This document shows positions 1 to 64,000 of a stretch of DNA of 64,000 nt, in pieces. Location of the stretch: the IMG/VR virus record IMGVR_UViG_3300009784_000001, positions 295,944 through 359,943 of that record, one strand, 5' to 3'. The DNA comes from a virus (Duplodnaviria > Heunggongvirae > Uroviricota > Caudoviricetes). Under the pieces are notes generated by a model that worked only from the letters and a program-made list of their open reading frames with translations, had not been told where the DNA came from and made no database searches. The position numbers and the translations under genes were made by a program. Position 1 is the first letter of the stretch. The number at the start of each line of letters is the position of its first letter.

Positions 1-141
1 AGGATTAGTTTATTTAATTCATTCATTTCAAGAATCATTAGAAGTAAAATCTGAACAAGTTAATTATGAATATGTAGATAGTTCTGATATTGCTGAAAAG
101 ATAAATTTATCTTCTTCTAAACAAATATTACATGATTAAAA

Positions 142-360
142 ATGGTTGATTATTTGGAAGAATTAAAAGGGTTGGATAGAGATAAACTTTTATCTGAAAA
201 TCAATTGAAAAGTGAAATGAATGGTTTTATTTATCAGTTAAGAAATACTGATTTAGGAAAACAAATAAAAAGTGAAATTCTAATTCCAAAAAAAGTAAAA
301 GTAGATAAGTTATATAAATGGAAACAAAGAGTTAATAAATTTTTTAATTTATTCGGATAA
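142..360 (+). CDS. hypothetical protein
   Basis: 72 aa ORF; stop overlaps the next start. Confidence 0.6.
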   Translation: MVDYLEELKGLDRDKLLSENQLKSEMNGFIYQLRNTDLGKQIKSEILIPKKVKVDKLYKWKQRVNKFFNLFG

Positions 361-659
361 TGAAAAAGTATTTTGCCACTGAAAAAGATATATTTGAAAT
401 TGCAACAGTATTGAATGAAAAATTTGATGAATATGATTTATCAAATATGGAAATTAGAATTGGTTTACCATCTTATAAATTGAAAAAATTGGATGAATTT
501 TTATTCAAAAAATTTAACCCTAATATTCCTTTATCTAAATTTATTTCGCAGGAAGAAGTAAATATGCATCTTGCTGGAATTAAATTTATGCTTTATAAGA
601 GTGATGATAAAGGATTAGAAATTAAGGTAGATGAAAATGGTAATGAATATATTGATTAA
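360..659 (+). CDS. hypothetical protein
   Basis: 99 aa ORF in a coupled gene run. Confidence 0.65.
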   Translation: MKKYFATEKDIFEIATVLNEKFDEYDLSNMEIRIGLPSYKLKKLDEFLFKKFNPNIPLSKFISQEEVNMHLAGIKFMLYKSDDKGLEIKVDENGNEYID

Positions 660-662
660 TTT

Positions 663-911
663 ATGACAATAAAAGAAAGAGAAAAATTTAATAGATATTT
701 GGTAGATAGATATGATCAATGCTATCCAAGAGTGAAAAGAAGTGAAAGTAGAAATATTCCTATAGGAAAAGAAATATCTTATAAATACACTTGTTATCCA
801 TTATATTTTGATTCAGATAATTATGCAAGATTTCTTGTTAATGAAAATAATTTCGATTTTATTAATTACATGACAGATGATGAATGGGAATATCATAATT
901 TTGAAATATGA
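663..911 (+). CDS. hypothetical protein
   Basis: 82 aa ORF in a coupled gene run. Confidence 0.6.
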   Translation: MTIKEREKFNRYLVDRYDQCYPRVKRSESRNIPIGKEISYKYTCYPLYFDSDNYARFLVNENNFDFINYMTDDEWEYHNFEI

Positions 912-1816
912 GTAAAAATTTAACACAAGAGCAAATAATTGAACAATTTAGAAAAATACATGGGAATAAGTATGATTATTCTAAAGTAAACTATATAAAA
1001 AAGCATTCTGAAGTTTGTATAATTTGCCCAATTCATGGAGAATTTTGGATGCAACCAAATAATCATATTGTTGGAAAAAATAATTGTCCTAAATGTTCAA
1101 AAAAGTATAAATGGACGACAGAAGAATGGATAGAAGAAGCAAAGAGAATACATGGAAATAAGTATGATTATAGTAAAGTTAAATATATTGATGCTCATAC
1201 TAAAGTATGTATTATTTGTCCTGAGCATGGTGAGTTTTGGCAATCTCCTACTAATCACACACATTTAACACAACATAGAGGGTGCCCTAAATGTAATAAG
1301 GGTATAAAATATACACAAGATGAATGGATTGAGCTAGCTAATAAAAGACATGTTGGAATTTATGATTATTCTAAAGTAAACTATAAAGATTCAAATGCAA
1401 AAGTATGTATTTTTTGTAAAAAGTGTAATAATGAATTTTGGCAGCTTCCAAATGCACATATGGCAGGGCAAGGATGTCCTCATTGTAAAAAATCTAAAAT
1501 AGAAATAATTGTTGAAAAGATTCTAAATAGTAAAAATATATTATATTTTTATGAATATAGAAAATTTAAATGGTTAAAAAATAAAAAGTTATTAGAATTA
1601 GATTTCTATCTTCCAGATTATAATATTGCTATTGAATGTCAAGGAAGACAACATTTTGAAGAAAGAAAATGGTTTGGAGGTATAAAGCAACTTAATATTC
1701 TTCAAAATAATGACAGAATTAAGAAAGAATTATGTGAAAAGAACAACCTTTCCTTATATTATATAAATTATAATGATAATGTAGAAGAAAAAATGAAAGA
1801 AATACTTAGTCTTTAG
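908..1816 (+). CDS. putative homing endonuclease: KYDYS..CPxHG zinc-ribbon repeats plus C-terminal Vsr/DUF559-like PD-(D/E)XK domain
   Basis: three HG-KYDYSKVxY..C..C repeats; C-terminal LELDFYLPDYNIAIECQGRQHF; paralog of 47630..48586. Confidence 0.75.
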   Translation: MSKNLTQEQIIEQFRKIHGNKYDYSKVNYIKKHSEVCIICPIHGEFWMQPNNHIVGKNNCPKCSKKYKWTTEEWIEEAKRIHGNKYDYSKVKYIDAHTKVCIICPEHGEFWQSPTNHTHLTQHRGCPKCNKGIKYTQDEWIELANKRHVGIYDYSKVNYKDSNAKVCIFCKKCNNEFWQLPNAHMAGQGCPHCKKSKIEIIVEKILNSKNILYFYEYRKFKWLKNKKLLELDFYLPDYNIAIECQGRQHFEERKWFGGIKQLNILQNNDRIKKELCEKNNLSLYYINYNDNVEEKMKEILSL

Positions 1817-2102
1817 CTGATGGAATTTTATTATATTTTTTCATAATATTTTCAAGCATTTTTTTATGATTTTCTTCATCACTAATTAATTCTTGTATAA
1901 TATTAATATCTTCTTCATCATTTGTATATTGTAGTAAATTCAAATAAATTCTTATTGCATCTGCCTCTGATTTTATTGCATTGGAAATCAATTCAGCTAA
2001 TTTTAAATTAGGAGTTGAATATATTTTATTATCATTATAAAATTCTTCTTCATTTAATTTTCTTAAAACTGAATTTGTTATTTCATTAATTATATTCTTC
2101 AT
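1806..2102 (-). CDS. ferritin-like/rubrerythrin-type small protein
   Basis: EADAIRIY and DEENH diiron-type motifs; likely start MKNIINE at 2102, after a TATTTAT motif. Confidence 0.55.
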   Translation of the reverse strand: MKNIINEITNSVLRKLNEEEFYNDNKIYSTPNLKLAELISNAIKSEADAIRIYLNLLQYTNDEEDINIIQELISDEENHKKMLENIMKKYNKIPSAKD

Positions 2103-2125
2103 GTGCTTATTTTTATTATAAATAT

Positions 2126-3247
2126 TTAATTGGATGACATACATTTTTTTATTTTTGATATATCCCATCCTGTTTTTTCTTGAATTAATTTTTCTGTAAA
2201 ATCGCTACTTAATGGCCCATCACTAAATCCCAAAAAGGTTATGTAATTTATTTTTTTCTTTGTACATATTTCTTCAATTCTATTGTATAAATCAATTATA
2301 ACATTTTTATTTGTTCCAATGATCATATCAAAAATATGATCATCATCTTTTATAAGTAGTTTATTTTTATAGATAGATATTTGTTTTGATTCATTATTAT
2401 TTAGTATAAGGTTATCTAAAATGAAAGTTATATTTTTCCTATTTCCATCTCTCTTAAATGAATTATAACCATATACATGATAATCTTCTTCATAATTATA
2501 TATTTGCTTATTTAGTATAATCCACTTTTTTATTTCTCTTTTTTTATTACCCCATTCAGTTTTATCTAAATCGTGAGTAGCTTCAACTATATTTTCAATT
2601 AATTTTCCATATTCATTTGGAAATTTTGAGTGTTCTAAATCCTCTTCATTCAATTTTAATAATAATATTTCATATTTTCGTTCCCAATCATTCCTTTGAG
2701 AATATTTTTTAGATACAATGATATTTTTATTATCCTCTATAAATTTATCATAATCATTAATAGCACTTTTTTTATCAAAATATCTACCAAGTTTTTTCCT
2801 TTCTTTACCATTTAATGTAACTATTATTCTATATTTACATTCTGATTTTTTCTTTTTCTCAATATGAAAGCCATTTCTTCTTGCCTCATTCATTAGCTTT
2901 ACAAGGTATTTACGTTTACATTCATTTGAACAAAATTTCACTTCATTTCCTTTTTTTAAGTATTTCAACTTAAATTCTTTCCCACATTCATCACAAACAT
3001 AAGTTTTTAGATATTTTCCTCTTTTTCTTTTTATAACACCTTCTTTTATAAGTTTTTCTTTATTTTTATAATATCTTGCCAATCCTTGCCTTCTTTCAAT
3101 TATTTTTTCATATTTCTCTTTATCTTCTTCATTTAATATTGTTAATTCTCTTTTTGATATCACTTCTTCTCCTTTTTCTATTCTTCCAATTAACTCTTTT
3201 TTTCTTTTTTCCATTACAATTTCAAAATTTCCTTTTTTTACTGCCAT
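2126..3247 (-). CDS. hypothetical basic protein with CxxC..FCSxxC zinc finger
   Basis: CDECG...FCSNEC; 373 aa. Confidence 0.65.
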   Translation of the reverse strand: MAVKKGNFEIVMEKRKKELIGRIEKGEEVISKRELTILNEEDKEKYEKIIERRQGLARYYKNKEKLIKEGVIKRKRGKYLKTYVCDECGKEFKLKYLKKGNEVKFCSNECKRKYLVKLMNEARRNGFHIEKKKKSECKYRIIVTLNGKERKKLGRYFDKKSAINDYDKFIEDNKNIIVSKKYSQRNDWERKYEILLLKLNEEDLEHSKFPNEYGKLIENIVEATHDLDKTEWGNKKREIKKWIILNKQIYNYEEDYHVYGYNSFKRDGNRKNITFILDNLILNNNESKQISIYKNKLLIKDDDHIFDMIIGTNKNVIIDLYNRIEEICTKKKINYITFLGFSDGPLSSDFTEKLIQEKTGWDISKIKKCMSSN

Positions 3248-3340
3248 AACTTTTTAATTTGAAATATTATTATTTTAATATAAATATGTGTATATTTGGA
3301 AAGTGATTTATTTAATAAAGAAATATTTTTTTCTATAAAT

Positions 3341-3371
3341 TTTGAAATAAGAAAAAAAGGAATTATCTTTG
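3341..3371 (+). promoter_or_regulatory. Bacteroidota primary-sigma promoter (-33 TTTG, -7 TAnnTTTG)
   Basis: TTTG 3341-3344, TATCTTTG 3364-3371; same layout at 4077-4107, 6654-6684, 7756-7787, 12358-12388, 13617-13647, 17383-17414, 28674-28705, 34853-34884, 53940-53971. Confidence 0.8.
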
Positions 3372-3398
3372 TACTATAAATTTTAAATATTATAAAAA

Positions 3399-3893
3399 AT
3401 GAAACTATTTCCAATGTCAGAAGACATACAAGAATTATGTGAACAAGTTATGAAAGATGAAGTTCCAGGTCTTGCTTCTATGGGTTTAAATTTTAAATAT
3501 GCTGGTAGTCCAAAATCTCCATCAATAGTAAAAATCTCAAAAGGCAATCCTGTTACTGATTTTTTAACACAGGAAGAAGGTACAATACTTGTTACTGTTT
3601 ATGAATTAGCTTTTGAAAGATTAACAGATGAATATAAAAAATTGATTTTAGCATCTGCTTTCGCTTCTATTGAATATGATTCAGAAAAAGATAAAATTAC
3701 TATTGGTGGTAATAATGGTACTTCTTTAAATGAAACAATTTATTTGAAGTATAGAGAACCAGCAGTTTTATCTATATTTAATGGATATGCTGTTATCAGA
3801 CAGATACAGGAAGAAGAAAAAGAAGCAAAAGCTCTTGCTGCTGCTGAAAGAGCAGAAAAAAGAAAATTAAAAAGTTCTTATGCAGGACAATAA
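3399..3893 (+). CDS. hypothetical protein
   Basis: 164 aa ORF after a host-type promoter. Confidence 0.7.
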   Translation: MKLFPMSEDIQELCEQVMKDEVPGLASMGLNFKYAGSPKSPSIVKISKGNPVTDFLTQEEGTILVTVYELAFERLTDEYKKLILASAFASIEYDSEKDKITIGGNNGTSLNETIYLKYREPAVLSIFNGYAVIRQIQEEEKEAKALAAAERAEKRKLKSSYAGQ

Positions 3894-3894
3894 A

Positions 3895-4017
3895 TTATTT
3901 TTGTCTAATAATTACACGTCTGTTTCCACTTCTATTTACAAAAGGTCTTTGAATTGGTTTTTGTATTTGTGAAGTAGTTCTTTGTTGAACTTGTGGTTTG
4001 GATTTACAATTACACAT
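3895..4017 (-). CDS. small basic Cys-start peptide (40 aa, MCNCKSKPQVQQRTTSQIQKPIQRPFVNRSGNRRVIIRQK), not in the ORF track
   Basis: read manually; minus-strand TATTTAT at 4038-4044 upstream. Confidence 0.6.
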   Translation of the reverse strand: MCNCKSKPQVQQRTTSQIQKPIQRPFVNRSGNRRVIIRQK

Positions 4018-4216
4018 ACTTTCTACTATTTATTGAAATAAATATTGATTAATTATATTTTTTTAACATTTTATACTTTGAAATTAAAAAATAAATTTAT
4101 ATCTTTGCAGTGTAATTCAAATGAATTAGTGTTGAAGTGATAACTGAGTAAGAACATGATACTTCAAATAAATGTAGTGAGAGATGTACAGCTTTATTCA
4201 TTTTTTTAGATAAGGT

Positions 4217-4338
4217 TCCCCTGTAGCTCAGTTGGTTAGAGTACTTAAAATGAAGTTTTCTGGGTAGGAAATGTTCAGCAATATCAATCAAAATCGCTGT
4301 TAACGAAGGGGTCGGCAGTTCGAGTCTGTCCAGGGGTT
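4217..4338 (+). ncRNA. tRNA-Asn(GTT)-like RNA interrupted by a 48-nt insert (4246-4293)
   Basis: CCCCTG/CAGGGG acceptor stem, D arm, GGCAG-TTCGAGT-CTGTC T arm; removing the insert restores CTTCG-CTGTTAA-CGAAG. Confidence 0.75.
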
Positions 4339-4385
4339 CAAAGATTTCTTATTTAGATTAAAATAAGTGGCAGAGAAGAGGATTA

Positions 4386-4442
4386 AGAAAACATACAGCA
4401 TTTTTTATCAATTCAACCATAGGAAAGAAAAAGTGTTTTCTG
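4386..4442 (+). ncRNA. CAGCA-motif small RNA
   Basis: AGAAAACA-TACAGCA...TGTTTTCT-G; ends nearly identical to 10262..10315. Confidence 0.7.
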
Positions 4443-4668
4443 AAATAAAAAGATAGGGTTCACTGAGTTAAAGTGAATAGTTCAATACCAAGGTGAGGGA
4501 AGTGTTGAATGATAATATAAGTCCTTACATGTAATATAACTACATATCTAACATGTTTTATATATAGTCATGAATGTTATAAAACCTCTGGAACATTTTT
4601 TTTTATTAGGGTAGTTTTCATTGGATTAGACCCTGACTTTATGGTAAGTTATATTTACCTTAATTTAT

Positions 4669-4744
4669 TGGAACTTAGCTCAGCTTGATTTAGAGCATCT
4701 GTTTTACAAGCAGAGGGCCGTGGGTTTAAATCCCCCAGTTCCAA
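4669..4744 (+). tRNA. tRNA-Val(TAC)
   Basis: TGGAACT/AGTTCCA acceptor; TCTGT-TTTACAA-GCAGA. Confidence 0.85.
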
Positions 4745-4753
4745 CAATTAAAT

Positions 4754-4825
4754 CGGGGGATAGAGCAGTGGTAGCTCACCAGGCTCATAACCTGGAGGTC
4801 GAAGGTTCGATCCCTTCTCCCCCAA
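4754..4825 (+). tRNA. tRNA-Met(CAT), C1:A72 mismatch (initiator-like)
   Basis: CCAGG-CTCATAA-CCTGG; canonical T arm. Confidence 0.9.
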
Positions 4826-4829
4826 CAAT

Positions 4830-4958
4830 AGGAAAGGTACAGCAAATTGAATTAAAATTCTATTTACAATTTTACTATGAGGAAGAGAGCTTTCATCTAA
4901 AATAGGTGGAAAACAACTCTCAAAGAAATGAGTACTTCTCTAAAAACTCTCTTTCCTG
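4830..4958 (+). ncRNA. CAGCA-motif small RNA (long variant)
   Basis: AGGAAAG-GTACAGCAA...CTTTCCT-G with internal hairpin TTTCATCTA/TAGGTGGAAA. Confidence 0.6.
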
Positions 4959-5110
4959 ATATCATAAAATAAATCTTTACATCAAGGTGTACATAAATCT
5001 GTATAGTGGTACAAATGAGGGGCAAAGGAGAAGAATTTGCGTAGTCCGCTTGGAGTATCGGGTAGCTATGGTTGGGAAAGGTAAAGATTTATTTTTAATT
5101 TTTATATAAT

Positions 5111-5545
5111 ATGTTATATTCAATATTATTAACATTAGGATTATTAATTTTAGCTCATTTTATTGGAGATTGGAGTAAATTTGTTCCATTTCATCAAAAA
5201 GTAGTTAATGCAAAAGTTAATAAAACCAATACATCTGGAAATTGGATATTTTTACATTCAAGTATTGTATCTCTGTATAAAATATTTGCAATTTTAATTT
5301 CATCTTGGATTATTCCAATAGGAAATATGCCAGGTTTTTTGAATACAATATGGTTTTATATTATTCTTGTAGTAATATTTTTTGGAGAACTAATAACACA
5401 TTTTGTATTTGATATTTCTAAATGGTTTCTAAATAATAAATATAATCTGAATCCATCAAAAGATATTTATTGGACTGTTGTTGGTATTGACCAAATGCTA
5501 CATTATTTAGTAATGTTAGGAATGTTATATTTATTATATTGTTAA
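5111..5545 (+). CDS. DUF3307-like membrane protein
   Basis: AHFIGD, HFVFD, DQMLH motifs; hydrophobic helices. Confidence 0.7.
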   Translation: MLYSILLTLGLLILAHFIGDWSKFVPFHQKVVNAKVNKTNTSGNWIFLHSSIVSLYKIFAILISSWIIPIGNMPGFLNTIWFYIILVVIFFGELITHFVFDISKWFLNNKYNLNPSKDIYWTVVGIDQMLHYLVMLGMLYLLYC

Positions 5546-5553
5546 TTTTATAT

Positions 5554-5639
5554 GGCTATGTGGCGTAATTGGGAGCCGCAGGGGACTTAAAATCCCCTCT
5601 CCTGTAAAGGAGGTACAGGTTCAAGTCCTGTCATAGCTA
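5554..5639 (+). tRNA. tRNA-Leu(TAA)
   Basis: GGGGA-CTTAAAA-TCCCC; long variable arm. Confidence 0.9.
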
Positions 5640-5640
5640 C

Positions 5641-5761
5641 GATGAGAATTAGCTCAGTTGGTAGAGCAAAGGTATTATAAAAAGTTTCTTGAATAAGAAA
5701 TGTTCAGCAATATTTAAAAATGGGAACTTTATGTCAGCAGTTCGAGCCTGCTATTCTCATC
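5641..5761 (+). ncRNA. tRNA-like RNA whose anticodon loop is replaced by a ~55-nt CAGCA-motif insert
   Basis: GATGAGAAT/ATTCTCATC acceptor stem, canonical D arm, AGCAG-TTCGAGC-CTGCT T arm; insert shares GAAATGTTCAGCAATAT with 4217..4338. Confidence 0.75.
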
Positions 5762-5766
5762 CACAT

Positions 5767-5840
5767 TTTCTGGTAGTTCAATTGAATAGAACCTTCGGCT
5801 TCTACCCGAAAAGTTGGGAGTTTGAATCTCCCCCAGAAAG
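5767..5840 (+). tRNA. tRNA-Arg(TCT)
   Basis: TTCGG-CTTCTAC-CCGAA; TTTCTGG/CCAGAAA. Confidence 0.85.
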
Positions 5841-5857
5841 CAAAATAAATAGAAAAA

Positions 5858-6088
5858 ATGAGTAGTTGTATTAATAGATTAGATGATGAATTAGATGACC
5901 AGCAATGGAAAGAAATGGTATTAAAATGGAATGGTTTCAAATTTAAAGTAATTGATGAATTAAATGAAGTTAAAATTAAGAATAAATATGATACCAAAGA
6001 AGTTGAAGAATGGAAATTTTTATTTAATAATAAATCCAAAATATTAGCGAATAGAGAATTGATTAACTTATTAAAAAATTGGGAATGA
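5858..6088 (+). CDS. hypothetical protein
   Basis: 76 aa ORF. Confidence 0.55.
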   Translation: MSSCINRLDDELDDQQWKEMVLKWNGFKFKVIDELNEVKIKNKYDTKEVEEWKFLFNNKSKILANRELINLLKNWE

Positions 6089-6297
6089 ATATAAAGGTAA
6101 AAGAATTAATAAGTAAATTACAATTATTTAATCCAGAAGCCGAAGTTGATATTCTATTTAATAATCAACCTTATCCTTTGGAAATATATGGTTGGAATTG
6201 TGGTGGAGATAATAATTATTCTTCAACTGAATCTAAACAAAAAGCTATTTCAGTATCATTAGGTGGGATTGGGTTAAATGATAGTGAAAGAATGTAA

Positions 6298-6633
6298 ATG
6301 AAAAGTAAATTTGAATGTAGAGATAAAGTATCATATAATACATTTGAAGAAGCAAATAAAGTATTATCAGTATGGGATAAAAAGAAAAATAATAGTGAAC
6401 AATATGCTTATTCTTGTAAAGAATGTGGAAAGATACATATTACCAGTAGAAAGAAACATCTAAATAAAGTAAAACCAATTAAATATAAGGAAATTGGATT
6501 TACAAATGAGGATAGAAAAAAATGGGGTGGTAGTCGTTCAGTTAAAGAGCAAAAAGAACTTGTAGAAGTATTGTATAAAGGAAGAGAAAATAAAAGAGTT
6601 ACTTTTGGAGATTTATTAAAAAAAGAATATTAA
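6298..6633 (+). CDS. hypothetical protein with zinc finger (YSCKECGKIH)
   Basis: C..K..Y and YxCxxCGxxH pattern. Confidence 0.6.
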   Translation: MKSKFECRDKVSYNTFEEANKVLSVWDKKKNNSEQYAYSCKECGKIHITSRKKHLNKVKPIKYKEIGFTNEDRKKWGGSRSVKEQKELVEVLYKGRENKRVTFGDLLKKEY

Positions 6634-6705
6634 GTTTTTTTAATACAAAATATTTTGGTAACTCAAAAATAATTCTTATCTTTGTAGTGTTATTTGAAAT
6701 TATAA

Positions 6706-6893
6706 CGAGAGGTAGCTTAATGGCAGAGCGCAGTCGGAATGTAAAATTGCAATTTAATGTTCTTAAACAAGACTGAATGGTGTGCTGTGAAAGTTTGAAA
6801 AAAGTGAATACAAACTGAATGGGGTTGCAAACCTTGCAAGTTATGATGCTTGAAGTAGAATGAGTAATTGAGGTTCAATTCCCACCCTCTTGA
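6706..6893 (+). ncRNA. large tRNA-like RNA (~190 nt)
   Basis: CGAGAGG/CCTCTTG acceptor-like stem, D arm TAGCTTAATGGCAGAGC, GGTTCAATTCC T loop, long central insert; own promoter at 6654-6684. Confidence 0.6.
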
Positions 6894-6912
6894 CAAAAAA
6901 AATTAAATTGAT

Positions 6913-7179
6913 ATGAAAACATTAAGAGAAAGACAAATTGGTGAAAGATTTAAATATAGAAAAAATATAGTTGAAGTCAAATCTGTTATTTATAACAAAT
7001 GTTTTTATTGTCAATTTAGAAATCAATCTAAATGGATTGTAATTCTAAATGGTTGTTATCAAGAAAAAAATATGTTTGATTCTTGTTCAAAGAAACATAA
7101 TTGTTCAAGATATACCAGAAAGGATAAAAAAGATGTTTATTTCAAACTAGTCAAAAGACTTTATTTAGAAAGAAAATGA
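6913..7179 (+). CDS. hypothetical Cys-rich protein
   Basis: CFYCQF...CSRYTRKDKKDVYF. Confidence 0.6.
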   Translation: MKTLRERQIGERFKYRKNIVEVKSVIYNKCFYCQFRNQSKWIVILNGCYQEKNMFDSCSKKHNCSRYTRKDKKDVYFKLVKRLYLERK

Positions 7180-7739
7180 TAGGTTCAAATAACACTGATA
7201 AGTTTAAGATATTCCAAATAAGATGGGCTGAAAAGTTGGGTTATAACGATAATCCATATTTAATAAGGTGGACATTTATATTTTTTGGATATTCAATGAG
7301 AATACATCATTGGATTAAATCAGATGATAATAGATATTTTCATGATCATTCAAGTGATTTGTTAAGCATTGTATTAAAAGGAAAATATACAAATGTTAAA
7401 CCTCTTATGTGGAAGAAAAATTTACCTCCAACTCATTTATTTGAAGTTGAATTACCACCAGAATCTTCAATAAAGAGAAAGTTTATTTCAAATACTGTAG
7501 AGTATCCAGTTGAAGGTATTTTTAATTCTTGGAAAAATTTCTTCAATATGAAGAAATCAATATGGTTTTCAAAAGCAACTGAACAACATTACTTGAGTAT
7601 TCCAAAAAAAGGTGCATGGACATTGTTATTTGAAGGAAAAGCATATCATAAGTGGGGATTTTATGTAAATCAACATAAATGGAGACCATTAAGATATTTC
7701 TCAAAGTTTGGTATAATACAAACAGAAAATTATCAATAA
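7176..7739 (+). CDS. hypothetical protein, cupin-like HDH motif
   Basis: IHHW..SDD.RYFHDH...WGF. Confidence 0.55.
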   Translation: MIGSNNTDKFKIFQIRWAEKLGYNDNPYLIRWTFIFFGYSMRIHHWIKSDDNRYFHDHSSDLLSIVLKGKYTNVKPLMWKKNLPPTHLFEVELPPESSIKRKFISNTVEYPVEGIFNSWKNFFNMKKSIWFSKATEQHYLSIPKKGAWTLLFEGKAYHKWGFYVNQHKWRPLRYFSKFGIIQTENYQ

Positions 7740-8081
7740 TTTTTAACATAAAAAATTTGGTCATTAAAAATAAAATTTGTATCTTTGCATTATAAATTAT
7801 GTTTTATTGATAGATTCAGGTACTGAATATTGGCACTGTAAAATATAGTTTAGAGTAATAGGCAGTAAGTCATATATCTATGAGTAGAGGGTAACGTTTG
7901 AAATTAGTATATACTCCTTTGAAAAAGTGCAATGACCTATTATTTTTTATTAAATATTGATAATTTTTTAAATAATAGTATATTTATATTAAAAAACTTA
8001 TAAATGGGTATTGAACCATAAATAAAAAGTAAAAACAAAAAAAGCAATGGGAACAGATGCTTAAAAAAAGAAAAAAAAGAA

Positions 8082-8213
8082 ATGAGAGAATTTAGTAAAC
8101 ATATTAATAATTTTGTTGAGGTTAGTTATAAACCCAATAGTAATTGTAATTCAAATGAAAAACCATTTGAAGATGATAATAATTTGCTAAAAGGATTTTG
8201 TGTATATATGTAA
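8082..8213 (+). CDS. leader peptide 1 (43 aa, MREFSKHINNFVEVSYKPNSNCNSNEKPFEDDNNLLKGFCVYM)
   Basis: manual translation; 14 of codons 17-34 are K/P/N/E/D; precedes a terminator and the Glu/Asn/Asp/Pro/Pro/Lys tRNAs. Confidence 0.8.
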   Translation: MREFSKHINNFVEVSYKPNSNCNSNEKPFEDDNNLLKGFCVYM

Positions 8214-8234
8214 CATTTACTCAAATATACGTTC

Positions 8235-8284
8235 CACAAACCCTGATAGCAAAATTAAAAAAGTTATCAGGGTTTTGTGTTTTT
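8235..8284 (+). terminator. attenuator terminator 1
   Basis: CACAAACCCTGATAGC / GTTATCAGGGTTTTGTG plus T run, ending 7 nt before tRNA-Glu. Confidence 0.85.
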
Positions 8285-8291
8285 AATATAT

Positions 8292-8362
8292 GGCGCATTA
8301 GTTTAGTGGTAGAACAGGCGGTTTTCAGCCGAAGGAGAGGGTTTCGATTACCCTATGCGCTA
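8292..8362 (+). tRNA. tRNA-Glu(TTC)
   Basis: CGG-TTTTCAG-CCG (short anticodon stem); GGCGCAT/ATGCGCT. Confidence 0.8.
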
Positions 8363-8369
8363 CAAATAT

Positions 8370-8442
8370 GTACCTGTGGCAGAGTGGTTTATGCACTTGA
8401 CTGTTAATCAAGACTACGAAGGTTCGATCCCTTCTGGGTACG
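8370..8442 (+). tRNA. tRNA-Asn(GTT)
   Basis: CTTGA-CTGTTAA-TCAAG. Confidence 0.9.
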
Positions 8443-8450
8443 CAAAAATA

Positions 8451-8522
8451 GAGAGTATAGCATAATCTGGTAAGTGTGCCTTCCAAGTGGGAAGGAGATG
8501 TGGTTCAAATCCAATACTTTCT
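8451..8522 (+). ncRNA. atypical tRNA-like gene, anticodon undetermined
   Basis: cloverleaf with CCTTC-CAAGTGG-GAAGG (no U33); weak T stem. Confidence 0.6.
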
Positions 8523-8530
8523 GCAAAAAT

Positions 8531-8602
8531 AGTCTATTGGTCCAGCGGTTAGGATGCCAGATTGTCAATCTGGTGGCGAGGGTTCAACTCCCTTATAGAC
8601 TG
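8531..8602 (+). tRNA. tRNA-Asp(GTC)
   Basis: CCAGA-TTGTCAA-TCTGG; G73. Confidence 0.9.
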
Positions 8603-8608
8603 CTATTT

Positions 8609-8681
8609 CTGGGTGTAATTCAGTAGGAAGAATGCTTGGTTTGGGACCAAGATGTCGGGAGTTCGAGCCTCTCTACTCAGA
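8609..8681 (+). tRNA. tRNA-Pro(TGG)
   Basis: CTTGG-TTTGGGA-CCAAG; C1:G72. Confidence 0.9.
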
Positions 8682-8688
8682 CAAAATT

Positions 8689-8764
8689 CGGATAGTAGGG
8701 AAGCTCGGTCGTTCCCGCCTGCCCTGGACGCAGGAGATCATAGGTTCAAATCCTGTTTATCCGA
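8689..8764 (+). tRNA. tRNA-Pro(TGG), variant loop (C33, A37)
   Basis: CCTGC-CCTGGAC-GCAGG; C1:G72. Confidence 0.8.
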
Positions 8765-8901
8765 CTATAATTAAAAAAGTTAAAGGGACTTTGAAAAGAA
8801 TTATAAGTGAAAATAATATGAGTAATAAATTAAAAATAAAACGAAAATGTAGCTGACCTCACAGTTAATATGGGCTGTGAGGTTGGGAATAAGGATATTA
8901 C

Positions 8902-8974
8902 TCCCTCATAGCTCAATGGTTTAGAGCTTCTGTCTTTTAAACAGAAGAACCAGGTCCGATTCCTGGTGGGGGAA
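8902..8974 (+). tRNA. tRNA-Lys(TTT)
   Basis: TCTGT-CTTTTAA-ACAGA. Confidence 0.9.
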
Positions 8975-9210
8975 CTATAAAAATAAAAAAAAATGTTTTG
9001 GGATAACAAAAATAAATGTAAGAAGTATTGTATAGGTTGTAAATTTGCAAGTGAATTTAATAATAATTTTTATTGTGTTAATGAACTTGGTGAATATATT
9101 GTTGCAACAAAAAATCAAGTTTTAGTATCATTGGGATATACAGCTTTACATATATGTAGAGGTTTATTAATAAAGAAAAATTGCCCATTTTTTGAAAAAG
9201 ATAGAAAATT

Positions 9211-9459
9211 ATGAAAGAAATTAGTATTAAAGATGTAATTGATAATAGTAAAAGAGCTAAATTAACTCATGCTATTGCAGGGAGATTGTATTATAGGGTA
9301 GATGATATAGAAAGAAATACTACATATCAATTTTGTGTAGATATGAATGATAAAGAAGATGTTGGTTCAACTACATTTATTGTAGATGAAAAAGCTATTC
9401 TTTTAATGAGATATATTAGAAAATCAAAAGATTCTGGTGATTTAATTCAAATTAAATAG
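9211..9459 (+). CDS. hypothetical protein
   Basis: 82 aa ORF. Confidence 0.65.
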   Translation: MKEISIKDVIDNSKRAKLTHAIAGRLYYRVDDIERNTTYQFCVDMNDKEDVGSTTFIVDEKAILLMRYIRKSKDSGDLIQIK

Positions 9460-9786
9460 CATAATGAGTTTTATTTATGAAATAAAAAATTTAGAGAAAA
9501 TAAAAGAAGAAGGTAGTATTTACATTCAATGCCCATGTTGCCAAGAAAGTTTTGATTATTATCTAGATAAATATGAATTAGATATTTTGAATAAAGAAGA
9601 GGACATTTATTGTAAGTGTATAGAATGTGGTAATTCTTTCTATCTTTCTTTGTAGATTATCAAAAAGTGATAAAAATCATTTTATGTATTGTAAAAGATG
9701 AAAAGAATAAATTTGGTATATTCAATAATAATTTGTACTTTTGCGATATAATTATCTATTTATAGATACAACAAAAAAGTATAAAA

Positions 9787-10122
9787 ATGAAAAAAAGAAT
9801 TATTATTTTATTATCATTATTTTTCATAATGAACATAAGTCAAGCAGCTATTTATAAAACAAAAAGTGAAAGTGATGTAATTGAGAATAGTACAGGTTTA
9901 TTTGGAGAAAAAAAAGTAGAGAAAATTGAAAATACAGAAGATAATTATGGTGGATTATTCAGAGCATCAGATCCAGGTGGAAGACCAGGGAATGGTGATG
10001 GAATTGGTCAGCAAGCACCATTAGGTGATGGATTAAAAATATTACTTATACTTTGTTTTTTCTTTCTTCTTTATGAATTTTCTACAAACAAAAAAATTAA
10101 CATAAAAAATTTGGATAATTAA
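9787..10122 (+). CDS. secreted protein with signal peptide and C-terminal PLGDG-TM-basic tail (PID-CTERM-like)
   Basis: MKKRIIILLSLFF..SQA signal; APLGDGLKILLILCFFFLLY tail. Confidence 0.55.
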   Translation: MKKRIIILLSLFFIMNISQAAIYKTKSESDVIENSTGLFGEKKVEKIENTEDNYGGLFRASDPGGRPGNGDGIGQQAPLGDGLKILLILCFFFLLYEFSTNKKINIKNLDN

Positions 10123-10178
10123 AAAATAAATTGTAATTTTGTAGAGTAATAAGATATTTATAAGATATAAAAATAGAT

Positions 10179-10256
10179 CGTGGTGTGGAGGAGTCTGGCT
10201 TTCCTCATCTGGCTCATAACCAGAATGTCACATGGGTTCAAATCCCATCACCGCAA
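10179..10256 (+). tRNA. tRNA-Met(CAT), C1:A72 mismatch (initiator-like)
   Basis: TCTGG-CTCATAA-CCAGA. Confidence 0.9.
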
Positions 10257-10261
10257 CAAAT

Positions 10262-10315
10262 AGAAAACATACAGCATTTTTTCAATTTTCAATGGGAGAA
10301 AAAAAGTGTTTTCTG
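10262..10315 (+). ncRNA. CAGCA-motif small RNA
   Basis: AGAAAACA-TACAGCA...TTTTC-AATGGGA-GAAAA...TGTTTTCT-G. Confidence 0.7.
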
Positions 10316-10324
10316 AAAAAAATA

Positions 10325-10406
10325 AGGAAAGATACAGCAATGTTAAATGGTTAAAAGAAAATTCTGTAAAAATTTTTTGAAAAGGTTCAAATCCTATTCT
10401 TTCCTG
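10325..10406 (+). ncRNA. CAGCA-motif RNA enclosing a degenerate tRNA-Tyr-like body
   Basis: AGGAAAGA-TACAGCAA..AATGGTT..AAATT-CTGTAAA-AATTT..AGG-TTCAAAT-CCT..TCTTTCCT-G. Confidence 0.7.
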
Positions 10407-10442
10407 TAAATTTGAAAAGTTAAATTAAAAAAAATAGAAAAA

Positions 10443-10553
10443 ATGAAACAAATTAGTAGTACATATTGTCTTGGAAGTTCATCAGCGATTAGTTTTGCTG
10501 GTACAACATCCTTTTGTACTTATCATTTTTATGATAATTTTGTTTCAAGTTAA
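10443..10553 (+). CDS. leader peptide 2 (36 aa, MKQISSTYCLGSSSAISFAGTTSFCTYHFYDNFVSS)
   Basis: 25 of codons 4-30 are S/Y/F/L/C/T/A/I/H, the amino acids of the downstream tRNAs. Confidence 0.85.
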   Translation: MKQISSTYCLGSSSAISFAGTTSFCTYHFYDNFVSS

Positions 10554-10582
10554 AAAAAGAATTACCTTAACCTGGCAAGGAT

Positions 10583-10627
10583 AAACCTGAAACAAATCTA
10601 TAAAAAAGAAAAGTTTCAGGTTTTTTT
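10583..10627 (+). terminator. attenuator terminator 2
   Basis: AAACCTGAAAC / GTTTCAGGTTT plus T run, just before tRNA-Ser. Confidence 0.85.
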
Positions 10628-10636
10628 AATTTATAT

Positions 10637-10721
10637 GGAAAGTAAACCTATAAGGTGTAGGAACCGCCTGCTAAGCGAGTTGTACAATTAAATGTATGTG
10701 AATCGTGTTCACTGCTCTCCG
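10637..10721 (+). tRNA. tRNA-Ser(GCT)
   Basis: CGC-CTGCTAA-GCG; long variable arm; G73. Confidence 0.8.
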
Positions 10722-10762
10722 CAAAAGTTCTTTGAAATTGTTGGTTAATTATAAATTATTAT

Positions 10763-10845
10763 GGATTAGTTGGGTAGTGGCAATCCCAAGACACTGTAAC
10801 TGTCTCGCCTTCGGGCTTTCGCTGGTTCGAGTCCAGCCTAATCCA
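10763..10845 (+). tRNA. tRNA-Tyr(GTA)
   Basis: AGACA-CTGTAAC-TGTCT; variable arm GCC-TTCG-GGC. Confidence 0.9.
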
Positions 10846-10886
10846 CATAAAAATATTTTTCTTAATAACTATACTTTTTTAGTTCG

Positions 10887-11858
10887 ATGCGATATTTATA
10901 TATAAATGTAAATATTATGATAAAGGAACGAGAAGAATTAATTATTAAAATAATAAAAGAGAGTAATAGTATTTCAGAGGTTTGTAAAAAGTTAAATATA
11001 TCTGTTACTAATGGTAATTATATAACAATAAAAAAAATAATAAAAAACAATAATTTAGATATATCTCATTTTAAAAGAGTTTCACAAAATTCTAATAAAA
11101 AGCGATATACGTTACAAGAAATTATGGTTGAAAATTCATCATACACCAATGTAAATAAATTAAAGAAAAGATTAATTAAAGAAGGGATTAAGGAAAATAA
11201 ATGTGAAATATGTGGAATAAGTAAATGGAATGGAGAACAAATTTCTTTACAATTGCATCATAAAAATGGTATCACAAGTGATAATAGAATAGAAAATTTA
11301 CAAGTACTTTGTCCCAATTGTCATTCTCAAACACATAACTATGGTGGGAAAAATATAGATAATAAAATAAGAGAAGATAGATTTTGCAGAATATGTGAGA
11401 AAAAGTTAAACGATACACAAAAAAAGTATTGTTCAATCAATTGCTATAATAAAAGTATTGATGATAATATTCCAACTAAAAACAAAATCTTATCTTATAT
11501 AAAAAATTATACAACACTTGTAGAATTATGTAAAAAAGAAAAAATTGATAGAGGGACATTTAGAAATTGGTGTAATAAAAGACAATGTATAGATGATGTA
11601 AATTTTTTGTTGAAAAAAAATTTTGAAATAAAAATTTTAAATATTGAAGTTAAGAATGATTTATATGAAAAAAGATGTGAATTAATAAATAAATTTAAAA
11701 AATTTGGGTCATTCTTACAAGTAGGTAAATATTATGGAGTATCCGATAATATGATAAGAAAAAGATGTAAAAAAATTGGTTTACCTGTTCATACAAAAGA
11801 AATGATAAAATTAATAAATTCGGAAGAATGTCAGAGTGCTTTATTGTACAACTCTTGA
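10887..11858 (+). CDS. HNH homing endonuclease (start may be 10917); 3' end overlaps tRNA-Ser
   Basis: CEICG...LQLHHKNG..DNRIENLQVLCPNCHSQT. Confidence 0.85.
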   Translation: MRYLYINVNIMIKEREELIIKIIKESNSISEVCKKLNISVTNGNYITIKKIIKNNNLDISHFKRVSQNSNKKRYTLQEIMVENSSYTNVNKLKKRLIKEGIKENKCEICGISKWNGEQISLQLHHKNGITSDNRIENLQVLCPNCHSQTHNYGGKNIDNKIREDRFCRICEKKLNDTQKKYCSINCYNKSIDDNIPTKNKILSYIKNYTTLVELCKKEKIDRGTFRNWCNKRQCIDDVNFLLKKNFEIKILNIEVKNDLYEKRCELINKFKKFGSFLQVGKYYGVSDNMIRKRCKKIGLPVHTKEMIKLINSEECQSALLYNS

Positions 11859-11906
11859 AAAGTTGTGAACTTTCGAGTTCCGTAGGTTGGAATCCTACTT
11901 CTTCCG
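11822..11906 (+). tRNA. tRNA-Ser(TGA)
   Basis: CAACT-CTTGAAA-AGTTG; long variable arm. Confidence 0.85.
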
Positions 11907-11917
11907 CAAGATAATAA

Positions 11918-11990
11918 GGGATAGTAACATAGAAGTTTATGTGCTGGTCTGAAAAACCAGAAATGCTTGAGGCGGTATCAGCCTATCCCA
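11918..11990 (+). tRNA. tRNA-Phe(GAA)
   Basis: CTGGT-CTGAAAA-ACCAG; atypical T loop. Confidence 0.8.
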
Positions 11991-12000
11991 CAAATTAAAT

Positions 12001-12086
12001 GCTTCAATGGGGGAATTGCTAGACCCGCTTGATTTAGGCTCAAGTTTCTGGGAACAGAAGTGTAGGTTGGATTCCTACTTGAAGTA
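12001..12086 (+). tRNA. tRNA-Leu(TAG)
   Basis: CTTGA-TTTAGGC-TCAAG; long variable arm. Confidence 0.85.
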
Positions 12087-12092
12087 CAATAT

Positions 12093-12164
12093 GTTCAGTT
12101 GCCAGAGTGATAATGGGGTAGACTGCAAATCTATTTTTCGTTGGTTTGAATCCAACACTGAATT
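12093..12164 (+). tRNA. tRNA-Cys(GCA)
   Basis: GTAGA-CTGCAAA-TCTAT; U73. Confidence 0.85.
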
Positions 12165-12176
12165 CAAAAAATAAAT

Positions 12177-12247
12177 GCTGTGTTAGTATAAGAGTATTAC
12201 ATTGGCTTTGTAACCCAAAAATGGGGATGCGATTTCCTCACACAGCT
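12177..12247 (+). tRNA. tRNA-Thr(TGT)
   Basis: GCTGTGT/ACACAGC; loop TTTGTAA. Confidence 0.8.
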
Positions 12248-12256
12248 CTAAATTAA

Positions 12257-12328
12257 GGGCTTATCATATAATAGCTATTATGCCACCCCTGCAAGGTGGT
12301 TATTGGAGTGCAATTCTCCATAGGTCCA
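12257..12328 (+). tRNA. tRNA-Ala(TGC)
   Basis: CCACC-CCTGCAA-GGTGG; G3:U70. Confidence 0.85.
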
Positions 12329-12407
12329 CTTATTTAGCATTTATTAACTTGAATAATTTTGATATTAGATAATATTTTCTTATCTTTGTATCATTAAAAT
12401 AAATGGT

Positions 12408-13022
12408 ATGAAAAAGATAGAATTAGTTTATAATAATTTAGATATTAATAATTTACCAGGTGAAATATGGGTAGATGCTTATGATTTTGATGGTTATTAT
12501 GAAGTATCCAATATGGGGAGGATAAAAACTTGTGAAAGAGAAGTCAGTAATGGAGTTGGGACAAGAATAGTAATTAGTAAAATTAGGAAACAGGTTTTAG
12601 GTAAAGATGATAGATTAACTTGTCCCTTTACTATAAATAATGAAAGTATATCTATAAATGTTTCAAGGTTAATCTTTCAATCTTTTAACCCCACTAAGAT
12701 TTTAGATAATTTAGTGGTTTCACATAGAAATAGATGTAAATGTGATAATAGATTGAATAATTTAAAAGTGGAAACATTACAAAACAATCATTTTGATAAT
12801 GTTCATAAGTATAATTATGGCTTAAAAGAACATTTGTTAAAACTGAATAAAATTAAACATGAAAAATTTGTCAATACAATAAAAAGCAAAGTTTGTAATA
12901 AATGTGGAATAGAAAAAGATATAATAGAATTTGTATATAAAAGAGAAGGAAAAAGAGATGAAAATAGAAATATATGTAAAATGTGTAGAAATAAACGTGA
13001 AAGAAATAGAATTAAAAAATGA
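12408..13022 (+). CDS. NUMOD4/HNH homing endonuclease
   Basis: EIW...GYYEVSNMGRIK (NUMOD4); VSHRNRCKCDNRLNNL. Confidence 0.8.
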   Translation: MKKIELVYNNLDINNLPGEIWVDAYDFDGYYEVSNMGRIKTCEREVSNGVGTRIVISKIRKQVLGKDDRLTCPFTINNESISINVSRLIFQSFNPTKILDNLVVSHRNRCKCDNRLNNLKVETLQNNHFDNVHKYNYGLKEHLLKLNKIKHEKFVNTIKSKVCNKCGIEKDIIEFVYKREGKRDENRNICKMCRNKRERNRIKK

Positions 13023-13441
13023 GTTATAAAGATTTTTTTCAAAAACCAGAGTTTGATTTGGATGAAGTAGAAGAAAAAAGAGTAAATGCTTTGAAACCAG
13101 ATGAAAATGGTGATTTAATGGAAAATGGTGATTATATTTTTCAGGATAGAGCAATTCATAATCAACAAGGTAATACAATTCAGCGTTCTTTTACAACTGT
13201 AAAGGGAGTTAGAGTAATGGAAGATACTTACATACCCTGGTCATGCTTTCAACCAATGAGGATGACTTTTGTGGTAGATTTGACATTGCCTGATGATACA
13301 TTACCAACAACTGAAACAAGTTGGATGCAAAATTGGTATGAGCCTGAAGGATTTGCTCATCCTGCATTTGTAAATTTTGAAGATGTTGTTGAATTTATAA
13401 TTAAATGGAGAAAAAGTAACCCTAAAGTGGTTAATAATTAA
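13019..13441 (+). CDS. hypothetical protein
   Basis: 140 aa ORF. Confidence 0.65.
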   Translation: MSYKDFFQKPEFDLDEVEEKRVNALKPDENGDLMENGDYIFQDRAIHNQQGNTIQRSFTTVKGVRVMEDTYIPWSCFQPMRMTFVVDLTLPDDTLPTTETSWMQNWYEPEGFAHPAFVNFEDVVEFIIKWRKSNPKVVNN

Positions 13442-13449
13442 ATAAAAAT

Positions 13450-13522
13450 GTTCAGTTCTTCTAATGGTTTAGGAAGCAAGACTGATATTCTTGTAATATA
13501 AGTTCGATTCTTATACTGAACA
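13450..13522 (+). tRNA. tRNA-Ile(GAT)
   Basis: CAAGA-CTGATAT-TCTTG. Confidence 0.85.
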
Positions 13523-13524
13523 CT

Positions 13525-13602
13525 GTGTGGGTAGCTAATATTGGTTAAGGCACTAGATTGTGGCTCTAGGTTTTTATGGGGGTTCGATTCCCCTCTCACA
13601 CC
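13525..13602 (+). tRNA. tRNA-His(GTG)
   Basis: CTAGA-TTGTGGC-TCTAG; C73. Confidence 0.85.
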
Positions 13603-13667
13603 AAAAATAAGAAAGTTTTGTTATTTAAAAAATTATTCATATCTTTGTATTGTAAATTAAATAAGAT

Positions 13668-14174
13668 ATGAAAAAAATCAGAAAATTTGTATTTGAAACA
13701 AACAGTTCAAGTTCTCATTCTATTACATTAGGTGATTTAGATTCATTTAGAAAAGATAGATATGGATTAAAATCTTGTATAGATGAAAATAACAATCTTG
13801 TATTAAAAGGTGGTGAATTTGGTTGGTATTTAGAAGATGATGAGGGTGCTGAAACAAAAGTAAATTATGTTGCAGTAGCTTTAACTTATTATTATGAAGC
13901 TGCGAAAGACAATGAAGAAAATTATTATGGTTTTACATTAGATGAAATCAATAATATTATTGAATTATTTAAAGAAGTTTTGAGAGAAGAAACAGATGCA
14001 GAAGTTGTTTTCAATTTTAAAGTAGGTTGGGAAGATTCTTACATTGATCATCAATCTATTGATATGATTGCAGATGAAATTAAAGGTAAAAATGATTCAG
14101 AATTGAAAGAATTTTTCTATAATTTCATTTTTAATGAAAATTCAATATTAATAATTGATAATGATAATCATTAA
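13668..14174 (+). CDS. FETNSSS-motif protein 1
   Basis: MKKIRKFVFETNSSSSHS; YIDHQS. Confidence 0.75.
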   Translation: MKKIRKFVFETNSSSSHSITLGDLDSFRKDRYGLKSCIDENNNLVLKGGEFGWYLEDDEGAETKVNYVAVALTYYYEAAKDNEENYYGFTLDEINNIIELFKEVLREETDAEVVFNFKVGWEDSYIDHQSIDMIADEIKGKNDSELKEFFYNFIFNENSILIIDNDNH

Positions 14175-14373
14175 TTATGAATGAAGATAGTGGAGTTAGT
14201 TGTGGATGTGGTTGTTTTTCTTTTAGTATAGGTTGGGGGACTATTATTGCTGTAATATTAAGTTGAATGAAATGGCATTCAATTGGATGGGTAATTATTC
14301 ATGGGTTATTAGGATGGTTATATGTAATATATTATATTGCAAAATATGTGTTATTAAATTAAAAATATATAAT

Positions 14374-14814
14374 ATGAAAAAAATTAGAATTAGTGTTTTT
14401 GAAACGAATAGTTCCAGCACTCATAGTCTTACAATTGTATCAAAAGAAGATTTTGAGAAGTGGAAAAAAGGTGAATTTATTTTTGACAGAAGTAATGATG
14501 AATTAGTTCCTGTTAAAGAGAAGCAATATACAGAAGAAGATTATTTAAATTATCTTAAAGATAAAGCCAAAAAAGTTGCAAATGGATATATTTTTAGAGA
14601 TGTTTATTATAAAAATCTAGATGAAATATTATCATTAAATCTTATTTCTAATGATGAAATGAATGAATATTTAGAAGATGAAGGATATGATTATGATTTT
14701 CAAACTTATAAAGATTGGGAAAATGATGAATATCTTGAAACATTTCAATATTCACATACTACTCCAAGTGGAGATGAAATTGTGGTTTTTGGTAGATATG
14801 GTTATGATGGATAA
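14374..14814 (+). CDS. FETNSSS-motif protein 2 (start corrected from 14233)
   Basis: MKKIRISVFETNSSSTHS matches the N-terminus of the preceding gene. Confidence 0.75.
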   Translation: MKKIRISVFETNSSSTHSLTIVSKEDFEKWKKGEFIFDRSNDELVPVKEKQYTEEDYLNYLKDKAKKVANGYIFRDVYYKNLDEILSLNLISNDEMNEYLEDEGYDYDFQTYKDWENDEYLETFQYSHTTPSGDEIVVFGRYGYDG

Positions 14815-14962
14815 TATATGATTTCGATAATACAACAAAAAAATATAATAAAAGAATTTATTGATTATCTACCTTTTTCTGTTCTAACAAATGAACATTC
14901 TAGGTATAAAAAGGAAATAAGTTTATATGATTATCTTGAAGAATATATTAAAAAATTAAGAG

Positions 14963-15904
14963 ATGGAGATATTGAAATCATACAAAAATGGTAATGTTGA
15001 AATTACATTATATGATAATGGAACGAGGGTAATGGAATATGATGAAACTAAACCATTATTATTTGATTATCCTACATCTATGGATATTAAAATTACTAAT
15101 TATTGTGAAGGCGGAAAGATAACCAAGAATGGTGATTTTAAATTGTGCCAATTTTGTCATGAGGAATCAAATAAAGATGGAAAACATGCTAATTTAATTG
15201 AATTAAGTAATATTTTATTTGATATTCCAGAAGGAGTTGAAATTGCACTAGGTGGAGGTAATCCATTATCACATCCAAATTTAGTTGCTTTTTTATTAAG
15301 ATGTAAAAAACAAGGTTTAATTCCTAATTTAACAGTTAATAAAAATCATCTTGTTTTTTATTATGATTTATTAAAAAATTTAATAGATAATAAATTAATT
15401 TATGGATTAGGCATATCAATTCCTACTTCTGTATGTGAATGGAATGAAAAAGAGTTATTTTTTGTAAATTATAAACATTCAGTTGCTCATTTAATTATAG
15501 GATTGCATTCTACTAAAATAATAAATATTTTAAGAAAGATTGGTTTCAAAAAATTTTTATTATTGGGCTATAAAGAATTTGGAAGAGGTATAAAATATTA
15601 TAATAGTCATTCTAATAAAATAAATGAAAATATTAAAGAATGGGAAAACAATATATTAAATATTCTAACTACTGCTAATGTAATTTCTTTTGATAATTTA
15701 TCTATTAGTCAACTTAATTTACAATCTAAATTGCCTAAGAAATTGTGGGATAAATTTTATCAAGGAGATGATTTTAGTTCAACTTTGTATTTGGATGCTG
15801 TAACTAAACAGTTTGCTCCTACTTCAAGAAGCAATAAAAATGAAAGGGTAAATTGGAAAGATATAAGTTTATTAGATTATTTCAGAGATAATAGAAGAAA
15901 GTAA
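14963..15904 (+). CDS. radical SAM protein
   Basis: DIKITNYC-x13-CQFCHE; EIALGGGNPL. Confidence 0.8.
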   Translation: MEILKSYKNGNVEITLYDNGTRVMEYDETKPLLFDYPTSMDIKITNYCEGGKITKNGDFKLCQFCHEESNKDGKHANLIELSNILFDIPEGVEIALGGGNPLSHPNLVAFLLRCKKQGLIPNLTVNKNHLVFYYDLLKNLIDNKLIYGLGISIPTSVCEWNEKELFFVNYKHSVAHLIIGLHSTKIINILRKIGFKKFLLLGYKEFGRGIKYYNSHSNKINENIKEWENNILNILTTANVISFDNLSISQLNLQSKLPKKLWDKFYQGDDFSSTLYLDAVTKQFAPTSRSNKNERVNWKDISLLDYFRDNRRK

Positions 15905-15931
15905 AAGTTAGATATTTATTATAAAAAAGTA

Positions 15932-16786
15932 ATGAAGAATTTAGATGAAATAAAGTTTTTATTTGAAAGAAAAGAAGAAGAGACTTTTCAAGAATATAGT
16001 GATAGAAAGGAAAAAGAACGAAGTGTATCAAGTAGTTGTAATCATAAGGGGGGGGGGATTCTTAATGAATCTGTTTCAAAAAAAAGTACTTCTGAAAGAC
16101 CAAATTTTATTTCTGAAATAAAAGGTTCAACAACTAATACATGGTCTTTACATAGACTTGATGAGATGACTGTACAAAGATTATTAGGAAAACATTCTAA
16201 TAATGGTTATATAATTATATCAGCAAGTAGAGGAGTGGAAAATGAATGGAATGAACAACAGAAACAAGAACAAAGAAGATTGAATAATGAAAATTATCAA
16301 AAATTATTAGCTTCAATAAAAAATAGTGGCTTTTCTTTTATTCCTGTATATGGTGGATTTGTTGAAAATTTAGGAGAAGAAGATGAAAGACAGGTTTATG
16401 AAAAATCATTTATTGTTTTGAATTTTAATAGAAAAGGAAATGAAATGGATTTTAATGAACTTTATCAAAAAGGTTTAGAATGGACTGAAGAATTTGATCA
16501 AGATTCATTTTTATCAAAGGCTCCTGATTCAACACCAGAATATGTTGATAAAGGAGGAAATGTAACAATGAAGTTTGGTGGGGATATAAAAGTAAATGAT
16601 TTAACTCAACAATATTTCACAGATTTCGTTAAGTCAAAACAATTAGGTCAAGAAACAAATACAAAGGGTGATTCAATGAGTAGAGAACACAGGATTACTT
16701 TTGAAGGAGTATTTATAAATCCTGAACCTGCTACTTTGAGTGAAAGAGTTGTAAGGGATTATTTAAATGAATTATTTTTGAAATAA
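15932..16786 (+). CDS. hypothetical phage protein
   Basis: IISASR...GGFVE...EKSF...FDQDS; TATTTAT motif upstream. Confidence 0.7.
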   Translation: MKNLDEIKFLFERKEEETFQEYSDRKEKERSVSSSCNHKGGGILNESVSKKSTSERPNFISEIKGSTTNTWSLHRLDEMTVQRLLGKHSNNGYIIISASRGVENEWNEQQKQEQRRLNNENYQKLLASIKNSGFSFIPVYGGFVENLGEEDERQVYEKSFIVLNFNRKGNEMDFNELYQKGLEWTEEFDQDSFLSKAPDSTPEYVDKGGNVTMKFGGDIKVNDLTQQYFTDFVKSKQLGQETNTKGDSMSREHRITFEGVFINPEPATLSERVVRDYLNELFLK

Positions 16787-16807
16787 TGTGATATTTATAT
16801 AAATAAA

Positions 16808-16900
16808 ATGAAAAAAAATACAAACATATTATTAGTTGGGCAACAAGGTTGGCAACAATTTGGACAAGGCTGTGGCAATGTTCCTGATAATGGTATGTAA
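16808..16900 (+). CDS. leader peptide 3 (30 aa, MKKNTNILLVGQQGWQQFGQGCGNVPDNGM)
   Basis: 11 of codons 11-23 are G/Q/W; the downstream tRNAs are Gln, Gly, Trp. Confidence 0.85.
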   Translation: MKKNTNILLVGQQGWQQFGQGCGNVPDNGM

Positions 16901-16934
16901 GTATATAAGGATAACCTTCGCAAATGGTGGCTCT

Positions 16935-16971
16935 GGCTTACATTACTATTAAAAGTATGTAAGCCTTTTTT
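16935..16971 (+). terminator. attenuator terminator 3
   Basis: GGCTTACAT / ATGTAAGCC plus TTTTTT, 7 nt before tRNA-Gln. Confidence 0.85.
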
Positions 16972-16978
16972 AATTTAT

Positions 16979-17050
16979 AGATTAGTGGTATAATGGTTAT
17001 TACACATCGCTTTGAACGATGGAATTCCTGTTCAATTCAGGACTAATCTA
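16979..17050 (+). tRNA. tRNA-Gln(TTG)
   Basis: CATCG-CTTTGAA-CGATG. Confidence 0.85.
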
Positions 17051-17164
17051 CATCATATCAATGGCAATAGATATGATAATAGAATAGAAAATTTACAAAT
17101 ACTTTGTCCTAATTGTCATTCTCAAACTGATAGTTATGCAGGAAAAAGTAGTAGAAAAAAATAA
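17051..17164 (+). pseudogene. HNH endonuclease remnant
   Basis: HHINGNRYDNRIENLQILCPNCHSQTDSYAGK with no start codon; close to the core of 10887..11858. Confidence 0.8.
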
Positions 17165-17167
17165 AAT

Positions 17168-17239
17168 GCGTCATTCGTATAGTGCTTATTATGCGACTCT
17201 TCCAAAGTCAGGACATCGGTTGGATTCCGATATGGCGCA
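17168..17239 (+). tRNA. tRNA-Gly(TCC)
   Basis: GACT-CTTCCAA-AGTC; GCG 5' end. Confidence 0.85.
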
Positions 17240-17249
17240 CAAAATATAT

Positions 17250-17320
17250 ACGTGTTTGGTGTAATGGTAGCATAACTCCCTCCAAATGAGTTGGTTAGGG
17301 TTCGAGTCCTTAAATACGTG
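17250..17320 (+). tRNA. tRNA-Trp(CCA)
   Basis: loop CTCCAAA; G73. Confidence 0.85.
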
Positions 17321-17449
17321 CTTACTTTGAAATGTTAAATAATCTAAAATTTTTATATTATCTAATTTATTAACATTTTCTATTTGTATAATAGAAAAAA
17401 TTATCTTATCTTTGTTCCATAATTAATAACAATTTAAATTTTTAATAAT

Positions 17450-18544
17450 ATGGCACATAATTTAGAGAACAGAGAGGGAGAATACAGTTTTGTAAGTGCA
17501 GCTTCACAACCTGCTTGGCATAATCTTGGTAAAGTTTTTAATAAACCTAATTTGACAATTGAGGAAGCTATTAATGAAGTAAGAGCTAATTATAATGTAA
17601 GAAAAGATTATCTGTTACGAATTACTAATGAAGATATTGAAAGAATTAAGAATGGTTTACCATTGAATGAAGTTTTTGATATGAAAGATATTATCAAAAC
17701 TCACCAATGTACTGTTCGTGAAGATTTGAATAATGTTTTAGGAGTTGTTGGAAGTGGTTATGAAGTAGTTCAAAATCTTCAAGGATTTGAATTTGTTCAG
17801 GATATTTTGAATGGAATTGAAGGAAATGTTGGGAATAATAAGCCTTATATTCAAACTGCTGGTGTATTAGGAAATGGTGAAAGAATTTTTGTTAGTGCAA
17901 AATTTCAAAATCCTGTTAAAATTAAAGGAAGTGATGATATAATTGAAGATTACATTTTGTTTACCAATGCACATGATGGCTCAGGTGCTGTAATTGCTAC
18001 TTTTACTCCAACAAGAGTTGTTTGTAATAATACTTTGAATATGGCATTGTCAGGAGCTAAAAATAAAATTTATTTTAAGCATACAAAGAATGTTCATGGT
18101 AAATTGGATTTGAAAAATACAGATAATTTGAATATGGCTTTGAGTGTATTAAGAGGACATCAAGTATATATTGAAACTTTAACTTCACAGTTAGCAAAAT
18201 TGGAAGATATTAAATTGAATGAAAATGATGTTAAAAGAATTGTTGCTGGTACATTTTTAGAGCCTGCTCAAGTAAAAGAATTTGTTCAAAATCAGTATAA
18301 TCTTGATAAATTGGATATTTCTACAAAAAGTAAAAATAATATTGAAAATATGTTACATACAATAGATTGTGGTGTTGGGCAAACCATGTGGAGAGGGACT
18401 GGATTATGGGTTATTAATGGTTTCACTACTTATTATCAAAATAATAAAAGTTATAAGACTGAAGAAAAGAAATTTGATAGTATTATGGACGGTGATGCTT
18501 TCAAGAAAGTTCAAAGAGCATATGATTTAGTAAATGCTTATTGA
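17450..18544 (+). CDS. DUF932 / phage-plasmid-like protein (TIGR03299-like)
   Basis: PAWHNLG, VVQN, TAGVLGNGERIF, NAHDGS, RVVCNNTL. Confidence 0.85.
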   Translation: MAHNLENREGEYSFVSAASQPAWHNLGKVFNKPNLTIEEAINEVRANYNVRKDYLLRITNEDIERIKNGLPLNEVFDMKDIIKTHQCTVREDLNNVLGVVGSGYEVVQNLQGFEFVQDILNGIEGNVGNNKPYIQTAGVLGNGERIFVSAKFQNPVKIKGSDDIIEDYILFTNAHDGSGAVIATFTPTRVVCNNTLNMALSGAKNKIYFKHTKNVHGKLDLKNTDNLNMALSVLRGHQVYIETLTSQLAKLEDIKLNENDVKRIVAGTFLEPAQVKEFVQNQYNLDKLDISTKSKNNIENMLHTIDCGVGQTMWRGTGLWVINGFTTYYQNNKSYKTEEKKFDSIMDGDAFKKVQRAYDLVNAY

Positions 18545-19028
18545 TATGTTGGAAGAAGGATTAATCAGTTATGAAGTAGCCCAGTTAGCAAAACAACTGG
18601 GCTATACTAATGGTAGCAGTACAAACTATATTTCATATGGTGAGGACTATGTTTATGATAATGATCCGAATCATCCAGAAAGTTTTAGAAAAGGAGAGAT
18701 AAGATTTAATGCAAGAACTTTCTGGAGAAATAAATCACAAGATGATGATTGTACTTTTCACTTATTTGAATCTCCTACTCAATCATTATTATATAAATGG
18801 TTAAGAGAAAAATATAATGTGGATATAAAAATTGAAAATATTTCAGTTGATGAAAAAGAAAAAATATATTATGGAACTATAAATATTGGAGAGTTTTCTG
18901 ATTATGTATATAAGAAAACAACTGATATATTAATCACTTATATTTTAGATTATGATGAATATGAATTTTGTTTTGAGAGATGTCTTTTCAAAGTATTAAA
19001 TTATTTAAATGAAAAACAAATTAAATGA
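18534..19028 (+). CDS. hypothetical protein
   Basis: PTQSLLYKWLREK motif; 164 aa. Confidence 0.65.
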   Translation: MLIDMLEEGLISYEVAQLAKQLGYTNGSSTNYISYGEDYVYDNDPNHPESFRKGEIRFNARTFWRNKSQDDDCTFHLFESPTQSLLYKWLREKYNVDIKIENISVDEKEKIYYGTINIGEFSDYVYKKTTDILITYILDYDEYEFCFERCLFKVLNYLNEKQIK

Positions 19029-19255
19029 AATAGAAAAGGTTTTTCTTTGGAGAAAAGAAAAAGAAAAATGCTCTTCTAAAATAATATGGCTTGTAGTTTA
19101 TGAAGATAGTCATATTGCCACTTATGATGAAGATGCTGAATATATTGGTAAGGAATGGGATATTATTCCTTTTAAAAATAGAATAGTAATGCCTATTGAT
19201 TTTGTAGAAGATTTAAAAATAGATCCTGTATTTAAAAATAAAGTAAAATTTATTC

Positions 19256-20011
19256 ATGTTTGAAAATCAAATAATTAATGGGAATTGTTTGGGAATTATG
19301 AAAGAAATAAATGATGAAACTATACATCTTTGTTTCACTTCACCTCCTTACTATAATACCAAAAGTTATTCCCGATATGCGACTTATGATTTATATCTTG
19401 AATTTTTAAGAGATGTTTTCAAAGAAGTTCATAGGATTACAAAAGAGGGAAGATTTTTTGTATTGAATATTTCTCCTGTTATAACTCCGAGATTATCTCG
19501 TTCTCATCAATCAACAAGACATCCAATTCCATTTGATTTACATCCATTATTACAAGATATTGGATGGGAATTTATTGATGATATAATCTGGGTTAAGCCA
19601 GAAGCGAGTGTAAAAAATAGAAATGGGATATTTTCTCAATGTAGAAAACCATTAACTTATAAGCCAAATATAATAACTGAATATTTATTAGTTTATAGAA
19701 AAAAGACTGATAAATTAATTGATTGGAATCTGAAACAATATGATAAATCTATTATTGAACAAAGTAAAATATTGGATGATTATGAAACTAATAATATTTG
19801 GTATATTCATCCAAAAGCTAACAAGCTACATCCTGCTGTATTTCCAGATGAATTAGCTGAAAAAGTTATTAAATATTACTCATTTATGGGAGATTTAGTA
19901 TTTGATCCATTTTTAGGATCTGGAACCACTTGTAAAGTTGCTAAAAAGCTAAATAGGAATTATTTTGGTATTGAATTAAATAAAGAATATTTTGAAACTA
20001 TTAAAATATGA
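19256..20011 (+). CDS. DNA methyltransferase, beta class (likely N4-cytosine)
   Basis: TSPPY; HPAVFP; DPFLGSGTT. Confidence 0.9.
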   Translation: MFENQIINGNCLGIMKEINDETIHLCFTSPPYYNTKSYSRYATYDLYLEFLRDVFKEVHRITKEGRFFVLNISPVITPRLSRSHQSTRHPIPFDLHPLLQDIGWEFIDDIIWVKPEASVKNRNGIFSQCRKPLTYKPNIITEYLLVYRKKTDKLIDWNLKQYDKSIIEQSKILDDYETNNIWYIHPKANKLHPAVFPDELAEKVIKYYSFMGDLVFDPFLGSGTTCKVAKKLNRNYFGIELNKEYFETIKI

Positions 20012-20086
20012 AAATTTCAAATAAATCAAAGAAGTTAATATATGAAGTAATTAGTTTGGAGTAGCTCCATCAATTTAATATAATAC

Positions 20087-20120
20087 AAAAAAAAGACTGA
20101 ATTTTTTCAGTCTTTTTTTT
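20087..20120. terminator. bidirectional terminator
   Basis: A run-GACTGA / TCAGTC-T run between convergent genes. Confidence 0.8.
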
Positions 20121-20138
20121 ATTATATTTTTATTTCTT

Positions 20139-21065
20139 TTAGAAACTTCCCCACATTAATTCTGCTGATAATCCATTAGCTCCTACTGATAAAAGAACAC
20201 CTGAATCATTAGCTGCCACTGCATTTGCAGTAGATGGATCAATTAATATTGCAACTCCATTTCCTCCTGCTGCTGTTAAAGCACCATTAGCATCAAGAGT
20301 TACATCTCCATATAATCCATTAGCCCCTTGATTTAAAGCGACTGTGTTAGTTGTACTAGTAGTTATATTTAATGCTGCTTTTAAACCTGTTGCTGAAGAT
20401 AAAGCAACTGTATTTCCTTGTGCTGAATCTAATATTACATTAGCTGTCAAACCTGTTGTATCTTGTGCTAAGGCAACTGTACTTGTATTAGCTCCAAGTG
20501 TTAATCCTACTGTTAAACCACTTGCATTTGCAGATAAAGCAACTGCATTGTTTGGGGTAGCACTTGTAATTACTTCTGCTGTTAAATTATCAGTAGTGCT
20601 ATTAAAACTTAAAGCAACAGTTTCTCCATTTTCAACATTAAGTGAAGGTAAAACAAATAATCCTCCATCAGTTCCAAACTTAAGGGCATTTCCAGTATCT
20701 GTGGATAAAGCAACTGCTAAACCATTGCTTCCACTATCTACTTTTAATCCCATATCTGGAGCTAAAACTACATCAACTTGTATATCTCCATTACCTGCAA
20801 TTGTAGTAGTAGTTGCACTTCCATCTATTCCAGTTATAACAGGAACATCAACTGTGCTGCCATCTGCTTTTGTGAATGTTAATGATAATGTGTTACTTGT
20901 TACTGTAATTTCTGCATCTACAAATCCTTCTCCACCTGTATACCAATCTTGATTTTCTAATGATAAAATACCATCTGTTAAGTTTACATAAAATGTTCCT
21001 GCATCACGAGAGCCTACTGCTGGAGCCATAGTAGTTCCTTTTTTAAATTTTACTAAATCTGCCAT
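20139..21065 (-). CDS. probable virion fibre/structural protein with beta-rich repeats
   Basis: repeated N(A/T)VAL...GLxA units; rich in G/T/N/A. Confidence 0.55.
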   Translation of the reverse strand: MADLVKFKKGTTMAPAVGSRDAGTFYVNLTDGILSLENQDWYTGGEGFVDAEITVTSNTLSLTFTKADGSTVDVPVITGIDGSATTTTIAGNGDIQVDVVLAPDMGLKVDSGSNGLAVALSTDTGNALKFGTDGGLFVLPSLNVENGETVALSFNSTTDNLTAEVITSATPNNAVALSANASGLTVGLTLGANTSTVALAQDTTGLTANVILDSAQGNTVALSSATGLKAALNITTSTTNTVALNQGANGLYGDVTLDANGALTAAGGNGVAILIDPSTANAVAANDSGVLLSVGANGLSAELMWGSF

Positions 21066-21158
21066 TTTTTTCTATTTTTTTAATTTATTTATTTCTATTA
21101 TATAAATAGTATTATTAATTAAAATATTTATATAAAGAAAAAAAAGTTTCTCATAAAT

Positions 21159-22244
21159 ATGGACATTTCTACTATACAATTAAACAAATGGATGAGTTAT
21201 TTGGATAACAACAAATCATTAACTGAATTATCTATTCCAGGTACTCATGATAGTTCTACATATAATACAACTAATTCTTTATCAAAATGTCAAACTTATT
21301 CCATAGTAGATCAATTAAGTGTAGGAGTTAGATTTCTTGATTTAAGGGTTAGATATAGTAGTGGTAGTTTTGGAATGTATCATGGAGTTGATAATTTAGG
21401 TGGTCTTACTTTTCAAAGTGTAATGACAGATGTAAAAACATTTTTGCAAAATAATCCAAGTGAAGTAGTTTTATATAGATTTATGAGGGAAGATAGTCAA
21501 CAATTACTTCCTGATAATACAAATAATGATGATTTCTTTATTGCTCAATTACAAACTGAATTATCAAATGTTGGATTAACATGGCATGATACTTCTACTG
21601 TGGCTGATTTAAAACTTGGAACTAATAGAGGAAGGGCTATAATTATTGAATATAATTCAAAAAATACAAATGCAGGTTTTAATATGGCTGCTTATGCTGT
21701 TAGAACAAGCCCATATAATTCTGGCTTTAGTAACTCTAGTTTTTTAACATCACAAATATCAGACAAATATCAAGATTTAATAACGAATGCTATTCCTGCA
21801 TTTGCAAAAAATAAATTTAGTAGGCTTGAATTAAATGCAGATGGTGGAACTCTTGTTTTAGGAGTACAAGTTCCTAATCCGCAACAATTTGTTCAAGCAT
21901 TTGCTCCAGTATATTATCAAAATTTAAGACAATATTGCAGAAAAGGTCCAAATTATTTATGGTTTATAGATTTTGAAGAAATATTTGCAGGAACAGGAAT
22001 TTTTTATCAAGAAATAATATTTAAAAACTTTGCTATGACAATCCCAACAAATTTAAAATTAATACTATCAGGGAATATACCAACAACCACTGAACTTGAA
22101 TTAGGACAAATGGCTATTGGTAAAATTGGTGGAAATCAGTATCTTTTCATGAATGATGATAATACTGTAACCTCAATTAATATAAATTCTCTTGCTACAA
22201 CTGCTCAATTAAGCAGTTTACAAGGAGTTGCTCCATTAATATAA
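21159..22244 (+). CDS. phosphatidylinositol-specific phospholipase C X-domain protein
   Basis: WM, LSIPGTHDS, CQ..SI..QL..GVRFLDLR, YHG. Confidence 0.8.
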   Translation: MDISTIQLNKWMSYLDNNKSLTELSIPGTHDSSTYNTTNSLSKCQTYSIVDQLSVGVRFLDLRVRYSSGSFGMYHGVDNLGGLTFQSVMTDVKTFLQNNPSEVVLYRFMREDSQQLLPDNTNNDDFFIAQLQTELSNVGLTWHDTSTVADLKLGTNRGRAIIIEYNSKNTNAGFNMAAYAVRTSPYNSGFSNSSFLTSQISDKYQDLITNAIPAFAKNKFSRLELNADGGTLVLGVQVPNPQQFVQAFAPVYYQNLRQYCRKGPNYLWFIDFEEIFAGTGIFYQEIIFKNFAMTIPTNLKLILSGNIPTTTELELGQMAIGKIGGNQYLFMNDDNTVTSININSLATTAQLSSLQGVAPLI

Positions 22245-22263
22245 GATATAAAAAAATAATAAA

Positions 22264-23067
22264 ATGCAAAAGAGAAAATTGAAAGTAGTTCTTGATCCAG
22301 CGCATGGTAATGATGTTGTAGGAAAATGTTCTCCTGATAAATCACATTATGAATGGATGTGGTCCAGAGAAAGGTGTAAAAATATAAAAGTACTTTTAGA
22401 AGAACAAGGTTTTGAAGTTTATTATAGTAATGATACTGATAAAGAAATAGGTTTATCTAAAAGAGTTTCAATCACTAATGCTTTATGCAAAGGAAAGGAA
22501 AATGAGTTTATATTAATTTCTCTACATAATAATGCTGCTGGAATGGGAGATCAATGGATGACAGCAACTGGTTTTGAAAATTATATAACAGATAGAAATA
22601 ATAAATCTAAAGATATAGCAAATACAATGTTATCTGAATTAGTAAAAGATTTTCCAACTATAAAAAATAGAGGATTAAAAACAGCTAATTTCACTGTTAT
22701 AACTGTTAATTGTTATTCTTTTTTACTTGAATTTTTATTTCAAGATAACAAGAATGATGTTGAATTACTAAAAGATCCTAAAATTAATAAAATATTTGAA
22801 GAATGTATTAGAGATACATTTATAAAAATTGATGAGCAATTATTTGGTACATATTTGGAAATTAAAGAAGAACCATCAGTAGAAATACCAGATAATTCTA
22901 GTAGTAATGAAATAAATAATATAAATGATGAAACAGTTGTAAAACCTTTAACACCACCATCTTTACCTGATAATACAATTAATACTAATTCACCGCAATC
23001 TAATAACATAATAACTATAATTCTTAATTTTTTGTCAAAACTTTTAAAAGGAATATTAGGGAAATAA
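22264..23067 (+). CDS. N-acetylmuramoyl-L-alanine amidase (Amidase_3; endolysin candidate)
   Basis: LDPAHG, E, ISLHNNA, LLEFLF. Confidence 0.85.
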   Translation: MQKRKLKVVLDPAHGNDVVGKCSPDKSHYEWMWSRERCKNIKVLLEEQGFEVYYSNDTDKEIGLSKRVSITNALCKGKENEFILISLHNNAAGMGDQWMTATGFENYITDRNNKSKDIANTMLSELVKDFPTIKNRGLKTANFTVITVNCYSFLLEFLFQDNKNDVELLKDPKINKIFEECIRDTFIKIDEQLFGTYLEIKEEPSVEIPDNSSSNEINNINDETVVKPLTPPSLPDNTINTNSPQSNNIITIILNFLSKLLKGILGK

Positions 23068-23302
23068 AATTTTTTTTAGTATTTTTGTTGATGAAAATAT
23101 TAAATAATATGAAAACTTATTTTGATGTTGATGAGATAGCTTCTCTGAAATTAGAGGATGGATTTCTTTTTGTTAAGTTAATTATAAATTATAAAAATGG
23201 AAAAAAAGAAGTAATTAGAAGGTATAATGACATTTATAATACAGCTTATTATGAACTTGAAAATTTATATGATAATTTATTAAAGAAAATTAATAAAAGA
23301 AA

Positions 23303-23701
23303 ATGTCAGGGCAAATAATAGTATATAATAAAAAAACTGAATCTCATCAATCTGATAAAAATAATTTTTATATTGGAAGAGGTAAAAATAGTATTTTAGG
23401 TAATCCTTTTACTCATATAAAAGATAAACAAACGTTAGCCCATTTTGTTGTTGATAGTAGGGACAAAGCTATTGAAAGATATGAACAATTATTACCTCAA
23501 TGGTATAGAACAAAAAAAGATGTCTTTAATTTGATTAATAATTTGCATGAATTATATAAAAATGGAGAAACAATTTATCTTGAATGTTATTGTCATCCAT
23601 TAAAATGTCATGGTGATATAATAAAGGAATTTATTTTGAAAATGGATTTTAAAGAAAAATTTGTTAAAAGAATGGATTCTCTGCTTCAAGAAGAAAAATA
23701 A
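23303..23701 (+). CDS. DUF4326 protein
   Basis: YIGRG..LGNPF...LECYCHPLKCHGD. Confidence 0.8.
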   Translation: MSGQIIVYNKKTESHQSDKNNFYIGRGKNSILGNPFTHIKDKQTLAHFVVDSRDKAIERYEQLLPQWYRTKKDVFNLINNLHELYKNGETIYLECYCHPLKCHGDIIKEFILKMDFKEKFVKRMDSLLQEEK

Positions 23702-24005
23702 TGGTATTATTATGTTTTTTGCATATTTCAATAAAATTTAATACTTCTTCATTGGTTAATTCAAACCATTCATTTAATAAATGATTATTTTTGTAATGAT
23801 TATGCAGCATTTTTTCTAATTTAAATGGATGTTCAGTTTTAAATACATGTGTAATTTCTAATTCATTAGGGTTTCCTGTTTGTAAAGTATCTTTTCGTTT
23901 AGTTGCATTAGTTTTACTACATCCAATTTTATAATTAGCTCTTATTATATTATTTTCATCTTTATTTTCTGTTCCAATTGAATGAATTAAATAAACAACT
24001 CCCAT
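23664..24005 (-). CDS. GIY-YIG (T5orf172/MUG113-like) protein
   Basis: VYLI..YKIG..LQTGNP..LEKMLH..EWF. Confidence 0.8.
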   Translation of the reverse strand: MGVVYLIHSIGTENKDENNIIRANYKIGCSKTNATKRKDTLQTGNPNELEITHVFKTEHPFKLEKMLHNHYKNNHLLNEWFELTNEEVLNFIEICKKHNNTIIFLLEAENPFF

Positions 24006-24079
24006 CTCTTAAATTTATATAAATAATAACTTATTTTCTAAAAAAATAAATATTTATACTATATAAATATAAAACAAAT

Positions 24080-24331
24080 ATGGCAACTTTAGTGAACAAT
24101 TTTCCTTATCCTGATGGGATAGATTTAACCAAAGATCAACTTAATGGTGCAGGAGAACATCTACATAATTTATATTCTTCCAGAGGTGATATGTATCAAA
24201 ATTTATGGCAATCTCGTGATGATTTTCAATTATCCAATTTTTATGATTTTGGGCATTTTCAAGATTTGAATAATTTTGATATTTTAAAATGGGGAAGGGG
24301 TGTAACTCCTAATTTTGCTAGTTATTTATAA
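24080..24331 (+). CDS. hypothetical protein
   Basis: 83 aa; TATTTAT motif upstream. Confidence 0.6.
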   Translation: MATLVNNFPYPDGIDLTKDQLNGAGEHLHNLYSSRGDMYQNLWQSRDDFQLSNFYDFGHFQDLNNFDILKWGRGVTPNFASYL

Positions 24332-24444
24332 ATAAAGTATTATCATATATTTTGTCCTATTATCATTTTCTTCGATAATAGTACTAAATGGGAAAGATGA
24401 ATAGAGCATTTGTTTTTCTCATTTTTTTTATATAGTTTTGTATT

Positions 24445-25272
24445 ATGGAAGTTTTAAATAAAGACAAGTGGTTATCTATTAATCAAAGAGAAGATGTTGA
24501 GGCATTAAGAAATTATATATTAAATAATTTCAAAGATTTATCTTTTAAAGAAAATACACACCAGTATTTTTTGAATGGAAAAGAATTACAGAGTGTGACA
24601 AAATTAATTCATCGTTTTCAAATACCTTTTAATCAAAAAGAAAAGGCGCAAGAAACATTTGAAAGAAATTTTGATAATCCTGAAAGTAAATATTATCAAA
24701 AGACTGTTAAAGAAATATTAACAGAATGGAAAAAAATAAATAAAGAATCTACTGATAAGGGACATAAAAATCACAATATGGGTGAGAATTGTTTTTATTT
24801 ATTAACAGAACAATATGACAAAATAGATAGAGAATTAGTAGATGGTAATTTAATTCCTTTAGATCAAGAAGAAGAAAATGTGATTAGATTTTTTAACGAT
24901 TTACCACTTAATTATATTCCATTATTAGCAGAAGCAAGAGTTTATGAAGAAGAAAAAGAATATTCAGGTACATTTGATTTATTAATGGTTTATGATAATG
25001 GTAAAAAATTAAGCCAAAACTTGATCTTAGGAGATTTTAAAACCAATAAGGATTTATTCAAAAATTTTCAAGAACAAAAATTATTATATCCATTTGAAAA
25101 TTTATTAGATTCACCTTATTCAACATATATTATTCAATTATCAGCTTATCAAATTCCATTGAGTAATATTGGTTTAAAAGTCATAGATAGAAGATTAATA
25201 TATTTAAGAGGAGAAAATTATAGTATGTACAGATTACCTGATGTTACACAAAAATTAATAAATGTTTTATGA
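24445..25272 (+). CDS. PD-(D/E)XK exonuclease
   Basis: SVT, G...H, E, GTFDL, DFKT, QLSAY. Confidence 0.8.
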   Translation: MEVLNKDKWLSINQREDVEALRNYILNNFKDLSFKENTHQYFLNGKELQSVTKLIHRFQIPFNQKEKAQETFERNFDNPESKYYQKTVKEILTEWKKINKESTDKGHKNHNMGENCFYLLTEQYDKIDRELVDGNLIPLDQEEENVIRFFNDLPLNYIPLLAEARVYEEEKEYSGTFDLLMVYDNGKKLSQNLILGDFKTNKDLFKNFQEQKLLYPFENLLDSPYSTYIIQLSAYQIPLSNIGLKVIDRRLIYLRGENYSMYRLPDVTQKLINVL

Positions 25273-25480
25273 TTACATTTTTTTTTCTTTTTTTACTTAT
25301 ATCTTTAATATTGATTTTTTATGTAATGAAATTGTGTATAAAAGATTTTATCAAATTTTTTAAAGAAAATATTCATTCTGGATTTTTATATATTCTGATA
25401 TTGATATATTTGCTTATTGCTTTTATATACACAACAGCTACTTTTTCTTTTTTATATATAATGTATTTAATATTAAATAA

Positions 25481-26230
25481 ATGGTTATGTGTGAATTAAA
25501 AAATTGTGATATGTTTAGTGAAAAAGGTTTTTCTTCATTAAAAGATAAAAGTATTGATGCAGTTATAACAGATTTTCCTTATGGAACATTAAATAAGAGA
25601 AATGAATGGGATAAAGTAATTGATTTCAATGAATTTTGGAAAGAATTTAGAAGAATAAGAAAAGATACTACTCCTTTGATAACAACAGCTTGTATGCCAT
25701 TTACAGCTTATTTAATATCTACTAATTACAAAGATTTCAAATATACTTTGGTTTGGGAAAAGAGCAAAGCAAGTGGATATCTTAATGCTAAAAAACAACC
25801 AATGAAAGCACATGAAGATATTGTTGTATTTTATAATAAACAATGCACTTATAATCCTCAAATGGTAGAAGGAGAACCTTATAATAAGGGGTTTGCTTTA
25901 AGAGATACAATGGCATACGGAAATCAAAAAGCTACTCTTGTTAAAAATGATACAGGATTAAGATATCCAAGAAGTATTCAATATTTTGTAACTGCTGAAA
26001 GAGAGGGAAAATTACATCCAACACAAAAACCGTTAGCTTTATATGATTGGTTAATTAAAACATATACTAATGAAGGAGATACAATATTAGATCCATGTAT
26101 GGGTTCAGGTACAACAGCAATTGCTTGTATTATGAATAACAGGAATTTTATTGGATTTGAAAAAGAAAAAGAGTATTTTTGTATTGCAGAGAAAAGAATA
26201 AATGACTATGAAAAGACAAGAATTAATTAA
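25481..26230 (+). CDS. DNA methyltransferase, beta class
   Basis: DFPYG; HPTQKP; DPCMGSGTT. Confidence 0.9.
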   Translation: MVMCELKNCDMFSEKGFSSLKDKSIDAVITDFPYGTLNKRNEWDKVIDFNEFWKEFRRIRKDTTPLITTACMPFTAYLISTNYKDFKYTLVWEKSKASGYLNAKKQPMKAHEDIVVFYNKQCTYNPQMVEGEPYNKGFALRDTMAYGNQKATLVKNDTGLRYPRSIQYFVTAEREGKLHPTQKPLALYDWLIKTYTNEGDTILDPCMGSGTTAIACIMNNRNFIGFEKEKEYFCIAEKRINDYEKTRIN

Positions 26231-26390
26231 AAAGGTAATTGATAAATTAAATGATCCTTCAACAAAGATTGATTGGAGCTCATTTGATAAAAGAATGTTT
26301 ACTGATAATATGCTAAGATTATTCTGTAAACATCTTAATATAGAATTTAAGTATGAAACTCAAAATGGAACTGTTCAATGGTGATTATGT

Positions 26391-27380
26391 ATGAAATATC
26401 TGGGGTCTAAAAGGAAACTTGTAAAAGATATTCTTCCTATTATATTAGAAAATAAGGAAAAATATGATTATTATATAGAACCATTTTGTGGTTCTTTAGC
26501 TGTTATTCAAGAAGTAGAAGGAATTAAAAAAATTGCTTCTGATATAAATCCATTTTTAATTGCCATGTGGGAATGTTTAAAACATTTTGAATATGAAGAT
26601 AAAGAACTTCCTAAAATTGATAATTTTCTAGATTATCTTATATTAGTAAAAGGTGTTCTTAGCTTTACAAATATGAAAATGAAAAGTAAAGATGAATGGG
26701 AATATTTTATAAATAAAGATGTGTATGATTATTATCGGAAAGAATATTATGAGTATAAAAATGAAAAATATAATAATAATTTTTTAACTCATTATGCTAT
26801 TATAGGCTTTGTAGGTTTTATGGCTTCTTTTAATGGGAGATTTTATTCAGGTGGTTATTCTGGAAAAACAGATAAAAGGAATTATATTGATGAACAAATA
26901 AGAAACACATTATCTCAAGTTTCTAAATTACATGATATAACTTTTATATGTAATAACTACATTGATTTATTTAATAGATTATGCTTGAAAGATGGTATAA
27001 AATGTATAATTTACTGTGATCCGCCATATTTTAATACAAAGCAATATGAGTATTCAACAAAATTCAATTATAATAAATTCTATGCTTTTTGTACTTATAT
27101 GGCACAGAGAGGGCATAAAGTAATAATATCTGAATATAATTTACCCTCTTCACAGTTTGATATAATTTTTGAAAAAGAAGTTACAAATTCAATGAATACT
27201 ACAATAACAAAAAAACCAATTGAAAAATTGTTTATTCCAAATAAAGATTATAAATTTGAAAATAAACTATTATTAAATACAATAAAAGTTGATGAACCTT
27301 ATGCTAATGGAAGAATATATCCAAAAGAAGTATGGGAAAAAGCAGTTAATGAATATATAAAGAAAACTAGTAATATATAA
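26391..27380 (+). CDS. DNA adenine methyltransferase (Dam/D12 class)
   Basis: YLGSK; EPFCGS; DPPY. Confidence 0.85.
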   Translation: MKYLGSKRKLVKDILPIILENKEKYDYYIEPFCGSLAVIQEVEGIKKIASDINPFLIAMWECLKHFEYEDKELPKIDNFLDYLILVKGVLSFTNMKMKSKDEWEYFINKDVYDYYRKEYYEYKNEKYNNNFLTHYAIIGFVGFMASFNGRFYSGGYSGKTDKRNYIDEQIRNTLSQVSKLHDITFICNNYIDLFNRLCLKDGIKCIIYCDPPYFNTKQYEYSTKFNYNKFYAFCTYMAQRGHKVIISEYNLPSSQFDIIFEKEVTNSMNTTITKKPIEKLFIPNKDYKFENKLLLNTIKVDEPYANGRIYPKEVWEKAVNEYIKKTSNI

Positions 27381-27907
27381 TTTTATGGAAAAGAGAGAAA
27401 TTACAGGTTGTTATTTTAGAGTAAAAAGAGATGAAAAATGGGTTAATATTTGTATTGAAGAATTAACAGAAGATGAAAGAACTGAAATTCTTAAAGATAA
27501 AACAAATGAGTTTTTAATCAATACAATTCATTTATTATGTAATACTATCAATGATATTGCAGAACAATGTGATTTGACTACTGAATGGACAGTGGGTTAT
27601 GTGTAAAAATAAAAAAAAAATATGCTTAGAAAATTAAGATATGATATTATTCATAGATTGGAAGATCCAAACTTTGAATTAAATAGTGAAGTAGAACAAC
27701 ATAAAATAATGGTTAATTTATTGGAAGATGGTATAAAAGAATTAAAAAAGTGTTGTCCTCATTCTCCTTATAAAACGCATAAAGTTTCTGTTATTGAAAA
27801 AGAATATGATGAAGATAGATGGTATGTTGGAGAAATTATAATTGAAAAAGATCAATGTAACTTTTGTGGAAAAATTGTGTGGATATGAAAATAATAAAAT
27901 TTAATGA

Positions 27908-28672
27908 ATGAATAACAATTTTTTTGGTACAACTGAAACAGGAGAAATATCTTTTAATCTTGATTCATTTGATAATTTATATGTAGGGAATCTAATTATT
28001 ACAAAAAGATTATCAAATGGTCTTATTGATAGATTAATTGAAAATAAAGATAAATGTATTCTTCATTTAACAGTAACAGGTTTAGGAGAAAAATTAGAAC
28101 CACTTGTACCTGATAAAGTAAAGAATTTTGATAAATTGGCTTTATTATTATCTAAAGGATTTCCATTGAAACAAGTAGTATTGCGTGTTGATCCAATTAT
28201 AGTTACAAAAAAAGGAGTTGAAACTGCTATATCAGTAATTGATTATTTTTGTGGTGGAATTAAAATACCAAGAGTTAGAATATCCTTTCTAGATATGTAT
28301 AAGCATGTAAAAGAAAGATTTAATGAAAATAATATTCCAATTCCTTATAATAGTTTTAACCCTCCTCAAAATATGATTGATGATGCAATGTTACAATTGG
28401 TACATAAAAAGGTATTATATGGTTTTGAGTTAGAAAGTTGTGCAGAAAATATAAATGATAGATGGAAAGGATATATTGATACTTGTGGATGTGTTTCTCA
28501 AAAAGATGTTAATATATTAGGTATTCAAGATAAAATTCAATTGATAGGTATTGGTGATGGTAAACAAAGAAAACAATGTCAATGTCCAAACAATAAAAAA
28601 CAGATAATTAAGTGTAAACCAAATAGATGTGAACATCAATGTTTATATTGTTATTGGAAAGATGAAGAATAA
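27908..28672 (+). CDS. DUF1848-like Fe-S protein
   Basis: ITK, RVDPI, SFLD, SCAE; C-terminal CQC...CEHQCLYCYW. Confidence 0.7.
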   Translation: MNNNFFGTTETGEISFNLDSFDNLYVGNLIITKRLSNGLIDRLIENKDKCILHLTVTGLGEKLEPLVPDKVKNFDKLALLLSKGFPLKQVVLRVDPIIVTKKGVETAISVIDYFCGGIKIPRVRISFLDMYKHVKERFNENNIPIPYNSFNPPQNMIDDAMLQLVHKKVLYGFELESCAENINDRWKGYIDTCGCVSQKDVNILGIQDKIQLIGIGDGKQRKQCQCPNNKKQIIKCKPNRCEHQCLYCYWKDEE

Positions 28673-29016
28673 TTTTGTTTAATTGAAAAATTATTGTTAT
28701 CTTTGTTTTCTGAATTATGTATAAAAATAAAATATGGGAACAAAAGAATTGAAAAAATTGTTTAATTCTGAAACAGAATTTCTTGAATATAAAGGATTAA
28801 TTTTTTCTATTAAAGATAATAATGAAGAAATAAAAAGATTAGAAAAAGAATTAAATTATCATTTAATATCTAGATATAATAGAAAAATGCAATTACAAGA
28901 AATTTGTCCTCATATTGATACAAAAGTTACTAAAGATTATGAAGAAGGGGGTTATTTAGAAACTGGAAAATATGTTACCACAATTACTTGTAAAATATGT
29001 GATAAAGTATTAGATA

Positions 29017-29592
29017 TTGATATTAAAAGTACAGGTAGTTATGCTTGAAAAATTAAATAGAGTACATGTTTTATGTCAATCAGATTTTGATCTTTTAATG
29101 AAAAATCATAATTTTACAGATGATAATATAGAAGAACAAAGGAATACTGCTTTTATTAGTATTATTGCTACTAAAAGCTGTAATGAAGAATATATAATAA
29201 AAAAACATGGAGTTGATACAAAACATTGGTTTAAAGAAAAACATTCTAATGTATTAAATTTAGAATTTGATGATATTGAAGAAGATTTAATATTTTCTAA
29301 TGGGGTTGTATACAAAACAATTACAACAGAACAAGCTGATAAAATTATTGGTTTTATTGATAAAAATAATAATAAAGATTTTTTGATTCATTGTTATGCA
29401 GGAATAAGTCGTTCAGGGGCAGTTGCTTTATTTTTAAATGATTTTTATGATTGGATAGATAAAGAAACATTTCAATTAGATTATGAAAATAGAATACATC
29501 CCAATCAAAAAGTTTATCATGAATTGAAAATGGCATTAGATAGATTTAATGGTATTGAAAATTATAAAGATATATGGAATATAAACAATTAA
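29017..29592 (+). CDS. protein tyrosine/dual-specificity phosphatase
   Basis: HCYAGISRS (CX5R); FDD; PN. Confidence 0.85.
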   Translation: MILKVQVVMLEKLNRVHVLCQSDFDLLMKNHNFTDDNIEEQRNTAFISIIATKSCNEEYIIKKHGVDTKHWFKEKHSNVLNLEFDDIEEDLIFSNGVVYKTITTEQADKIIGFIDKNNNKDFLIHCYAGISRSGAVALFLNDFYDWIDKETFQLDYENRIHPNQKVYHELKMALDRFNGIENYKDIWNINN

Positions 29593-29605
29593 AAATTAAT
29601 AATAT

Positions 29606-30046
29606 ATGACTATTGCTATAGATTTTGATGGCACTGTTGTTACTCATGATTATCCAGAGGTTGGTAAAGATATAGGTGCGGTTTCTGTATTAAAAAAATT
29701 AGTTGAAAAAGGTCATCAATTAATTTTATATACTATGCGTTCTCATAAAGAAGAAGAGGTAAGATATACTTTTGTAGATGGAAATAATAAAATTAGAGAA
29801 ATAAATAAGACAATAGATACACTTCAAGATGCTATTGATTGGTTTAAAAAGAATGAAATTCCTTTATATGGGATAAATGAAAATCCTACGCAAAAAGAAT
29901 GGACAGATTCTTCCAAAGTTTATGCAAATCTTTATATTGATGATTCAGCACTTGGATGCCCTTTAATTTATGAAGAAATGGAATTAAGACCTTATGTGGA
30001 TTGGGAAAAAGTTGAATATGAACTTAAAAAAATAAATATATTATGA
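29606..30046 (+). CDS. HAD-superfamily hydrolase (BT0820-like)
   Basis: IAIDFDGT; KVYANLYIDD. Confidence 0.85.
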   Translation: MTIAIDFDGTVVTHDYPEVGKDIGAVSVLKKLVEKGHQLILYTMRSHKEEEVRYTFVDGNNKIREINKTIDTLQDAIDWFKKNEIPLYGINENPTQKEWTDSSKVYANLYIDDSALGCPLIYEEMELRPYVDWEKVEYELKKINIL

Positions 30047-30286
30047 AAAAAGCAGAAATAAAAGATTTGGCAGGAAAACGATATGAATTTATTAAAGAAT
30101 ATAATAAAATTCCTGTTGGTTCTATATTGGGAGTTAATCCAATTGGAGAGATGATAACGTTCAATGGTGGATTGTGTGATAGTGCTTCTCAAACAGCATT
30201 TACTTCTTTAGTATTAAATGAAGTAAATAATAAATTCAATTATTTAAGAGAAGTAAATCAAATTCATAATCAAATTTGAAAAAGAA

Positions 30287-30880
30287 ATGAAGAAAAAAAC
30301 TCTTCTTTTAGATATAGATGAAGTAATAAATGATCTTAAAGAAATTTGGATTGATTTATATAATAAGAAATATAATGATAATCTTAATTATATGAATATT
30401 ACTGAGTGGGAAGTTGATAAATTTGTTAAACCAGAAGCAAAAGAAGATATATATGAGTTATTAAAAACTCCTGGTTTATTTAGTAAAATGTTAACACCAC
30501 CTGAAGATTCTATTAAAGTTACTGAATTATTAGTTCAATATTATGAAATATATCCTTTAAGTTATTGTGCATATCCTCAAAATATCTATGAAAAAATAGA
30601 ATATTTGGAAAAATATTTTCCCCACATTGATATTAGAAATTTCATAAGTTGTAAAAATAAATCTTTGATTAAAGGTGATTATATGATAGATGATTATGTT
30701 GAAAATCTTAGATATTTCGATGGACAAAGAATATTGTTTAATAGGGAACATAACTTATTTGTAAATAATTTACCTGATAGAATATATAGAGTTAATAATT
30801 GGGAAGATATTTTAATGTATTTTGGAACACAAAATAGTGATGTTTTAAATTATATAGGAAATGAATATAGCAGAAGATAA
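30287..30880 (+). CDS. 5'(3')-deoxyribonucleotidase (NT5C-like HAD)
   Basis: LDIDEV; K..IKGDYMIDD; RVNNW. Confidence 0.8.
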   Translation: MKKKTLLLDIDEVINDLKEIWIDLYNKKYNDNLNYMNITEWEVDKFVKPEAKEDIYELLKTPGLFSKMLTPPEDSIKVTELLVQYYEIYPLSYCAYPQNIYEKIEYLEKYFPHIDIRNFISCKNKSLIKGDYMIDDYVENLRYFDGQRILFNREHNLFVNNLPDRIYRVNNWEDILMYFGTQNSDVLNYIGNEYSRR

Positions 30881-31027
30881 TAAAAAGGAAATCTTTTTTG
30901 ATTATACAATAAATAATGAAATTATCATTGAAAAATATGATAAGAGTGAAGAAATAGAAAAAAAAGAAGATAAAGAATTAGTTTTAATTCCAGTCTTAAA
31001 TAGTTGTTGTTATTTTAGTTAAATTTT

Positions 31028-31855
31028 ATGTTTATACCTGATATATTAGAGAAAGGATTTCAAATTTATCCTTATAAAAATAAGTATCGAGTTTATACTT
31101 CTGATACTTATTGGTTTATTATCAATAATCCTATTGAATTAACAGAAAATAGATTTCTGATGCAGAAAGAAATATATGAAAATAAGTTAAAACAGTGTGA
31201 AGATTGGTCTAAACAATATTGGGATAAAATAGAAAAATTAAGAAATGATAATGTTCTTTCAAAAGAAAAAATTTGGTTCACTGCGGATTCACATTTTTCT
31301 CATCCAGGTATTTTAACGCATACTGATAGGGGATTTACTGATATACATGAGCATGATGATTCTTGGAGAGATAAATGGAATGACACTATTGGTAAAAAAG
31401 ATAGAATTTATATATTAGGTGATTTTTATTGGAAAAATAGAGTAGGAGCGGTTGCTTTATTACATAAATTAAATGGCAATAAATTTTTTATCATTGGAAA
31501 TCATGATAAAGCAGTTGAAGGATTGGACAATATGTTTGAAAGTATAGATGATTTGAAAACTGTTAGATTCAAAAAAGAACAATATCCTTATTTTGAAGAA
31601 TATGAATTTATTGTTTTTATGGAACATTATCCTTGTACTTCCTGGTATCAAAAGCACAGAAATTCTTTGATGTGCCATGGACATGTACATGGTAATCTTG
31701 ACAATTTTAATGATATATCAACTGATTTACGTGTAGATGTTGGCATTGATGCGAAATTAGCTAAATCTTGTGACGGTTTTATTGATTTAGAACATTTATA
31801 TGAATTTTATTGGAGAAAAAGAATATTAACAGAAGGTTTAATTGAAAATATATGA
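31028..31855 (+). CDS. calcineurin-like metallophosphoesterase
   Basis: ADSHF, LGD, GNHD, HYP, HGHVH. Confidence 0.85.
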   Translation: MFIPDILEKGFQIYPYKNKYRVYTSDTYWFIINNPIELTENRFLMQKEIYENKLKQCEDWSKQYWDKIEKLRNDNVLSKEKIWFTADSHFSHPGILTHTDRGFTDIHEHDDSWRDKWNDTIGKKDRIYILGDFYWKNRVGAVALLHKLNGNKFFIIGNHDKAVEGLDNMFESIDDLKTVRFKKEQYPYFEEYEFIVFMEHYPCTSWYQKHRNSLMCHGHVHGNLDNFNDISTDLRVDVGIDAKLAKSCDGFIDLEHLYEFYWRKRILTEGLIENI

Positions 31856-32099
31856 AAAAATATATTGTAACATATTATAATCCTCATGGGCAATGTCAAA
31901 ATATAATATATCTTAAAGCTAAAAGTTATGGAAATGCTGCTGCTATTTTATTTAGATATTTAAATAAATGCTTTCATCATAACTATAAAGATATGACAGA
32001 TAATGAAGCAAAAGAATATGTTGGTGAATGTGATAGTGATATTTGTATCAGTGAGTTTAGAGAGCCTAAATTTGAAACAGAAGAAGAATTGTTAAGTTA

Positions 32100-32840
32100 A
32101 TGTTAAAAGGAGATGAAATTTATCTTGGTGATTGTTTTGATTTATTGTCACAAATTGATGATAAATCTGTTGATTTAATTCTTATAGATCCACCTTACAA
32201 TTTACATAATATTGAATGGGACAAAAATTTACCATTTGATAAATTGTGGAAAGAATATGAAAGAATAATTAAATCAAAAGGTAATATATTAATATTTGCT
32301 TCTGGTATATTTGCTCATAGATTAGCTTTATCTAATGAAAAGTTATACCGATATGATTTAATTTGGAAAAAATCAAAAAATGGTTCACCATTGACATGTA
32401 AATATATGCCAGCTAAAAAGCATGAATATATATTGGTATTTGGTAAAAGTGCTGCTAAATATAATCCTCAAATGGAAGAAGGAGAACCTTATAAAAGAAA
32501 ATGGACACCAAATAAAGTGAATAATATGAAATATGGTATAGAAGGAGTTATAACTGATAATAAAGGTACAAGACATCCCTCTACTATTTTAGATTTTCCT
32601 CAAAAATGGTCAAGGCAACAACAAGGTAAATTACACCCTACATTGAAGCCAGTAGCATTATGTGAATGGTTAATTAAATCTTATTCAGATGAAAATGATA
32701 TTGTATTAGATAATTTTATGGGTTCTGGAACAACATGTTTGGCAGCTAAATTAACAAATAGAAAATATATTGGTATAGAGAAAGAAGAAAAATACTTTGA
32801 AATAGCTAAAAAAAGAATTGAAGAAAATATTGTTTTGTAA
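32100..32840 (+). CDS. DNA methyltransferase, beta class
   Basis: DPPY; HPTLKP; DNFMGSGTT; paralog of 25481. Confidence 0.9.
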   Translation: MLKGDEIYLGDCFDLLSQIDDKSVDLILIDPPYNLHNIEWDKNLPFDKLWKEYERIIKSKGNILIFASGIFAHRLALSNEKLYRYDLIWKKSKNGSPLTCKYMPAKKHEYILVFGKSAAKYNPQMEEGEPYKRKWTPNKVNNMKYGIEGVITDNKGTRHPSTILDFPQKWSRQQQGKLHPTLKPVALCEWLIKSYSDENDIVLDNFMGSGTTCLAAKLTNRKYIGIEKEEKYFEIAKKRIEENIVL

Positions 32841-32957
32841 TTAATAATATTGTTTGTATATTTGTATTGAATAAAAATGAATAGAACAGAAATAAATTTA
32901 TTTTTCATTTGATGGTTCGTTTTTTAATTATTATACTATTTATATTAAAAGTTTAAT

Positions 32958-33572
32958 ATGAGTAGATATATTAAGGAAGAATTGGAGAATTTAATTTTAA
33001 TAGAAAAAAAAAGTTATGAAGAAATTGGTAGATTATATGGAGTTAGTGGGGTAGCAATAAAAAAAGCTGCATATAGAAGAGGAATAGATCTACCTATAAG
33101 GAATAGGCGAACAAAAAATGCTAATGAACATTTTGATAGAGATGTATCATTAAAAAATTATGGAAATTGTAAAAATTGCGGAAAACAATTTATTAAATAT
33201 AAACAAAAGAGAAACGTTTATTGTAGTATTAAATGCCAAAACGAATATATAGGCAAAGAATATATTAAACAATGGAAAAATGGAAATATCAGTGGAAGAG
33301 TTGGTGTTGGCGTGTCTGGGCATATAAAAACTTATTTATTTAAAAAAAATAATAATAAATGTGAAAAATGTGGTTGGGATAAAATTCATCCATTAACTAA
33401 TAAAGTACCATTACAAGTTCATCATATAGATGGTGATTGTACAAATTGTAAAGAAGATAATTTAGAATTGTTATGCCCCAATTGTCATTGTTTAACAGAT
33501 AATTATGGAAATTTGAATAAAAATTCAACAAGGGGTTGTTCCCCAAGATATTTAAAGAAAAATAAAGAATGA
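32958..33572 (+). CDS. HNH homing endonuclease
   Basis: CEKCG..LQVHHIDGD..N...NLELLCPNCH. Confidence 0.85.
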   Translation: MSRYIKEELENLILIEKKSYEEIGRLYGVSGVAIKKAAYRRGIDLPIRNRRTKNANEHFDRDVSLKNYGNCKNCGKQFIKYKQKRNVYCSIKCQNEYIGKEYIKQWKNGNISGRVGVGVSGHIKTYLFKKNNNKCEKCGWDKIHPLTNKVPLQVHHIDGDCTNCKEDNLELLCPNCHCLTDNYGNLNKNSTRGCSPRYLKKNKE

Positions 33573-33643
33573 CTCTGTAGTTCAATGGATTAGAATTTCA
33601 AAGTACGAATTTGAGGATGCGGATTCGATTTTCGCCAGAGTTA
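33571..33643 (+). tRNA. tRNA-Arg(ACG)
   Basis: TCAAA-GTACGAA-TTTGA; GACTCTG/CAGAGTT. Confidence 0.8.
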
Positions 33644-33671
33644 CAATTAGAAACATAAAAAAATAAAAATT

Positions 33672-34139
33672 ATGAGCAGGAAAGTAAAGTATGTTGTAGA
33701 AGACAACAAATTGTATCAACTTAAAAAAGATGGTACAAAAACAGAATTGAAAGGTGAGAAGTTATTTTATGCTGTAGGGAATGCAGTTACTGATAATGGA
33801 TATGGTAGGGAAATTGTTATAGTTGGAATAAGAAGTACTAGAAAGGTTGAAAAAACTTTTGTTTCTGCTTTTCAAATAAGTGGTCAAGAAGTAAATATAA
33901 GTACTAATGCAATTTCAAAAGAAACAGTTTTTAAATTAGGGCATGCTATCTGTCATCCTGATGATGATTTTGATGTGGATAGGGGTTTAGAATTAGCAAT
34001 TAGACATGCAAAAAGTTCTAAAAGAGAATTAGTGGCTAATTCTTATTCATTGTTAGGAAATGATAGATGTGAAAATATTGTTAAAGATGAATTCAGTTAT
34101 ATTTCTAATAATTTAAAAGATTATATTAATGGAAAATAA
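33672..34139 (+). CDS. hypothetical phage protein
   Basis: GHAICHPDDDFD..RG..LA motif. Confidence 0.65.
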   Translation: MSRKVKYVVEDNKLYQLKKDGTKTELKGEKLFYAVGNAVTDNGYGREIVIVGIRSTRKVEKTFVSAFQISGQEVNISTNAISKETVFKLGHAICHPDDDFDVDRGLELAIRHAKSSKRELVANSYSLLGNDRCENIVKDEFSYISNNLKDYINGK

Positions 34140-34311
34140 AGATAATGAAGAAAAACCATTTTCTACTGATGCTTTGGATGGTTATCCAACAGTAAAAAGC
34201 TGGGAAGAAAATAGTGGCAGAGGATTTTGGGGAAATGAAACAACAGGTTATCATTATGATAATGATGATGAAGATATGTCTACTTGGAGAAGTTTTAATG
34301 AATAATTTTTA

Positions 34312-34351
34312 TGACAAATTGGCATATTTTATATAATGGCATATAAATTGA
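34312..34351 (+). promoter_or_regulatory. TGACA-N3-TGGCA palindrome plus sigma54-like TGG-N8-TTG element before hsp20
   Basis: same pair of elements before dnaK at 39797-39835. Confidence 0.55.
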
Positions 34352-34387
34352 TATTTAGTAAATAATAATAATTAAAAAATAAAAATT

Positions 34388-34801
34388 ATGAATTTAGAAA
34401 AAAAAGAAATTTTAAGTAATTTAAGTGAGGTTTTTGAAGAAATTTTTCCTAGTGTTTTTGGCAGCCCAGTTATTTGGAACAAAAGTAACTTTTTATCTAA
34501 TTTAGCTAACGAAAAGGTTATTGAAGATGAAAATGAATGGAAAATAGAAATTGTTGCGCCAAAAGCAGATAAAGCAAATTTCAAAGTTGAGGTTGTGAAA
34601 GATGAATTAACTGTTTCTTATGAAAAGAAAGAAGAAGTTGAAAAAGGATTTTCTTTAGAGTCTTTTGAAGAAATTTTCACTATTCCTGAAAATGTAGATA
34701 TTGATAATTTTAAGAGTGAATATAAAGACGGAATTCTCTATATTTATGCTCCTAAAAAGGAGATAACAACAGTAAATACTCGTATTATTGAAATTCAATA
34801 A
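34388..34801 (+). CDS. small heat shock protein (Hsp20)
   Basis: F...FTIPENVD....SEYKDGILYIYAPK. Confidence 0.85.
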   Translation: MNLEKKEILSNLSEVFEEIFPSVFGSPVIWNKSNFLSNLANEKVIEDENEWKIEIVAPKADKANFKVEVVKDELTVSYEKKEEVEKGFSLESFEEIFTIPENVDIDNFKSEYKDGILYIYAPKKEITTVNTRIIEIQ

Positions 34802-34819
34802 TTTTATTTATTTCATTTA

Positions 34820-34855
34820 AAAAATCCTGATATAAGAAATGTCAGGATTTTTTTT
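34820..34855 (+). terminator. intrinsic terminator
   Basis: AAAAATCCTGAT / GTCAGGATTTTT. Confidence 0.75.
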
Positions 34856-35081
34856 GGTAGATAAAGATAATTTTTGTATCTTTGCAATGTTTTATAATTA
34901 GCATATATGGAAGATAAAATTAAAAAATTAATTGAAATATTAAAGAAAGCAAAAACAGAATTTGAACTTTATATACAAAGATGTCAAGAAGAACTTAAAC
35001 CAGATTATAATATGGGTTTAATACAAGGACGTATAGAAAGTTATGATATAATAATTAATGAATTAAATAAAATATTAAAAA

Positions 35082-36308
35082 ATGATAATTAAAAGTTTAT
35101 TGGACAATGATCTATATTTTTATAATATGCTCCAGTTCATTGTTGATCAGAAATTTGACAAGTTGATTGTTGGTAAAGAATTATTTTTAAGAGGGGAATA
35201 CAAATTTCCATTGGGTTTTGGAAAGGCATTAAAGGAAGAAATTGATTCCTGGAAAGATTTAAGATTTTCAGATGAAGAATTAGATTTTCTTTATTCAAGA
35301 ACAAAAAATTGGATAAATTTTGATTTTATTTATGGATATTTAAAATCATATAAATTATCCCCTGATTTAATCAAATTACATATTAATAGATGCTCAGATT
35401 CAACAAAAGAAGATTATGAATCTATATCTTTGAGTTATGAAGGTGAATGGGCTAAGATAATTATGTTTGAATGTTTTTTATTAGCTGTAATGAATGAAAT
35501 CTATGGAAAATTGACATTTGATGTTAAACATGTGCTTAATTTTAGTGAAATATCAGCAAGAAATTCAAATAAATTTCAAGAAATGAAAGACAAGAAAATT
35601 CAAGTTTTTGAGTTTGGGACAAGACGTAGATATTCTTTTGAAAATCAAAATTTAGCTATAATGCAAATGATTGATTATGGTGTGATAAAAGGCACATCAA
35701 ATCTTTATTTTGCTAAAAAATATGATTTGCCTGTGTTTGGTACAATGGCACATGAATTATTTTCTGTATTTGCTGCTGTATATGGTGTAGAGAGTGCTAA
35801 TTATCAAGTTATATCTAAATGGGCTGAAACATTTAATGGTTCTCTTGGGGTAGCTTTGACAGATACCTTTACTACACAATCATTTCTTCAACATTCTTTT
35901 ACAAGATTTTATGCAAAATTATATGATGGAATGAGAGAAGATTCTGCTCCAAATACAGATATTTATGTTGATAATGCTATTATTAAATATAGTGAATTAG
36001 GAATTAATCCAGTAAGTAAAAAGGTAGTTCATTCTAATGGAATTGATTCTGTTAATTTGATGTATCATTTATTAAATTACAGAAAAGATGAAATCGGAAG
36101 GGATTTAGGAGTAGGAACATTTTTAACTAATGATGTATCAAGAGAAGGTTCTGGTAAACATTTAAATAGTTGGGTTATTAAAACTGTTTTTGCTATTGTA
36201 AATGGTCAAAAGAGATATACAGCAAAATTAGGAGATAATCCAGCAAAAGCAACTTCTATTTCGGATAAATTAATTGAATGTTATAAATTTTTATTAGATA
36301 TAAAATGA
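35082..36308 (+). CDS. pncB: nicotinate phosphoribosyltransferase
   Basis: SLLDNDLY, EFGTRRR, GTSN, GTMAHE, LTDTF, REDS. Confidence 0.85.
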   Translation: MIIKSLLDNDLYFYNMLQFIVDQKFDKLIVGKELFLRGEYKFPLGFGKALKEEIDSWKDLRFSDEELDFLYSRTKNWINFDFIYGYLKSYKLSPDLIKLHINRCSDSTKEDYESISLSYEGEWAKIIMFECFLLAVMNEIYGKLTFDVKHVLNFSEISARNSNKFQEMKDKKIQVFEFGTRRRYSFENQNLAIMQMIDYGVIKGTSNLYFAKKYDLPVFGTMAHELFSVFAAVYGVESANYQVISKWAETFNGSLGVALTDTFTTQSFLQHSFTRFYAKLYDGMREDSAPNTDIYVDNAIIKYSELGINPVSKKVVHSNGIDSVNLMYHLLNYRKDEIGRDLGVGTFLTNDVSREGSGKHLNSWVIKTVFAIVNGQKRYTAKLGDNPAKATSISDKLIECYKFLLDIK

Positions 36309-36598
36309 AAAAAGTATTATTATTTTTAAGTTTATTTATTTTTATTTCATGTGGTGATTGTGGATGTGGAGAGCCAGATTCATATGGAACATATGAATTA
36401 ACATATAGCATAGTTTATTCTGATATGGTTTCAACAAAAACAATTACTATTTCAGATACTTGTTATTTAACCTCTTATAGAGGAAGTAATAAATTAAGTG
36501 TTAGAGATAAAAAGGCTAGTTATGGAGAAACAGTAATTATAGAAACAACTGCTCCTATTAGAATTGAAAAATTAATTAAAATAGCAGAAAATGAATAA
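36305..36598 (+). CDS. lipoprotein, paralog of 42050..42319
   Basis: signal ending FISC; TTAPI motif. Confidence 0.65.
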   Translation: MKKVLLFLSLFIFISCGDCGCGEPDSYGTYELTYSIVYSDMVSTKTITISDTCYLTSYRGSNKLSVRDKKASYGETVIIETTAPIRIEKLIKIAENE

Positions 36599-36843
36599 AA
36601 GTGCATTATTAAAAATAGTAATTTTATTATTAGAAGATTATAAAGAAGAATTGGCTAATAATGGTTGTAATGATACACCAGATGAAATTAAAAATATCAT
36701 TATTGAAGAAATTGGATTAAATGAATTTCAAAAATGGGCCGAAGAATGGAATAATGGAGAATGTGAAGATGCTATAGATTATGATTGGATTGTAACAGGA
36801 GTTATTGCAAACCAGTTAAAAAAATTAAAATAGAAAATAAAAA

Positions 36844-36886
36844 GGGGGATTTATTACTATTGCAACCTCTTAAAAAATGCTAAAAT
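36844..36886 (+). promoter_or_regulatory. SAM-II-like riboswitch aptamer
   Basis: GGGG-GATTT...ATTGC-AA-CCTC..AAAAAAT-GCTAAA, ending ~46 nt before metK. Confidence 0.65.
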
Positions 36887-36932
36887 GTTGCAAAAATAAA
36901 TCTCATTTAATAATAATTAAAAAAATAAAAAA

Positions 36933-38102
36933 ATGAGTAAAAAAGTTATTACAAGTGAGTTTGTTTCATGGGGACATCCTGACAAAATTGCTGATCAAAT
37001 CAGCGATGCAATTTTAGAAGAATTATTGTATGAAGATTCTAAAACCAGAGCAGGAATTGAAGTATTAGTAAAAGATAATATTGTTGTTCTTGGTGGAGAA
37101 ATCAATTCAAAAGGAAAAGTGGACTATGATATTGTTGTTAGAAGTGTATTTGAAAAATTACCATTTCCTGAAAATCATAATCTTCAACCAGAGAATATTA
37201 AAATTATAAATTTAATTGGAAAACAATCCTTTGAAATTCATCAAGGAGTTGATAAATCTAATGATATTATAGGAGCAGGAGATCAAGGATTTATGGTTGG
37301 TTTTGCTTCAGATGAAACAGAGGAATATTTACCTTTAGGTGTTTATCTTGCTAAACATATTTGTCAATATATTAGTAAACAAACTCATCTCGGTTTTGGT
37401 CCTGATACTAAAACACAAGTTATTGTTGATTATTTTAATAATGAAATGCTATTATTTAATGATATACGCCCACATATTATTGTTGAATCGATATTAGTAT
37501 CAACAATGCAACAAGGAGATTTAACATATGATAGAGAATTGATAAAAAATATTATTTTGAATAATGATATGAAGATTGATTCAGAAATTTATAAAAAATA
37601 TATTAAAAATAATGAAACACTTGTAATAACTGTTAATCCTTGTGGTGAATGGAGAATTGGCGGTCCAATATCTGATTGTGGAGTAACAGGAAGAAAAATT
37701 GTAGTAGATCAATTTGGAGGTTATTCTAATGTAGGTGGAGGGGGGTTAAGTGGAAAGGACCTTTCAAAAGTAGATAGATCTGCTGCTTATATGGCAAGAT
37801 ATTTAGCTAAAAATATTGTTGCAAGTGGTATAGCAAACACTTGTAAGGTAGAATTATCTTATATGATTGGAATACCTAATCCATCTTCAATTAATATAGA
37901 ATTGAATAAAAATCAACATTTAGTACCAGAAATTAAGGCTTTTATTGAAGAAAATGTTAATCTGACTCCAAAAGCAATTATTGATAAGTTTAGTGATTGC
38001 TTTGAACCATACAGAATGGCTGTGGAAGGGCATTATGGAAATATGATGGATTGTTGGGAAGAAATTGATTTTGCAAAAGATTTGAAAGAATATTTATATT
38101 AA
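36933..38102 (+). CDS. metK: S-adenosylmethionine synthetase
   Basis: TSE.V..GHPDKIADQISD, GAGDQG, GGP..D.G.TGRK, SGKD.SKVDRS. Confidence 0.95.
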   Translation: MSKKVITSEFVSWGHPDKIADQISDAILEELLYEDSKTRAGIEVLVKDNIVVLGGEINSKGKVDYDIVVRSVFEKLPFPENHNLQPENIKIINLIGKQSFEIHQGVDKSNDIIGAGDQGFMVGFASDETEEYLPLGVYLAKHICQYISKQTHLGFGPDTKTQVIVDYFNNEMLLFNDIRPHIIVESILVSTMQQGDLTYDRELIKNIILNNDMKIDSEIYKKYIKNNETLVITVNPCGEWRIGGPISDCGVTGRKIVVDQFGGYSNVGGGGLSGKDLSKVDRSAAYMARYLAKNIVASGIANTCKVELSYMIGIPNPSSINIELNKNQHLVPEIKAFIEENVNLTPKAIIDKFSDCFEPYRMAVEGHYGNMMDCWEEIDFAKDLKEYLY

Positions 38103-38115
38103 TACAAATTATTTT

Positions 38116-38916
38116 ATGGAAAATTATAGAAATAAATTTAAATTTTTATGTGAATATGATGTTTCTAAAGGTGGTCTTCTTATGGAATCAGAAGGTAGGT
38201 ATAAATTAATTGGATATATAAAAGATTCTGATGTAAAATTTGCACTTGGTGATTATTATGTTTTAATTGATACAACTGTGCCTGAATCAGATAATATAAA
38301 TCAATATGCTGAAAGAGCAATTATGTATAATTCAGAAGAAGATGGATCAGGAATTACTCTTCCTCATTATAGAGAATTAAAAAATTTTATTACACTTTTA
38401 CCAGAATACAAAAATTCATATTATGAACATGCTATTTTTGGAGAACCAGAAGATATAAAGAAACAAAAATCTGAAGAACTTTTTGCAACTATTCAACAAG
38501 AAAATGGAAATGCTATATTAACACATAATTCTTCTAAAAAAATTACTGATGGATATGTGAGAATAGGAATGACTTCTAATGATTACTCTGCTTCTGATTT
38601 TAGAGGAGATAATACTCCAAGAGCTTATTTCTGGGGAAGTAGTGGTGGTATGGATGTATCAAATGCTCATGCAACTTATATTTACACTTGTGAAGTTCCA
38701 ATAGATAAAATTTATGATATTCAAAATAATATAAACCACTGGGATTCAAAAGAAGCTATAGCGAATGGTTATATTGCTACAGCATATTATATGAGTGGAG
38801 AAAAGCAAAGAGGAACAGTAGTTGCTTCTTATGTGTCTTTACCAATAAAAACCATAAAAATTAGTATGGATAGTAGTAAAATTTATAATGCCAATTGGCA
38901 GTTGATTAATCAATAA
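38116..38916 (+). CDS. hypothetical protein
   Basis: 266 aa; TATTTAT motif upstream. Confidence 0.65.
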   Translation: MENYRNKFKFLCEYDVSKGGLLMESEGRYKLIGYIKDSDVKFALGDYYVLIDTTVPESDNINQYAERAIMYNSEEDGSGITLPHYRELKNFITLLPEYKNSYYEHAIFGEPEDIKKQKSEELFATIQQENGNAILTHNSSKKITDGYVRIGMTSNDYSASDFRGDNTPRAYFWGSSGGMDVSNAHATYIYTCEVPIDKIYDIQNNINHWDSKEAIANGYIATAYYMSGEKQRGTVVASYVSLPIKTIKISMDSSKIYNANWQLINQ

Positions 38917-38932
38917 TAAAAGGATAAATGTT

Positions 38933-39406
38933 ATGTTAACTTTTTTTGAAGAAAAATACAAAGAATATAAAGGTTGCTGTAATTGGATTCTATTTTCTTT
39001 TTGTGGAAAACATGAATATGAATATGAAGAAGATTTATGGGTTGCTGGTGATATTGGAACTATTGCATTGATAGGCGATTTATATGTAGATTTACAAGAT
39101 ATGATTACTGATTTAAATAATAATGCTCCAAAAGAAGAATTTCTAAAATGGTATGATTATTCTCTTGAAGTATATCAATTAGGATTAAATAATGTAAATT
39201 ATAAAAGTTGGTTAAATGGTTGCCCAAGATATACAGATGAAGAACTCAAAATGATAAGAGAAAAGAAAGAAGAAGCTATGATAAGGGAATTGGAATGGAT
39301 TACAGATATTCATACTAAAAAAGATAATATCATATCAGGAATTTTTGATTCTGAAGGTATTACTTTAACTAAAAAAGATGGAACTAATGTAAGAATAAAT
39401 TATTAA
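38933..39406 (+). CDS. hypothetical protein
   Basis: 157 aa ORF. Confidence 0.65.
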   Translation: MLTFFEEKYKEYKGCCNWILFSFCGKHEYEYEEDLWVAGDIGTIALIGDLYVDLQDMITDLNNNAPKEEFLKWYDYSLEVYQLGLNNVNYKSWLNGCPRYTDEELKMIREKKEEAMIRELEWITDIHTKKDNIISGIFDSEGITLTKKDGTNVRINY

Positions 39407-39862
39407 ATTATGGATTTGTCAAATATATTAAGGGAGGAAGAAATTAGAAATAATTCTTCTTCTTTTATAAGAGAATTAATTGATATCAATAGAGCAAGTA
39501 CTATTGTTGATGCCATGTTAGATACTCCTAATAGAAAAATGGAATATTCTGATATAATTTTTGAATTTCAAAAAGATAAAGCAGATTTTTTTAGAATTAA
39601 AAAAAGTAGATTTTGTGAAATAGGATTGTATGTAAGTCAAAAATATTATCTTAATAAATTAGAAGAATGGCATAAAAAGGAAAATGATTATAAAGAATTG
39701 CTTATTGAAAAAAATGAACAAATTGATAGACTTCTTATTCAAATAAAAACATATGAAAAAGAAGGAATGAAAAAGAAAAAATGGCAGTTTTGGAGATGAC
39801 AATTTGTCATATAATTGTTTTGGTATGAAATTTGTAAAATGTTATGTAAAATTTAAATAAAT

Positions 39863-41809
39863 ATGAATAAAGTAATTGGAATAGACCTTGGAACGACTAA
39901 TTCGTGCGTTTCAGTTATGGAAGGGAATAATACAGTTGTTATTCCAAATAATGAAGGAAGAAATACAACTCCTTCAATTGTTGCGTTTATAAATGATAGT
40001 GAAAGAAAAGTTGGAGAACCTGCGAAACGTCAAGCAGTAACTAATCCTACAAAAACTATTTCATCCATTAAGCGTTTTATGGGTGAAAAATATAGTAATC
40101 TTGGAAAGGAAATTGAAAGAGTTTCTTATAAAGTTGATAAAGGTACAAATGATCTACCTAAAGTAGATATTGATGGAAAACTTTATTCTCCTCAAGAAAT
40201 TTCAGCAATAATTCTTCAAAAAATGAAAAAGACTGCTGAAGATTATCTTGGTCAAGATGTAAAAGAAGCTGTTATTACAGTTCCTGCTTATTTTTCAGAT
40301 GCTTCAAGACAAGCAACAAAAGAAGCTGGTGAGATAGCTGGTTTAAAAGTTTTAAGAATTATAAATGAGCCAACAGCAGCAGCATTAGCTTATGGTTTAG
40401 ATAAATCAGATAAAGACAAGAGAATTGCTGTATTTGATTTAGGTGGAGGTACATTTGACATTTCTATTCTTGAATTAGGTGGTGGTGTATTTGAAGTAAA
40501 ATCAACAAATGGTGATACACATTTAGGTGGTGATGATTTTGATCATGTTCTTGTTGATTGGTTAGCAGATGAATTTAAAAAAGATGAAGGAATTGATATA
40601 AGAAAAGATCCAATGGCAGCACAACGATTGAAAGAGGCTGCTGAGAAAGCTAAAATTGAATTATCAAGTTCTTCTTCAACAGAAATTAATTTACCATATA
40701 TTATTCCTGTAGATGGAATACCTAAACATTTAGTAAAAACATTAACTCGTGCTAAATTTGAACAATTATGCGATAATCTAATTAAAGCAACTATTAAACC
40801 ATGCGAAAAAGCATTAGAAGATGCTGGATTGAAGCCATCTGATATTGATGAAGTTATTTTGGTTGGAGGTTCTACTCGTATTCCTACTGTTCAAGATACA
40901 GTTGAAAAGATATTTGGAAAAGTTCCTTCTAAAAATGTAAATCCTGATGAAGTTGTTGCAGTTGGGGCAGCTATTCAAGGTGCAGTTCTTACAGGGGAAG
41001 TAAAAGATGTTTTATTACTAGATGTAACACCTCTTTCCCTTTCTATTGAAACAATGGGAGGAATAGCGACTAAATTAGTTGAGTCCAATACAACTATTCC
41101 TTGTAAAAAATCAGAAATATTTACTACAGCAGTTGATAATCAACCAGCGGTTACAGTTAGAATTTGTCAAGGAGAACGTTCATTGTTTAATGATAATAAA
41201 CAAATTGGAGTATTTAATTTGGATGGAATTTTACCTGCAAGACGTGGTACACCACAAATTGAGGTTGTATTTGATATCGATTCAAATGGTATATTGAATG
41301 TTTCTGCAACAGATAAAGGAACAGGAAAAGAACAACATATTACTATTGAAGCATCAAGTGGTTTATCTCAAGATGAAATTGATAGAATGAAAAAAGAGGC
41401 TGAACAGTTTAAGAAACAAGATGAAGAAGAAAAAGTTAAAATTGAAAAGTTAAATAAAGCCGATTCTTTAATATTTCAAACTGAAAAACAATTTGAAGAA
41501 TTTGGAAATAAATTAACAGAAGATGATAAAAAAGAATTTCAACCAATATTGGATGAATTGAAAGAAGCTGTTAAAAATAAAAATGTTGATAAAGTTGATT
41601 CTCTTGAAAAACAATTGAATGATATATGGGTAAAGTTATCTGCTAAATTATATTCACAAAGTAATGGTAATCAAGGAAATAGTAGTAATCCATTTGGAGA
41701 AGGATTTAATTTTGATGATTTGATGAAGAATTCACAAGCTGGAGCAGCTTCCAACAATAATTCACAATCATCTGATGTACAAGATGTTCCTTTCGAGGAA
41801 GTAAAATGA
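39863..41809 (+). CDS. dnaK: chaperone DnaK
   Basis: [34 protein letters not shown]; C-terminal DVPFEEVK. Confidence 0.98.
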
Positions 41810-42049
41810 TAATTTTAAGCTAAAAAATTTGGTAATGTAGAGATAAATTTATATTTTTGCATTACCATTTTTAATAATTTTAGTTATGAATAATTTTGAA
41901 AAAATTATATTAGTTTGTTTTCTTATTGAACTCATTACTTATGGGATAGCTGGCTACATAGCTGGTTGGGTAAGAAATGTATGGTTTTCATTTAAATTAT
42001 ACATACCATTTTATAATATTTATTATACTTTAACATCAAAAGATACAAT

Positions 42050-42319
42050 ATGAAAAAGTTAATTTTTATTTTTATATTACTTTTAATTATAATTTCCTGT
42101 TCTGAAGAAAAAGGAACATATATAATGATTTATAAAGTTTATTATTCTGCTGAACATGTAGTAACTGATACATTAAAAAGTAATTCTGCATTTATTTATG
42201 ATTCTGATAAAGGAACAAATTATATATTTGAAGATAATCATTTTTTGTTAAAAACAACAGCACCAATAGAAATTATAGAGAATACTTTCATACCAGATAA
42301 TTCATCTGAAAATAAATAA
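42050..42319 (+). CDS. lipoprotein, paralog of 36305..36598
   Basis: signal ending IISC; KGTNY...TTAPI. Confidence 0.65.
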   Translation: MKKLIFIFILLLIIISCSEEKGTYIMIYKVYYSAEHVVTDTLKSNSAFIYDSDKGTNYIFEDNHFLLKTTAPIEIIENTFIPDNSSENK

Positions 42320-42323
42320 AGTT

Positions 42324-42746
42324 ATGAAAACGCTTTCTGTGAAACAACCCTGGAGTACTTTATTATTTTATGGGAAGGATATTGAAAATAGAAGTTGGAG
42401 AACGAATTATAGAGGAGAATTACTAATACATGTTTCTTCTAAACCTTTAATAACTTTAACAGATGCATGGAATAATGGCTATTTAACAAGAAAAATAGTT
42501 GAATTTATTAAAAATAATAATATTGAGGAGTTTATACTAAATAAATATGGCTTTGAACAATATTGTAAAGGTTTACCTACTTCTTGTATATTAGGAAAAG
42601 TTACATTAATAGATTGTGTTAGAGATAGCAGATCTATTTGGGCAGAAGAAGATTGTTGGCATTGGATAATAGAAAATCCTATATTGTTTGATAAGCCAAT
42701 TGAAAATATAAAAGGAAAATTAAATTTATGGGAATATTATGGCTAA
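42324..42746 (+). CDS. ASCH domain protein
   Basis: LSVKQPW..GKDIENRSW.TNYRG.LLIH; KGKLNLW. Confidence 0.85.
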   Translation: MKTLSVKQPWSTLLFYGKDIENRSWRTNYRGELLIHVSSKPLITLTDAWNNGYLTRKIVEFIKNNNIEEFILNKYGFEQYCKGLPTSCILGKVTLIDCVRDSRSIWAEEDCWHWIIENPILFDKPIENIKGKLNLWEYYG

Positions 42747-43845
42747 AAAAAGTTTATATCAAGTTTTAAATGTTACAGAAGAAGAAAAGAAATTACCTCA
42801 AGAACAGTTTAATGAAATAATTAAAAAAAGATACAGAGAAAACGCATTGGAAAATCATCCTGATAGGCAACAAGGGAAATCTGAGGCAGAAAAGAAAATA
42901 TGTGAAGAAAAATTTAAAGAAGCAGCAGAGGCTTATGAAGTCTTATCAGATGAAAATAAGAGAAGAAATTATGATATGACTGGAAGCAATTCTGGTTTTA
43001 ATTTTTCTCAATTTCATGATGATGATTTAGCAACATTTTTGCATAATTTTATGGGCGGTAATCATTTTGGGTTTGGTGGTAATTTTGATATGAATACTTC
43101 AAGATCACCAAGAATGTATAAAGGAAAAGATGTTACATTTAAGGTTCAATTAAGTATTGATGATGTAATAAATGGTTGTGAAAAGAAATACAAATATAAA
43201 GTAAATAGACCTTGTTCTTATTGTAATGGTGGAGAAAAAACAACTTGCCCTCATTGTAATGGTGCTGGTATAATAATCAATACAAGTCAAAGAGGTGGTT
43301 TTATAATGCAGCAATCTTCTCCTTGTCCTTATTGTCAAGGAACAGGATTTGTGATTAGTAATAGTTGTTCTTATTGCCAAGGAACAGGTTTAAAGGAAAC
43401 AGAAGAATCTATAACTGTTAAATTCCCAAAAGGAGTAACAATAGGAGATTCATTAATAATTGCAAGTGGAGGTCATCATTTACCCCGAAGTATGAATAGT
43501 GTTCCTGGTGATTTAAATGTTGTAGTTGGAAATATTGACAGTGGAGAATGGCAAATACAACAATATGATTGTCTTTTGATGAAAGAAATATCCATTGTTG
43601 ATATAATTTTAGGTTCAGATATTGAAATCACTGGTATAAGAAAAGAGAAATTAAAAGTTTTTATTCCACGAAATACTAGTAATGAAGCGCATTTTAGGTT
43701 AGTTGGAAAAGGATTACCAATGAGAAATTCAAATAGAAATGGAGATGCTTATTTAATTGTTAAATATAAGTTTCCATCCCAAGAAATTGATAAAGATGAT
43801 AGGAAAACTCTTGAAAAATTAAAGAAAAGTCCTAATTTTAAATAA
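42739..43845 (+). CDS. dnaJ: chaperone DnaJ
   Basis: HPD J-domain, G/F region, CxxCxGxG repeats. Confidence 0.92.
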   Translation: MAKKSLYQVLNVTEEEKKLPQEQFNEIIKKRYRENALENHPDRQQGKSEAEKKICEEKFKEAAEAYEVLSDENKRRNYDMTGSNSGFNFSQFHDDDLATFLHNFMGGNHFGFGGNFDMNTSRSPRMYKGKDVTFKVQLSIDDVINGCEKKYKYKVNRPCSYCNGGEKTTCPHCNGAGIIINTSQRGGFIMQQSSPCPYCQGTGFVISNSCSYCQGTGLKETEESITVKFPKGVTIGDSLIIASGGHHLPRSMNSVPGDLNVVVGNIDSGEWQIQQYDCLLMKEISIVDIILGSDIEITGIRKEKLKVFIPRNTSNEAHFRLVGKGLPMRNSNRNGDAYLIVKYKFPSQEIDKDDRKTLEKLKKSPNFK

Positions 43846-43867
43846 AATAATAAATTAATAAAAAAAA

Positions 43868-44035
43868 ATGAAAAAAATTCTTATTTTAGCAGTAGTATTT
43901 ACTGCAATGTTAGCAAGTTGTTCACCTTCTACAAAAGGAGTTAAAGGAACTGGTGAAAATACTGATTCAACAATTGTAGTTGTTGATAGTACTGTAAATG
44001 TATCAGATTCTACTTCAACAGTAGTTAATCAATAA
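43868..44035 (+). CDS. small lipoprotein (55 aa, MKKILILAVVFTAMLASC...), not in the ORF track
   Basis: lipobox LASC; DST repeats; followed by a terminator at ~44050-44076. Confidence 0.65.
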   Translation: MKKILILAVVFTAMLASCSPSTKGVKGTGENTDSTIVVVDSTVNVSDSTSTVVNQ

Positions 44036-44150
44036 AATTAAAAATGAAAAGTCAGGAGTAAAATCCTGATTTTTTGTTTAATTTTTAAATTAAAAATCTT
44101 TTGCCACATAAAAAATATTAATACATATATTTATGTATAAAATATAAGAG

Positions 44151-45128
44151 ATGACAAAAAGATTACTAAAAGAAGATTTTGTAAATAAATCATTATTAAA
44201 ACAAAAAAAGAAAAAAGATTATTCAAAAGTTGAATATGTAAATAATCATATGCCAGTTTGTATAATTTGCCATGAATTAGATGAAAATGGAGAAGAGCAT
44301 GGGGAATTTTGGCAATCCCCAATGAAGCATCAAAATGGTCAAGAAGGGTGTAAAAAATGTCAAGATAAAATTTCTTGGACATTTGAAATGTGTTTAAGTG
44401 AAGCATTAAAGTATAAGAAACGTATAGATTTTTATAAAAATTCTTCAAAAGCATATGATGCAGCTAAATCACATAAATGGTTGGATAAAGTTTGTGAACA
44501 TATGAAAATATGGGGAAATAAATATAAAAGATGTATATATGTTTATGAATTTAAAGAGTTAAATAGTGCTTATATTGGTTTAACTTATAATATTAATAAT
44601 AGAAACAAAGGTCATCACACAAATGGAAGAGTATATAATTTTTCACTAAAAAATAATATTGAAATCCCTAATCCAATTCAGTTAACTGATTATATTGATG
44701 TTGAAGAAGCTGCAAAATTAGAAGGTGAGTTTTTAGATAAATATAAAAAAGAAGAATGGAATATTATTAATAAAGTAAAAACTGGACAAATAGGCGGTTA
44801 TTCAAAATATGGCGATTATAATAAAGAAATGTTTATAAATAAAGTAAAAAATTTTAAAAGCATTTATGAAATTGAAAGAAAAGATGTAAGTATATATAAT
44901 ACTGTTATGAAGATGAAATGGGAAGATGAAGTTTTTAAATGTTTTTATGATAAAAGAAAAGTAGTTTTAATTAATATTGAAGATAATACTCATATGATAT
45001 ATAAAACAATTAATGACTTAGCAAGAGAAAACAGAATAAATGCAACAATTGTACAAAAATATATAAAAGAAGAAAAAATATATAAAAATAGATTTAAATT
45101 TATAAAATTTTTAAAATGGGAAAATTAA
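44151..45128 (+). CDS. GIY-YIG homing endonuclease with N-terminal zinc ribbon
   Basis: CIYVY....AYIGLT....R...H; N-terminal DYSKVEY..HGEFWQ repeat. Confidence 0.75.
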   Translation: MTKRLLKEDFVNKSLLKQKKKKDYSKVEYVNNHMPVCIICHELDENGEEHGEFWQSPMKHQNGQEGCKKCQDKISWTFEMCLSEALKYKKRIDFYKNSSKAYDAAKSHKWLDKVCEHMKIWGNKYKRCIYVYEFKELNSAYIGLTYNINNRNKGHHTNGRVYNFSLKNNIEIPNPIQLTDYIDVEEAAKLEGEFLDKYKKEEWNIINKVKTGQIGGYSKYGDYNKEMFINKVKNFKSIYEIERKDVSIYNTVMKMKWEDEVFKCFYDKRKVVLINIEDNTHMIYKTINDLARENRINATIVQKYIKEEKIYKNRFKFIKFLKWEN

Positions 45129-45739
45129 TTTATAAAGTAGGGGACGCAACCAATCCTTGTGTTGAAAGTGGTACAAGAATTATTATTCATATTTGTAATT
45201 CAATAGGTTCTTGGGGTAGTGGGTTTGTAGTAGCATTAAGTAAAAAATGGAAACAACCTGAAATGTTATATAAACAATGGTTTAGTCAAAGAGCATTTCT
45301 TAAAGGAAATGATGCTTTTCAATTAGGTAATATTCAAAAAGTTGCATTAGATGTTGATAAGTATTATGCTAAAACTTATGTAATAAATATGATTGCACAA
45401 GATGGTATTATGTCTAATATAAGAAATGATATTCCATTAAGATATGATGCTTTAGAAAAATGTTTGCAGAAAGTTTATGATTTTTGTAGTGAAGAAAGAA
45501 AAAAAGGTATTCCAATTTCTGTACACTGTCCTCGTCTTGGAGCAGGGCTTGCAGGAGGTGATTGGAATAAAATTGAAAAACTAATTGAAAAATGGTTAGT
45601 ACATGGTAAAGATGGTTTTGATACTTATGTTTATGATTTATCGAATGAGGTTGGTAAATGGAAAGGGACTGTTTATGATGGTCAAGAACAGCTAGAAGTA
45701 GTTGATAATGAAATTAAGACTGAATTTTTCCCTACTTAA
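45116..45739 (+). CDS. macrodomain (Poa1/DarG-like ADP-ribose hydrolase)
   Basis: GDAT, HICN..G.WGSG, PRLGAGLAGGDW. Confidence 0.85.
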   Translation: MGKLIYKVGDATNPCVESGTRIIIHICNSIGSWGSGFVVALSKKWKQPEMLYKQWFSQRAFLKGNDAFQLGNIQKVALDVDKYYAKTYVINMIAQDGIMSNIRNDIPLRYDALEKCLQKVYDFCSEERKKGIPISVHCPRLGAGLAGGDWNKIEKLIEKWLVHGKDGFDTYVYDLSNEVGKWKGTVYDGQEQLEVVDNEIKTEFFPT

Positions 45740-46257
45740 TGGAAACTTCATCTGGAATAATATTGTTTAGAGAAAGAAGTAATACAAAAGAACTTGAATT
45801 TTTTGTAGCTCATCCTGGTGGTCCATTTCATAAAAATAATGATATATGGTATTTTCCTAAAGGCGGTATAGAAGAAAAAGATTATCATATGTTACCAAGT
45901 GGTTATAAATGTTCAGAACTTCAAGCAGCATGGACAGCTTCTTATAGAGAATTTTATGAAGAAACTGGTGATATGACATTACAACTTCTTTCTTCTTTAC
46001 CCATATATTTGGGAAAAATTAAACAATCTACAAAAAAGAATGTTATAGCATTTGCAAAAGAATGTTATTGGAATTTAGATCCTGATAAATGTTATTCAAA
46101 TGAAATAGAAATTGAATATCCTTCTAAATCAGGAAAGTTTATTACAATACCTGAAAATGATAAATTTGCTTGGATGACTTATGAAAATTTAAAAGATAAA
46201 ACTCACCCAAAACATTTAGTTTTTTATGAACAAATAATTGAAAAATATAAAAAATGA
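45739..46257 (+). CDS. NUDIX hydrolase
   Basis: HPGGP, PKG...REFYEETG. Confidence 0.85.
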   Translation: METSSGIILFRERSNTKELEFFVAHPGGPFHKNNDIWYFPKGGIEEKDYHMLPSGYKCSELQAAWTASYREFYEETGDMTLQLLSSLPIYLGKIKQSTKKNVIAFAKECYWNLDPDKCYSNEIEIEYPSKSGKFITIPENDKFAWMTYENLKDKTHPKHLVFYEQIIEKYKK

Positions 46258-46506
46258 CAAAAAAGGAATTAATTGAATTATTATCTAATTATGAAGATGA
46301 TACATTGATATTAGTAGATGGCTATGAAAATGGTTATGATGATATTGAAAATATAACAATTGGTGGAGTTTATCCTCGTTTAGCTCATGAATGGTGGGAA
46401 GGTAAGTATTCTAATGCTGATGAAGATTGGCAAAATTATCCTGAATTAAGAGAAGAAATAGATAAAATGCAAGAATTAGCAATAATTTTACAAAGACCTA
46501 ATAAAT

Positions 46507-47334
46507 ATGGAAAATAAAATACAACACAGCATGATCAAATCTTTTGGTGGTAAAGGTTCTAATGGTTTTCTTAAAGAAATATATCAATTATTTCCAAAGG
46601 AATATAATTCATTCATTGAACCTTTTTGTGGTTCAGCAGTAGTAGCTTTGAATATTCAAAAAGAAAAATGTTCTGTTATCATAAATGATTTAAATAAAAA
46701 CATCTATAGCATATTTACAGTTTTACAAGATAAAGATTTATTTTTTCAATTAAAAGAAAAACTTGATATTATTTTTTATTCAGAAGATATTTTCAAAGAA
46801 AGTTTGGAATTATTAAAAACTGATTTATCTTTATTAGATAGAGCATATCATTTTTTTATTGTTAATAGAATGTCTTACAGTGGAAATAATAAAAGTTTTG
46901 GGAAAAATATGTGTATTCGTAGGGGAGTATCAAAATCAGTTAGTGATTTGTTAAGTACAATAGATGGATTAACTGAAATACATGAAAAAATACAACAATT
47001 TCTTATTCTTAATAGGGATGGTACAGAATTAATAGAACATTATGGACAAAACGAAGATTATTTTATGTTTCTTGACCCTCCTTATACTTGGGATACAAGA
47101 ACTTCTACAAGATATGCAGTTGATTTTACCCCAGAACAACAAGAACATTTGATGGATGTATTAATCAATTCAAAAGCAAAAATATTATTATGTGGCTATA
47201 ATAATCCTTTATATGAAGAAAGATTAGTTCAAGAAAACAGATGGCAAAGATATGATTATCAAATAAATACTGTAACAGGAACAAATTCCAAAAAAAGTAA
47301 AATTGAGTCGCTTTGGAGAAATTATGAAATATAG
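46507..47334 (+). CDS. DNA adenine methyltransferase (Dam/D12 class)
   Basis: FGGK, EPFCGS, NDLN, LDPPY, ESLWRNY. Confidence 0.9.
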   Translation: MENKIQHSMIKSFGGKGSNGFLKEIYQLFPKEYNSFIEPFCGSAVVALNIQKEKCSVIINDLNKNIYSIFTVLQDKDLFFQLKEKLDIIFYSEDIFKESLELLKTDLSLLDRAYHFFIVNRMSYSGNNKSFGKNMCIRRGVSKSVSDLLSTIDGLTEIHEKIQQFLILNRDGTELIEHYGQNEDYFMFLDPPYTWDTRTSTRYAVDFTPEQQEHLMDVLINSKAKILLCGYNNPLYEERLVQENRWQRYDYQINTVTGTNSKKSKIESLWRNYEI

Positions 47335-47629
47335 AATATGGAAAAAGAACTTTATTGAAAGTAAATTATAATTTTTTTTGATTTTTCAATAAAAGAATAT
47401 ATATTTGATTAAAATTAAAAAGGTATGGTTTGGTCAAATAAAGAAATACTTGAGGAAATAAAAAATAAAGAATGGGTTGCAATATTTTTTGAAAATGGGA
47501 GTGATAATAAAATAAATGATTCTTTTACTAAAGAAACTTATATAGATCTTATTTATGATTTGTGTGATAAGATATGCGAATTGAAAAATGAACTGATGAG
47601 ATATTTATAATAAATAAATATCATAAAAA

Positions 47630-48586
47630 ATGCCTAAAAAATTAACAAAAGAGGAGTTTATTGAAAGAGCAAAACAAATTCATGGAGATAGATATGATTA
47701 TTCAAAAATAAATTATGTTAATGCAAATACAAAGATATGTATAATATGTCCTGAACATGGTGAATTTTGGCAAAGACCTCATGATCATTTAGAAAAGCAT
47801 GGTTGTAGAAAATGCGGAAAAAATAATTCTTCTATAAAGAAAACGTTAACAAGAGAAGAATTTATAGAAAAAGCAAAACACATTCATGATAATAAATATG
47901 ATTATAGCAAAGTAGAATACATTAACAATTCAACAAAAGTTTGTATTATTTGCCCAAAACATGGTGAATTTTGGATTAAACCAAATGATTTATTAAATAA
48001 TCATAATTGTTCAAAATGTAAAAGTGTGTATAAATATACAACAGAAGAATGGATTGAAAAAGTGAAAAAAATTCATGGAGAAAAATTCAATTATTCAAAA
48101 AGTAAATATGTTAATTCTCGTACTAAGATATTAATAGGATGCAATAAATGTCAAAATTATTTTTATGTAACTTCTATAAATCATTTGCATAATAAAAGTG
48201 GTTGTCCATATTGTATATCTAGTAAATTAGAAGAAGAAAGTTTTAATATATTAAATGGGTTAAATATAAAGTATGAAAGAAAAAAACACTTTGATTGGTT
48301 AAGAAATAAATATTTACTTGAATTGGACTTTTATCTTCCAGATTATGGAATTGCTATTGAATGTCAAGGAATTCAACATTTTGAACCCACTACATTTGGG
48401 GGAATAAATATTGAAAAGGCAAAAGAAAATTTAATTTATTTACAAAATAATGATAAAATTAAGAAAGAATTATGTGAAAAAAATGGAATTAAATTATACT
48501 ACATAAATTATAATGAGAATTTAAAAGAGAAATTATTAAAAATAATAAAAAATGAGAAGTTGGGAAACAAAAGAAATAATAGATGA
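47630..48586 (+). CDS. putative homing endonuclease, paralog of 908..1816
   Basis: same repeats; LELDFYLPDY.IAIECQG. Confidence 0.75.
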   Translation: MPKKLTKEEFIERAKQIHGDRYDYSKINYVNANTKICIICPEHGEFWQRPHDHLEKHGCRKCGKNNSSIKKTLTREEFIEKAKHIHDNKYDYSKVEYINNSTKVCIICPKHGEFWIKPNDLLNNHNCSKCKSVYKYTTEEWIEKVKKIHGEKFNYSKSKYVNSRTKILIGCNKCQNYFYVTSINHLHNKSGCPYCISSKLEEESFNILNGLNIKYERKKHFDWLRNKYLLELDFYLPDYGIAIECQGIQHFEPTTFGGINIEKAKENLIYLQNNDKIKKELCEKNGIKLYYINYNENLKEKLLKIIKNEKLGNKRNNR

Positions 48587-49220
48587 TATTATTGATTTAC
48601 AAATAGCATTACTTAAAAGTGAGTTAAAAAATGAAAAGAAAAGTGCAGATTATTATTCTGAATTGAGTAATGAAGAAATAAGTGATAAAAAACTAATGTT
48701 ACTCTTAAAAAGAGAACATCTTTCTCAATGCACAATTCTTTTAGATAAAATTGATATACTAAATAAAGAAAAAGAGCATCAATCTAAATTGAATAGTTTA
48801 CTTGCTCCTTTTTAAAAAAAATAAAAATATATGGTTAAAATTGAATTAACAAAAGATATTATTGATCTTTTAGGCTTGATAAAAGTAGAAAAAACTCCTA
48901 TTGGGGTTGAAATTTTAAGTAAAGACTTATTTTATAATTCTGATGTACTTCAAAATGTATTAATGGTATGGGGAGAATATGATAATTTTATTTCTGGGAC
49001 AGAAAAAAGTTTTGAAGGAAAGAAATGGGATAAAGAATTAGAAGATAAAGCATGGAATGTTTATAATTACATTATAGATAATTTAGATGAAATAATATCA
49101 ATTCTTTTAGTTTATGCAAAAGCAGGAGTTAATCCTGGCATTTACAAAAGAAAAGAGAGTTTAAATGGAGTATGGAATTATACTTCATTTGAAAAAGAAT
49201 AAAAAATTAAAAATTGAATA

Positions 49221-50840
49221 ATGAACGATTCAAAAAGAACTTGTAGAACAAAGGAATTTTATGATAAAATTTATCAAGAATTAAAAGCTGGATTAAATAG
49301 TAATTTAACTATTTCTGAATTATGTGATTCATTAAATGTAGGTAATGATTATTTTTATGATTATATTAGACGTGCAGGAAAAGAAGCATTATTAATAAAT
49401 AATATTACGCAAAAAGAATATGATAGTTTTGTTTCTTTATATGCTGAAATAAAGAATAACAATAAAAACAGCAGAAGAGAAAATGATTCTAAAGAAATAG
49501 ATAATACTCCTTATGGAATCATTATAAGAAATGAAGATGATTTAATTGATCACTATGAATTTGGTGTTAGTAATAAACGTAATCAATTCGTAATTGGAGA
49601 AATATCTAGAGATTTAATGGATAAGATTTATTCTTTATATAGTAAAGAGGGGATAAATTTAACTCAAAGAACAGTATCAAGAGATATTTTATTAGAATTG
49701 GATATAGATTTTTATACTTTTCAAGAGATATTAAGAATATTCAAAATAACAAAATCAAGTATTCCTTTTGCGCCACATGTTCTTGAGGAGAACTCTGTAG
49801 ATAATGTAATTGATAAAACTTTTCAATTAAAAGAAAATCTTTTTTTCAAAAGAATTGAAGGTGACAAATTAAAAAGAGTTGAACAAAGAAATTTACAGTT
49901 ACTTCAAGAAAATATTGAATTAAAGAATAGATTAGTTAATTTTAATGACTGGATACAGTCCATTGATTTTTCAAATGTTGAAGTAGAAAATTTAAATGTC
50001 GAATTTGATAATAACGAAAGAGCATTAGTTATATTTTTAAGTGATATTCATATTGGAGCAATGGTTAATAATGACAGTTTATATGAAAATTTTTATAATC
50101 CTGATGAAGTAGTAAGAAGATTTAAATTAATTGAAGATAAGATTGGCGATTTAGTCAGTTGTTTTGGTTTTTTTGATAGAATTATTGTAATAAATTTAGG
50201 AGATAGTTTAGATGGCTTTAATCAACAAACTGCTCGTGGTGGTCATCATTTACCTCAAAACTTAAATAATAAAGAACAATTTGAATTTTATATTAGATTA
50301 ATACAAAGATTTATTGATAATTTGTGGGGAAGTGCAATATCAAATTACATTGATTATTATTCGGTTGGAGATAGTAACCATGATGGAATTAATGGATACT
50401 TGGCAAATAGATTATTAGAAGAATATTTCAAAATTAAATATCCTAATAATATGACAGTTGGCGTTTTTCAGAAATTTATTGATTTTATTAATTATGGAAA
50501 ACATACATTAATATTAAGCCATGGTAAAGATAGTGCTGAAATGTTTAAAAATTATCCACTTTTCATTGATGATAAAACGGAAAATAAAATTAATGAATAT
50601 ATTGATTATAATTTTGATAGTACTATATGGCATCAGAATGTAATTTTTGCAAAAGGAGATTTGCATCAATCAGCAACTTCTTATGCAAAACGTTTTACCT
50701 ATAAATCAGTAGCTAGTATATTTGGTTCAAGTAGTTGGGCACAAAAGAATTTTGGAAATGCTAAGCCAGCTGTTGATTTTCTTATATTAGGAAAAGAAGA
50801 TAAAAATGATGTTTTTGAAACACGATTGCTTTTGAAGTAA
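49221..50840 (+). CDS. large protein with C-terminal metallophosphoesterase domain
   Basis: SDIH, LGD..DG, GDSNHD, HG, GDLH. Confidence 0.75.
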   Translation: MNDSKRTCRTKEFYDKIYQELKAGLNSNLTISELCDSLNVGNDYFYDYIRRAGKEALLINNITQKEYDSFVSLYAEIKNNNKNSRRENDSKEIDNTPYGIIIRNEDDLIDHYEFGVSNKRNQFVIGEISRDLMDKIYSLYSKEGINLTQRTVSRDILLELDIDFYTFQEILRIFKITKSSIPFAPHVLEENSVDNVIDKTFQLKENLFFKRIEGDKLKRVEQRNLQLLQENIELKNRLVNFNDWIQSIDFSNVEVENLNVEFDNNERALVIFLSDIHIGAMVNNDSLYENFYNPDEVVRRFKLIEDKIGDLVSCFGFFDRIIVINLGDSLDGFNQQTARGGHHLPQNLNNKEQFEFYIRLIQRFIDNLWGSAISNYIDYYSVGDSNHDGINGYLANRLLEEYFKIKYPNNMTVGVFQKFIDFINYGKHTLILSHGKDSAEMFKNYPLFIDDKTENKINEYIDYNFDSTIWHQNVIFAKGDLHQSATSYAKRFTYKSVASIFGSSSWAQKNFGNAKPAVDFLILGKEDKNDVFETRLLLK

Positions 50841-50929
50841 CTTTTGAAAATTCAAAAAATATTTGTATATTTGTATTATAATATACACACTATTTATATT
50901 TTTTGAAAAATAATAAATAAATTTAATTA

Positions 50930-51541
50930 ATGGATAAGAAAAATAAAAAAGTATTATTATTAGTAGTAGCAAGTTTGGTTATATTATTATCATCATTTTA
51001 TTATAATGATGATGATACTATTAAAGTAAACAGAAGTGATGTAGATAGTATAATATTAAAGAGAGATACTGCAATATTAGATGAAGAGATATTTGAAATA
51101 TTTGATGTTCCTCCCACTTTTGAGGAATTTATGAAGGATTCTGTATATAAAGATTTAAGAGATTCACTTTATTTAGATAGTAAAATTTTTGTAGAAAGTA
51201 GAGGAGAAGCAACCATTCGTAATGGAAATCAAGTTGGTATTCTTCAAATTACTCCTGCTGCAATAAGAGAATGTAATAATATTCTAAAATTACATGAAAT
51301 AGGAAAAAGATATACTTTAAAAGATAGACTTAATCCTCTTAAAAGTAAAGAAATACATGAAATTATTATGGAAGAATATAACCCTAGTTCTGATTTGTTT
51401 GAATCTTCATGTATATGGAATGCTGGTGGAAATTCAAAACATATAAATAAGAATGCTTATAAAAAAGTAAAAATATATCATAGTAAAATTATAAAAAGAA
51501 TGCAATTTTTATATAAAGAATTGTGTGATAATAATAAATAA
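50930..51541 (+). CDS. membrane-anchored lysozyme/lytic transglycosylase-like protein
   Basis: N-terminal TM; VESRG..GILQI..WNAG. Confidence 0.65.
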   Translation: MDKKNKKVLLLVVASLVILLSSFYYNDDDTIKVNRSDVDSIILKRDTAILDEEIFEIFDVPPTFEEFMKDSVYKDLRDSLYLDSKIFVESRGEATIRNGNQVGILQITPAAIRECNNILKLHEIGKRYTLKDRLNPLKSKEIHEIIMEEYNPSSDLFESSCIWNAGGNSKHINKNAYKKVKIYHSKIIKRMQFLYKELCDNNK

Positions 51542-52177
51542 AAAAAAATAAGATTATGAGTTGTTGTGGAGAAAATTGTAAATGTGGAGAAAATTGTTTT
51601 TCTCTTATAGGAGATTCTAACTCCTTATATTATGTACATGATAAAGAAAATTACAGAAGTATTAAATTAATGGATGAAGTAGATGGGGCAGATGTTGCCC
51701 TTGAATTAACTTCTGTAGATACAGAAAATAAACATATTTTATTGGAGAAATTTCTTGGTAAAAAAGTTGAAATTTCAATAAGAATTGTAGAAGATTAATT
51801 TTATCTATGATATGGTTAGATGAAAAAGTGGAGCTTAATTTTGATTTGATTGATTCTTTATTAACATCTTATTTTGAAGAAATTAATAAAGAATCAGTTG
51901 AATTAAATAATAAGTTAAATAATGAAGAAATTAACAAATTAAAAAAATTATTCATTAAACAGATTCTAGAATGTCAAAATTGTTGTAAAAATAAGATTAA
52001 AAAAGTTACTTATCGTGATATATTTTTTATATTATCAAAAATATATAATATATCTGATAAAGATACTGATATTACAACTGAAATTTTTAATTTAACATCT
52101 TATTTCTATCAATACATAACAGGAGTTTATCCTTTAACAAAAAATGAATAGATAGTGATGATTTACTTTTATATTAT

Positions 52178-52687
52178 ATGAATTTTCAAAAAAAAGAAAA
52201 ATTAAACAACATTAATGAAGATTTGAAATACAATAGAGAATTGTATTTGGTTACAGAAAGTGGTTTACAAAAAACAAATTATTATAATGCTCAAAAAGAA
52301 GCTAATAATCTTAATTTAGATTTAGTTCAAATATCTACAAAAGATAATTTGCCTTTATGTAAAATGTTCAATTATGAAAAGTTCTTATATGAGCAAAAGA
52401 AGAATAAAAATAAATCAACTAAACAAGAAATAAAAGAAATAAAATTATCTTCTTCTATTGCAAAAAATGATTTATTAATTAAAGCAAAAGCTGCGAAAAG
52501 ATTTATTGATGATGGAGATAAAATAAAAGTTACTCTTCAGTATAAAGGTAGAGAAAATGCAAATAAAGAATTTAACAAAAAATCTTTACTTGAATTTATA
52601 GTATTAACAGAAGATTTTGCAATACCAGAATCTATTCCCAAGGAGGAAGGAAATAAAAGTATTGTAATTTTAAAACCAAAAAAATAG
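52178..52687 (+). CDS. infC: translation initiation factor IF-3
   Basis: INE, LDLVQI, YEKFLYE, KEIKL, GDKIKV, KGRE. Confidence 0.85.
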   Translation: MNFQKKEKLNNINEDLKYNRELYLVTESGLQKTNYYNAQKEANNLNLDLVQISTKDNLPLCKMFNYEKFLYEQKKNKNKSTKQEIKEIKLSSSIAKNDLLIKAKAAKRFIDDGDKIKVTLQYKGRENANKEFNKKSLLEFIVLTEDFAIPESIPKEEGNKSIVILKPKK

Positions 52688-52713
52688 TATGTACTTTTTA
52701 ATTAATTAACCAA

Positions 52714-53568
52714 ATGATTAGACCATTAAATACCAAAAATCAAGCATATACTCCAAAAAATGAATTATTAAATTTATATTTTAAAGATATAAATGATTTC
52801 AAAGTGTTAAGCGCAAATGAAGAATTTCATCTTTTTGAAGCAATTAAAAATGGGGATGAGAACGCTAAAAGAAAAATAATTGAATGTAATCAGAAATTTG
52901 TAGTCTCAGTAGCAAAGAAATTTTCAACTTCTGATACTTTACTAGATTTAATTAATGAAGGGAATATTGGATTAATAGAAGCAATTGATGAATTTGATAA
53001 TTACAGAGGAATAAAGTTTATTAGTTTTGCTGTACATTATATTCATAGAGAAATATATAATTATCTAAAAAATAATAGTTTAGTTCGACAAACTAATTTA
53101 GGGAAGACATATAATATTCTTAATAAAGTGAAAAGTGCTTTTTTCGTTCAGAATGGAAGAATGCCATCTGAACAAGAAGTGATTGATATAATAAAGAAAG
53201 AATATGATATTGATATAATTGATAAATCAGATGTATATGATTTGAAAGTTTCATCAATTAATGATTTTGAAGAAGATAATCCAAATTGTAATGAAAATGA
53301 ATTTAATAAATATTATTTTTATGAAAATAGTTCCAATATAAAATATGAACGAGAAGAGAATAGAAACAATATTAATGAATTAATAGATGTTTTAACTCCT
53401 GAAGAATTTTATATTCTTAAATTATATTATGGTATTGATTGCTGGCGAGAGTTTTCTTTAGATGAAATTTCTAATGTAACTGGTTATACTTCTGAAAGAA
53501 TTAGGCAACTTAAAGATGATGCTATTGATAAAATGAAAATGTGTAATAAAATAAAAAAAATTGTATAA
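52714..53568 (+). CDS. RNA polymerase sigma-70 factor (RpoD/RpoS-like)
   Basis: FVVSVAK, DLINEGNIGLIEA, KFISFA, SERIRQ. Confidence 0.9.
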   Translation: MIRPLNTKNQAYTPKNELLNLYFKDINDFKVLSANEEFHLFEAIKNGDENAKRKIIECNQKFVVSVAKKFSTSDTLLDLINEGNIGLIEAIDEFDNYRGIKFISFAVHYIHREIYNYLKNNSLVRQTNLGKTYNILNKVKSAFFVQNGRMPSEQEVIDIIKKEYDIDIIDKSDVYDLKVSSINDFEEDNPNCNENEFNKYYFYENSSNIKYEREENRNNINELIDVLTPEEFYILKLYYGIDCWREFSLDEISNVTGYTSERIRQLKDDAIDKMKMCNKIKKIV

Positions 53569-53571
53569 ATA

Positions 53572-53604
53572 AATAACCCTGAAAATGTATTTCAGGGTTA
53601 TTTA
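53572..53604. terminator. bidirectional terminator
   Basis: AATAACCCTGAAA / TTTCAGGGTTATT between convergent genes. Confidence 0.8.
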
Positions 53605-53606
53605 TT

Positions 53607-53912
53607 TTATTTTAAAGATGAGGCTTTTTGTTTCTCTTGAATAATTCTTGTTAATTTTTCAAATAAATTATCATCCATATCTTTCTCTCCACGAGAAAAT
53701 GCTGATAAATAACTTCTTCTTGAAGAGTCTTCCCAATCAGGTAATAATTCTGCTGCCAATGCTGCCATATTAGTCATATCAGCCCTTAAAATAGAACGAA
53801 CTTCATTTCTCGAAAATTTCATTTTTTCTCTTTTTTCTTCATCTTCTTCTTTTAATATTTTTCTAACAGTATTTTCAATAATACTTCTTATATTTGATTC
53901 AGTTAATTTCAT
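53607..53912 (-). CDS. hypothetical protein with MKLTESNIRSIIENTVRKILKE N-terminus
   Basis: 101 aa; TATTTAT motif upstream on the minus strand. Confidence 0.7.
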   Translation of the reverse strand: MKLTESNIRSIIENTVRKILKEEDEEKREKMKFSRNEVRSILRADMTNMAALAAELLPDWEDSSRRSYLSAFSRGEKDMDDNLFEKLTRIIQEKQKASSLK

Positions 53913-53989
53913 AATTTAACATTTTTTCATATATAAATATTTGTTAGAATGAAAAATAATACTTATCTTTGCATCATAATTAATAAAAA

Positions 53990-54763
53990 ATGAATAAATA
54001 TAAAATAAAAACATTGCAAACTAGAGGATCAAATCATGATTTAAGAACAGAGGATGATTTTATGATATATGAAGATGAGAAATATATAATTTGCTCTGTT
54101 TTTGATGGGTGTAGTAGTGGATATCGTTCTGATATTTCAAGTTATAAACACAAAGAATTTTTATTAGAAGCGATAGATGAATCATTAATTTATGAATATG
54201 ATAATTTTGACGCAATTATTCGATATGTTATAAATAAAAAAATAAGAATAAATTTTGAGGATATTATAGAAGAATTGATTTCAAGATTATTTCATAAATT
54301 ATCTGAAATGAATTATAAAGATAATGAAGAAATGTTATCAACAATTCTTTTACTTGTTATTAATAAAGAAACAGATGAATATGAAATAGCTTTTTTTGGT
54401 GATGGAGTAAGTTTTGTGAATGGAGAATATACAAATGTTCATGATCCAAATGGTGATACTGTGTGGTATTTAAGTACAGTAAAAGCAAATGAATTTAGAA
54501 AATATTATTCTCAATCTACAAAATTAAAAGGACAAGGTATTGAAAATATTTGTATATCCACAGATGGGATTGATACATTCAAAAACAAATATGGTCAATT
54601 AGTAGATGCTAGAAATTATTTTTGTGATAATACTCAATTTGTGAATTTAGATAATCAATTGAAAAGATTGTATAATGTTTTTACAAAAGGGTTAAATAAT
54701 GAGGAAAAAATGTCTTGTATAAACCAAGATGATTTTACTATTATAAAAATTGAGAAAATATGA
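53990..54763 (+). CDS. PP2C-like protein phosphatase
   Basis: G..H....ED, VFDGCSS, GDG, STDG, DDFT. Confidence 0.8.
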   Translation: MNKYKIKTLQTRGSNHDLRTEDDFMIYEDEKYIICSVFDGCSSGYRSDISSYKHKEFLLEAIDESLIYEYDNFDAIIRYVINKKIRINFEDIIEELISRLFHKLSEMNYKDNEEMLSTILLLVINKETDEYEIAFFGDGVSFVNGEYTNVHDPNGDTVWYLSTVKANEFRKYYSQSTKLKGQGIENICISTDGIDTFKNKYGQLVDARNYFCDNTQFVNLDNQLKRLYNVFTKGLNNEEKMSCINQDDFTIIKIEKI

Positions 54764-55039
54764 TTTATAAAAGAAAATATCCACATGAAAAAACAGTAAT
54801 AATTGCTGAATTTAAAGGAGATATTTGTGTTTCCCCATTAACTAATATTGAAACAAAAGAAACGACTAAAATATCTTTTACTAATTTAGATAAGGAATAT
54901 GAACCAGGTTATGAATTTGAAAATACAGGAAAATTATTTCAAGTTAAAGATCCTACAATTATTTTTAAATTTCGTTCTCCAAAGTCAGTGGATGTGGTTA
55001 TAGAAGCATTAAATGAAATAAAAAAATATTTAGAAAGTA

Positions 55040-55504
55040 ATGATAGATAATATAAATGGAACATATAGGATATATATAAAAATACCATTAATCAAATATG
55101 GTATTAAAATACCTAGATTGTTTAATAAAGAACCTATTTCTTTTGCTTTTTTTCTGGTGGGAATAATCATGAATATTAATGAACGAAAAAGATATCTTTA
55201 TTATGTTAAAAATAAACCAATGAAACAATGGGGAAAAATGTGGAGAAATAGTGATTCAAAGGAATCACAATTATGCCCCACTATTTTTAGTTTTTTTGGG
55301 CTATTTAATATTGTTAAACATGTTGAAATATTAAAAGAAGAAGATAAAATTTTATTAAAAGATGAAAATGTATCCTATTTAACAAATGATTGGTTCCCAA
55401 GTAATGTGGGATTATTAAATGGTAATCAGGTATTAATTGATTATGGAGATTTTAGAGTTGTTGGAATAGATAGAACATTGGTTGGTCTAATTGATTATAA
55501 ATAA
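55040..55504 (+). CDS. small kinase-like protein
   Basis: IKIP, E, DWFPSNVG....LIDYG. Confidence 0.45.
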   Translation: MIDNINGTYRIYIKIPLIKYGIKIPRLFNKEPISFAFFLVGIIMNINERKRYLYYVKNKPMKQWGKMWRNSDSKESQLCPTIFSFFGLFNIVKHVEILKEEDKILLKDENVSYLTNDWFPSNVGLLNGNQVLIDYGDFRVVGIDRTLVGLIDYK

Positions 55505-56074
55505 TATTAAAAAATATGGAAAAATTTGTTCTTGCTAGTGATTGTTTACAACTTTCACTTTCTATAAAAAAAGAAACACCATCTGATAAAATGATTCGCT
55601 TGGAATGTTTAAAAATAGCTTCTGAAACGCTTAAAAATAATAATGCTTATGATATTACTAAATATGCAGAAATATTGTTTGATTATATTATAAAAGGAAG
55701 ATAATGGAAATTAATTACTATCAAAGAGCTACTGAATATTTGAAATGGATAATAACTTGTAAATCTATGCCACTTCCAAAAACAAGACCAGAAGAATATA
55801 ATATATGGAGACATTTAATAGAGCTTATTGGAGAAACAGAATTTAATCATTTAACAAGTAATTTGGAGGATGATTTTGAACAATTTCATAAAATGTTCAG
55901 ACAAACAGATATTACAAATAATGTTCATATTGATATGATAATATGGAATTTTATATGTTTATCAGAAATTCCTTATTATGTACATAACTTTATTCAAGAT
56001 AAAAATCATGATGGTACGCCAGTGGAAGATGAATGGAAATGGTCTTGGGATAACAAATTATAAAAATAAAAATT

Positions 56075-57760
56075 ATGTTAAAACTAGTTGATGATAACAG
56101 TAAAGAATTTTTTCTTGATGAAGCAAAAGAAATAGCAAGAGGAGGAGAAGGGAAACTTATCCCTGTAAAAAGTTATCCTAATTATATCGCTAAAATCTAT
56201 CTTGATAAAGGTAGAACTATTTCTCTTCAAAGAATACAGGAATTATCTCCATTACCTAATAATTTATTCTTAAAACCATTATTTAGATTATCAGGAATAG
56301 AAAATGGTTTTGTAATGGATAAATTGGATGGTTCTAAATATTATCCATTAGATTCATTGTATTCTTCCTCGTTTGCAATGAAAAGAAATTTGCCAAATAA
56401 TTATAAAGAAAAAATATCAAGAACAATTATTGAAGGTGTAAATATTGCTCATAATAATAACATTATAATTGGTGATTTGAATCCTTTTAATATTATGATT
56501 GAAGATAGTTGTGAAACTAAATTCATTGATGTAGATTCTTATGAAACTAAATCATATAAACATAATGATAAATTACTTGAAAATATAAGGGATTATTACT
56601 TTGGTGGAAAAGTTACACAGGATAGCGATTATTTTGCTCTGGCTGTCATTATATTTAATTTATTAACTGGAATACATCCATACAAAGGATTTCATTCTGT
56701 GTATGGAAATAACCTTAAAGATAGAATGATTAATAATCTTTCTATTTTATCTAAAGAAAGTAAAAATATAAAAATACCTAAATTTTATCAGCCATTACAA
56801 GATACTAATATAGTTGATATGTTTAAAGAAATATTTGATTTGAATAAAAGATTTCTAATAACTATGGATGGTAAAACTGTTGCAACTGTTAAATTTACTG
56901 GTACAGTTATATCTGATAAGTTATTATTTACAGAATTATTTAATATTATGAATAATCAAAGTTCTGAACAGATTATGGAAGTTTCTGTTTCCAATTCACT
57001 TTTGAATATCAGAACAAATCAACACAGTTATTTATATTCAACACCAAATAAAGGAATTATTACATCTGAAAATAAGATAGTTCCTGATGTAAATATTATA
57101 TTAACTGAAAAGAATATATATGGCTTTAAAGATGGAAGTTTGAAATTATATAATAAAATAACAAAATGTTTTGATGAAATTAAAAACATTAAATTATATA
57201 AAGATGAAATATATTTAATTAAACAATATGAAAATATTCTTCTTATAATTACCAAAAATGATAAATTATATAAACTTTATTTAGATGAAATATTTAATGG
57301 TTCTATACAATTTACTGTTTCAGATGTTTATTATGAATCATTTAAGAAAAATGAAGGATTGTATCAAAGCATTGGAGTTAATGCTATTATATATTATAAT
57401 AATGGCAAAGAACTTAATAATATAACTATCCAAGGAAATAATATTAAAGATGTTATTCAAAAAGATAATATAGGTATTTTAACTGTTAAGAATAATAATA
57501 AAATAGAATATCAATTATTTAGAATAGATAAACATAATAATATTAAAACATCTGTTTTACCTGAAAAATATCCGTTTACTTCCAATGATAAGTTTGTTAT
57601 ATTACTAAGAGATGATAAAATATCTTTTATAGATAAAGAAACATTGCAAGAGGTAACATCCTTTGAAATTAATGTACAAGGAGATTATGATATATTAACA
57701 ACAAATGCTGGAATTATATTATATAGTAAAGAGAAGGTTTTATTAGTTAATACAAAATAA
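56075..57760 (+). CDS. Ser/Thr protein kinase
   Basis: RGGEG, AKIY, IGDLNPFN, IDVDS, SDYFALAV, GIHPY. Confidence 0.85.
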   Translation: MLKLVDDNSKEFFLDEAKEIARGGEGKLIPVKSYPNYIAKIYLDKGRTISLQRIQELSPLPNNLFLKPLFRLSGIENGFVMDKLDGSKYYPLDSLYSSSFAMKRNLPNNYKEKISRTIIEGVNIAHNNNIIIGDLNPFNIMIEDSCETKFIDVDSYETKSYKHNDKLLENIRDYYFGGKVTQDSDYFALAVIIFNLLTGIHPYKGFHSVYGNNLKDRMINNLSILSKESKNIKIPKFYQPLQDTNIVDMFKEIFDLNKRFLITMDGKTVATVKFTGTVISDKLLFTELFNIMNNQSSEQIMEVSVSNSLLNIRTNQHSYLYSTPNKGIITSENKIVPDVNIILTEKNIYGFKDGSLKLYNKITKCFDEIKNIKLYKDEIYLIKQYENILLIITKNDKLYKLYLDEIFNGSIQFTVSDVYYESFKKNEGLYQSIGVNAIIYYNNGKELNNITIQGNNIKDVIQKDNIGILTVKNNNKIEYQLFRIDKHNNIKTSVLPEKYPFTSNDKFVILLRDDKISFIDKETLQEVTSFEINVQGDYDILTTNAGIILYSKEKVLLVNTK

Positions 57761-58274
57761 TGAAAGATAATTCAAGAGATTATGATGGTTTAGTAGAAGG
57801 ATTAGCTTTTACTGCTAGTGTTTTTCTAAAATGCTATCATTGTAATTGGAATAGTGGCTCTGCACATGCTGATAAAAGTGATTTGATAAAACATTTGAAA
57901 AATCAACATAAAATTATTTCTCCTAAAATATTAGAAGAAGTATTTTATTAATAATAAAAATTAAATATAAAAATATAAATTAAAAAGAAATGAAAGAAGA
58001 ATTTTATGGGACAGTTTATGAATATTTAACTGGAGAATGTAAAGGTGGAAGATTTATTTCCAGTTATGATGGAGAAGAAATTGGAAGTGTATCAGATAAT
58101 GGAGTATATAAGGTTATAGCTCATGTTAAAAGTAATGAGGAAGGAGTTGCTATTTGCAATGAAACTGATTTTAATAAGGGTTTATATTATGCAATAAATA
58201 ATTATTTTGGAGTATAATTTTTTTATTTAAAATAAAATAAGTATATTTGTCAGAAATTAAAAAAAAATGTTATT

Positions 58275-58802
58275 ATGCTAATTAAAGGAGATATTATTAT
58301 AACAGATCCTTGTTATTTTATTAAAGAGAAAGATTGGAATGAAAGGGTATATGGTACTGTAGGTAAGAAGGGTGATTTATTTCATTTAGGATTTTCTTCT
58401 TATTTAATAAGCCAAACTTATTATGGAGATTGGAGCTGTACAACTTTTCAAACAAATGAAAAAAATGTTGTGGAACATCTAAATTTAATTGAAAAACATC
58501 TTGAAAATGATGAAAAAGAGTTATTAAATGAAAATGATGTTGAAATAGGGCAATTTTGTGCTGATTCTGGAATGGTTTGTGTTGTATTGTTAGATGAGGT
58601 TTTGAAGTTAAAACCTGATTTTGATTATCATATAACAAAACCATGGACAACTACTTTAATAAAAGATTTTGTTGGTGAAATTAATTTTCATTTATATACT
58701 GAAGAAAATAGAAAACATAATTTACCTGAAAATTTTTATAAACATTTAAGTATTTGGGGAAGAGGAAATATTAATTTTTATACATTACAAACAGGGTTAT
58801 GA
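58275..58802 (+). CDS. hypothetical protein
   Basis: ITDPCY; FCADSGMVCV. Confidence 0.65.
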   Translation: MLIKGDIIITDPCYFIKEKDWNERVYGTVGKKGDLFHLGFSSYLISQTYYGDWSCTTFQTNEKNVVEHLNLIEKHLENDEKELLNENDVEIGQFCADSGMVCVVLLDEVLKLKPDFDYHITKPWTTTLIKDFVGEINFHLYTEENRKHNLPENFYKHLSIWGRGNINFYTLQTGL

Positions 58803-59100
58803 AAGCAGTAGTAAAAAAATTAGAAATTGATTATGGTGATTATTTCTTTTCACCACAAGGTGGAGATCCAAGTAAAATAGATACAATATATATTGGAGAT
58901 AAGAAATTTATAGAAGAAAAATATTTTGATGTTTTCAAATGGCTAAATGATTGGGTAGAAGGTTATGAAAAAGAAATAGGAGATAGAAAAGCAAAAGATT
59001 TTCAAGATTGGATACATCAACAACCAATGTGCAGTCTGTAAATTTGCTAAATCGGAAAATTATATGTATTTTTGTAAATAAATTTAATTAATAAAAAAAA

Positions 59101-59889
59101 ATGAATAAAAAAGTAGCAATTTTAGGAATTGATTTACAGAATGACTTTGTAAAGCAAAGTGGTTCTTTAAGTGTAAATGGTGCGGAAGGAGATGCAAAAA
59201 GAATTGCAGATTTTATCCACAATAATGGTGATAAAATTTCTTATATGGTGTTCACATTAGATAGTCATAGAGCAAATCATATTGCTCATGCTTCTTATTG
59301 GGAAGATAAAAATGGAAATGAACCTGCTGTATTTACAAATATTACTGCACAAGATGTACATACTGGTGTATGGACAGCAAAAATTAACCCATTAGGGGCA
59401 GTAACTTATTTGGAAGAACTTGAAAAGAAAGGAAAAAAACACACGATCTGGCCACCTCATTGTATTATGGGGACAGAAGGATGGGCTTTGTATAAAGACA
59501 TTTCAGATGCTTTAATTGAATGGGAAACAAAATATAAAATTCCTTTCCAATTGGAATTTAAGGGTTCAAACTGGTATACTGAACATTATAGTATATTTAG
59601 AGCAGAAGTTGAATTACCAAATTATCCTGAAACACAAGTTAATCACAATTTATTGAAAACTTTAAATAGATTTGATGAAGTTATTTTGGTAGGAGAAGCG
59701 AGAGATTTTTGTGTATTAAATTCGTTAAAAGATTTAATTAGTGAAACTCCTGATTTAGCAAAGAAAGTTGTTGTTTTTGAAGATTGTATGTCAAACGTAA
59801 TCCAAAATAATGCAGAAGCAGATGCTTTCTATCAAGATGCTCAAAAAGCAGGTGTGAAAATTAGCAATAGTATTGATTATAAATTTTAA
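59101..59889 (+). CDS. pncA: nicotinamidase / isochorismatase-family cysteine hydrolase
   Basis: IDLQNDF, GSLSV.GA, DSH...H, WPPHC, KG, GEARDFCV. Confidence 0.8.
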   Translation: MNKKVAILGIDLQNDFVKQSGSLSVNGAEGDAKRIADFIHNNGDKISYMVFTLDSHRANHIAHASYWEDKNGNEPAVFTNITAQDVHTGVWTAKINPLGAVTYLEELEKKGKKHTIWPPHCIMGTEGWALYKDISDALIEWETKYKIPFQLEFKGSNWYTEHYSIFRAEVELPNYPETQVNHNLLKTLNRFDEVILVGEARDFCVLNSLKDLISETPDLAKKVVVFEDCMSNVIQNNAEADAFYQDAQKAGVKISNSIDYKF

Positions 59890-59901
59890 TTAAGAAAATA
59901 T

Positions 59902-60603
59902 ATGAGTAATTATGATGAAACTTATGGCGGTTCTTTTGGTATAGGAATTAATAATTTTGATCCAACTAATATAACCGCAGATGAAGTGATAGGTATCACA
60001 TTTGTAATTGATAAGAGTGGCTCTGTAAATAGATATATTTCAGATCTAAATGATAATTTAAATGGCTTTTTACAAGAAATGGGACATAGCCATGTAGCAG
60101 ATAAAATATTATGTCAAATTTTAGAGTTTGATGATGATGTAAAAGTATTAAATGGTTTTCAACCTATAGCTGATATTAAGCCTTTTAATATTCAACCAGG
60201 AGGAATGACTAGTTGTTTTGATGCTTGCGCAAAAGGTCTTGAAAATACAATTCAATATCGCCAAAATCTTGAACAACAAGGTATAACAGTTAAAAATCTT
60301 GTATTTATTATTACTGATGGTGAATCTAATGCTGATAGAAAATATGCAGCAAGTGATGTTAAGAAACTGGTAGATGATTTATATACCAATGAATCCAATT
60401 TTGGTTCTTTTTCCATTATACTTTTTGGTTTAGGAGATGAAACTAACTTCAAAAGAGTAGGAAAAGAAATGGGAATTAGAGATGAAATGATTGCCACTAT
60501 TGGAATTACTGCTAAAGAAATTCGTAAAATGATTGGTTTTATTTCTTCTTCTGTTTCAAGTAGTGGTTCAGGAGGTGCAATGCCAACTGCTGTCATTTTT
60601 TAA
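59902..60603 (+). CDS. vWA (TerY-like) protein
   Basis: DKSGS MIDAS; GMT; ITDG. Confidence 0.85.
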   Translation: MSNYDETYGGSFGIGINNFDPTNITADEVIGITFVIDKSGSVNRYISDLNDNLNGFLQEMGHSHVADKILCQILEFDDDVKVLNGFQPIADIKPFNIQPGGMTSCFDACAKGLENTIQYRQNLEQQGITVKNLVFIITDGESNADRKYAASDVKKLVDDLYTNESNFGSFSIILFGLGDETNFKRVGKEMGIRDEMIATIGITAKEIRKMIGFISSSVSSSGSGGAMPTAVIF

Positions 60604-60717
60604 ATATTCTAATATAAATAAAATTCCATATATTAAAAAATATATGGAATTTTTAACATAGAATATTTGGTTATTAAAAATAATATTTGTATTTTTGTAT
60701 TGAAATATTAAATAAAA

Positions 60718-61221
60718 ATGGGATTAGATATTAGTGCTTATAAATTAGGCAAGAAAAGAAATGATGTAAACAGGGACGAAAATTATGAAGATAATGTAGT
60801 TTATATATTTACATTGAATTTTAAACCAGTTAAACATTTAACACAATTTGAAGAAGGCTTCTATGAAATAGAAGAAGAACTTAAAATACCTGATTTTCAT
60901 TTATCATATAGTGGTTATAATTATTTCAGAAATGAAATATGCAAAATGGCTTTGGGAGTAGAAGCCTCTGAAGTATGGAAAAATATTGAAGAATATTTAG
61001 ATAAACCTTTTGTTGAATTTATCAACTTTGCAGATAATGAAGGATCTTATGATTATATAGTGGCTGAGAAATTATTGAAAGATTTTACTGATTATCAAGA
61101 AAAAGCAAAAGAAATATTTAATAAGAAAAATGGTTTAGATTTTTATTATAATGAATATTTAAAATACATAGATATTTTAAAAGAGGTTGTAAAAGATAAA
61201 GGTATAGTTTTCTATACCTAA
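60718..61221 (+). CDS. hypothetical protein
   Basis: MGLDI N-terminus; SYSGYN.FR; FADNEG. Confidence 0.65.
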   Translation: MGLDISAYKLGKKRNDVNRDENYEDNVVYIFTLNFKPVKHLTQFEEGFYEIEEELKIPDFHLSYSGYNYFRNEICKMALGVEASEVWKNIEEYLDKPFVEFINFADNEGSYDYIVAEKLLKDFTDYQEKAKEIFNKKNGLDFYYNEYLKYIDILKEVVKDKGIVFYT

Positions 61222-61229
61222 AAAAAAAG

Positions 61230-61268
61230 AGAAATTAAACAGCAATAATAAATTAAAATAAATTTCTG
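61230..61268 (+). promoter_or_regulatory. CAGCA RNA motif abutting the DUF2828 start codon
   Basis: AGAAATT-AAACAGCAA...AATTTCT-G-ATG. Confidence 0.7.
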
Positions 61269-62870
61269 ATGACAAATCAATTTTTAAACAATGTACAATC
61301 AAAAGATTGTTACACAGACAATGGTGCTTTAAGCAATTCAAGTACAGGTAATATATTAGTTAATCAATTTGGAATTGCAGCTTCTCAAAGAGGAAGAAGT
61401 ATTGATGAAGTATTTAATGATCAAGCTATCCTATTTGGTTATGATCCAGAATTATCTTTAAAATTTGTTTTCTATTTGAGAATGATTACAAGAAATGTTA
61501 ATGTTAATGGTGAAGCTATTGGTAAAATTCAAAAGGGACAAGGTTCTAGAGATGAATCTTTTAAAAGACTATTATGGTATGCTGTAAATCAACCAAAAAT
61601 GTTTTATGAAAATTTATGGCTATTACCAGTTGTAGGGTCTTGGAAAGATATATGGAATATTTTATTTTTAGCTTATCAAAATAATATTAATTTAGATAAA
61701 AATTTTATTTTTGGAATTATTCAAGGTGGGATGAGTTCTGATAATCAAAAAGATTTAATCAAAAAATTCTTACCTCGCATTAGATCAAATAAAAAATGTA
61801 CAACTGAATGGGCAAAATATACTAATTCTTTAGCAAAAGAATTTATTCAAGCAGTTGGGTGGACTGAAAAAGATTATAGAAATTTTAAATCAACAGGAAC
61901 AGCTCATGAATTTCAAAGATTGATATGTTCTGGTAAATATGATTTATTAAAATTCAATTTAATTCCTGGAAAGGCTTTATTTAATTTAGCAAAAGGTAAA
62001 TTCTTATCTAATCATAATTTGGAAAAGAAATTTGAACAATGGATTTCTAAACAACCTGTTGCTAAATTTACAGGATATGTTCATGAATTGGGTCAAGAAG
62101 TTAATAATAGTGGCAGTAATTTACCTTTATATAAAAAATTAACATTTGATAAACAATTCACTGGTTTAGTTGAATTAGGAAAAAAATCAGCTAATGAAGG
62201 CATATTAGGAAAAAGGAATGTAATTTGTGCTATTGATAGAAGCGGCAGTATGACAGAAGGAATAGGAAATACAACTTGTATGAATATTGCTGAATCTTTA
62301 GGAATTTATTTTGCTTCCTTGATGGAAGGTGCTTTTCATAACTGGGTAATTAAGTTTTCATCAAGAAGCGAATGGGTACAATTACAAGGTGATAGTTTTG
62401 TTGATAGAAAAAAAAGTATGCAATGGGGAGATTGCCCTTCAAATACTGATTTTCAATCTGTTATTGATTCAATTGTTAGAGTAAAATTACAAAATCCTAA
62501 TATTGCTGAATCAGAGTTTCCAAATACATTAATTGTAGTTTCTGACATGCAATTTGATTATTGTGGGTATGGTTCAACTAGACAAGATGAAAAAACTAAT
62601 CAGCAATTAGCAGTTCAAAAATTATCTCAAGTATTTAGTAAAGAATTTGTAGATAATTTTGTATGGATTTGGTGGCAAGTGAATGGTCAAAAGAAAGATT
62701 TTCCTCAAACTATGAATGAAGGAGGAGGATATGTAATTTCTGGCTTTGATGGTGCTATTATTACTACTTTATTAGGAGGCGCAGTTAAACCAAAAGGTGA
62801 AAAACCTGATATGTTGGATATGGTTAAAGAGGCTCTTAATCAAGAGGTTTTAAATTTGATAAAATTATGA
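61269..62870 (+). CDS. DUF2828-like protein (TROVE/Ro60-like helical domain plus vWA)
   Basis: TDNGA...STG, GQG.R, GSWKD, KFLPR, DRSGSM, NTDFQ, SDMQFD, SGF. Confidence 0.8.
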   Translation: MTNQFLNNVQSKDCYTDNGALSNSSTGNILVNQFGIAASQRGRSIDEVFNDQAILFGYDPELSLKFVFYLRMITRNVNVNGEAIGKIQKGQGSRDESFKRLLWYAVNQPKMFYENLWLLPVVGSWKDIWNILFLAYQNNINLDKNFIFGIIQGGMSSDNQKDLIKKFLPRIRSNKKCTTEWAKYTNSLAKEFIQAVGWTEKDYRNFKSTGTAHEFQRLICSGKYDLLKFNLIPGKALFNLAKGKFLSNHNLEKKFEQWISKQPVAKFTGYVHELGQEVNNSGSNLPLYKKLTFDKQFTGLVELGKKSANEGILGKRNVICAIDRSGSMTEGIGNTTCMNIAESLGIYFASLMEGAFHNWVIKFSSRSEWVQLQGDSFVDRKKSMQWGDCPSNTDFQSVIDSIVRVKLQNPNIAESEFPNTLIVVSDMQFDYCGYGSTRQDEKTNQQLAVQKLSQVFSKEFVDNFVWIWWQVNGQKKDFPQTMNEGGGYVISGFDGAIITTLLGGAVKPKGEKPDMLDMVKEALNQEVLNLIKL

Positions 62871-63082
62871 AAACTAAAGATGAATATTTAAATGAATTTC
62901 TTAAAGAGTGTAAGAGTGGTCTTTTTAATGAATATGAAATAAATGCAGCAAAATTAGGTTTTGAAAAGGGTTATATAGTAGGTATGGCTAATGATTCAAA
63001 AAAAGAAGTTGTATATGTTTCAAAAGATTGGAGAGATGTACCAGGTGGAGTAGGTGATGAGCCTTATGATTTATTTGGATAA
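62867..63082 (+). CDS. hypothetical protein
   Basis: 71 aa ORF. Confidence 0.55.
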   Translation: MKTKDEYLNEFLKECKSGLFNEYEINAAKLGFEKGYIVGMANDSKKEVVYVSKDWRDVPGGVGDEPYDLFG

Positions 63083-63303
63083 TTATAAGTTTATGAAAAA
63101 ATAATTAATGAGTGATTTAACCAAATTTGAAGAAGCTATTTCTTATATTGTTGAAAATGAAAATGGCTATTTGGATGATTTAATTGATAAATTTGGAGAA
63201 GAACTTGTTGAAAAATTAGCTATACTGGGTTATATTCATGAAGATATAACCCTTATAGATAAAAAAAGAAAAAAAAGTGTTTAATTAAAAAAAAATAAAA
63301 ATT

Positions 63304-64000
63304 ATGTGTTTTGTTATTTGTAAAAATTTTTCTGAAAAGAAAGTAGCTATTGAAGATATTATAGTATTTAAAAATTTAAATGATAATTTATCTTCTGAAT
63401 GTAAAAGTTATTATTATAAAGTTGGTAAATCTAATCCTAAAGTTGAATTAGAAGTAATAAATGGTGAGATAAATGAAGGATATCATTCTTGGAAACTTCC
63501 TTTTCCTGGATGTTACAAATTTTTAATTCCAAAAGGAAGTGAATATTATTATACATTAAATCATAGTGTACAATATGTTTCAACAAATATTGAATTACTT
63601 TCTGATAAACCTCTTACAGAAGAAGAATGTATTGAATTGTCTAATTTTCCTACAACATATCAAGAAGCATGCGAAAAACTCGGAATTGAACCATTAAATG
63701 AAAGCAAATTACTTGAATGTGGATTGAATAAGAAAGATATAGCTTTTAAGAAACTTGAAACTATTATTAGATGTATCAATACTCGATGTGAAATAGTTGA
63801 ATATGATTGGGATAATTCCAAACAATATAAATGGCTTGGGTGGTTTTATCTGGATTCTCCTTTTCGGTTCCGTGATGCGAGTTATCGGTATACGTATGCG
63901 TCTGCGTTTGCGGGTTGCGCCTCTCGCCTACACTTGCCCACAGAATGGGCTGTGAAATATGTTTATAATATAAATCAAGAGTTCTTTGGTTATTGGAAAG
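63304..64000 (+). CDS. truncated gene, candidate DGR target protein (runs off the window)
   Basis: open from ATG 63304 to the window end; DW.N..Q.KW..WF followed by GC-rich FRFRDASYRYTYASAFAGCASRL. Confidence 0.7.
   Translation, partial: MCFVICKNFSEKKVAIEDIIVFKNLNDNLSSECKSYYYKVGKSNPKVELEVINGEINEGYHSWKLPFPGCYKFLIPKGSEYYYTLNHSVQYVSTNIELLSDKPLTEEECIELSNFPTTYQEACEKLGIEPLNESKLLECGLNKKDIAFKKLETIIRCINTRCEIVEYDWDNSKQYKWLGWFYLDSPFRFRDASYRYTYASAFAGCASRLHLPTEWAVKYVYNINQEFFGYWK

Follow-up and report, generated by a model that had tools for sequence, protein, structure and literature searches.

A putative ribosome-mediated attenuator in front of the tRNA-Gln, tRNA-Gly and tRNA-Trp genes of a jumbo phage from termite guts

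The reason for tRNA genes in phages is a long-standing question, and the main proposals are compensation for codon bias and replacement of host tRNAs that have been destroyed. The locus described here raises a related one: what does a short open reading frame crowded with Gln, Gly and Trp codons do in front of tRNA genes for the same three amino acids? We analyzed the final 64 kb of a virus record of 359,943 bp (the window, 64,000 nucleotides, to which all positions refer unless stated otherwise). An earlier note on this DNA had read the arrangement as an attenuator, and this reading was supported by the tests applied to the sequence (codon cluster, helices, geometry, an ortholog, a third strain and sister units). 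We consider it likely that a ribosome-mediated transcription attenuator gates the three phage tRNA genes. The phage would then probably make these tRNAs only when ribosomes decode Gln, Gly and Trp codons slowly.

The record has direct terminal repeats and was rated complete at about 360 kb, and the phage DNA was obtained from termite-gut metagenomes; no RNA dataset was listed among those carrying it, which has no bearing on expression. The genome encodes a gp23-type capsid protein together with two factors of the sigma-70 family, and a gene for the RNA polymerase beta subunit was not found in it. The phage is therefore T4-like, a jumbo phage dependent on the host polymerase. The capsid protein (genome C1 152649-154583; L022 325-2259) is 644 aa long, with a long insertion separating its two matched parts. 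A Shine-Dalgarno-like word was found before only 6 of 174 long phage genes, starts were A-rich, and TATCTTTG was almost wholly intergenic (74 genome copies, 7 within ORFs). This word fits the consensus TAnnTTTG, which we take to be a Bacteroidota-type promoter element, and together these traits indicate that the host is probably a member of the Bacteroidota. About 25 tRNA genes were located within 4669-17321 using ARAGORN and Rfam. The phage genome also encodes an RNA ligase, and no Glu/Gln-tRNA synthetase gene was found in it. Two further sequences (4217-4338 and 5643-5759) are tRNA-shaped with insertions of 30-45 nt in the anticodon arm, both carrying GTTCAGCAATAT, and related words ending in ACAGCA occur at about 4389, 4850, 10263 and 10330.

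The features of the unit and of its two sister units are collected in Table 1.

Table 1. Features of the Gln/Gly/Trp leader unit, its surroundings and the two sister units (window positions).
Feature	Position	Strand	Remarks
Promoter-like motif ATATTTATAT	16791..16800	+	17 nt upstream of leader ATG; same in L002
Leader ORF	16808..16900	+	30 codons; A-rich start context lacking a Shine-Dalgarno sequence, as in other phage genes
Region 1, protector strand	16818..16845	+	Predicted to pair with region 2 when leader is untranslated
Control codons 11-23	16838..16876	+	5 Gly, 5 Gln and 1 Trp in 13
Region 2, antiterminator strand	16888..16902	+	Spans stop codon
Variable spacer	16903..16934	+	Contains non-conserved AAGGATAACCT motif (16907-16917)
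Intrinsic terminator	16935..16971	+	Region 3 (16935-16951, 5' arm and loop), region 4, U6
tRNA-Gln(TTG)	16979..17051	+	ARAGORN; Rfam 60.7 bits
HNH endonuclease gene remnant	17048..17164	+	38 codons, without start codon; Pfam HNH E 6e-5
tRNA-Gly(TCC)	17168..17240	+	Rfam 46.5 bits; ARAGORN at relaxed threshold, missed at default
tRNA-Trp(CCA)	17250..17321	+	ARAGORN, Rfam
TATCTTTG, presumed Bacteroidota-type promoter element of next gene (DUF932)	17407..17414	+	
Sister unit 1	8082..8285	+	43-codon leader; terminator -20.1, antiterminator -15.5; before tRNA-Glu/Asn/Asp/Pro/Pro/Lys
Sister unit 2	10443..10628	+	36-codon leader; terminator -12.8, antiterminator -12.5; tRNA-Ser/Tyr/Phe/Leu/Cys/Thr/Ala downstream

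The motif upstream of the leader, ATATTTATAT, is a probable phage promoter element, as judged from its distribution: only 8 of its 46 genome copies lie within long same-strand ORFs and 21 lie no more than 60 nt from an ATG. The earlier note had counted 11 Gly, Gln or Trp codons among 13 consecutive codons. This stretch, codons 11-23, was the single occurrence among 313,525 stop-free 13-codon stretches drawn from the whole genome in six frames, and stretches with at least 10 such codons were limited to it and its three overlapping neighbors. Gln, Gly or Trp made up 12 of 29 residues of the complete leader, where 3.0 were expected (P = 1.5e-5). The same note had observed that the Gln codons are all CAA, matching the TTG anticodon; the count held for all five, but it is uninformative as an anticodon match because CAA makes up 90% of the genome's Gln codons and is therefore expected. 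A codon-level match was rejected on these grounds and because the leader of the orthologous locus (L002, described below) has one CAG. The Gly codons (GGG, GGT, GGA, GGC, GGC and GGT) use all four codons of the Gly box, indicating that leader and tRNAs match by amino acid and not by anticodon.

The pairing across the stop codon with the 5' arm and loop of the terminator that had been proposed for this leader was real, with region 2 pairing to 16936-16951 through 15 pairs interrupted by a single bulge (duplex -15.1 kcal/mol). Only 1 of 545 control ORF ends paired as well with the terminator arm. For 22 terminators behind ordinary genes upstream pairing averaged -3.4 and reached -7.0 at best, and for the three tRNA leaders of this genome it was -15.5, -15.1 and -10.9. 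The terminator (16935-16965 followed by U6 at 16966-16971) folded at -13.3 kcal/mol (z -4.8) and lies 13 nt 5' of tRNA-Gln; a standard terminator scan with a loop limit of 8 nt missed it because of its loop. A protector helix, absent from the earlier note, was also found. Region 1 with region 2 gave a predicted leader fold of -22.2 kcal/mol (z -2.1), and -26.0 kcal/mol (z -2.6) in L002, both of modest significance, and this hairpin could possibly also serve as a pause hairpin. The predicted layout of protector (1:2), antiterminator (2:3) and terminator (3:4) is thus complete.

The geometry of the leader suits a ribosome-controlled choice between these helices. The distance from the start of the last control codon to region 2 is 14 nt. 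In folds masked for a ribosome, with 12 nt assumed to be covered from the A-site, the antiterminator was predicted at -15.9 or better with the A-site on codons 12-23, fell to -9.1 at codon 26 and was gone at the stop codon; at codon 26 an 8-pair remainder of the antiterminator was still predicted in the window. The three predicted states held in the window, L002 and the third strain. Across the phage 27 of 36 terminators are separated from a stop codon by more than 12 nt, a weak hint of transcription-translation coupling.

All three tRNA genes that had been placed behind the leader (Gln, Gly and Trp) were confirmed. Because the presumed host-type promoter element at 17407 opens the next gene, these three tRNAs are probably all that the unit contains. 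Between tRNA-Gln and tRNA-Gly we found an HNH remnant that the earlier note did not contain; it is joined to the 3' terminus of tRNA-Gln, shares 76% identity over 33 aa with the HNH gene at 10887-11858 and is absent from L002. This arrangement suggests that the tRNA-Gln gene was brought in or replaced by a homing endonuclease. Further HNH genes adjoin tRNA-Tyr (10887) and tRNA-Arg (about 33300-33570). The gene directly 5' of the leader (15932-16786) has relatives that mostly carry Pfam PF23780 (S-AdoMet lyase), for which an anti-restriction function is possible; the window's own protein gave no PF23780 match.

The orthologous locus L002 was found on a JGI contig from a termite gut. Its leader is identical at 86 of 95 nt, and the changes alter 0 of 12 Gln, Gly and Trp residues and 5 of 18 other residues, with two synonymous changes among the control codons. 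Every terminator pair is kept (C-G to U-A, U-A to U-G and one pair added), as are 15 of 15 antiterminator pairs, including an A-U to G-C double change that joins codon 28 and the terminator loop. The spacer has been replaced by one unrelated to that of the window. The tRNAs behind the L002 leader serve the same three amino acids, with tRNA-Gln 65% and tRNA-Trp 49% alike and a tRNA-Gly of anticodon GCC. On the L002 evidence, tRNA genes appear to turn over behind a stable leader. At 3272-3322 L002 carries a version of this window tRNA-Gly(TCC) with an internal deletion, beside the intact and unrelated tRNA-Gly(GCC).

A third strain was recovered as one 224-nt contig from two runs at depth 3. Its sequence was reconstructed from a table of differences that omits 3 of 16, near the contig ends, and we therefore treat it as supporting and not decisive. 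No change was listed within 16835-16907, and the spacer had 12 substitutions and 3 indels. The T16947C change converts an antiterminator G-U to G-C, strengthening that helix, and breaks an inner terminator pair. Searches for further orthologs using the upstream protein, a radical SAM protein, DUF932 and four DNA patterns returned L002 only; the other matches were non-syntenic or due to chance and had no Gln/Gly/Trp leader before a tRNA, and in named phage genomes matches were limited to the HNH remnant or single tRNAs. As only two relatives carry the unit, the compensatory evidence amounts to one double change per helix. The locus combines a very sharp three-amino-acid signature with compensatory changes in both competing helices.

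Two sister units precede other tRNA blocks of the same genome. In unit 2, 25 of 35 leader codons match its block (P = 1.3e-5), and in unit 1 the match to Glu, Asn, Asp, Pro and Lys is weak (P = 0.047). Each of the three leaders was enriched for the set of its own block and for neither of the others. In the block of unit 2, tRNA-Ser(GCT) at 10636-10724 (identified by eye) and tRNA-Phe(GAA) at 11918-11990 (Rfam 42.1 bits) were missed by default ARAGORN. A low-scoring tRNA called Thr(AGT) at 8450-8524 (32.9 bits) has an odd anticodon loop, and the lack of a Thr codon in the unit 1 leader fits a degenerate gene there. The 111-aa ORF at 9787-10122 has a signal-peptide-like start, a late hydrophobic stretch and no PHROG match. 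No fourth unit was found for the Val, Met, Leu and Arg tRNAs, where a 17-codon ORF at 4157 is accompanied by a weak hairpin only.

The spacers of unit 2 and of the Gln/Gly/Trp unit had been noted to contain AAGGATAA(A)CCT, possibly as a shared pause signal. Both copies are present, at 10577 and 16907, and are the only two in the genome, but they do not form a conserved pause signal. In unit 2 the motif overlaps the terminator arm rather than following the stop codon, and AAGGATAACCT is destroyed in both relatives, indicating that the motif is not needed. We therefore rejected this candidate.

The open frame, codon cluster, tRNA identities, complementarity, spacing and conservation were read from the sequence and the three folds were computed. 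From these we infer a promoter, translation of the leader, coupling of transcription to translation, switching in vivo and a physiological trigger, which would combine as follows. Host RNA polymerase would initiate just 5' of the leader. If the leader were left untranslated, region 1 would hold region 2 and the terminator would form, and a ribosome reaching the stop codon would cover region 2 with the same outcome. When charged tRNA-Gln, tRNA-Gly or tRNA-Trp is short, a ribosome would stall on codons 11-23, covering region 1 and freeing region 2, which would capture the 5' arm and loop of the terminator before the 3' arm is synthesized, so that the three tRNAs are transcribed. The tRNA products would relieve the stall in the case of a tRNA shortage, and a negative feedback loop would result.

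Nine distant jumbo phages, chosen via their capsid protein (57-69% identity), were scanned for similar arrangements. Leader-terminator units matched to other tRNA sets were found in two of the nine, G007 and G005. In G007 (L113 3542-3690) a 32-codon leader and terminator precede a Trp/Arg/Ala/Val/Gly/Thr/Glu/Asp/Tyr/Gln/Cys tRNA array, and K, S, P and H are missing from leader and array alike; 25 of 31 codons matched, with a P value (0.0025) that is post hoc because the leader was picked by eye. The G005 leader (unit at L108 2762-2990) matched at 33 of 40 codons (P 0.018). Units in G002 (L104) and G011 (L118) likewise head tRNA arrays, as does that of G005, and these two have a conserved spacer in common. 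No leader was found at the tRNA arrays of G003, G004, G006, G008 and G009, five of the nine scanned. Three related jumbo phages carry tRNAs with anticodon CTA (L107, L110, L114 and L106), which are candidates for amber suppression or recoding.

The G002 and G011 leaders sample nearly all amino acids, which makes the enrichment test inapplicable to them and lends itself to another explanation, that the same switch gauges translation speed or the supply of ribosomes in general, for example late in infection, with the matched codons only tuning it. In the window, any stall at codons 3-23 would cover region 1 and spare region 2, as such a gauge would require. Three block-matched units in one genome would, however, be needless for a general gauge, and the substitutions in the L002 leader spare every Gln, Gly and Trp residue while altering others. 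We consider this explanation unlikely.

Gene calls in the window phage and in L002 both include the leader, which is conserved and could instead encode a small secreted or regulatory peptide followed by a leaky terminator, the tRNAs being transcribed by constitutive read-through or with a phage antitermination protein. No Pfam family was found for the peptide. At equilibrium the terminator was the favored and most stable fold of the finished L002 transcript (P 0.86-0.99), consistent with this idea, and folding was mixed in the window; for the attenuator these equilibrium folds mean that switching must be kinetic, taking place during transcription. The ordinary gene ends showed no comparable pairing with their terminators. 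Here the changes in the terminator loop keep their pairing with the leader, and a peptide gene leaves the match between residues and tRNAs in three units unexplained. We regard it as very unlikely.

The helices are most directly backed by the compensatory changes, and a translation-independent RNA switch governed by polymerase speed or by a protein, or a processing signal directing cleavage of the tRNA precursor, would account for them with the ORF being incidental. This would not explain why the open frame, the start context and the Gln, Gly and Trp residues are kept through two synonymous control-codon changes, or why the codon cluster ends at a ribosome-footprint distance from region 2, and we give it only a slim chance. 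The weakest explanation, a chance ORF beside a functionless relic of a tandem duplication of the terminator 3' arm, draws on a 9-nt word common to regions 2 and 4, since duplication would also give the resemblance of region 2 to that arm, but it is largely refuted by the unique codon cluster, by constraint next to a fast-changing spacer, by pairing that reaches into the terminator loop and by three parallel units, and we hold it to be extremely improbable.

If the attenuator operates as proposed, the trigger of use to the phage is probably that host tRNA has been lost or is overloaded, because extra tRNA would cure a shortage of tRNA and not one of an amino acid. Shortage of tRNA is accordingly the more likely useful trigger as compared to amino-acid starvation. 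Tentatively, the three units could form an inducible counter-defense in which the leaders report host tRNAs that have been cut or depleted, for example by anticodon nucleases, and switch on the matching replacement block. It is conceivable in the same sense that host decoding capacity is monitored amino acid by amino acid. We hold the counter-defense reading to be possible and attenuation itself to be likely. A sensor that switches tRNA genes on only when the codons they serve are decoded slowly would, if true, mean that the phage treats its tRNA genes as on-demand replacements.

Leader-peptide attenuators control amino-acid operons, as in trpL, hisL, pheL and leuL and in the multivalent thrL, ilvL (ilvGMEDA) and ivbL. 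The phage unit resembles trpL/ilvL-type leaders in its short ORF, clustered control codons, three helices and a region 2 placed over the ORF end, and as in thrL, ilvL and ivbL one leader would sense several amino acids. Unlike the trpL/ilvL type, it would regulate phage tRNA genes and not biosynthetic enzymes, its output would restore tRNA and not an amino acid, and the sensed set (Gln, Gly and Trp) belongs to no common pathway and mirrors the block of genes behind the leader. No match to an Rfam leader family was found, and its targets are tRNAs rather than genes for amino-acid synthesis, transport or synthetases, which places the unit outside the described attenuator families. The pheM attenuator, which controls E. 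coli pheST, is similar in that leader-peptide attenuation acts on a part of the translation apparatus when charged tRNA is low; pheM however serves a synthetase, one amino acid and a chromosomal locus, and the phage unit would serve tRNA genes themselves, three amino acids and a virus. The Bacteroid-trp leader (RF01692) is a trp attenuator and is comparable as a leader RNA in the probable host phylum.

The same leader is listed as a Bacteroidetes cis-regulatory motif in a published report (PMC2864571). Its covariance model gave 0 matches in the phage genome and matched in the control genome of Bacteroides thetaiotaomicron. T-box riboswitches act independently of translation, through direct contact with uncharged tRNA (PMC7778990). 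The phage unit would resemble them in that tRNA charging governs the choice between terminator and antiterminator, but neither the gathering score nor a relaxed limit of E up to 5 yielded a match to the Rfam T-box model, which covers stem I with its specifier loop and the T-box antiterminator bulge. In the accessible text of a report on phage T5, tRNA-Lys, tRNA-Thr and tRNA-Asn counter the PARIS effector AriB, their expression level matters for rescue, and AriB did not cleave tRNA-Gln(UUG) (PMC12409363). The likeness lies in phage tRNAs replacing depleted host tRNAs, and unlike here, the accessible text describes no sensor regulating the phage tRNA genes (PMC12409363). In a search of the open literature, with most subscription journals outside its reach, no account of attenuated phage tRNA genes was found, and the application of trp-operon logic to tRNA genes that the sequence suggests appears to have no published description there. 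The unit would also offer a compact test system, a 170-nt cassette whose read-through should report a shortage of Gln, Gly or Trp tRNA, with the sister cassettes as specificity controls. As compared to the trpL and ilvL leaders, it would carry leader-peptide attenuation beyond enzyme operons, to tRNA genes and into viruses.

What the first reader, a model, noticed from the sequence alone, without database searches (positions are those of the whole stretch)
61230..62870. The same CAGCA motif sits on the start codon of the DUF2828/TROVE-like gene
About 50 kb from the other copies, AGAAATT-AAACAGCAA...AATTTCT-G ends on the base before the ATG at 61269. The protein has a helical N-terminal region and a vWA MIDAS (DRSGS), the layout of Ro60/Rsr, which is known to bind tRNA-mimicking Y RNAs. 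Inference: DUF2828 is the cognate binder, represses its own translation through this site, and forms RNPs with the motif RNAs, making a phage Ro/Y-like system linked to tRNA handling or repair.
Basis: partly seen in the sequence, partly recalled or inferred. Interest (0 to 1): 0.85.

Follow-up and report, generated by a model that had tools for sequence, protein, structure and literature searches.

The report
Partner-RNA handle on Ro60-like gene's start
A giant gut phage places a minimal copy of the short "handle" that marks its small tRNA-region RNAs directly against the start codon of its Ro60-shaped protein gene, and about a quarter of related phages do the same, so the protein probably senses its own messenger through its partner-RNA binding site.

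Summary
Window 61230-61268 reads AGAAATT-AA-ACAGCAA-(15 nt)-AATTTCT-G and ends on the base before the ATG at 61269. It matches a covariance model of the handle (E 8e-6). In the whole 360-kb phage genome, only two small RNAs in the tRNA region match better.

The gene product (533 aa, DUF7788 plus weak DUF2828, MIDAS DRSGS) models as a full-length Ro60-like protein: the ten best solved structures are all Ro60/TROVE, Z 13-17.5. No Pfam TROVE match was found.

Among 79 clusters of homologues, 19 (plus three close relatives read by eye) carry the handle in the leader, ending 0-5 nt before the ATG or looping over it. It usually begins 9 nt after a Bacteroidetes-type -7 promoter box. All 25 handles that abut an ORF start abut this gene. 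Leader copies are the shortest handles in their genomes.

Best reading (about 0.45): a translational operator that mimics the partner RNAs, so that free protein clamps a weak stem at the start codon. Binding and repression are not shown.

This scan has already reported the handle/DUF2828 pairing on other DNA. The start-codon arrangement is the addition here. The handle is absent from Rfam, and the papers I could search do not describe it.

The parts
61230..61236 (+). 5' strand of the handle stem (AGAAATT)
   Evidence: Pairs 7/7 with 61261-61267. It aligns to stem columns 2-8 of alignment A2, where all 7 pairs show double changes across 19 handles.
61237..61245 (+). Two-nucleotide linker (AA) plus the core ACAGCAA, predicted single-stranded
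   Evidence: ACAGCA is invariant in all 19 aligned handles. It is the only exact AAACAGCAA in the window.
61246..61260 (+). 15-nt A/U-only loop with no cargo; this makes it the shortest handle in the genome
   Evidence: Total length is 39 nt, against 54-129 nt for the tRNA-region copies. Leader copies are also the shortest handles in G006, G007 and G009.
61261..61268 (+). 3' strand of the stem (AATTTCT) plus the conserved unpaired G; occupies positions -8 to -1 of the gene
   Evidence: The CUG end lies 0-5 nt from the ATG in 23 leader copies; two more loop over the ATG.
61269..62870 (+). Gene for a 533-aa Ro60-shaped protein (DUF7788 vWA domain, weak DUF2828 N-terminal domain)
   Evidence: Pfam; PHROG 850 'RNA-binding protein', 9.6e-53; AF2 model pLDDT 80.8; Ro60/TROVE structures are the top hits. 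N3 and F5 are invariant, so the ATG at 61269 is the true start.
62235..62249 (+). MIDAS motif DRSGS (residues 323-327)
60690..60697 (+). Bacteroidetes-type -7 box (TATTTTTG) ahead of gene 60718-61221; the likely promoter of a bicistronic mRNA that carries the handle internally
   Evidence: I saw no TAnnTTTG box by eye between 61000 and 61268. This is an inference.
60718..61221 (+). Upstream 167-aa ORF with no family match, probably co-transcribed; also present upstream in relative L159
4386..4442 (+). Handle RNA in the tRNA region (candidate partner RNA)
   Evidence: R1 E 1.2e-8.
4830..4958 (+). Handle RNA with a long insert, starting 4 nt after tRNA-Met
   Evidence: Strict descriptor; partial R1 hit; tRNA coordinates.
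10262..10315 (+). Handle RNA in the tRNA region
   Evidence: R1 E 3.5e-10.
10325..10406 (+). Handle RNA with tRNA-like cargo
   Evidence: Strict descriptor; weak tRNA hit at 10342-10397.

Best explanation
The 39-nt element at 61230-61268 is a minimal, cargo-free member of the phage's ACAGCAA-handle RNA family, built into the leader of the gene for a Ro60-shaped DUF2828/DUF7788 protein.

Proposed mechanism. The protein binds the handle, meaning the terminal stem plus single-stranded ACAGCAA plus the 3' CUG. The same handle closes the small RNAs of the tRNA region. When protein exceeds those partner RNAs, it also binds the copy in its own mRNA. This clamps an otherwise weak A-U stem whose 3' strand covers positions -8 to -1, and so blocks 30S entry on an mRNA that has no Shine-Dalgarno sequence and depends on an open A-rich leader. 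The result would be negative translational feedback by mimicry of the partner RNA.

Shown: the element is real and belongs to the family; the protein has a Ro60-like fold; the handle's position against the start codon is conserved and specific to this gene.

Inferred: that the protein binds the handle, that binding affects translation, and that the effect is repression.
For: 1. Family membership. R1 gives E 8e-6, and this is one of three hits in 360 kb. The strict descriptor gives 5 hits against 0.13 expected.
2. The stem is supported by covariation. All 133 cells pair, all 7 pairs show double changes, and slid controls pair 31-58%.
3. Ro60-like fold across both domains. Foldseek E is 3e-7 to 2e-3 for 13 Ro60/TROVE chains. 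VIA gives Z 13.2-17.5 over 378-433 residues; the next hits are vWA-only at about Z 10.
4. The handle sits against the start codon in 19 of 79 homologue clusters and in relatives at 84%, 76% and 66% identity. On the quick tree these fall in at least four separated lineages.
5. Tight geometry. The spacing from CUG to ATG is 0, 1, 2 (x3), 3 (x16) or 5 (x2) nt. The spacing from the -7 box to the handle is 9 nt in 12 loci. The handle therefore makes up essentially the whole 5' UTR.
6. Specificity. Of 47 model hits, the 25 that abut an ORF start all abut the DUF2828 ORF. Every hit at E<=0.01 in the viral loci is on the gene's strand.
7. Leader copies are the shortest handles in their genomes, and longer ones lie elsewhere. 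This fits an operator that competes with cargo RNAs.
8. The stem alone is weak, -2.9 kcal/mol. The phage's genes lack SD sequences and have A-rich leaders. A protein clamp could therefore act as a switch.
Against: - There is no binding or expression data.
- 54 of 79 homologue clusters have no handle at the gene.
- In L035, L037, L038 and L080, minimal handles lie 40-120 nt upstream. In L037 they are clear of a good AGGAGG site. Gene-proximal minimal handles therefore do not always overlap the initiation region and may serve another role.
- The window's 0-nt spacing is an outlier: its relatives have 2-3 nt.
- The rows used for the covariation count were chosen with a stem filter, so 100% pairing is partly by construction.
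- The direction of regulation is unknown.
- In this window the handle appears to be internal to a bicistronic mRNA rather than at its 5' end.
Confidence: 0.45

Rival explanations
1. A partner RNA derived from the 5' UTR. The leader handle would be a minimal Y-like RNA, co-transcribed with the gene and cut out after CUG. It would supply the protein with an RNA in cis and at matched dosage, as yrlA/yrlB are made from the rsr operon. It would have no regulatory effect on translation.
For: - Y RNA genes are typically adjacent to Ro60 genes (PMC4201824).
- Handles in the tRNA array begin a few nt after a tRNA and must be released by processing.
- Free-standing minimal handles occur 40-120 nt upstream in L037, L038 and L080.
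- The -7 box lies 9 nt before the handle, which puts the handle at the transcript's 5' end like a small RNA.
Against: - A merely adjacent RNA gene needs no fixed 2-3 nt distance to the ATG, yet that distance is kept in about 20 distinct loci.
- Cutting at CUG would leave a near-leaderless mRNA.
- In L065/L116 the stem encloses the start codon and the first codons, which cannot be excised without destroying the mRNA.
Confidence: 0.2
2. A cis element with another effect of the same protein. Binding to the leader would stabilise, localise or activate the mRNA, for example by holding the A-rich loop open as a landing pad for the ribosome, rather than repressing it.
For: The positional and specificity evidence is the same as for the best explanation. 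The loops are A-rich, like ordinary leaders in this phage.
Against: Nothing here settles the direction of the effect. The 3' strand occupies positions about -11 to -3 (-8 to -1 in this window), next to the start codon and within the region a 30S subunit would normally cover. From general knowledge of operators, this more often represses.
Confidence: 0.15
3. The handle is recognised by a different factor, such as a host or phage RNase or an RNA-modifying enzyme that processes the tRNA-array RNAs. Under this reading, its presence in the DUF2828 leader reflects co-regulation, not binding by DUF2828.
For: The handle RNAs are embedded in tRNA arrays. The conserved 5' A and 3' U(G) flanks could mark cleavage sites. 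No binding data exist.
Against: The handle travels with the DUF2828 gene in very different phages. It abuts the gene, lies upstream or downstream of it, or lies elsewhere in the same genome in 4 of 5 genomes whose gene has no handle and in 4 of 5 genomes that carry a leader copy. It abuts no other ORF in the loci.
Confidence: 0.12
4. Chance resemblance in AT-rich intergenic DNA.
For: The hairpin is no more stable than shuffles (z -0.4). The exact 9-mer AAACAGCAA is expected about once per window. A 16-mer with 3 mismatches is not enriched.
Against: The full descriptor is expected 0.13 times per window, and it falls on the start of the one Ro60-like gene. The same arrangement recurs in 19 or more independent protein clusters, with changed stems and loops.
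Confidence: 0.02

Closest known systems
Ro60 (Rsr, TROVE + vWA) with Y RNAs: bacterial and mycobacteriophage YrlA (Rfam RF02553; Chen et al. 2014, PMC4201824) and Thermus phage phiLo Ro60 with Yrl1/Yrl2 (PMC12135203; PDB 9l5y)
   Same: - The protein has a helical N-terminal region followed by a vWA domain with a MIDAS, and Ro60 structures are its best matches.
- The partner-RNA candidates close their 5' and 3' ends in a short stem beside a conserved single-stranded motif. Some carry tRNA-like cargo.
- The RNA genes sit next to the protein gene or in the same genome.
   Different: - No Pfam TROVE match for any of 28 homologues or anywhere in the genome. Identity to Ro60 structures is 8-14%.
- The handle motif is ACAGCAA, not GNCGAAN0-1G or GGUCCGA.
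- No YrlA or Y_RNA hit at threshold.
- To my knowledge, a copy of the partner-RNA module set against the protein's own start codon has not been described for Ro60.
Translational autoregulation by mimicry of the cognate RNA: E. coli ThrRS on the tRNA-like thrS operator, ribosomal proteins L1/S8/L20 on rRNA-like leader sites, T4 gp32 and RegA, MS2 coat protein on the replicase start hairpin (established knowledge, not tested here)
   Same: A short copy of the protein's normal RNA target overlaps the initiation region of its own mRNA. The stem is weak without protein. Cargo RNAs elsewhere could titrate the protein.
   Different: No binding or repression has been shown. The host type has no SD sequence, so the occluded element is the start-proximal leader rather than an SD. 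In this window the site is internal to a probable bicistronic transcript.
Class I RNAs of dictyostelid social amoebae (Kjellin et al. 2021, PMC7919456)
   Same: Both have a short stem joining the 5' and 3' ends, a conserved unpaired motif directly after the 5' strand, and a variable remainder. The positions the paper reports as near-invariant in its 11-nt motif (T3, C6, C9, A10, A11) fit the phage ..ACAGCAA. Several phage copies read CTTACAGCAA.
   Different: Class I RNAs are eukaryotic, cytoplasmic and bound by the RRM protein Rnp1A/Cibp, and they were reported as unique to Dictyostelia. No link to a DUF2828 protein was tested here. The full 11-mer is from my memory, not from the text I read.

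Membership tests
Ro60 / TROVE (Pfam PF05731) | Sequence match to the TROVE domain | tested here: not met
   None of 28 homologues matches TROVE at E<=1. No match in the whole genome. No PDB sequence hit.
Ro60 / TROVE (Pfam PF05731) | Helical (HEAT-like) N-terminal domain followed by a vWA domain, as in solved Ro60 structures | tested here: met
   The top 10 VIA rows are all Ro60/TROVE, Z 13.2-17.5, 378-433 residues aligned across model residues 8-532. The Foldseek top 13 are likewise Ro60/TROVE. TM is only 0.44-0.57 and rmsd 4.5-6.2 Å.
Ro60 / TROVE (Pfam PF05731) | MIDAS motif in the vWA domain | tested here: met
   DRSGS at 323-327. D323, S325, S327, T393 and D426 are invariant.
Ro60 / TROVE (Pfam PF05731) | Binds a partner ncRNA through a helix formed by its 5' and 3' ends | not testable with these tools
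   Only genomic association is available.
Y RNA / YrlA (Rfam RF00019, RF02553) | Match to the Rfam covariance model | tested here: not met
   No hit at gathering score. For 61180-61320, nothing relevant at E<=10. One sub-threshold YrlA hit at 5614-5667 (20.7 bits against 69) lies over tRNA-like sequence.
Y RNA / YrlA (Rfam RF00019, RF02553) | Ro-binding motif GNCGAAN0-1G (bacteria) or GGUCCGA (vertebrates) in the terminal stem | tested here: not met
   The handle has AG-stem-NN-ACAGCAA. The motifs are as quoted in PMC4201824.
ACAGCAA-handle RNA family (defined in this scan; model R1) | A 6-8 bp terminal stem with covarying sequence, 1-3 nt, ACAGCA(A/U), a variable loop, the 3' strand, then U/G | tested here: met
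   36.8 bits, E 8e-6, full-length match to model positions 1-54. The stem pairs 7/7.
DUF2828 / DUF7788 (Pfam PF11443, PF25043) | Pfam matches above the curated cut-offs | tested here: met
   DUF7788: 73 bits against a cut-off of 27.1. DUF2828: 26.3 bits, just under its cut-off of 29, for this protein, but 27 of 28 homologues match it at E<=1.
Autoregulatory translational operator | The site overlaps the initiation region of the regulator's own mRNA | tested here: met
   The 3' strand covers -8 to -1 here. The CUG end is 0-5 nt from the ATG in 23 loci, and the stem loops over the ATG in 2 more.
Autoregulatory translational operator | The gene product binds the site and changes translation | not testable with these tools

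The most novel reading that the evidence does not exclude
The handle (terminal stem + ACAGCAA + CUG) is the universal address tag of a previously undescribed Ro60-like RNP system, widespread in jumbo phages of gut Bacteroidetes. The leader copy is its natural minimal binding site, used as a feedback sensor of free protein. The same tag in dictyostelid Class I RNAs would then point to a shared, ancient recognition module and a still unidentified Ro-like reader in amoebae.
Probability: 0.12. Interest if true: 0.85.

Novelty: new variant of a known kind. Interest (0 to 1): 0.62.

Why it matters
If the reading holds, three things follow.
- It gives a Ro60-like protein an autoregulatory circuit built from its partner-RNA module, which I have not seen described for Ro60.
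- It supplies a natural 39-nt minimal binding site. That makes the protein-RNA pairing of a large uncharacterised family directly testable by gel shift, toeprint and reporter assays. The family has 3081 representative clusters at E<=1e-3 and is annotated only as DUF2828/DUF7788.
- It is an example of how translation might be gated in Bacteroidetes-type mRNAs without Shine-Dalgarno sequences, where few operators are known.

Tried and rejected
- Single-protein scan of viral contigs: no relatives found. This was solved by using alignment A1.
- PDB sequence search with the profile: only one chance-level hit.
- Rfam at gathering and at lax E-values: nothing for the handle. Nothing for the 330-nt spacer in L160 either.
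- Pfam TROVE and RtcB searches of the whole genome: none. NCBIfam: none.
- Literature search for DUF2828: five unrelated plant and tardigrade papers.
- Loose motif searches (9-mer; 16-mer with 3 mismatches) are not enriched and were dropped in favour of the structured descriptor.
- A loose stem descriptor gave many coding-region false positives and was replaced by model R1.
- The careful ML tree did not finish; the quick tree was used.
- Complex prediction was not used because it does not take RNA.
- Terminator reading rejected: no U-run follows the stem.
- Promoter reading of the handle rejected: the -7 box lies upstream of it, and the same motif closes RNAs inside tRNA arrays.

Full report
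**The observation**

The window is the right-hand 64 kb of a 359,943-bp phage genome with direct terminal repeats. It is 26% G+C and carries a large tRNA array at 4.6-17 kb.

At 61230-61268 the + strand reads AGAAATT-AA-ACAGCAA-(15 nt of A/U)-AATTTCT-G. The ATG of a 533-codon ORF follows immediately at 61269. The coordinates and wording of the finding are correct.

The other copies are at 4386-4442, 4830-4958, 10262-10315 and 10325-10406. All have the layout A + 6-7 bp stem, two nucleotides, ACAGCA(A/T), variable interior, complementary strand, U, G.

**Is it more than chance?**

Short-string tests are uninformative. The 9-mer is expected about once per window, and the 16-mer with three mismatches is not enriched.

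The hairpin is thermodynamically ordinary: -2.9 kcal/mol, z -0.4.

The structured descriptor (6-bp stem, NN, ACAGCA, loop of up to 130 nt, exact complement, TG) gives five hits, all on the + strand. Second-order Markov simulations give 0.13 per window.

I built covariance model R1 from 19 handles taken from this window and from homologue loci. It scores the site at 36.8 bits (E 8e-6). In the whole genome only three sites reach E<=0.01: two in the tRNA region and this one.

**The protein**

- Pfam gives DUF7788 (73 bits, residues 319-512) and a sub-threshold DUF2828 match (26.3 bits, residues 16-146).
- PHROGs places it in phrog_850, 'RNA-binding protein'.
- It has more than 1,000 homologues and 3,081 representative clusters at E<=1e-3.
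- The MIDAS motif DRSGS is at residues 323-327, with D323, S325, S327, T393 and D426 invariant.
- N3 and F5 are also invariant, which fixes the start codon at 61269.

An AlphaFold2 model from a 28-sequence alignment has pLDDT 80.8 and pTM 0.76. Foldseek's best 13 PDB matches are all Ro60/TROVE proteins, including Thermus phage phiLo Ro60, Deinococcus Rsr and Xenopus and human Ro60. E-values run from 3e-7 to 2e-3 and TM from 0.44 to 0.57 for the best matches.

VIA-align gives Z 13.2-17.5 over 378-433 residues spanning both domains. The next rows are vWA-only at about Z 10. The Ro60 shape is therefore supported.

Membership of TROVE by sequence is not supported. No homologue matches PF05731 at E<=1, and the genome holds no TROVE or RtcB.

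**Homologues**

An alignment-driven scan returned 72 viral loci and 80 metagenome loci. Reading the 140 nt upstream of each start and searching with R1 gave the following.

1. Of 79 protein clusters at 90% identity, 19 have a handle ending within a few nucleotides of the ATG. Five have handles 40-300 nt upstream, one has them just downstream, and 54 have none in the flanks.
2. Three closer relatives of the window protein were read by eye and also keep the leader handle. They are 84% identical (over the 275 residues matched), 76% and 66% identical. Their loops are diverged, one has a changed stem (AGAAAAAT/ATTTTTCT), and the spacer is 2-3 nt.
3. L012/L013 keep the stem and CUG but have UAAGCA in place of ACAGCA.
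4. The distance from the 3' G to the ATG is 0 (this window), 1, 2 (three loci), 3 (sixteen) or 5 (two). In L065/L116 the stem closes over the ATG and the first four codons.
5. A Bacteroidetes-type -7 box (TAnnTTTG) ends exactly 9 nt before the handle in 12 loci and 13-20 nt before it in seven others. In those phages the 5' UTR is therefore essentially the handle.
6. Of 47 R1 hits, 25 abut an ORF start, and in all 25 that ORF is the DUF2828 homologue. All hits at E<=0.01 in the viral loci lie on the gene's strand.
7. On a quick ML tree, the start-codon arrangement occurs in at least four lineages separated by long branches. The window's nearest sampled relative on that tree (L004, 55% identity) lacks it.

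**Stem covariation**

On the 19-row alignment, all 133 cells pair and all seven pairs show changes on both sides. The covariation score is 0.84 against 0.30 in shuffles, and slid registers pair 31-58%.

One caveat applies. The rows were chosen with a stem filter, so the pairing percentage is partly built in. The diversity of stem sequences is not: GAAATT, GAAAAC, GGAAAC, GATTTC, GGGGACT, GGCTAC, AGTTAC and others.

**Genome-level company**

Five genomes were checked whose DUF2828 gene has no handle beside it. Four hold handles elsewhere, for example three in tandem at 214.4-214.8 kb in the genome of L004.

Type-A genomes hold further, longer handles elsewhere:
- G006: two more
- G007: four more
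- G009: four more
- G008: none at E<=0.01

G010, whose leader copy is the degenerate L012 form, has one handle elsewhere.

Wherever several handles are present, the leader copy is the shortest:
- This window: 39 nt against 54-129
- G009: 47 against 70-93
- G007: 43 against 64-79
- G006: 52 against 60-63

**Context in this window**

Genes here lack Shine-Dalgarno sequences and have A-rich leaders. Several are preceded by TAnnTTTG boxes, so the host is probably a Bacteroidota member.

The 47-nt gap between the stop codon at 61219-61221 and the ATG has no such box. The nearest one is TATTTTTG at 60690-60697, ahead of the 167-aa ORF at 60718-61221.

The handle is therefore probably internal to a bicistronic mRNA and would act only on the second cistron. 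This is an inference.

**Mechanism**

I consider a translational operator that mimics the partner RNAs the most likely reading (about 0.45). The grounds are:
- The 3' strand and CUG occupy -8 to -1.
- The stem is weak alone.
- The geometry is held to within a few nucleotides in about 20 distinct loci.
- The site is specific to this gene.
- Cargo-bearing handles elsewhere could titrate the protein.

This is the logic of ThrRS/thrS, the ribosomal-protein operators and MS2 coat protein (established knowledge). None of the steps of binding, occlusion or sign of the effect is shown.

Two observations point against a purely occlusive role. In L037, L038, L080 and L035, minimal handles sit 40-120 nt upstream. 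In L037 they are clear of an AGGAGG site. These look like separate small-RNA genes next to the protein gene, as Y RNA genes sit next to rsr.

The rivals are a UTR-derived partner RNA (0.2), a non-repressive cis role (0.15), recognition by another factor (0.12) and chance (0.02).

**Comparison with what is known**

The closest system is Ro60 with Y RNAs (YrlA in bacteria and mycobacteriophages, PMC4201824; phiLo Ro60 with Yrl1/2, PMC12135203).

Shared features:
- the protein shape;
- an RNA whose ends form the recognition stem;
- occasional tRNA-like cargo;
- genomic adjacency.

Differences:
- no TROVE sequence signal;
- a different recognition motif (ACAGCAA rather than GNCGAAN0-1G);
- no Rfam match;
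- the copy on the protein's own start codon.

The handle also resembles the stem-plus-11-nt motif of dictyostelid Class I RNAs. The positions reported as near-invariant (T3, C6, C9, A10, A11) fit ..ACAGCAA. I did not test any evolutionary link.

**Novelty and prior notes**

This scan has already reported the handle/DUF2828 pairing on this genome and on several other genomes. I re-derived the pairing independently here.

What this report adds is the start-codon arrangement, its geometry, its frequency and its specificity. I found nothing on DUF2828 function in the searchable literature. I file it as a new variant of a known kind: a Ro/Y-like RNP with an operator built from the partner-RNA module.

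Noticed in passing
window 52178-52687, 52714-53568, 53990-54763, 56075-57760: The phage encodes a full-length translation initiation factor IF3 (IF3_N + IF3_C), a sigma-70-type factor, a PP2C phosphatase and a protein-kinase-like protein within 10 kb upstream of the Ro60-like gene.
   Followed up: no
window 59902-60603; L160 1154-1852: A separate small vWA protein (233 aa) lies two genes upstream of the Ro60-like gene. It recurs in the same position in the 66%-identical relative L160.
   Followed up: no
L014, L016, L017, L001, L038 loops; L033, L034, L007, L008 leaders: A semi-conserved AAGTTTAAC-like element lies about 15-25 nt before the ATG. It occurs inside handle loops and also in the leaders of homologues that have no handle. 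Its meaning is unknown.
   Followed up: partly
L160 2076-2340: A stretch of about 270-330 nt between a small ORF and the handle is non-coding and visibly richer in G+C than its surroundings. It has no Rfam match at E<=1.
   Followed up: partly
L069 906-990 and window 10325-10406: A crAss-like-clade phage (33% protein identity) carries a handle RNA whose cargo, an AATGGTT D-loop-like element and a GGTTCAAGTCC T-arm-like element, resembles that of the window's copy.
   Followed up: no
L093 1501-2325 (+) and 2448-2485 (-): The closest relative found (84% identity over the 275 residues matched) lies on a contig where the 5' end of the gene, with its handle, is on the opposite strand to the rest. 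This is an inversion or an assembly chimera.
   Followed up: partly
window 61201-61218: A perfect 7-bp hairpin GGTATAG-TTTT-CTATACC lies at the very end of the upstream ORF. It is followed by TAA and a run of A, so it is not terminator-like. It is absent from relative L159.
   Followed up: no
window 31897-31949 (-): A weak R1 match (23.3 bits, E 0.012) on the minus strand. It was not examined.
   Followed up: no
L037 2369-2463; L080 415-540: Two minimal handles sit in tandem 40-120 nt upstream of the gene. In L037 a clear AGGAGG ribosome-binding site follows them, which suggests a host that uses SD sequences.
   Followed up: partly
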